A stretch of 32,000 nt of DNA, taken from positions 1 to 32,000 of the forward strand of contig NJBF01000005.1 in the NCBI GenBank assembly GCA_003144275.1, given 5' to 3'. Source of the DNA: Candidatus Heimdallarchaeota archaeon B3_Heim (lineage in GTDB: Archaea; Asgardarchaeota; Heimdallarchaeia; Hodarchaeales; Hodarchaeaceae). The translations under genes and the position numbers were made by a program. This document shows positions 1 through 32,000 of this stretch, piece after piece; within the stretch, counting starts at the first letter, position 1; every line of letters starts with the position of its first letter. The notes below the pieces were generated by a model that worked only from the letters and a program-made list of their open reading frames with translations, had not been told where the DNA came from and made no database searches.

Positions 1-1152
1 TAACACTTAACCCACATTTAGGGACCTTAACCCCAGGCTGCGTTGTTCCGCTTTCGGTCGTGAGGCTTACCCCCACGTACCCGTCTGCCGGAGTCTACGT
101 AGTCGTCGCATTCGAAGTTTGAAAGAGGCTCCGAGATTTTACTCTCCGAGATACTCAATCCGGGCTCTACCACGGCAACATACTCGTCCGACGCTGGACT
201 ATGGTCCACTTCTGCAGGAACCAGCTATCACGGATTTAGATTGGTCTTTTGCCCCTTCACCCAGGTCATGGGAGCCAGTTGCACTTGAGCATCCGTTCGC
301 TCCTCCACGGCTCTTTCGAGTCGCTTCAAGCTGCCCAGGCGAAGATCAATCCGTTTCTGGTGTTACCCCTGTGACTCCGCGCATTTTCATACGCCGCACC
401 TCGCCACCGTGTAGGTGGTTGTGTGCTTGTCGCTTTCGCTGTGACTCCGCGGTTTCTCCGCTTAATCTTGCCACAGAGGCAAACTCCCCGGCCCGTGTTT
501 CGAGACGGAGAGGGTGACCCCGATCCACTCCGATCACTTCTGCTGTTGCCAGCGATCATTTCTCGGAGTATCGACTCTTTCGGGCCACACACGTCTATAA
601 CCATGCAATTTCAGGGACTTTTCACTTCCCTCTCGGGATACTTTTCAACTTTCACTCACGTTACTAGTTCGCTATCGGTCTCGAGGTGTATTTAGAGTTG
701 GCAGTTAGTGCCTGCCGGCTTCACGCGAAATATCCAATCCACGCTACTCGGGACTCTCCTACGGCTGTGATCGTTACGTCTAGGGGGCTATCACCCTCTA
801 TGGCACAACGTTCCAGGAGTTTTCAACTTCTGATCACAGGCGATGATGGAGGTCCTCACACCACATCTCCTACCCTTCACAGGGAGGATTCAGTTTGCTC
901 TTTGTCCCGTTTCACTCGCTGTTACTCGGGGAATCGCGATTGTTTTCTTTTCCTCCGCCTACTAAGATGTTTCAGTTCGGCGGGTTCCTTTACCTTTCGG
1001 TATAACATGACTTATTAGTCCATGTTCGGAAGTCCGATTCGGAAATCTTCGGGTCTCAGCTTACTTGCAGCTCACCGAAGCGTATCGCCGCTTGTCACGT
1101 CCTTCATCAGCACTTCGAGCCTAGTCATCCATTGCACGGCGTAGTGGCAGTC
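1..1152 (-). rRNA. rrl: 23S rRNA, 5' part (runs off the window start)
   Basis: The reverse complement carries conserved LSU motifs, e.g. GGATGACTAGGCTCG...CTGATGAAGGACGTG near the 5' end, AGTAACGAGTGAA-like, CCTGAAAT, CGTCTCGAAACACG and GATAGCTGGTTCC. The 5' end is approximate, by analogy to known archaeal 23S starts. Confidence 0.97.
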
Positions 1153-3089
<1,937 letters not shown>

Positions 3090-3385
3090 TACACGGAAGT
3101 TTGCGTTGCTATTTTACTTCTTTTGAGGAATTTTATTTGCGGTGGTATTATTACGAACCCTCTTTCCTGAAGAAAGGGGTTTTTCATTTGAATTACCCAC
3201 CGTTCAGTTGTTGTTGACTTCAACTATCAGGGAAAAAAAATGTATTTGATTTTTACATTCATCTATCGTTTTTCCTTGAGCTTCTGATCTTATGTCTGTA
3301 CGCTTTTTAGACGACGGTCGAGATTGATCATTAAAAGAGGATTCCTGTCACCAGGACGACCTGGCGTTTGACTGCTGATTCAGTC

Positions 3386-3415
3386 CAGTCAACTAATACG
3401 ACTTTCGCCGTATTA
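3386..3415 (-). other. Pre-rRNA leader structure: GAAA-capped hairpin and a candidate long-range stem with the ITS
   Basis: The minus strand reads TAATACG-GC-GAAA-GT-CGTATTA (3394-3415). CAGTCAACTA (3386-3395) is the exact reverse complement of TAGTTGACTG in the ITS (1374-1383). Confidence 0.45.
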
Positions 3416-3670
3416 TCCAAGATTGGTTATTGATAGTTCTTGGTCGCTCCAGCTACGCTTAACCGACGTTTTACGGATTACGTTTCCTAACCGCTGGTTG
3501 GCTGTGAGGCGTGTGTGTATCTCCATTTTTATTTTGATACGCACAGGAATCAACACCAATCGCTTTCTCACTGATGCGTTGGTGTCTTTTTGATTACTAT
3601 TTCTGAGCCCACTTTTCGTTTACAAAAATGTGCCCACATCTGCTAGGCTCATTCTGCTATATAAGATTAT

Positions 3671-3910
3671 TCATGTTGTTTTCCGCTGTGTTTTGCAGAT
3701 AGCCTTGAATAGTCTTGGTTCTTGCCGAATGGCCTTTGCTCTTGCGATTTGCAAGCAAAAAGAGCATAATGTGAATGATGTTTTAAGACTATTTTTCCTG
3801 TTACTGGGATTCTGGGTGTAATTTCCTTGTCTTGTGTAATTCGGGTGGGTTCTCGTTTTCTTCTCCGATTCGCTTGTTTTCCTCTGTTTTCTTCCTCTTC
3901 TGTTTCTCAA
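3671..3910 (-). CDS. Possible small basic protein with a CxxC motif (79 aa, TTG start)
   Basis: Open frame that is Arg/Lys-rich and contains LCSFCLQIARAKAIR. No clear SD and no family recognised. Confidence 0.3.
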   Translation of the reverse strand: MRNRRGRKQRKTSESEKKTRTHPNYTRQGNYTQNPSNRKNSLKTSFTLCSFCLQIARAKAIRQEPRLFKAICKTQRKTT

Positions 3911-3985
3911 TTTGATGTAAACCCTTAAAAATCCTGATATTCTGATTTAGATATTATAGGAAATTCTTGTTGAGAGGAAGAGCGA

Positions 3986-4693
3986 ATGCAGATTAAATCT
4001 AGAGTTCTAATTGTTTTTCTACTATTTTTACTGTTTGGTCATTTGTATCTCTCATCTGCTAATTCAGACGACTTAGAATGGAGGGTTAACGTTGGAGATA
4101 CAATGACTTATGTCTATACTAAGGTCTATGGTTATAATGTTAGTGATCCTGACCCCACATATGTAAAATACATGTCTGTCACAGCTATTAATGGAACCCC
4201 TGTCGAACTTGCCTATACCAGTGGTACGAAGTTTTCTGTTGAAATTATTCAGATTGAGGGTCAATATGCCACGACTCAGATCACCATGGACGGTGTCACC
4301 TACGAACCTGAATACGGTAGTTTCGTCTCACAAACCACCGACAATCTCACCTATTGGGAAGATTTAGTGAGGAGACAAAACTCAAGCTCAAGCTTCCTAA
4401 ATGCCAATATCTCGTTTGATGGTTACGAATATATAATTGAAGGATTAATTTTTTTTCCCCAATTAAATGAATCGTGGAAGTCAATCTATAAAAGAAATTG
4501 GAAGACTGGTTGGTATACTTACATCCATGTTGTCCAAGATCAGAATATCTCTGGAGAACTTGTTGTTATTTCTGAGCTTGAACTTATGATTGACTCCAGT
4601 AATGGAATTCCCGGCTTTACCGTGTTTTCTTTTATTTATTGTTTTCCAATAGTCCTCATACTCACCCGACATTTCACAAAGAAGAAGTTTTAG
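3986..4693 (+). CDS. Secreted surface protein with a PGF-CTERM-like anchor (235 aa)
   Basis: N-terminal signal peptide, several N-x-S/T sequons, and C-terminal IPGF followed by a hydrophobic helix and a basic tail (RHFTKKKF). Confidence 0.88.
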   Translation: MQIKSRVLIVFLLFLLFGHLYLSSANSDDLEWRVNVGDTMTYVYTKVYGYNVSDPDPTYVKYMSVTAINGTPVELAYTSGTKFSVEIIQIEGQYATTQITMDGVTYEPEYGSFVSQTTDNLTYWEDLVRRQNSSSSFLNANISFDGYEYIIEGLIFFPQLNESWKSIYKRNWKTGWYTYIHVVQDQNISGELVVISELELMIDSSNGIPGFTVFSFIYCFPIVLILTRHFTKKKF

Positions 4694-4749
4694 AGAGTGA
4701 AAAGATCCTTTAAAAATCTATTACTACTACCACTAAGAAAATAGAGGGA

Positions 4750-6147
4750 TTACTTCCCTCTTTTCCTTCTGAGACGAATTACGATTCCTAATCCTATACT
4801 ACTTAGGATGCTTACTGGAAAACTTGTTGCGCTTGTTGTGGTCGTTGGAGTAGTCGTAATGGTTGTTGTAGTAGTACTAGGATACTGGATTTCGTTCACT
4901 TTATCGAATTTTCCAAGCCAGAAATCTCGATATCCTGCTCCTGTGCCTCCATTTTCGACAAACGCCAGTGCGACTAATGCTTCACTGGACTCAGACCCTT
5001 CTACAAGTACCATATCAACAATTCTCTCGCCTTTTAATTCTTCACCATATGTTACATGTCCTTGAATATTTCCTGTACTATTCAGCCTAAGGATACACAT
5101 ATTACCTGTTTCAGAGCTGTCACTAAGGGAACCAAATGACCCTCCTATGTAGTAATCGCCTGTTGGACTTTGAAGACATACTGTAGGTGTATCATAAGAT
5201 GTTCCATCGAAAGTTGTATTCCATTCGATATTTCCATTTGAGTCGCATTTGATTATCCAGTATTCTTTACCAACGCGATAATTATCTGCAGCCGGATGAC
5301 AAGTGAGTAAAAATCCACCATCTGATGTCTCTATCAGATTCCTTTCCCATGTAATAAACGACTCTGTTCCTTTTGTATATGTTTGATCCCAGAGAACTGT
5401 TCCATTCTCGTCGATTTTCAATATCCAGATAGAATGAGGATGGTCAGACAATCCACCCATAAGATAGTTACCATCGTTCAAAGGAATAAGGGATGTTCCT
5501 TGATCATATCCTTCCCTTCGATATGTTTTATTCCATTCCAGATTCCCATTACCATCAGTTTTGAGAAGCCAATAGTCTGTATCCCAACTTTCTGTTGATG
5601 CAAATTCTGATTGTGTTGCTCCACTGATCAAATATCCTCCATCCGTTGCGGCAACAATTTGGCTTCCATAATCAGGTCCATCTTCTGTTCCGTTTATTGT
5701 CTTGTTCCACTCTTCTGTTCCATTCTCATCTGTCTTCAATATCCAGAGATCCCATGTGGAGGAATCAGTACTAAAAGCAAGACCTGTTAATGCATATCCT
5801 CCCTCTGGGGATTGTGTTATGCTTCTTATATGTCCTTGGGGTTTCGATTCAGGGGTGTAACTCTGATTCCATTTTTGAATCCCTTCTAAATCGACTTTAA
5901 TCAACCACGGTATTTGAACAGGGCCTCCTCTATCACGTGATCCTGTAAGAAGATATCCATCGGATGTCACCAGCAATTGTGTCGGAGCATCTTCCTTCGG
6001 AGACTCAAATACTCTCTCCCATACGGGGGTTATTGTTTCTTTCCCTTCGATTTCAAATATTGGCGTTAATATGACTGTTATCAGAAAAAACCCACAGACA
6101 ATTAACCCCAGCTCATATTTTCGCTGATTTTTCCTTCTTATACTCAT
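4750..6147 (-). CDS. Membrane-anchored beta-propeller surface protein (465 aa)
   Basis: Signal peptide, repeats of (D)xW(I/L)(L/I)KTDxNGxxxWNxT and DGGY, a Thr-rich linker, then SATSFP + TM helix + RLRRKRGK. Confidence 0.9.
   Translation of the reverse strand: MSIRRKNQRKYELGLIVCGFFLITVILTPIFEIEGKETITPVWERVFESPKEDAPTQLLVTSDGYLLTGSRDRGGPVQIPWLIKVDLEGIQKWNQSYTPESKPQGHIRSITQSPEGGYALTGLAFSTDSSTWDLWILKTDENGTEEWNKTINGTEDGPDYGSQIVAATDGGYLISGATQSEFASTESWDTDYWLLKTDGNGNLEWNKTYRREGYDQGTSLIPLNDGNYLMGGLSDHPHSIWILKIDENGTVLWDQTYTKGTESFITWERNLIETSDGGFLLTCHPAADNYRVGKEYWIIKCDSNGNIEWNTTFDGTSYDTPTVCLQSPTGDYYIGGSFGSLSDSSETGNMCILRLNSTGNIQGHVTYGEELKGERIVDMVLVEGSESSEALVALAFVENGGTGAGYRDFWLGKFDKVNEIQYPSTTTTTITTTPTTTTSATSFPVSILSSIGLGIVIRLRRKRGK
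4815..4866. repeat. 52-bp direct repeat, copy 1 (Thr linker/anchor coding sequence)
   Basis: CTGGAAAACTTGTTGCGCTTGTTGTGGTCGTTGGAGTAGTCGTAATGGTTGT is identical at 6257-6308. Confidence 0.95.
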
Positions 6148-6191
6148 TCTTATCCCTTTCTACTGATTGATTTTTGAAAAGAAGAGAGAAA

Positions 6192-7910
6192 TTACCTCCC
6201 TCTTTTCTTTCTGAGATGAATTATTGTTCCCAGTCCTAAACAAATTATGATACTTGCTGGAAAACTTGTTGCGCTTGTTGTGGTCGTTGGAGTAGTCGTA
6301 ATGGTTGTAGTAGTGGTAGTAGTAGTAGTCGTTGAGGGAATGTAAGTATAATTCAGCTGAGCAATGAAGACATCTGACGCACCATTCCAGGTCGTATTCA
6401 GAGCATTTGGCGTTACTGGAAAATCACTTGATTGTGTAGATCCTACCATCAACATAGTTTTTGAAGTGAGTGCTATCACTTCTCCCGCATCATGTCCATC
6501 TGCTTCTCCGAGAACCCCGAAATCATCGTTGTCACTACCTCCGAGGTAGGTAGAATATGTTAATTCTGTTAGTTCAGGGTTGAGTGCAGCTAGAATATAG
6601 TCTGTAAGCCCATTCATTTCCTTATCATGAGCGTTTGCAGTGGTTGGAAAATTACTTGATTTGGTATACCCTACAATATAGGGATCGCCTTCTACTGACA
6701 ATGTTATCCCGCTTGCGAGATCTTTGTTTGTTCCTCCCAGAAAACTTGATGCTAAAAGGATTGATCCATTTTTTGCTAATTTTCCCACAAACAGATCATA
6801 ATTTCCCTGAAAATTCTCTCTGAATGAATTACTAGTGGTTGGAAAATTGCTTGATGCTGTTGTTCCCGTAAAATATAGGTCATCATTAGCATCTACTATC
6901 ATTCCTGTCAGCTGCTCCCATTCTGTTCCCCCCACGAATGTTGAATAGATGAGGGTTGACCCATCTGCGGCTATTTTTGTAATATAGAGGTTTGCATTAC
7001 TATAAGTCTTATCAAAAGCTGTGGCTGTTATGGGAAAATCGCTGGACAGTGTTGTTCCTCCCACTATGATATTCTTTTCACTATCTAGTGCCACTCCCAT
7101 ACTATATTCTTTGCCGGATCCTCCTAGAAATGTCGAATATAACACTGATGACCCATCAGGAGAAATTTTGCTAATAAATGCCTCTCTAGTCTGAATTGTA
7201 TTATTTATTGCGTTTGGGGTTAACGGAAAGTCCGGGGATTCTGTATTCCCTGTTACATAGATATTATCCTCATTGTCCAGAACTAAGCGATTATTCCCTA
7301 AATTATTGAAATCAAAGTCGTTTCCTCCGAAATAAGTTGAAAACATTAGTGTTGAACCATTTTCAGCAAGTTTTGTTAGGAAGAGATCTTGATTTCCGTT
7401 ATATGTCTCATTTAATGCTCCTGGTGTTACCGGAAAGTCATCTGATGTTGTTGTCCCATAAATCACTATATTATTCGCACTATCAACTGCGATGTCTAGC
7501 GAATGGTAAGAGACACCTGTCGTGCCAATACAATTATCATCGTCGCTTCCACCTAATACAGTTGAGAAAATCAGTTCTGTCCTGTCACTGGACCATTTAC
7601 TGATAAATACATCGGATTCACCATTATGTGTTTGATCATACGCCGTTTCAGTTGTGGGAAAGTCGCTAGAATAGGTTAATCCGGCCAGAATAATATTTCC
7701 TTGATTATCCTGAGCTATACACAGGCCATGGTCATTTCCTATTCCACCAAAAAAACTTGAGTAGATTAAACTGCCTGCATTTACACTTCCTTCTTGGACT
7801 TGTGACTGATCTTCTGGATAAAGAATAGATGTTTCTCCTGGAATCAAGAGGAAGAGTGTGAAGAATAGTATAGAAGTTATTATACTTATTTTTTTGCCTT
7901 TAGCATTCAT
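6192..7910 (-). CDS. SBBP-repeat (seven-bladed beta-propeller) surface protein (572 aa)
   Basis: Seven (Y/F/A)S(T/S)(Y/F/V)(L/F/V)GG units interleaved with SxDFPxT motifs, a signal peptide, a Thr linker, and SATSFP + TM helix + basic tail. Confidence 0.9.
   Translation of the reverse strand: MNAKGKKISIITSILFFTLFLLIPGETSILYPEDQSQVQEGSVNAGSLIYSSFFGGIGNDHGLCIAQDNQGNIILAGLTYSSDFPTTETAYDQTHNGESDVFISKWSSDRTELIFSTVLGGSDDDNCIGTTGVSYHSLDIAVDSANNIVIYGTTTSDDFPVTPGALNETYNGNQDLFLTKLAENGSTLMFSTYFGGNDFDFNNLGNNRLVLDNEDNIYVTGNTESPDFPLTPNAINNTIQTREAFISKISPDGSSVLYSTFLGGSGKEYSMGVALDSEKNIIVGGTTLSSDFPITATAFDKTYSNANLYITKIAADGSTLIYSTFVGGTEWEQLTGMIVDANDDLYFTGTTASSNFPTTSNSFRENFQGNYDLFVGKLAKNGSILLASSFLGGTNKDLASGITLSVEGDPYIVGYTKSSNFPTTANAHDKEMNGLTDYILAALNPELTELTYSTYLGGSDNDDFGVLGEADGHDAGEVIALTSKTMLMVGSTQSSDFPVTPNALNTTWNGASDVFIAQLNYTYIPSTTTTTTTTTTITTTPTTTTSATSFPASIIICLGLGTIIHLRKKRGR
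6257..6308. repeat. 52-bp direct repeat, copy 2
   Basis: Identical to 4815-4866. Confidence 0.95.
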
Positions 7911-8094
7911 TTTTTCATCACATCTTGATCAATTTCTTGTTACCGTCATGTATGACTAGTGGGGATAAAGAAAATATTCATTTATATTACGAATCGTATT
8001 CTTCTCCTTCTTGCTTTATTTTTTCGCGGTTGATACTTATGTTCATCATATTTTTTTGCTATCCGAGGTGAAGGAAAGATGGGAGAAATATTTA

Positions 8095-10929
8095 CTATTT
8101 CTTCCTTTTCCGATATATAATTCCTTCTTTCTTACCTAATATTTTTCGATATATGGCTAAAATGACCATTGTAGATAATATGGGGAGAGTAAGTATGTTT
8201 GAAGCAGAATATACTGTAGTTATTCCTTGCAGATTTGATCCGAAACCTGTCTCTGACGATTCTTTTTCAAACCTTTCATTCTTCTCTCCTTCTCCAAATC
8301 CAATCCTCTGTTCCCATTGAGAAGTGCCTTGTAGGTCAATTTCTGTTACCCAGATATCTAGAGATGCCCCCGTTTCAGGATAAGTAACGCTTACGGTTCC
8401 TGCGAGTGTAAATTTTTCATTTCCAGTCTGGATAACTGTGTAAATCCCTAGTTTAGAATATTCAGACATGTCACTACTATCTGATAAGGTCTTATTCCAT
8501 ATGACTCTTCCCCTATCATCTGTTCTTAGAAGCCAACCGCCAAAACCAATGATATATCCTCCATCTTGAGTTGGAGTGAAAGCGTGCTTCGTCCCAGGAA
8601 AAATATGACAGTATTTATCGTCAAATCTTCCACCCCAGAAACATGGTCTTCCAATCGAATACGCTTTATACGATTTATACGACTGATTCCATTCCATTAG
8701 TCCAGTTTCATCTATTTTTATCAAAAACGGAGCGTATCCTACTGGATGACAATACTCTATGCAGTGGAGATAACTCTCACCCATAATAATGTAACTGTCA
8801 TTTAATTGGGTTACCCCACTAATTTTGTAATAATCCTCGTCAAAATAACCTGTATAAATAGAGTTCCATTGTAATTTTCCTTCACTGTCGACTTTAGTGA
8901 GAACCACTGAACCACTCCTATACTCTCCCTGAATGTAAGAGCTACCCACATATGCTCCCAGAATATATTCCTCATCTTCATTCTGGAATACTGTCGAGGC
9001 ATAGATAGAACAATTTTCTTCATATCCCAGTTGTATACTATTGTAGGTTTGATTCCATTCCATCACTCCCTTTTCATCTGTTTTAACAATGAAAACTTCG
9101 AAAAAACCTGATTCAGTAGAATTTGAACAACCAACTAATATAAATCCCAGGTCAGGGGTCTGAATAATGTCTTCACACCATTCATTTCCCCCTCCTCCAT
9201 ATGTTTGGTTCCAAATCACCTCTCCTTGAGTGCTTGTTTTTACTAACCACATATCAAGTCCACCTGCTCCAATTGAACCCGTAACTCCTCCAAAAGCCAA
9301 AGCACCGTCATTGGTCTTGATTAATTTTTCTATTCCGTCTTCACTATCTCCTCCGTATACTTGAGTCCATTTTATTCCTTCTATGCTCTCTATCGCTGTC
9401 ATAAAGGCATTATTTTTTCCATTTCCTATTGAACTGGTGCATCCTGCGACAATAAGTTCACCCGAATTGGTTCGAATTATAGAGGAAGCCCATTCATCAT
9501 CTAAAGGTATAAAATAGGATTTCATTGAGACAAGTTGCCCATTAGTCTCGTATTTCATTAAATTAACAGTAGAACTGTCTGTAACCAAATAATTATTTCC
9601 TGAAATGATATATTGATCACTAGAGGATTTGAGAAGATGAGTGATTTCCAAATCCTCGATTTTTTGCCTCCATATCAGCTCTCCTCCTGCAGAGAATTTT
9701 ACAAGATAAGATCTCAGGTCTCCACCCCAACATCGAAATGCCACAAGAATATCATTTCCATCAATTAGGAATGGAATATAATCTACATAGAAGAAATAAT
9801 GGTCATAAATTGACGTAGGATCCTGATCCCATAATGTGCCCAGTAGAAGGGGAAGATCGTAAGCTTTTCTCCACATTAAAACCCCATTTGCATCAATTTT
9901 CGCCAACCCAAAATCTTCGGTAATATATGCACCTCCCCCTGGCTTAAGTTCAGATCTGTATTCGAGAATCAATTCCCCGCTGTAAGTTACTTGTATACCT
10001 TTAAGACAAAGCTGTTCATTTGGTTCTCCGTATCTCTGGTTCCATTCAATACTTCCTAGGTCGTTCAATTTTATTACTTGTATTTGGTAATCCTCTGAAT
10101 TTGACCCATAATACAATTCACCTTTTTCTGTCTGAATAAGGAAGTGGTCTTTCTTTGGTTCGGGACCTGCCCACTCATTTATTGAATTAAGATCTTGTTT
10201 CCATTGAACGGCTCCACTAGCGTCCAGCTTTAATAACCAGGTAGATCCAGTAGTCTCACGATCATATTTATTCTCAGTCCAGGTCTGCCAATAATTTGTG
10301 TAACCCCCAAGAATTATTCCCCCATCTAACGTTGATAGAAGACCAAAAAGTCTAATCTCACATGTGGAGTTTCTAGAATACGTTTTTTGCCAGATAATCT
10401 CTCCATTAGGATCCGTTTTTATCACCCAAAATTCAGAATATCCAGTAGAAGTGATATCATCAAATGAGCTTGTTATTCCATTATAAGCCCCTGCAATGGC
10501 ATATCCACCATCAATTGTTTGAACCGCAGACGGATCTGAATGATATGTCCAATTATGGAGACCGTAACTTCGAGACCATTGCGTTTCACCTGATTGATTT
10601 GTTTTGAGAAGCATTAAACTTGATATTCCATCAAAGCTGCTCTCTTCACAGAATACCGCAATTCCTTGGTCCTTTGTTTCAATGAGATCTGTTGTAATTA
10701 CTGTAGATGGTATAAGAATAGAATTTTGTGAGTTAATTTCAAAATTCGTTATGATATGTTGGGGATTATCCTTCGGGGGTAGTGGTGGAATTAATAGAAC
10801 AGTAAGAATTAGTGGAAAGATAAATACAGTAATCTTACGATTTTTAATTTTGCTTTGATTCTTTGGCCTTTCCAAACACATAGGTTTAGAGCTTATTAAT
10901 TCCTTTTTCTTGCGATATATACTTGTCAT
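8095..10929 (-). CDS. Large multi-propeller surface protein (944 aa)
   Basis: Many W(V/L)(I/L/V)KTDxxGxxxWxxTYGG and DGG(Y/F/A) repeats, an N-terminal basic + hydrophobic segment, and a C-terminal TM helix + basic tail. The start overlaps the upstream stop (ATGA). Confidence 0.9.
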   Translation of the reverse strand: MTSIYRKKKELISSKPMCLERPKNQSKIKNRKITVFIFPLILTVLLIPPLPPKDNPQHIITNFEINSQNSILIPSTVITTDLIETKDQGIAVFCEESSFDGISSLMLLKTNQSGETQWSRSYGLHNWTYHSDPSAVQTIDGGYAIAGAYNGITSSFDDITSTGYSEFWVIKTDPNGEIIWQKTYSRNSTCEIRLFGLLSTLDGGIILGGYTNYWQTWTENKYDRETTGSTWLLKLDASGAVQWKQDLNSINEWAGPEPKKDHFLIQTEKGELYYGSNSEDYQIQVIKLNDLGSIEWNQRYGEPNEQLCLKGIQVTYSGELILEYRSELKPGGGAYITEDFGLAKIDANGVLMWRKAYDLPLLLGTLWDQDPTSIYDHYFFYVDYIPFLIDGNDILVAFRCWGGDLRSYLVKFSAGGELIWRQKIEDLEITHLLKSSSDQYIISGNNYLVTDSSTVNLMKYETNGQLVSMKSYFIPLDDEWASSIIRTNSGELIVAGCTSSIGNGKNNAFMTAIESIEGIKWTQVYGGDSEDGIEKLIKTNDGALAFGGVTGSIGAGGLDMWLVKTSTQGEVIWNQTYGGGGNEWCEDIIQTPDLGFILVGCSNSTESGFFEVFIVKTDEKGVMEWNQTYNSIQLGYEENCSIYASTVFQNEDEEYILGAYVGSSYIQGEYRSGSVVLTKVDSEGKLQWNSIYTGYFDEDYYKISGVTQLNDSYIIMGESYLHCIEYCHPVGYAPFLIKIDETGLMEWNQSYKSYKAYSIGRPCFWGGRFDDKYCHIFPGTKHAFTPTQDGGYIIGFGGWLLRTDDRGRVIWNKTLSDSSDMSEYSKLGIYTVIQTGNEKFTLAGTVSVTYPETGASLDIWVTEIDLQGTSQWEQRIGFGEGEKNERFEKESSETGFGSNLQGITTVYSASNILTLPILSTMVILAIYRKILGKKEGIIYRKRKK

Positions 10930-11396
10930 TCCAACATTTTCTCCACAGTACTGAGGAGTATTTCTACCAGGTCTGTGGGACGCAAACTTCGATTCTCGAT
11001 CTCGATATTCCTCTCTTTGAACTCCTGGAGGATACTCTCCCTACAATACGAATATTTATCACATTTTACACAATCACCTTTATGATCATACCAGACCTGA
11101 ACTCCATTCTCAGGTGAAAAGGTAATATAGGCCTTTACATTGAACATATGACTTAATCCCCTTGCATACCCGTGTTCGGGGCTTATTACCTTTAATGTAA
11201 TCTTATTCATTCGTGCGGCATTTTGAAGTAGTGCTTTCACTCTTGTATTTGCTTCTGTTAATGTTTTACTTACCATTCCGGGTGTGACGCTTCTTTTCGC
11301 TGCAATTTCTCTCCCTGTTAGTTGTCCTCGTTTCATTGTCCATATTTCTATTTGGGTATCTGTGGGATATTTGACTTTCTGTGGGTAGAAATACAT
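10926..11396 (-). CDS. Putative HTH transcription regulator with a Cys/His metal-binding motif (156 aa)
   Basis: N-terminal TGREIAAKRSVTPGMVSKTL resembles an HTH. The C-terminal part contains WYDHKGDCVKCDKYSYC. Confidence 0.7.
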   Translation of the reverse strand: MYFYPQKVKYPTDTQIEIWTMKRGQLTGREIAAKRSVTPGMVSKTLTEANTRVKALLQNAARMNKITLKVISPEHGYARGLSHMFNVKAYITFSPENGVQVWYDHKGDCVKCDKYSYCRESILQEFKERNIEIENRSLRPTDLVEILLSTVEKMLE

Positions 11397-11411
11397 AATT
11401 TACCATTTTGG

Positions 11412-11434
11412 GTAAACTTATATATAAGGTTTAC
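11412..11434 (-). promoter_or_regulatory. TATA box embedded in a near-perfect palindrome upstream of the HTH gene
   Basis: GTAAAC-TTATATATAA-G-GTTTAC. TTATATA lies about 25-31 nt upstream of the ATG at 11396, which fits a leaderless archaeal promoter. Confidence 0.6.
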
Positions 11435-11443
11435 TACTTTTTG

Positions 11444-11602
11444 TTAGCTATTATGTGTTCCTGCAAAAGGATGCGATAGTGAAGATATGACTTTGGTCGT
11501 AGGTGATTCCCGAAGTGTAATTTCGCTTCCCTCTGTAATGCTCTCTTTTTCTGCTCTCTCTATTCCGAATTTAGCAAAGATGAATTCATCTAATGTTTTC
11601 AT
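11444..11602 (-). CDS. Possible small protein (52 aa, MKTLDEFIFAKFGIE...)
   Basis: ATG-to-TAA frame with protein-like composition, below the ORF track threshold. No family recognised. Confidence 0.3.
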   Translation of the reverse strand: MKTLDEFIFAKFGIERAEKESITEGSEITLRESPTTKVISSLSHPFAGTHNS

Positions 11603-11800
11603 TTCTCAAAATACGTCCTTTCACACGAATTTTCTGAATTGATCTGACTAGAAAGAGAAACGATTACATGGGGGGATGCTACTCCTTCCTTCTTAGCATA
11701 TGACCCCAGGAGTCTCTGTTTCCGCTTTCTGATACTCAATGATTTTTGTTGGAAAAACCAATAAGCTCAACTCATTTTCTGCTAATTACTGGTTAATATC

Positions 11801-12088
11801 ATGTTACAGAGTTCTATTACTTCCTTCGAAGATGAAGGAATCAGTCACAGCCTTAAAGAGGTAATAAAGAATAATCAGTACGTCGCTGGCTACTGTGCTT
11901 CATTACTCTATGTTATGAACGGTTTAGCTGAATGTGTGGTTATTACTGAGTCCCTTCATCGAAAACACAAAACACTATTAACTCAAATGTGCTTGAGTGA
12001 AGCCATTCCTATCTTTACTTCCACAGACGATACAAATAAGTATATCCCTCCTGAGATCGAGGTTTTGACGGTTGTTATGCAGAAATAG
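11801..12088 (+). CDS. Divergent L7Ae/L30e/S12e/Gadd45-fold protein (95 aa)
   Basis: LKEVIKNNQYVAGY...NGLAECVVITE...LLTQMCLSEAIPIF follows the family pattern KxGKxVxG...GKAKLVIIA...LCxxxxIPY. Confidence 0.6.
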   Translation: MLQSSITSFEDEGISHSLKEVIKNNQYVAGYCASLLYVMNGLAECVVITESLHRKHKTLLTQMCLSEAIPIFTSTDDTNKYIPPEIEVLTVVMQK

Positions 12089-12415
12089 TTGTTGGAACTG
12101 AGAGAAGCTGATCTGATTACTACAATTACTACTGAGGGGTGTTGTTTCTTTCTTTTTCTACTAATTACTGTGAGTACGGTACCCAACAAACAGTATATCT
12201 TAGAAGCTGGCTTTCATCTTTCTTTCCGAGAATCAGGTAGAGAGTGAGTGGACAAAGGAACTGCAATAATAAGTTCAATAACATTTGAAATATTATAATT
12301 TTTAAATTGATATAGGAATATTGCTTATCATCATTAAAATCCAGATAAAATTGCTTCGTAAGATTTCTCATACCTAGTAGTAGTACAAACTCTTCTCCCC
12401 GAAAATGTTCAATGA

Positions 12416-13576
12416 GTGTGCTTAAAAATTTCAGAAAGGATTGTTTTTTCAGTATTTGATAAGATTAAAGGCCCTACCGTTATTTATTCCACCATGAAAC
12501 GACAGGAGAGGGCTAAGAAGGTTGCTTCGAGGTCTTTTGTGGCATTAGGGTTTTCCAATAAGGATTTCGATATTACTGAATTGACTTTACCTATTTTATC
12601 TGATAAGTCTGTGCAAACCGACATGGCTTTTAGTCTATTTTTTCGATTACCCATTCAGGAAAATCTGAAAGAAACCGAACCTGCGGTTGCTTGCCTTTCT
12701 TGGATTGTCCCCATGAATATGGCTACAAATTTTTATGTAAAAATCCCATCAATTCGAGCAAAGGGGGGAAAAATCATCGAAGCAATTCAAGCAAACGTGA
12801 GAGATCATGGTATTATAGAATCTGAACTAACTCGTCAAATAATAAAGGGAATTGCGACTATAGGCTCTGTAACTTCTAGAGAGGAATCCCAAGTGATAAT
12901 CCGGTCAAAATCAGACGTACCAACTCTTAAAGCAGAGTCCGTTGGTGCTGGTTTTACCTTTCTAAGATCGATTCCTAAAAAAGCTTTACATTTTTTAATG
13001 CAAGGGGCAATTCTTGGAGAACCCATCCTCATTATTGGTGATAAATACACTTTCAATGTGGTTTCCGACACCCTGCTGCTATTTAATCATCAAGGTGTTT
13101 CAAGGAAAATATTTCTGGAAGATCAGCCTACAATTCCTGGAAATAATCATGCGGTTGGAATTCATCCTAATCAGAAACTGTCAAAGAATATCAAAGATTC
13201 ATACTATCTAACGTACTCTCTGGACAAACAGCGTATTGAACATAAAAGTAAACTCAAAGAATGTGATTTTGCTAAACAATGGACTTCAAACCTTTTCAAG
13301 GTTTCTTCGATTGATGATATACTAATAAATTTTCATTCTTATGTCGAAACGAAAATCCAGCCTTATGTCTCTCAAATTATTGACTTGTTAGCTCAAAGCC
13401 AAGATTCCAAACAGAACATCGCGAATACTAAGGCTTTTCTCTTAGATTTACGTAAAAGTTTGTCAAAGAGTGATTATGATTTTGTGATTGAACTAGCAAT
13501 TCGAAGCAATCCAATACTTGAAGACTTCATGAGAAAGGAACTTTTTGCTGAACAATTTGTAATTAACGGATGGTAA
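12416..13576 (+). CDS. DENN-like protein (longin/uDENN + cDENN-like core, 386 aa)
   Basis: N-terminal IVFSVFDKIKGPTVIY resembles the NPRL2/AVL9-type longin start. LHFLMQGAILGEPILIIG resembles the cDENN motif (DENND6-type LWELVLLGEPLVV). Confidence 0.65.
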   Translation: MCLKISERIVFSVFDKIKGPTVIYSTMKRQERAKKVASRSFVALGFSNKDFDITELTLPILSDKSVQTDMAFSLFFRLPIQENLKETEPAVACLSWIVPMNMATNFYVKIPSIRAKGGKIIEAIQANVRDHGIIESELTRQIIKGIATIGSVTSREESQVIIRSKSDVPTLKAESVGAGFTFLRSIPKKALHFLMQGAILGEPILIIGDKYTFNVVSDTLLLFNHQGVSRKIFLEDQPTIPGNNHAVGIHPNQKLSKNIKDSYYLTYSLDKQRIEHKSKLKECDFAKQWTSNLFKVSSIDDILINFHSYVETKIQPYVSQIIDLLAQSQDSKQNIANTKAFLLDLRKSLSKSDYDFVIELAIRSNPILEDFMRKELFAEQFVINGW

Positions 13577-13638
13577 AGGAATAACAATTTTAAACTCAAG
13601 TAAGCTACACAGGATTGAGATTTTATGAGGAATAAAGA

Positions 13639-14277
13639 ATGACTGAATATTTGATATTTGATTGGGCATTTCTAGTTGCAGCAATTATTTCTGGGTATTT
13701 GAGCCTTCATTTATTTCGGAAATATCAACAAGAGAAAATGACTATTTCTCTTTGGTTTTTATTATTATTTGCTTTTTCGACATTAGGCTATCTTCTCACA
13801 TGGTATGGTCTTTCTTCTACTGCGAGCTATGACGACATACCTTTATGGGTTTCACTAGTTTCTAATACCGTCTTAATTGGATCTTCATCTCTTGCTTTTG
13901 CCATTTCGTTATTGTTATGGAAACAGGATAACCGTCTCCTTATAATTCCCTTCGTCATTGCGATAATAGATTTATCAATAGTGATCTATGCGTTAATTGA
14001 ACCCTCGATGCAGGATATGGCCACAATCATTCGAGTTCTTGGTTTAACTGTTGTTTCCGCTCCTGTCCTCGTTGTATTCTTCTATTTGTACCTTAAAACC
14101 AATTCAGGTAAAAGTTTGAGTTTTAGTGTCGCCTGGCTTGTGCTCCTCGTTGGAGGTTTCAGTGGAAGATTTTTAGGTATGGATGTAATAGGAATAGCGT
14201 TGATAATATCTGCCATTATCTTACTATTGGGTATGGTTGGTTTTGTTGATCGAGTCATATTACGTAATCCCACATAA
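13639..14277 (+). CDS. Stand-alone 7TM membrane protein (212 aa)
   Basis: Seven hydrophobic segments with short loops, no soluble domain, and an SD-like GAGG upstream. Confidence 0.85.
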   Translation: MTEYLIFDWAFLVAAIISGYLSLHLFRKYQQEKMTISLWFLLLFAFSTLGYLLTWYGLSSTASYDDIPLWVSLVSNTVLIGSSSLAFAISLLLWKQDNRLLIIPFVIAIIDLSIVIYALIEPSMQDMATIIRVLGLTVVSAPVLVVFFYLYLKTNSGKSLSFSVAWLVLLVGGFSGRFLGMDVIGIALIISAIILLLGMVGFVDRVILRNPT

Positions 14278-14342
14278 GGAAGCAATCTTAGCTATTGATA
14301 AATAGATAGAATCCTGGAAGACTGAATCAGGAAGTAGCTTAC

Positions 14343-14453
14343 ATGGTAACTCCGAGTTCGACCACCACTGTTCGTACCCCAGGTTTCTCTATCGTATTTT
14401 CTCTCCTGATTGTTCTTTCGTTTACAATTCGCTATAGAAAACATTTGATTTAA
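14343..14453 (+). CDS. Orphan PGF-CTERM-like anchor mini-ORF (36 aa) or gene remnant
   Basis: MVTPSSTTTVRTPGFSIVFSLLIVLSFTIRYRKHLI = Ser/Thr linker, TPGF, TM helix, basic tail. An in-frame TAG lies at 14307. Confidence 0.6.
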   Translation: MVTPSSTTTVRTPGFSIVFSLLIVLSFTIRYRKHLI

Positions 14454-14587
14454 CAAATCTTTCTTCCTTTTTTCTTCCCCTACCACGACTAGATCTTGTT
14501 AATCATTCCATAGAAACTATTTTAACCCCTTTTTTACTGTATCCCCAGATACTTAGATACGAAGAACTTAATGGATGAATATTAACA

Positions 14588-15505
14588 ATGAAAACATCTA
14601 ATATGAGAATTTCTCTTTCACTTATCTTTTTAATGATTATTTACACGTTTAGTGGTTGTACTGATATTTTAGGTACGTTTGAACCTGCAGGAGAAAAGGA
14701 TCCTGTAACTATTCCCAAATCTACCTATTCTACGTTGATTTTAGATATAGATCTAGGAGTGGGATCGATTACATTTGATGTTATTCCGACTGCTACTTAT
14801 CTCGTTGATGTTGTTAATGCCGTTTCTATTCGAGAAGGCTCTGATGGTACTTTAGATGAAGCAAAGGCGGTCATCTCTTCCGAAATCAATACTGATACCA
14901 TGAAAATCTCTTTCGACTCGGGTGATGATAATATACAGGTGGATTACAAATATGATTCGACGATTAAAGTGGCCAACAATATTTCCCTCCAAATTAATTT
15001 TCTCGCTGCAACGGGTGAGATCTTCGCGGATCTGACTGATAAATCTGTAACTGTTTCCTCCTTTTATGTAGAGGCAACAACTGGAACGATTACTCTTAGT
15101 TTGGGAGAGTTTCTGATGTTTGATTCATCTCCTACAGTTAAAACGACAACTGGTAATCAAGATGTTACTGTAACGAATCTGAAATATGTTTCTACCACCA
15201 CTTGGTCTATTACGGGCATGACTGGAGGTATTAATCTGGATTTGACTGATAATTTGCCCCAAAATTTGACTGGTTCTACCACCCATCTCTTCAATCTTGA
15301 CTGTACTACAGGGAGTATTGATGTCATATCTGATCTCAGTTTGGGTATTGGTCTGCAAATTACTGCCTCTGTCACGACGGGAACGATTGATGTTCCTGGT
15401 TCAGGTGATTCCTACACTTCCCCCAATTTCGCCTCTTCCCTGTTGAAATATGATTTTACTATCATCACCACAACTGGTGGTATTACTTTTACCGAGGAAG
15501 GGTAG
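14588..15505 (+). CDS. Lipoprotein with toast-rack/DUF4097-like beta repeats (305 aa)
   Basis: Signal peptide ending in the lipobox FSGC, with repeated (T/A)TG(E/T/S/G)I and I-x-L strands. Confidence 0.75.
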   Translation: MKTSNMRISLSLIFLMIIYTFSGCTDILGTFEPAGEKDPVTIPKSTYSTLILDIDLGVGSITFDVIPTATYLVDVVNAVSIREGSDGTLDEAKAVISSEINTDTMKISFDSGDDNIQVDYKYDSTIKVANNISLQINFLAATGEIFADLTDKSVTVSSFYVEATTGTITLSLGEFLMFDSSPTVKTTTGNQDVTVTNLKYVSTTTWSITGMTGGINLDLTDNLPQNLTGSTTHLFNLDCTTGSIDVISDLSLGIGLQITASVTTGTIDVPGSGDSYTSPNFASSLLKYDFTIITTTGGITFTEEG

Positions 15506-15606
15506 TTTACCCTTCTTCTAATATTTTTGTGCTATTTACTCGATTTATTTCCCTTATATGAAGGTTAATAAAGTCCTAATTAGGTACTTCTTACTTCTCC
15601 AGCTTT

Positions 15607-17217
15607 CTAATCTTGAATCGAGGTTTTTATCTTTTCTTCCTGACTTGATCCCTTCCCCACCAACCGTAGTGCGGTGTCTATATAATCAATTACTTTGGAT
15701 TGTTGCATTCGTTCAATTAATGGCGCGTTTTGTTCTGCTAGTTCTCTCCATTTTTGTAGCTCCGTTTCTATTTCTTGTTCTTGTCTTTCAATCCTGTTCT
15801 GATAACTTTCAAGTTTGTTTTCATATGCTATGCCACGAGCTCGTTTTAATACCTCCATGGCCTGATTGACATTCCCAGTAATTAGCTGTAATTGACTTTG
15901 GATTAGTCTTACTTCGATTTCTAATGTGTGGGCTTTTTGTTGTTGAGCTAAATCGTCCAGGCGTAGTATTAATTGTTGAATTTCTGCCAGCACCTCTTCA
16001 TGACCTGAACTGGACACTTCCCAGATTAAGAGTTCTAACAGATTGAGCATGGCAAACACCGATAAATCTAGTTCAATTTTCTCTTCATTCGTGATTTGTT
16101 GGAAGATTTCTTGCGCTTTTGCCTTCATGACTGCTCGTGGACTTTTTTTGTAAATGATCCCTTGGGCAAGTTGGATTTGCTGAGTGATTTTAGGATCTGT
16201 TGTAGTACTCGTTAGTTGCTTTAACTGGTGGAGATAGCGTTGAGCTGCCTCTAATTCATCCAGTTCACTATTTACTAACACTAAATAGTAAAGTGTATCT
16301 GCTGATGTTAATATATCTCCGTATTTCTCATGTAGTGCGAGACTGGTGTGAAGTTGTTCTCTTGCTTGAATATAGTCTCCTTTTTTCATTAGAATTGTGC
16401 CCATTGTTAAATAAAAATCGTGTTGGAACCATGAGGATTCATGTTTTTCCATCAATGCCAGACCACTTTCCATCAATTTCAGAGCTTGGTCAAAATCTCC
16501 CCTCATGGAATATAGTTCTGCCAGATTCGCTTGAACATAGCATGTGGTTAACCCTTCGCCTCCAAATTCTTCTCGAAGTTCTTTACTTAATGTTAACGCC
16601 TGTTGCAAATAATTTACTGCAGGATCCAGTTTTCCCATCTGGTAGTAGATTATTCCTATTAATTCTAATGCCCAGACATGTTCTCGTTTGTTTTTTGATT
16701 TTTCTGCATATGTTAAACTTTTTTCTGTCCAAAATAGGGCTTTTTCATACTCTGTCTTCGCATAGTATATTTGTGCGAACCAACGTAATTGTTTGACGAT
16801 TCCTTTGTGATTTTGAAGTTCCTCCATTAGAGTTAATCGCTGTTTTGCATACTTTAATGCTGTTTGAGTATCTCCTTTGTTAAGATAGGCCCCTATTACC
16901 GCATTCCATGGATATGGCCAATAGAATCCTTGTTGTTGCATCACATGAATACCTTTTTCGGCAAATCTTATTGCTTTCTCAAATTCTCCCTTCATGAGAG
17001 ATATTGTTGCAAATGCATTATACACTCCTACTGTTAATGTATAAATCTTATGTTCTTCAAATGAGGGTAGAGATTTAGTGAATCCCTCAATACTCTTTTT
17101 AAAATCGCCCTTAAACCAATGACTCCCAGCATTTAAGAATGAACTAAATGCTTGCCCGAACACATGATTTGTACTGTTTAATCTTTTGGGCTTCTTCAAC
17201 TCTTTCCACTTGGTCAT
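15607..17217 (-). CDS. Tetratricopeptide repeat protein (536 aa)
   Basis: Serial TPR-like units (GIIYYQMGKLDPAVNYLQQAL, AELYSMRGDFDQALKLM, GTILMKKGDYIQAREQL) followed by a helical C-terminal domain. Confidence 0.9.
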   Translation of the reverse strand: MTKWKELKKPKRLNSTNHVFGQAFSSFLNAGSHWFKGDFKKSIEGFTKSLPSFEEHKIYTLTVGVYNAFATISLMKGEFEKAIRFAEKGIHVMQQQGFYWPYPWNAVIGAYLNKGDTQTALKYAKQRLTLMEELQNHKGIVKQLRWFAQIYYAKTEYEKALFWTEKSLTYAEKSKNKREHVWALELIGIIYYQMGKLDPAVNYLQQALTLSKELREEFGGEGLTTCYVQANLAELYSMRGDFDQALKLMESGLALMEKHESSWFQHDFYLTMGTILMKKGDYIQAREQLHTSLALHEKYGDILTSADTLYYLVLVNSELDELEAAQRYLHQLKQLTSTTTDPKITQQIQLAQGIIYKKSPRAVMKAKAQEIFQQITNEEKIELDLSVFAMLNLLELLIWEVSSSGHEEVLAEIQQLILRLDDLAQQQKAHTLEIEVRLIQSQLQLITGNVNQAMEVLKRARGIAYENKLESYQNRIERQEQEIETELQKWRELAEQNAPLIERMQQSKVIDYIDTALRLVGKGSSQEEKIKTSIQD

Positions 17218-17470
17218 GAAGCCATCCTAATCCACATCCTCCCAATGTGAGTATCGATGCTGGATATCCTGTTTTCCCAAAAGTGCGTTTTTCCATCTTT
17301 TTTCACCATCATAGGCTATAGAATGATCTTTGTATTCATTTTTAAGCTTGGCATATTTGAATTTATTCTTGTCTCTGCCGATTAATGCTTCAGATTTATT
17401 TTCGATTTTCTAACAAAACTATTTGAATTATTGATCTTCCCTCGAGCTCATCATTCATTGGAGAGTTAAA

Positions 17471-18385
17471 ATGAAAAATTGTACGAAATGTGGGCTGGAA
17501 AACCCTGATACAGGTCTTTTTTGCATGGGTTGTGGCGAACCTTTTACTCAAGAAAAGGTTAGAATTACTTCTCCTTCTGCTCCTTCACCAGTTTATCAAC
17601 CAATTAGTCCTTCTTCCACACCTGCTTATCAACCTGCTCGTGGAAATTTTCCACAATTGATTTTTCATGCAAACTACCAACGTTTACTAACGGGAAGCTT
17701 ATTCTTTGCATTGGGAACTGTATTTTCTTTTTCGGTGGGGATTTTCATCCCACCTGAAGATAGTCTTAGTGCTCAGATCGCGTCCCTCATTAGTCTTGTT
17801 TGTTTTGCTATTTTCATCTACAGCATTTATTCTTTTTCCCAATTAGAACCTCGATCTTTAAATGACAAGCTTTCCCGTGTCCCATTATTTTTTGGAATTT
17901 ATATGCTAGCAGATTTTATTTCTTCGATTTTCTTTAGTTTGCAGCCTCAGACCATTGATCTGTCCCTTCCTGAAGGTAGAGAATTTTTATTCCAAGCTTC
18001 TGGAATCATATTGATTGAGGTAGTTTCTGGAATTTTTCTATTTATTGGTGCCCTCAAATTTACTAGTTGGTTCAGAGATCTTGTGTTGATGTTAAATGCC
18101 CCTGATAAAGACTCTACAAATCGTATAAAATGGTTTGCTACCTGCACATTAATTGGAAAGGGACTGTTGCTGATTTTCTATATCATACTCATAACGGCCT
18201 CAAGTACTCAGTTAGATTCCACTGCTGAGAATGCTATAACTTTTTTTAGTTTAGCAGCTTTTATTCTCCTCGCGGCATCCGTTCTCCAAGTCGCTGGTGG
18301 GTACAAGGTGTATTCCGTTTTAAACAATATTCGTCGGGGTAAGTATAATTCAGCATACCAGCAACGAATCCCGTCCAAAGACTAG
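17471..18385 (+). CDS. Zinc-ribbon domain membrane protein (304 aa)
   Basis: N-terminal CTKCGLENPDTGLFCMGCG, a Pro/Ser-rich linker, and about six TM helices. Confidence 0.88.
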   Translation: MKNCTKCGLENPDTGLFCMGCGEPFTQEKVRITSPSAPSPVYQPISPSSTPAYQPARGNFPQLIFHANYQRLLTGSLFFALGTVFSFSVGIFIPPEDSLSAQIASLISLVCFAIFIYSIYSFSQLEPRSLNDKLSRVPLFFGIYMLADFISSIFFSLQPQTIDLSLPEGREFLFQASGIILIEVVSGIFLFIGALKFTSWFRDLVLMLNAPDKDSTNRIKWFATCTLIGKGLLLIFYIILITASSTQLDSTAENAITFFSLAAFILLAASVLQVAGGYKVYSVLNNIRRGKYNSAYQQRIPSKD

Positions 18386-18436
18386 TCCAATAGAAATTCT
18401 GCTATGTTAAATTAAGTATGTAAAGAATCTTCACTA

Positions 18437-18637
18437 TCAGTCACTTGATGCCTGCATTTTTTCTTCTTGTCCTGGGCCTTTAACGAGACGGAGTGCGGTA
18501 GCTAGATAATCTTCGACCTCTGATTGTTGTACTCGCTCGATTAGGGGGGCATTTTCTTCAGTTAATCTCATCCATTTTTCTAATTCGGTTTTTATCTTTG
18601 CCTCTTGTTTTTCTATTCTTGCTTGATAATCCTCCAT
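18437..18637 (-). pseudogene. Remnant of a TPR paralogue: C-terminal ~66 aa only
   Basis: YQARIEKQEAKIKTELEKW...NAPLIERVQQSEVEDYLATALRLV aligns by eye with the C-terminus of the 15607-17217 protein (YQNRIERQEQEIETELQKW...NAPLIERMQQSKVIDYIDTALRLV). Confidence 0.8.
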
Positions 18638-18697
18638 ATGATGATCACTGGCTTTCTCCTCTGTCAATTTTTGGTGATTATAAAGAAAAGGAGAGAT

Positions 18698-19594
18698 GTG
18701 TATAATGACGATTTTATGTCTTCTATGACTCCTCAAATCACCACATTCATATCAAGTTTAGAGACTCATCCTCGAGCTACTGAATTAATTCCTCTGGTTG
18801 AACAATTGTTGAATGTGGAGGATTTCTCTGTGGAATCTCAACTTGTTGCTATTCTACTCGACATTTGTGTAGATAACCCGGCATTGATCACCGAATTATG
18901 GCTTTTACGTGGGACAATTCTTTTAGAGGAAGGACTTCTTACTCGCGCAGTCACAACCTTTTGGGAGGCGGTTCATCTTCAACCTGAGGTGCCAACCCCG
19001 TGGGATCAGGTCATTGCGGTTTTTATTCAGAGAGAAGAATTAATTCATGCTTCTTTTTTTCTTACTAAGGCTCAACTTCTCTTTCCTGACAATGAAGATT
19101 TCACCTCTTTACTCCTACAAGTCTCCCAGCAAATACCGATCACCCTTCGGAACCCTCTAGGTGTTTCTCACGAGAGGAGGAATAATCACGAACAATCCTC
19201 CTCCACTATTCCTCCGATTGAATCTAATTCTTCGATTTTGGATAACCCACCTGATATTTTTCCCGTCACATTCCATAATCCATGGAAAATGATGCAGGAA
19301 TGTTTTAAGGCTAGTTTGTCCTCTGCTAACCAGAAAGATCAGCAATCATTTGTAACTTATGCCCATTCAGCCATCCGAGAACTCCTGGGTCTTGATGGTA
19401 ATTTCCGTGATGGTTTAGATCAAGTGCTTATTCGCCTTCAGCTTACTGATTATAAACAGCCTCTTATGCGAATGAACCATATACGTAATCGTGTTGCTCA
19501 TGCTAATTATATTCCCCCGAAAAAAGAATTACGTAAACTTCATAATTTAGTTCAAGAGATTGTTCATCAGTATGAACTTCGACATACAGGTTAA
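18698..19594 (+). CDS. TPR + HEPN-like domain protein (start probably GTG 18698 or ATG 18716, not 18605)
   Basis: Two TPR-like repeats, a low-complexity linker, and a helical C-terminal domain with RNRVAH (Rx4H). AAGGAG precedes the GTG. The longer N-terminus lies antisense to the TPR remnant. Confidence 0.7.
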   Translation: MYNDDFMSSMTPQITTFISSLETHPRATELIPLVEQLLNVEDFSVESQLVAILLDICVDNPALITELWLLRGTILLEEGLLTRAVTTFWEAVHLQPEVPTPWDQVIAVFIQREELIHASFFLTKAQLLFPDNEDFTSLLLQVSQQIPITLRNPLGVSHERRNNHEQSSSTIPPIESNSSILDNPPDIFPVTFHNPWKMMQECFKASLSSANQKDQQSFVTYAHSAIRELLGLDGNFRDGLDQVLIRLQLTDYKQPLMRMNHIRNRVAHANYIPPKKELRKLHNLVQEIVHQYELRHTG

Positions 19595-20460
19595 TTCTTG
19601 CGAATAATGTGGATATCATCCACAAAGTGATGGACACCTGGAGCAATTGATTTTATTACACGTTGTTTGGTGTCTTTGAGTTGGAAATAGGGAAATTTTT
19701 CTAAAATTAATTTTTCGATTGTTTGGCGCCAATTGAATGGTTGTCTTGCTGTTGTCAATCCATGGGTATGCACGATTCCCCCTTGATCTTGCTTTAGGGC
19801 CTGCAGAGCAACTTCTAATTGTCTCGGAGTCAATTCAAAATACCCCATCAATACTCGATCCGCCCAATTTATGGGAGTATGGGTTTGATTATCTCCGAAA
19901 ATTGGTTGATAACGCTCTTTTAGATGATTAACCTGAATATTTTTCTCTAAAAATGAATAGGCATAGGAATTAATTTCGACCCCTTTGACTTCTACTGTCG
20001 GGTGATGAACACTAATAGGTACTGACAAATTTCCGACGCACGCAAACATATCAATGATTTGTTCCCCTTCTGTTGTTATTTTTATTAAGCGTTGTCGTTC
20101 TGCATGATTTCCTGTTGAAAAAGTAAGTCGTAATGCGTCTATCCAAAATTTACATCCAAGTTCTTTATGGAGGGTTACTGTGTCGGGGTTCCCTGCTAGT
20201 ACTTCATACCCTGGAGTACGTATAGTCGTGGTTGTTACGCCCACTTTTTGCATTATTGTGGATAGCTCGCTTATACCAGATAAATAGTTTTGGCCTATTT
20301 TTTCTTTCCAGGGCCACAAACTTGTATGCAGCTCAATAATTCCCACCGTCCCTATTCGTCTCCAATGTTTTGGAAGACGAGCGATTAATTCTGTAGGAAG
20401 ATACCCTTCATTCTCTACAGACTGTTTTATATATTCAAAAGGTGTTTTTCGTGGGCTCAA
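19591..20460 (-). CDS. taw2: tRNA wyosine-derivative aminocarboxypropyltransferase Taw2 (Trm5/TYW2 family)
   Basis: [30 protein letters not shown] and ADRVLMGY match archaeal Taw2. Confidence 0.82.
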
Positions 20461-20615
20461 TATTTCCGAAAACCTAAATCTCCTGCGATTTCACGGATGC
20501 ACCTACGACAGATGTTTAACCCATATTTCCGAATAATTGCTCTATGTGTTCCACATCGGCGACAGGTACGTGCACCTTTGCCCATTGTTTTCTGTGTTTC
20601 AGGTGTTTTTTGCAT
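20457..20615 (-). CDS. rps14: Ribosomal protein uS14 (52 aa; missed by the ORF track)
   Basis: [41 protein letters not shown] is the Zn-binding archaeal S14/S29 signature. Confidence 0.97.
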
Positions 20616-20617
20616 GA

Positions 20618-21214
20618 TTATTCGACTCCAAGATTGTATTCATGTTTAAAAAAGGCAATTCCTTCTTCTTTTGAGATTTTATGTCGCATAGGTACTTTAT
20701 GTGGGCGAATACGTCTTTTTTTAATTCGGAAGCCATTTCGTTCAAGAACAACCGTCGTATTGAATCCATGCACACCAATTTTTGGATCATATTTGATGTT
20801 GGGTAAATTTAAATGATCATCAATTCCGAATGACAGATTCCCATGCATATCAAACTTTTTTGAAGATACACGATCTTCAATTGCCCAAAGTGATTTTTTC
20901 AAAAATTCTTTTGCGAGTTCACCCCTTAATGTCGTAAAAACTGCAATGGGTTCATGTTTTCGTATGGCAAATCCTCTTACCGATTCTTTTGCTTTTCCTT
21001 CTGCGGGGACTTGTTTGGTTAAGGTTTCACACAGTTCTCGCGCCTTTTCCAGTTCGGGACCAGAGGCTCCAACGCTGAAATTGACGCTTACTTTCTTCAC
21101 TAGGGGTTTTCTCATTGGGTTGGCTTGCCAATCTTTAACATATTTTTTTTCTTCTTCCGTTAATGGAACGGGTTCTCGTTCTTCTTCAACGGATGGTTTT
21201 CCTCTACGACTCAT
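20618..21214 (-). CDS. rpl5: Ribosomal protein uL5
   Basis: [24 protein letters not shown] and YDPKIGVHG motifs. Confidence 0.97.
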
Positions 21215-21980
21215 CTTTCGTCTCTCCGGTTGGCTCTGGTAATGCTACCATTGCTTTATCTATACCCACAATGAAGATATGTGTGTCAGATGTCTTTATT
21301 TCTCCTTCTTCTGTTTGGATAGTAATTGTGCGCATTTTTCTTCCGAGTTGGGATTCAATTTCGGTAATTTTTCCCTTCAGACCGACATGTCTGCCACCTG
21401 CGATTAATCCAATATTCCCTTCCGCGAACGGATAATGTTCGACGACTTCATTTGTTTCTAAATTGTATAAAATGGAATCTTTGGGTGAAATTTCCTGGAC
21501 TGGTATGGTTGGTTCTTCTGTTGGATTTACTGCAAGAGTTCTTCCATCATGAAAAGTAAATTGGGTTAATCCTCCGCGTAATGAATTTTTCTTTTTTACC
21601 TGGAGGATTTTCAGTTTTGCTTTTTCCTCAGTTATTGGATGTAATGTAAATAATCTCTTTCCTTGATACGGAACTAGGCGGAAGAATTCTTGTGTTTTGG
21701 TGATTTCCAAGACGTCCATTGGTCCGATGGCGAATTTATAGTCGGTTCTTACTTTTCCGTCTACTTTTACCACTTTCTTCACGAGAATTTTTTTGACTTC
21801 ATTCAGTGTTTTTGCATACCCTAAAATCTCTCGTAATACAATACCTAATGGAATCGCGGTTTCATATGCTCCTCGGGTGGGGTGGGGTCTTATCGTAAAT
21901 TTACCATGTTTTCGTTTGATAGCGTATGTAATAGGGGCACTTAATCGTTTGCTATGCCTTGTACTTCCTTTACTTCCCAT
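21204..21980 (-). CDS. rps4e: Ribosomal protein eS4
   Basis: HSKRLSAP, VKVDGKVRTDYKFAIGPMDV and GGRHVG motifs. Confidence 0.97.
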   Translation of the reverse strand: MGSKGSTRHSKRLSAPITYAIKRKHGKFTIRPHPTRGAYETAIPLGIVLREILGYAKTLNEVKKILVKKVVKVDGKVRTDYKFAIGPMDVLEITKTQEFFRLVPYQGKRLFTLHPITEEKAKLKILQVKKKNSLRGGLTQFTFHDGRTLAVNPTEEPTIPVQEISPKDSILYNLETNEVVEHYPFAEGNIGLIAGGRHVGLKGKITEIESQLGRKMRTITIQTEEGEIKTSDTHIFIVGIDKAMVALPEPTGETKDES

Positions 21981-21994
21981 AATATTTCTATCCT

Positions 21995-22429
21995 TTATTC
22001 TTCCTCTTCTATCTCACTGATTACTTCACTTATATCCTCATCATCGATTTCTAGGACTTGTTTGGCTTTTCTTTCTAAACTGGCTTTTCGCTTAGTTCCC
22101 ACCTTCCCAAACCTACGAATAACGACTTTGGATGTATGAATTGGATACATAATTTTTGATTTATCCGCTTTCTCACGTGCGATACCTTCAATATAGAGTT
22201 TTTGATTTCTGTAATCAGCGGACTGTACTTTTCCCTCTGTTCCTACAAAGTCTCCAGCTGTCACGTACACCGTATCCCCCTTCCGAACTGATATTTTTTT
22301 GACTTTGTATTTTTTTCTTAATTCTTTGGAGACACGGACTGACATGAGTTTGTGTCTATGAAATGAACTTGCCTTGTTAATTCGATTCCGTTGTTTGGAC
22401 GGATTCTTGGTTTTTAGATGAGAGCCCAT
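21995..22429 (-). CDS. rpl24: Ribosomal protein uL24
   Basis: SKELRKKY, VRKGDTV and PIHTSKVVI motifs. Confidence 0.96.
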   Translation of the reverse strand: MGSHLKTKNPSKQRNRINKASSFHRHKLMSVRVSKELRKKYKVKKISVRKGDTVYVTAGDFVGTEGKVQSADYRNQKLYIEGIAREKADKSKIMYPIHTSKVVIRRFGKVGTKRKASLERKAKQVLEIDDEDISEVISEIEEEE

Positions 22430-22444
22430 GATTATTCACTTATC

Positions 22445-22861
22445 TTATGAAATGATTCGTGCTGCGCTTGCAATTCGTGGCCAAGCATCAGCTGCTTCCT
22501 TTGATACGGTACCTCGTATCTCACTCCCACGCGGTTCCCCAGTTTCATTTGTGACTACAACGGCATTATCTTCAAACGATATCCAGCTTCCATCTGCGCG
22601 TTTGTATGGTTTTTTCTGACGGATGACAACCGCATGAACAATTTGCCGCCGTAACTTTGGTGATCCTTTTTTGACTGAACATACAATCAAATCACCCACT
22701 TTAGCTGCCGGTTGTCTTCTTAATCGTGTTTTATGTCCTTTAACACTGATAATCATGACCATTCTGGCACCTGAATTATCAGCTACAGGGATAATGGCCC
22801 CAGTAGGTAAGGCACGCGTTATTCTGCGTGTAATCAACCGCATTGCTCTTCGTTTTTTCAT
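22445..22861 (-). CDS. rpl14: Ribosomal protein uL14
   Basis: VADNSGAR, VGDLIVCSVKKG and FEDNAVV motifs. Confidence 0.98.
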   Translation of the reverse strand: MKKRRAMRLITRRITRALPTGAIIPVADNSGARMVMIISVKGHKTRLRRQPAAKVGDLIVCSVKKGSPKLRRQIVHAVVIRQKKPYKRADGSWISFEDNAVVVTNETGEPRGSEIRGTVSKEAADAWPRIASAARIIS

Positions 22862-22865
22862 GAGC

Positions 22866-23210
22866 TTATTCTCCTAACTCAATCTTTTCTATTACAACAA
22901 ATGATACTGTTTTGGATATGGGGCGGCATTCACCAATTTTTACACGATCTCCAGTTTTCACATCTATACAGGGGGGATTATGTGCGTGCATTCGTGAGCT
23001 CGACCGACCGTATCGTTTATATTTCCTATTTAATTCCAACTGTGATCGTTCAACAGTTACCGTTTTGTCCATCCTGTCTGCAATCACATCGGTTTCAATA
23101 ACTCTTCCACGAACGGACAATGTGCCATGGAACGGACAATTATTATCATCACATGTCCTTTTTGGCAGAGGGGCTATCCCTATTTGCCTTGAGTATTTTC
23201 GTTTCACCAT
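22866..23210 (-). CDS. rps17: Ribosomal protein uS17
   Basis: CDDNNCPFHGTLSVRG, HAHNPPC and ECRPISKT motifs. Confidence 0.98.
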   Translation of the reverse strand: MVKRKYSRQIGIAPLPKRTCDDNNCPFHGTLSVRGRVIETDVIADRMDKTVTVERSQLELNRKYKRYGRSSSRMHAHNPPCIDVKTGDRVKIGECRPISKTVSFVVIEKIELGE

Positions 23211-23566
23211 TTACGTTTCATCCTATGTTTTATACGGTCTTCGTGTCTGCCTTTCAGTTGATTCCCGTGAATATTGATTTTTTGATCATTAATTTGAATT
23301 TGTATTATTGCTTGATCCTTGGGGATTATTTTAACCCCTTTCTTGGTCCTTATTCGTATTGTATTTTTTGACTCGTTCAGTATCTCACCCGTATAGGTAT
23401 TACCATAACAGGTAATCTGAGATTGGATTCCGATCAAGCGTAATTTTGCTATATTCTTCTGTATTACCTCTTTATGATTATTAAAGGGGCTGACCTTCTT
23501 CTTTACTAATGGTATAAATTCGGGCGATGGTTCGACGCAGCTCGCGAACTCGTCCTGCCGACTCAA
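23204..23566 (-). CDS. rnp1: RNase P protein subunit Rpp29 (start uncertain)
   Basis: LIG...GEILNESKNTIRI...IPKDQA...HGNQLKGRHEDRIK, in the usual position between uL29 and uS17. Confidence 0.88.
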   Translation of the reverse strand: MSRQDEFASCVEPSPEFIPLVKKKVSPFNNHKEVIQKNIAKLRLIGIQSQITCYGNTYTGEILNESKNTIRIRTKKGVKIIPKDQAIIQIQINDQKINIHGNQLKGRHEDRIKHRMKRKW

Positions 23567-23684
23567 TTGCTCCAGTTTGAGCTTTTGATCGTAAAGTGAG
23601 TAGCTCAGTTTTTAGTTCCTGTAACTTTTTTTCCCTTTCTTTGGCGTTCATTTCCCTGATTTTTGCTTTTCTCAGAATTGCCAT
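23481..23684 (-). CDS. rpl29: Ribosomal protein uL29
   Basis: EIREM...L.ELKTEL...RVRELRRTIARIYT. Confidence 0.96.
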   Translation of the reverse strand: MAILRKAKIREMNAKEREKKLQELKTELLTLRSKAQTGAIESAGRVRELRRTIARIYTISKEEGQPL

Positions 23685-23688
23685 GTCT

Positions 23689-24492
23689 TTATTCTTCCTC
23701 TTCTAAATCTTCTTTTTTTAGCAAACTTTCGTCTGCAATGTTTTCTTCAGCTACTGTTTCGGGGACAGCTACGGCGTCTTTTTCTTCGGTTGGTTCAACA
23801 TCATCTACTTCGCCTTTTGTTTCGTCAACTTTAACTTCATCAACTGGCTCAAGAGCGTCTTCACTTTCTTCTTCAGGAGAGCCAAATACATCTGGAATCA
23901 GTTCTGCATAATCTGGTAACACTGCATCTGGTTGCATAATCTTAACATGTACTCCGATCACCCCTTGTTTGAGTGTTACTTCTAATACTGCTTCGTCAAC
24001 GTAAACTTCAGCAGGTTCTCCACATTTTGCTACAAATCCCTCTCTGAAGACTTCTGTTCGTGCTCGCTGAGATGTTAACTTACCTTTAATTTGGATTTCA
24101 CATCCCCGTGCATTGGCAGACATTATTCTGCGCACTAATGCATATCCTGCTCTACGGAAGTGAAAACCTTTCTGAATCTGAGAGATCAATCGTCCTGCCA
24201 TTACTCGTGCATTCAAACGAGGTTCATCCAAATCTCGAACTTCGAGTTGTGGGGTTTCCAAACCATATTTATGCTCTAAAGTTTCTGTTATTTTTCGGAT
24301 ATTTCTTCCTCGTCTTCCTATAACCATACCTAATCTTACCGCATGGATTATAACTCGATGGCCCATTGGAGTTTTATGTATTTCAATTGCTCCCTGACCT
24401 GCGAGTGTTAATTCACGGTTGAGGTATTCATTGACTTGAACATATTTCAAGTTCCTTGTTATAAACGCTTTCTGTGCAGCTATGATTATCAC
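23689..24492 (-). CDS. rps3: Ribosomal protein uS3 with a long acidic tail
   Basis: KTPMGHRVII, GMVIGRRG and GCEIQIKGKL motifs. The GTG start overlaps the uL22 stop. Confidence 0.97.
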   Translation of the reverse strand: MIIIAAQKAFITRNLKYVQVNEYLNRELTLAGQGAIEIHKTPMGHRVIIHAVRLGMVIGRRGRNIRKITETLEHKYGLETPQLEVRDLDEPRLNARVMAGRLISQIQKGFHFRRAGYALVRRIMSANARGCEIQIKGKLTSQRARTEVFREGFVAKCGEPAEVYVDEAVLEVTLKQGVIGVHVKIMQPDAVLPDYAELIPDVFGSPEEESEDALEPVDEVKVDETKGEVDDVEPTEEKDAVAVPETVAEENIADESLLKKEDLEEEE

Positions 24493-24965
24493 TCTTCTGT
24501 TACTACAACTTCAATATGTGTTAATGTATTATGACTTGGTGAGGAACGGCCATGCGCCCTAGGGGTGAATCCTCTTATTTTTTTGCCACGCTGGGCAGCC
24601 ATATGGGTAATACGTAATCGACTGACTTCTAACCCTTTAAATGACGAATTCTGTTCTGCATTTTCCAGAACACGTAGGATTTCTTTTGCCGCTTTCTGAG
24701 GATAACGCCCTATAGGCCATTTGATTAGATCGCTTCTATGGGGTACTTTTTTCCGATAGCGTCTGAATGGCACACTTCTTTCCAGATTTATTACTTGCCC
24801 AAGATATTCTTGAGCTGTTTCTAGATATTTTCCCTTGCATTCGCGACAAATCTCGCGCGCATGTTTAGGAGAAATGCGTAGATTTCGGCCTGTAGCGACG
24901 GCAGTTCGATCTGCGTCCAGTCCAAAGACTGAGATCTTGTACTCTGGCAATTTATATTCAACCAT
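24489..24965 (-). CDS. rpl22: Ribosomal protein uL22
   Basis: RISPKHAREIC, VPFRRY, GRYPQKAA and PRAHGRS motifs. Confidence 0.98.
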   Translation of the reverse strand: MVEYKLPEYKISVFGLDADRTAVATGRNLRISPKHAREICRECKGKYLETAQEYLGQVINLERSVPFRRYRKKVPHRSDLIKWPIGRYPQKAAKEILRVLENAEQNSSFKGLEVSRLRITHMAAQRGKKIRGFTPRAHGRSSPSHNTLTHIEVVVTEE

Positions 24966-25353
24966 TATTATTATTTGAGAGTGGAGATGTTTTTCCTGTT
25001 ATTTTCTCCTCTCTAGCCATTTCCTTAAGGTTCTGGCGTATTTTTGACATTTAAGGTTACATTTAGAGGATTATAAAAAGTATCTCCTTCCTCTGTATGT
25101 ATTATTCATTGATTCTTGGTATTTTTTTGGGATGTACGTGCTTTTTACTTTACCAATGAATAAATCGTCAATTTTTTCGTTATGAAATTTCTCCATTTTG
25201 ACCTTTAGGCTTACACAAAAAGAAATATTTTCCTATTATCTTACTTATGCTAAGATTTATTTATTCCTGTTATAATATTGTATTTTACGGTATAGCCTCA
25301 TTTTTTTAACCCCATCTTGCTCTCCCCTTAAACAAGTATACTTGTGATGTATC
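24966..25353. promoter_or_regulatory. AT-rich divergent promoter region between rpl22 and rps19
   Basis: 388-bp non-coding gap between head-to-head genes with TATA-like TTATAA elements (about 25071 and 25270). The exact promoters are not assignable. Confidence 0.5.
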
Positions 25354-25749
25354 ATGTCCTCCCGTCGTGTTTTTCAATATCGTGGATTTACGTTAGACGA
25401 ACTCAAACAAAAATCTATGGATGAATTCATTTCATTACTTCCTTCAAGACAACGTCGTTCTTTAACTCGTGGAATGAGTACTCAACATATTAAACTTATG
25501 GAGAGGATCAGTGCTTCTAAAGATTCAAAGCGTCCTGTAAGAACCCATTGCAGGGATTTCATCATTCTACCCGAATTGATTGGTGCCATTGTACATGTTC
25601 ATAATGGCAGAGAATTCCTTAGAGTTTCCCTTATTCCTGAAACACTGGGACATTTCTTGGGTGAATATGCTCCGACATGTAAGCAAGTGAAACACTCCGC
25701 GCCTGGAATTGGAGCAACCCGTGGTTCGCAATTCGTTCCTTTAAAGTAA
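25354..25749 (+). CDS. rps19: Ribosomal protein uS19
   Basis: YRGFTLDEL, RTHCRDFIILPE, HNGREF and GIGATRGSQFVPLK motifs. Confidence 0.98.
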   Translation: MSSRRVFQYRGFTLDELKQKSMDEFISLLPSRQRRSLTRGMSTQHIKLMERISASKDSKRPVRTHCRDFIILPELIGAIVHVHNGREFLRVSLIPETLGHFLGEYAPTCKQVKHSAPGIGATRGSQFVPLK

Positions 25750-25955
25750 GGCATTTTTCTTTCTATCTATTAACACTAGTCCAGTCTTTTCCTGGTGTTA
25801 AAAACTTTTTATATTATTTGATTTTTATCACAATTTTTCTAGTAACTTTGGGAAATTTGTCTTTGTAAACGCGCCAATTAAGAATTTGGAAAAGAAGGGG
25901 GCTTTGCACTACTTTCTGTATTAGTATATTTATTTGATTAGTAGTTCAGAAAAGA

Positions 25956-26061
25956 TGGTGGGCCGGAGCAGACTTGAACTGCCGACCTCCTCCGTGTCAG
26001 GGAGGCGTCATTGGCAGACTGAGCGAACACCGATCAGTTTACCGGACTAGACCACCGGCCC
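25956..26061 (-). tRNA. tRNA-Val(GAC) with a ~27-nt intron in the D-loop; CCA encoded
   Basis: Acceptor stem GGGCCGG/CCGGCCC, anticodon arm CCTCC-CTGACAC-GGAGG, T arm GGCAG-TTCAAGT-CTGCT, and ACCA. The gene is 106 nt, with the excess located between GG(18,19) and the TGAC of the D stem. Confidence 0.93.
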
Positions 26062-26128
26062 TTTGATATTTTTTTGAGTATTGAACAATTATTTTCTGTT
26101 ATTTCACAGATTAAATATGTTATCTTGT

Positions 26129-26572
26129 TTATTCTTCTGCTGTTCCAGTAATGACTTTTCCACCTGCAGATTCAATTTTTTCTTGTGCTGTTAGAGTAAT
26201 TGAATTAGTATGCAAATGGATCGGATGAGTCACTAGCCCTTTTCCTAAAACCTTAATTGGCCCCAATTTATTCATATCTACTGTGATTGTCTTTCCATCC
26301 TTTTTAGCAATTTCTACAGCCAGGAGGAAATCAAGTTGTTCATTTATTTCTCCAACATTAATAAACATAGACGCAGTTGGATTGGGAGCGGTAAATCCTT
26401 TCTGATCCAGGATCATCTGGCTAATTTTACCAATTCTATGATGTCCTTTACTTCCTGCATTGCCTACTCCTCCTCTGGAACCACCTTTTCTGTGACCTCC
26501 TGAAATTCTTCCATAACCATAAACTCGGCTCCCTCGTTGTTTACGTGTTTTTTTTTGTCTTCTTACGGTCAT
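26129..26572 (-). CDS. rpl15: Ribosomal protein uL15
   Basis: RGSRVYGYG, GSRGGVGNAG, KVLGKG and EKIESAGG motifs. Confidence 0.97.
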   Translation of the reverse strand: MTVRRQKKTRKQRGSRVYGYGRISGGHRKGGSRGGVGNAGSKGHHRIGKISQMILDQKGFTAPNPTASMFINVGEINEQLDFLLAVEIAKKDGKTITVDMNKLGPIKVLGKGLVTHPIHLHTNSITLTAQEKIESAGGKVITGTAEE

Positions 26573-26583
26573 TGCTAGTCACT

Positions 26584-27081
26584 TCACGCCATTTTTGTGA
26601 TTAACTTATCTATTTCAGAACCTCGATATCCTAATGCTCCCCCAAGCGTAAATGCATATTTTACTCCCTTGCGGTGGTGTCCTTTAAGAGGGGGGTGCAG
26701 ACGGAAGACTGGTTTCAGCCCCTGGATATCAGAGAGGTTCGCTTCAAAGTTCAAGAATTTTGTTACAAAATTATCCAGACTAGAAAATTCTGTGTTTTCC
26801 TTGATGTATTCCTCAGTAATTCTCTTATTACCTTCTATTCGTCCACGTTTTAATAACAATTCACGTACACTATCGTGAGAAAGCTCTCCCCATGCGATAG
26901 TATCTTTCGCCTTTTGTAACATTCCTTTATATGTGGGACGATCGTCAAGAATCACACAATGATTTGTTCGATTAAGACGTAATAAGTGGAGTGTTTTTTT
27001 CAAAGAAGAACTTCTGCTTACTGTTCCTCGTACTCTTATTACTGCAATTCGTTTATTAGCTTCAGGAGTATTCATAGACAC
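26584..27081 (-). CDS. rpl30: Ribosomal protein uL30 (archaeal long form)
   Basis: AVIRVRG, LRLNRTNHCV, GMLQKAKD and FRLHPP motifs. Confidence 0.97.
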   Translation of the reverse strand: MSMNTPEANKRIAVIRVRGTVSRSSSLKKTLHLLRLNRTNHCVILDDRPTYKGMLQKAKDTIAWGELSHDSVRELLLKRGRIEGNKRITEEYIKENTEFSSLDNFVTKFLNFEANLSDIQGLKPVFRLHPPLKGHHRKGVKYAFTLGGALGYRGSEIDKLITKMA

Positions 27082-27083
27082 TA

Positions 27084-27758
27084 TTATTCACCCCAATCTG
27101 AGATATGAGAAATTTCGTAAGTGGATCGTAATGCTTCAAAAATGGCTTTACAGAAGTTTTGAGTTGTTCTTGTATCTCCAAAAGTCTTACTCCAGATATC
27201 TGAAACTCCAGCCAACTCTAAGACACTTTTGGCAACATCGCCAATAACTAAACCTAGACCTTTTGGTGCAGGTTTAAGTATGACTCTCACACTTCCTACT
27301 TTTCCTTCAACTTGAAAAGGTATCGAATGTGGATTTCTACATGTACATTCCCAGCTCCCACATCCTCTTTTCACTGGAACGATATTTAATTTTGCAAGAA
27401 TAATTGCGTTTCTAATTGCTGTTCCGACCCCAGCTGCTTTTGCTTGAGCAACACCGACTATACCATTTTTATTCCCAACTCCAGCTGTAGCAATAAATAA
27501 TGTTTTCCGACCTGCATCTGTTTGACGTTGTACTCTCCCAACATCAAGAACTGTTTCGGTCAGATTAGGGACAAGATAATCAACGATTTTTACATCTTCA
27601 ATTTTCAATGAATCACGAAAAATGTCATAAATCGAGGTAATTGTCCCATCTTTTACCAACCGTCCAACTTGTGTTCTGGGCACCCATGCCTCCAGATCGG
27701 GAGCGGATTGTTCACGGTCACGACCTCTTCTTCGACCTCGTCTTTGACTTCTACTCAC
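27084..27758 (-). CDS. rps5: Ribosomal protein uS5
   Basis: WVPRTQVGRLVK, QRQTDAGRK, RGCGSWEC and PAPKGLGLV motifs. Confidence 0.98.
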   Translation of the reverse strand: MSRSQRRGRRRGRDREQSAPDLEAWVPRTQVGRLVKDGTITSIYDIFRDSLKIEDVKIVDYLVPNLTETVLDVGRVQRQTDAGRKTLFIATAGVGNKNGIVGVAQAKAAGVGTAIRNAIILAKLNIVPVKRGCGSWECTCRNPHSIPFQVEGKVGSVRVILKPAPKGLGLVIGDVAKSVLELAGVSDIWSKTFGDTRTTQNFCKAIFEALRSTYEISHISDWGE

Positions 27759-27790
27759 TTTTCCACACTTCTTTAATCATTTGTGATAAT

Positions 27791-28378
27791 TTAAACTTTG
27801 CTTTGAATTTCTTCTTTTGATTGAGTAAATAGTTTAGTCATATTTACTGGATTAACCTTATTCTTTTTATATTGCGAAAACTGCCGATCGAATTTGTCTT
27901 TATCATCGTCTTTGAGCATTTTTGCATAATTAACGATATGTTCACCATTGATTCTTTCTTCTGTTGGAAAAACCTTATCAGAATGGGGGATTTCGAGCCC
28001 TGAATCAACTAGTCCTTTTAAGACTGCAAATACTCGTGATCCATACACAGGTGGATTTAAGCCAATGTCAAAAATAACATTTGAAATTTTTACTTTTTGG
28101 GCTTTCTTCCCTGCTAATAACCCTGTTAGATAGGCGCTTGGTAGATTTGAAGTACCTGCTGACCATTGGTAATTTTTTAACTCCCTAGAATGTGCCGAGG
28201 AAAGAGTGATGTCTCCTTCAATCTTGGGTTCTACAAATTGTACTATGCAGTGATTATTAGATAACCGTACGGCTGCACGAACCTTTTTCCCCGAAACTAA
28301 TCGTCGACGGAGATGATAATTTGTTTTTCCTTCCCTTCTACGTCTGAATGGTACGCGATAACGAGCATTTCTTGCCAT
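27791..28378 (-). CDS. rpl18: Ribosomal protein uL18 (start at MARNARY, 28378)
   Basis: RVPFRRRREGKTNYHLR, NLPSAYLTGLLAG and GLEIPH motifs. The longer ORF-track start overlaps eL19. Confidence 0.96.
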   Translation of the reverse strand: MARNARYRVPFRRRREGKTNYHLRRRLVSGKKVRAAVRLSNNHCIVQFVEPKIEGDITLSSAHSRELKNYQWSAGTSNLPSAYLTGLLAGKKAQKVKISNVIFDIGLNPPVYGSRVFAVLKGLVDSGLEIPHSDKVFPTEERINGEHIVNYAKMLKDDDKDKFDRQFSQYKKNKVNPVNMTKLFTQSKEEIQSKV

Positions 28379-28382
28379 TGGT

Positions 28383-28850
28383 TTATCTCCTTTTACCTTT
28401 GGATTTTTTAACAAAACCAGATTCATGAATTGTGTTTCGAAGATGTGCTACGCTTCGATACGAATTTCCTTTAGCTTTTGCATATAATTGTCGATAATTT
28501 GTAGGTGAGATCAAGTTATTATCTCGTAAACCTCGTAAATATCTTCTTTGACTTCGAATTTTAGCAATCCAAAGCTCTTTTCCCGGTTGACGAGCTCCCT
28601 TTCTTCCTTTTCGACTTCCATGCCCTCTTCGCTGACCTCTTTTCTTCTGGATTGTAATTAATCGTGCACGACCACGAGAAATCCCAACTATTGGTTTTTT
28701 ACGGATTATGTGATCATCGATTAATTTTCGGACGTCTTCGCGAGTTAAAGCAAGAGAAAGATCTTCTTCAACATCAGGATCAATCCATACGCGATTAACG
28801 CCAATACCCAATATTCTTGCAGCAATTTTCTTTTGGGGAGTATAATTCAT
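28383..28850 (-). CDS. rpl19e: Ribosomal protein eL19
   Basis: QKKIAARIL, TREDVRKLI, GISRGR and RRGHGSRKG motifs. Confidence 0.98.
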   Translation of the reverse strand: MNYTPQKKIAARILGIGVNRVWIDPDVEEDLSLALTREDVRKLIDDHIIRKKPIVGISRGRARLITIQKKRGQRRGHGSRKGRKGARQPGKELWIAKIRSQRRYLRGLRDNNLISPTNYRQLYAKAKGNSYRSVAHLRNTIHESGFVKKSKGKRR

Positions 28851-29377
28851 TATTCTTCACCTTGGTCTTCATCGGAAGAAATATCAAGATCATCTATAGC
28901 AATATCATCTAAAAGATCTTCATCGAGTTCTAATTCAGCATCAAGATCTCCTAGGTCAATTTTTACTGAAATTGGATTTAATATGTGAATGTTTAGTAAT
29001 TCTGCTTCCATCAGTATCTTTTCTTTCTTTTTACGTCCGATTGTTGCTGAAATTCGTCCGACCTGTTGTTCAGGGTCGATCAAGGACAGGTCTACTGAAG
29101 AAGTAATGAGGACCTCTTCTTTTCCCGAGGCTAACGTATAACGAACCTCTTTAGGGCTACGAAAACCGATTTGGGGTGATATTGGCCACCCACCTACTTT
29201 TTCTCGAACATGTGAGTCAATCCCACGCGCTCGTCTCCATCGTTCTGGGACTCGGTTGTACCGCCAAGATTCATATCGACGGAAATTTGGCCTTTTACGT
29301 TTTAGATTTTTTCGGATTCTTTGGAGACGAAGTATCCGTGAATCGGTTTTTTCTTTTGTAATACTAGTCATTGTCAT
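28850..29377 (-). CDS. rpl32e: Ribosomal protein eL32 with an acidic C-terminal tail
   Basis: KRPNFRRYESWRY, WRRARGIDS and IGFRSPKEVR motifs. Confidence 0.97.
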   Translation of the reverse strand: MTMTSITKEKTDSRILRLQRIRKNLKRKRPNFRRYESWRYNRVPERWRRARGIDSHVREKVGGWPISPQIGFRSPKEVRYTLASGKEEVLITSSVDLSLIDPEQQVGRISATIGRKKKEKILMEAELLNIHILNPISVKIDLGDLDAELELDEDLLDDIAIDDLDISSDEDQGEE

Positions 29378-30186
29378 TCTATCCGATTTTTAAACGTGGG
29401 GTTGTCATTGAATAATTACGAGTAATATCTGGACTATTATTTTTCATAAATGAGTAATATAATCCTGATAGCATATCTTTGTCTGGTGACCCACTGTTGA
29501 GGTTCAACCAGAACGCCGAGGAAGCGACTATTATCAGTCTATTTAAATTATACAGGAAAAATAGAATTTTTCAGAATATCGTTTAGCAAATGAATTTCAC
29601 TATTATACGTTATTTTAATCTTTCTGTACGGATATGTAGTCGTTTTAATTAATAAAATAAGATGGTATGTTTATTACACATCATTTTCTTTGCACCCATT
29701 AATTTAAGTTCTATTCGGGTTACAGATATTTTATTAGTTTTAAGTAGACCAATAGATTTGCTAATCATTGGAGTAAATAATGGGCTTTTCTCCAATATAA
29801 AAAGGGAGAGATTTCACCAAGATTATTCAGTTAACGCTCTACACCTATTGGGGGGAATGCACTTTCTTAATATCTATTTTTCTTTTTAGTATGGAGAGGA
29901 AAACGTGGATTATCATATTAATGCAGTCAATCAGCCTCGATACCTTCAAATTTCAAATTAAATGGATAATTCACTTCCCATGGATAATATAGAACCTATT
30001 TGTGGAATTTATCTCTTGAATGTAGGGTCTCTGAATATAGGATTTAAATGATTGATAGCTAGGGGGAGTACTACGTAATCTAATACGCTGAATACTGAGC
30101 GAGAGTTACACCTTCATTTAATTAAACGTTTATCGAATATCCGTGGTTAACGCATAACTTCCTCCTCCATTTGGAACATAGTTTGA

Positions 30187-30437
30187 AATATCGGAAAAAC
30201 TTCTGAGAGTATAGATAGATCTGCATTAATTTCCTTTTCAGTCTAAACATTGGAGAAGCTCTTTTAGTCGGAGAAGCGATTAATTTTCCAACATTTTTCC
30301 AAATTCGGAACCAAAAACTTTCCATTGATGATATCAACCCTAATTTTGCAACCATGGCTGAGAAATATGCCAAGACTTGGATATCGAAAACGAATAGAAT
30401 AACTAGGCTATACGTTCTTAATTTCTTTTTATTATAG
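30187..30437 (+). pseudogene. Frameshifted relic of a HerA/DUF87-like ATPase C-terminus
   Basis: NIGKTSESIDRSAL (30187-) and, after one frameshift near 30235, SLNIGEALLVGEAINFPTFFQIR, which matches the HerA C-terminal LxxGEALxxGEA..P..xIR motif. Confidence 0.55.
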
Positions 30438-30536
30438 ATATTTTAGTGATTATTGGGGTAAAACATCTTATTTAAATATGTCCATGTAAAAAGCTTTGAA
30501 CAGTCAAAATAATCAACAGTTTTTGAGATATGATTT

Positions 30537-30665
30537 ATGGCTCTCATCAATTGGTTTTACGCAACGTTTATTGCAAGTTTTTTAGCTTTCGCTTCGGTAG
30601 GACTCATCATACTATATTTACTTTTTTATCATGATGATGAGTTTGAAGAGGATGATTTAGGTTAA
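30537..30665 (+). CDS. Single-pass membrane microprotein with an acidic tail (42 aa)
   Basis: MALINWFYATFIASFLAFASVGLIILYLLFYHDDEFEEDDLG. Confidence 0.55.
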   Translation: MALINWFYATFIASFLAFASVGLIILYLLFYHDDEFEEDDLG

Positions 30666-30727
30666 TAAAAACTAGCCGTTATGATCTTTCTGATTCAATT
30701 TTTCTGTTTGTACAGCACTTGAGCTAT

Positions 30728-31408
30728 TTAATTTTTAAGTGGTTTTACTAGGTTCACGAGAAATTCATACGGATCTTTTAATGAGACAGAAGAAATATCC
30801 AAGACGAAACCATCTACTTGCAGTTCTAATGCTCTTTCAATATCCACCTTTTCATGAACTTCAAAACTAGAAAATACAGAAACTTTGGAGTTTTCGATGC
30901 GTATGCGTTTGACGTGATTTTCTATCATTTCAGGAGGAATTTTAGAAAGAGGGGTCCCCGTGGGGGACATGTCAGGTAAACTGATTACAATGGCGTTGGG
31001 ATCAAACTTTGATAAGGCAGCACTAATAGCAACATTTTGAGAGTAAACAAGAGTATAGAGCCGATTAGTCCTCGAATCCCTTACATTTTTTTCCAGATCT
31101 CGCATAGGTATCGAATCATCGTTAAAGATCAGTCCTTTAATATCGAGCGATTTAAGAAATGCAATTGAGTTTTGAAAATAACTCTGTTGATTCCCTGAAT
31201 GATAATGAAATTGTGAAAAGAAAGGAATATCAAAATCGTTTTGAAATTTCGCCAAAAAAGGGAAAGGAGGACACATTCCAATTATAACCCCAAATTCCCC
31301 TGAAATTTTCTCTACAATTTTTGCTAGCTGATTCCCCTGTTCCTCAAATATCCCTTGGTAATTGGTAAAATCCAAAATAAAACTAGGCTTGTCTTCCTGT
31401 GTCATCAT
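30728..31408 (-). CDS. Triosephosphate isomerase-like protein lacking catalytic residues (226 aa from MMTQED)
   Basis: Colinear with archaeal TIM (PFFSQ, AISAALSKFDPNAI, TGTPLSK, ALELQVDG, KDP), but the catalytic motifs are replaced. Confidence 0.8.
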   Translation of the reverse strand: MMTQEDKPSFILDFTNYQGIFEEQGNQLAKIVEKISGEFGVIIGMCPPFPFLAKFQNDFDIPFFSQFHYHSGNQQSYFQNSIAFLKSLDIKGLIFNDDSIPMRDLEKNVRDSRTNRLYTLVYSQNVAISAALSKFDPNAIVISLPDMSPTGTPLSKIPPEMIENHVKRIRIENSKVSVFSSFEVHEKVDIERALELQVDGFVLDISSVSLKDPYEFLVNLVKPLKN

Positions 31409-31771
31409 TCCAAGAGCTCCGAATGTCGTTGGATTTATAATTTCATATATTCTTATCATCGGAAAAATTCTGAGTAGTTGTTTTAAATTTTTTTGATCAT
31501 GCACAATCTTATAATTGATGACCATTGTAATCCTTATTTCTGATAAATGAAACTGAAACAACACGACAGTTTAAGTCAAATACAATGAATTTTTCATTGA
31601 ATTAAATATAAACAGGAGTCTTTTGGCTGGTGAATTATTGAATTAAAGATACACTACCCTCTAAAAATATATAGGAGTCATATCTTTGGCCTTACGTAAC
31701 TCTTAAAGATTACGCATATTCTCGTCCAAATATACTGCTTTATAGCTATAAAGACAAGGAGCTAATGTTGT

Positions 31772-32000
31772 TTGAGTCGTCGAGGTCGGACACCTAGAAG
31801 AACGGTAGACAAATGGTCTGCTAAAGAATTATATCAGATTTATAGTCCCCCAGGCTTTCTTGAAGGGGATGAAAAAATTGTTGGTGAAACTATTGCAGAT
31901 GATCCAGAAAAGATAATTGGTCGTGTTATTGAAGTTTCTCTTGCTGATATAATCAATGATTATTCAAAAATGCATATAAAATTAAATTTTCAAATTACTG
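31772..32000 (+). CDS. rps3ae: Ribosomal protein eS1 (S3Ae), 5' part, TTG start; truncated by the window end
   Basis: DKWSAKELYQIYSP...VGETIADDPEKIIGRVIEVSLADI.NDYSKMHIKLNFQI, with AAGGAG upstream. Confidence 0.93.
   Translation, partial: MSRRGRTPRRTVDKWSAKELYQIYSPPGFLEGDEKIVGETIADDPEKIIGRVIEVSLADIINDYSKMHIKLNFQIT

Follow-up and report, generated by a model that had tools for sequence, protein, structure and literature searches.

The window, the whole stretch of 32,000 nt that was analysed, contains a frame whose GTG start lies immediately 3' of an in-frame TGA and which is followed on the same strand by a gene for a seven-helix membrane (7TM) protein (Table 1). Because 12 homologs with 54-73% identity to the encoded protein stay open end to end, the frame is a real and conserved gene. 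The taxonomic labels of these homologs are Hodarchaeales and Kariarchaeaceae, both within the Heimdall-group Asgard archaea. An exhaustive HMMER scan of 1.84 billion protein representatives returned only 22 matching clusters and added intermediate relatives with 43, 37 and 30% identity to the target. The public gene calls of four orthologs (P0007-P0010) begin at an internal ATG, equivalent to M27 of the target, and thereby lose strand beta1, a Gly-Pro (GP) motif and strand beta2. Upstream of the P0009 call, the frame is open and codes for the conserved beta1-GP-beta2 segment, which supports the GTG start in the window. Judged from the reading frames, the M27-equivalent starts are gene-calling artefacts, with non-ATG starts missed.

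The surroundings of the gene pair are archaeal and include a complete 16S rRNA gene and the 5' part of a 23S rRNA gene. This rRNA operon lies about 9 kb upstream of the pair and has a GC content of 0.47-0.53, compared with about 0.37 elsewhere. Two reverse-strand genes are located between the operon and the pair. One product matches the SBBP beta-propeller repeat family of Pfam. The other is probably a surface protein, since by eye it has propeller-like repeats, with hydrophobic stretches close to either terminus. Downstream of the pair lies a gene for a 305-aa protein, in which an N-terminal hydrophobic segment ending in a lipobox-like SGC precedes a body rich in Thr and Ser. No Pfam family matches this protein, and relatives do not keep its gene beside the pair. 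It is followed by a gene for a MalT-like TPR protein, in place of which the relatives have a small TPR gene (117-134 aa) directly upstream of the longin-DENN gene.

Table 1. Features of the window and of related loci. Positions without a prefix refer to the window; domains and structural elements are those of the predicted model.
Feature	Position	Strand	Remarks
rRNA operon	1..3089	-	
23S rRNA gene, 5' part	1..1156	-	
16S rRNA gene, complete	1616..3089	-	
SBBP repeat protein gene	6192..7910	-	572 aa
Probable surface protein gene	8095..10929	-	944 aa
Longin-DENN protein gene	12416..13576	+	386 aa; GTG start, TAA stop; based on ORF and translation, homologs and structure model
Longin (uDENN) domain	12437..12808	+	residues 8-131; secondary structure of model
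GP motif	12470..12475	+	G19-P20, end of beta1-beta2 loop, directly before beta2 in model
beta4-beta5 loop	12644..12685	+	R77-A90; R77 at base, K84 inside; place of FLCN R164 / SMCR8 R147
DENN domain	12932..13564	+	residues 173-383; alpha/beta core ~173-276, helical tail 284-383 (model)
Spacer	13577..13638	+	62 nt; Shine-Dalgarno-like GAGGA 13627-13631, 7 nt before next start codon
Conserved partner gene, seven-helix membrane protein	13639..14277	+	212 aa; predicted N-out/C-in
Thr/Ser-rich protein gene	14588..15505	+	305 aa
MalT-like TPR protein gene	15607..17217	-	536 aa
Paralog without GP motif, source genome	C27:66235-67290		
Paralog with GP motif, source genome (contig C15)	L003:1435-2598		
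~277-aa membrane protein, neighbour of GP-less paralogs	L002:2612-3445 (contig C27)	-	
~277-aa membrane protein, neighbour of GP-less paralogs	L019:2592-3437		
~277-aa membrane protein, neighbour of GP-less paralogs	L021:614-1441		
beta1-GP-beta2 segment upstream of P0009 call	L006:5210-5419		
AP endonuclease, M24 peptidase, small TPR, DinB genes, source genome	C49:30724-34136		88-bp slot between TPR and DinB
Rag-type (Gtr1_RagA) GTPase gene	L004:172-1074; L005:172-1074		same strand as ortholog
Chemotaxis cluster with sister-clade gene	L030:1-7272		

The assignment of seven helices to the partner protein is based on seven hydrophobic segments in its hydropathy profile, and the positive-inside count places nine Lys and Arg residues inside versus none outside. 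An ortholog of 212-218 aa follows on the same strand, 27-45 nt downstream, on all ortholog contigs with enough flank (L004/L005, L006, L026 and L027), which gives a gap of 27-62 nt when the window is included. The Shine-Dalgarno-like element is kept as GAGG or AGG at the same distance before the 7TM start in L004, L006 and L026. The 7TM orthologs share 63-66% identity, a higher conservation than that of the longin-DENN protein. Both proteins share a narrow range, and among the 83 species representatives of the class, the source genome alone has a close ortholog of either.

In the relatives, the pair is flanked by genes for an AP endonuclease, an M24 peptidase and a small TPR protein upstream and by a DinB gene downstream. 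The source genome has these same flanking genes on contig C49, with an empty slot where the pair would be expected, and carries the pair on contig C88, adjoining the rRNA operon and away from the flanking genes. Thus, both genes must have moved out of the ancestral slot jointly, and no other evidence speaks as strongly for the longin-DENN and 7TM genes being one unit. The pairing was not mentioned in the literature searched, including Liu et al. and PMC12290439.

The most conserved parts of the 7TM protein are its cytoplasmic loops 3 and 5, with an identity of 0.96 versus 0.65-0.81 in the outer loops. The ESM Atlas model (pTM 0.79) reaches query-normalised TM-scores of 0.67-0.75 to 7TM receptor and sensor bundles; at the level of the model, these structural neighbours indicate a common bundle and are not proof of homology. 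No Pfam family was found for the protein, nor membership in the GPCR classes, HisKA_7TM or the PQ-loop proteins, and the nearest named Atlas cluster, HisKA_7TM, had a score of only 0.82. The predicted complex of the longin-DENN and 7TM proteins scored 0.03, which is below the mark and speaks neither for nor against binding. The putative link between the two proteins is drawn from gene order alone.

Family proteins of 360-400 aa are present in 50 of the 83 species representatives. The source genome has two paralogs of the target, one on contig C27 without the GP motif, which is 20% identical end to end, and one on contig C15 with it. Longer fused forms (677-2000 aa) of the longin-DENN protein were not found, which carries little weight as evidence. 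Maximum-likelihood analysis places P0025 and P0026 (92/81) as sister to the target clade, itself supported at 98/95, and together they occupy a long, fully supported branch apart from the other paralogs. P0025 and P0026 are 43% and 37% identical to the target, respectively, and 47% identical to each other. The original prediction had suggested a highly divergent protein that may define an uncharacterised family. The divergence holds, given the absence of a Pfam match and the 22 clusters among 1.84 billion proteins; the idea of a new family does not, as the target is a divergent, Pfam-invisible subfamily of Asgard longin-DENN proteins that have already been reported.

The sister clade is found among chemotaxis genes. 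P0026 has CheA, CheY and two CheW-domain genes as neighbours to one side and CheB to the other, and P0025 adjoins CheB (contigs L028-L031). Neither has a 7TM neighbour. No CheW match was found in the source genome, which is 94% complete, and the literature searched held no mention of the position of this clade in che clusters. The GP-less paralogs, the C27 copy included, form a clade that always has, as a tail-to-tail neighbour, the gene for a conserved membrane protein with several helices (about 277 aa). A BLASTP comparison of this protein with the 7TM partner gave no match, and hhalign aligned the two with an E-value of 3.2e-4 at a probability of only 39%, so that a distant kinship is suggested only weakly.

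Sequence searches did not assign the target to a known family. There was no Pfam match up to E 10, no relevant Pfam match for 13 close homologs, and no match of the protein or its profile to PDB sequences up to E 10. The DENN-clan models PF02141, PF11704, PF16692 and PF15019 did not match the target significantly. Sub-threshold Pfam matches were obtained for 7 of 36 relatives (C9orf72-like in three, Folliculin_C in two and DENN in two; best E 0.0015), and the Folliculin model, searched against the whole genome, gave chance-level matches in giant proteins only. The neighbours of the target in a protein language model are Folliculin, C9orf72, SMCR8 and DENND11 clusters. Since no DENN-clan model matches significantly, membership in the DENN superfamily rests on structure prediction.

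A first AlphaFold2 model, computed from a 13-row alignment of close homologs, was confident only over residues 176-386, with a pLDDT below 50 over residues 1-175. It was superseded by a second model from a 36-row alignment, which adds the intermediates and paralogs from 20 genomes of the class and reaches a pLDDT of 77.7 and a pTM of 0.66; its five models agree (pLDDT 74.9-77.7). The predicted fold consists of an N-terminal longin domain and a C-terminal DENN domain with two linker helices between them. The longin elements beta1 (8-15), beta2 (19-25), alpha1 (30-44), beta3 (53-61), beta4 (67-77), beta5 (91-99) and alpha2 (100-131) have the order beta-beta-alpha-beta-beta-beta-alpha, as in uDENN. 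The DENN domain has a pLDDT of 80-95 in both the first and the second model.

This model agrees with the elements that had been read from the sequence in the original prediction. The proposed longin-type strand-turn-strand FSxFDxxxGPxxxY is present as F11-S-V-F-D-K-I-K-G19-P20-T-V-I-Y24 and spans beta1, the turn and beta2. The central segment said to resemble the cDENN core corresponds to L191...G208 and V215...F223, which form the helix-strand-helix that opens the DENN core in the model, and the helical tail is found at the place of dDENN. An AlphaFold model and a Foldseek search had been proposed as a check, with a structure lacking a longin N-domain or a cDENN alpha/beta core as the refuting outcome; both were recovered, which supports the prediction.

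The top 28 Foldseek matches in the PDB are exclusively longin-DENN or longin-GAP proteins, and the same was observed with the first model. The best E-value belongs to C9orf72-SMCR8 chains (1.8e-9), followed by FLCN (5.6e-8); other top matches include DENND1B, DENND10, FNIP2, the FLCN DENN domain, a Lokiarchaeota longin domain, Lst4 and NPRL2. The TM-scores, normalised to the matched structures, are 0.62-0.65 for the Lokiarchaeota longin, Lst4 and NPRL2. The global TM-score to full-length FLCN and SMCR8 is about 0.36, a low value that is due to the different orientation of the domains. VIA-align, a structure search independent of Foldseek, gave the matches listed in Table 2.

Table 2. Matches of the predicted model found with VIA-align.
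PDB chain	Protein	Z	Aligned part
6nzd_H	FLCN	16.7	321 residues, model 6-365 vs FLCN 2-558
8yqg_B	Lokiarchaeota longin	15.9	rmsd 2.9, 144 aa
7o2w_A	C9orf72	13.9	348 residues
3v42_B	FLCN C-terminal DENN domain	13.7	rmsd 3.3, 178 aa; model 178-367 vs FLCN 347-558
4zy8_C	Lst4 longin	12.5	
6lt0_B	SMCR8	11.7	
8p0v_M	DENND10	11.4	
6ulg_N	FNIP2	10.9	
8fw5_B	NPRL2	10.3	
6ekk_A	DENND1A	10.1	model 166-378

Two sequence features of longin domains bear on the possible activity. The GP motif at the end of the beta1-beta2 loop is common to FLCN, NPRL2, SMCR8, C9orf72 and a class of Heimdall longins, is absent from the longins of FNIP2, NPRL3 and the DENND proteins, and marks longins with a catalytic pocket (PMC12290439, motif defined in section 2.4). 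All orthologs whose N-terminus is covered have it, as do the sister clade and most paralogs, and it is present in 22 of 32 family rows. The second feature is the arginine finger in the beta4-beta5 loop, represented by R147 of SMCR8 and R164 of FLCN (bioRxiv 10.1101/2020.04.16.045708). The family alignment has no clade-wide conserved arginine at or in this loop, which is modelled at low confidence (pLDDT about 54). R77 is invariant only in orthologs with at least 55% identity and is replaced by H or N in P0025 and P0026, and the position of K84 varies between K, R, M and T among the relatives.

The source genome has about 50 small GTPase genes, five of which are strongly of the Rag type. None is located in the window, and the nearest on the contig is at about 71 kb. 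Likewise, no GTPase gene was found within 1.5 kb of the 12 paralogs examined. On C49, the empty slot is preceded at about 10 kb by two Rag-type GTPase genes. In two MAGs (L004 and L005), a Rag-type GTPase gene precedes the ortholog by 3.4 kb in the same orientation. This gene was not found in L006 and is unlinked in the source genome, so that a conserved link to a Rag GTPase client was rejected.

With a probability of roughly 60%, the best explanation of these results is that the gene codes for a folliculin/SMCR8/C9orf72-type longin-DENN protein, compact and with two domains, which would act as a 7TM-coupled regulator of a small GTPase. The longin-DENN and 7TM genes would be co-transcribed, and the 7TM protein would anchor or gate its soluble partner on the cytoplasmic side of the membrane. 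The longin domain would probably pair with a second longin domain, either its own or that of a paralog, for which the C27 and C15 copies are candidates. At the membrane, it would then engage one of the approximately 50 small GTPases and change its nucleotide state. Because of the GP motif and the best structural matches, the predicted mechanism favoured here is of the GAP type, as in FLCN, SMCR8 and NPRL2, over exchange of the DENND type. A non-catalytic partner role, as for FNIP and C9orf72, is equally possible, since R77 is no more than a candidate for the catalytic arginine.

If such a non-catalytic role were the whole function, the protein would be a scaffold subunit like FNIP, C9orf72 or DENND10, which pairs with a longin or longin-DENN protein or docks on the 7TM protein and does not touch the nucleotide pocket. 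The lack of a family-wide arginine at the finger position is consistent with this, as is the coexistence of paralogs with and without the GP motif in the same genomes, which resembles that of FLCN and FNIP, and FNIP2 and DENND10 are also good structural matches. However, the GP motif is the mark of catalytic-pocket longins, and R77 is invariant within the ortholog group. A scaffold is regarded as unlikely. A role as a DENND-type guanine-nucleotide exchange factor for a Rab-like GTPase, in which the DENN core and not the longin would act, is less probable again. Liu et al. (bioRxiv 10.1101/2020.10.19.343400) propose an exchange role for Asgard DENN proteins, and the significant matches include structures of the DENND1A/B-Rab35 exchange factors (Foldseek E 1e-6 to 2e-5; VIA-align Z 10.1). 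Nevertheless, FLCN, SMCR8 and C9orf72 outscore the DENND proteins in both structure searches, the GP motif of the target is absent from DENND-family longins, and the operon of Roadblock, Rab-like GTPase and DENN genes described by Liu et al. is missing around the gene. The original prediction of a DENN-like protein is retained, and by its GP motif and top structural matches the protein is closer to the FLCN/SMCR8/C9orf72 branch than to the classical DENND Rab GEFs. A fold coincidence or modelling artefact in a protein unrelated to DENN proteins is very improbable: the target lacks a sequence-level match and the first model had a low pLDDT over its N-terminal half, but both domains are confident with the deeper alignment, two independent aligners give the same exclusive top set for each domain and for the whole chain, the domain order is that of FLCN, and the language-model neighbours agree.

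Within the preferred reading of a 7TM-coupled GTPase regulator, the two proteins could tentatively be seen as a receptor-transducer pair, in which a seven-helix sensor is coupled directly to a folliculin-type GTPase regulator in a prokaryote. This more specific proposal is doubtful as yet, and it fits the fixed gene pair, the joint move and the sister clade inside chemotaxis clusters. These contexts suggest that this branch of the Asgard longin-DENN proteins may carry sensory input, from a 7TM or a Che protein, to a GTPase switch. If true, FLCN or C9orf72 signalling gated by a membrane protein would have an archaeal forerunner in this pair, or else the pair would be analogous to the way in which Frz is wired to MglA/MglB in myxobacteria.

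Nutrient signalling and lysosome function in eukaryotes are under the control of folliculin, SMCR8/C9orf72 and GATOR1, whose archaeal roots are actively debated. To our knowledge, none of the Asgard longin-DENN proteins has a known client or partner. The gene described here adds a divergent, Pfam-undetected subfamily, and the 7TM protein, which is fixed beside it and has moved with it, provides a concrete candidate for a partner. Co-expression of the pair would allow tests against a finite set of targets, the roughly 50 GTPases encoded in that genome. The location of the sister clade in che clusters offers another, independent way to approach what these proteins sense.

Among the known systems, human FLCN, which acts as a RagC/D GAP in the FLCN-FNIP2 complex (PDB 6nzd, 6ulg, 8dhb and 3v42), is the best whole-chain match, covering both domains and sharing the GP motif. 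The identity is about 11%, and the target, with 386 aa, lacks the long insertions of FLCN, whose aligned chain is numbered to 558. Furthermore, the counterpart of Arg164 in the target is only a candidate, the domains are oriented differently (global TM 0.36), and no FNIP-like large partner is known for the target.

The C9orf72-SMCR8-WDR41 complex is brought to lysosomes by PQLC2, a seven-helix PQ-loop transporter. This recruitment is a functional analogy to the 7TM neighbour of the target, although the latter has no detectable relation to PQ-loop proteins. The complex itself, an ARF/RAB GAP (PDB 7mge, 7o2w and 6lt0), includes the top Foldseek match (E 1.8e-9), with VIA-align Z-scores of 13.9 for C9orf72 and 11.7 for SMCR8. 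However, no WDR41-like propeller is linked to the target gene, and the counterpart of SMCR8 R147 is uncertain. DENND10 and the DENND1A/B GEFs of Rab35 (PDB 3tw8, 6ekk and 8p0v) have the same longin and DENN architecture and match significantly, but they score below the FLCN/SMCR8 group and their longins have no GP motif (PMC12290439).

The closest known proteins are the longin-DENN "FLCN-like" proteins of Heimdall-group Asgard archaea, reported in 2020-21 (bioRxiv 10.1101/2020.10.19.343400; Nature 2021) and in 2025 (Traffic, PMC12290439). The original prediction had stated that DENN-related proteins have been reported in Asgard archaea, and these Heimdall-group cases bear it out. Like the target, the FLCN/SMCR8-type longins among them have the GP motif before beta2 (PMC12290439). 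Compared with the reported proteins, the target subfamily has no Folliculin Pfam match, is set apart by a long branch with full support, lacks a clear arginine finger and is fixed beside a 7TM gene. This fixed 7TM pairing, the joint departure from the ancestral slot and the occurrence of the sister clade in chemotaxis clusters are new.
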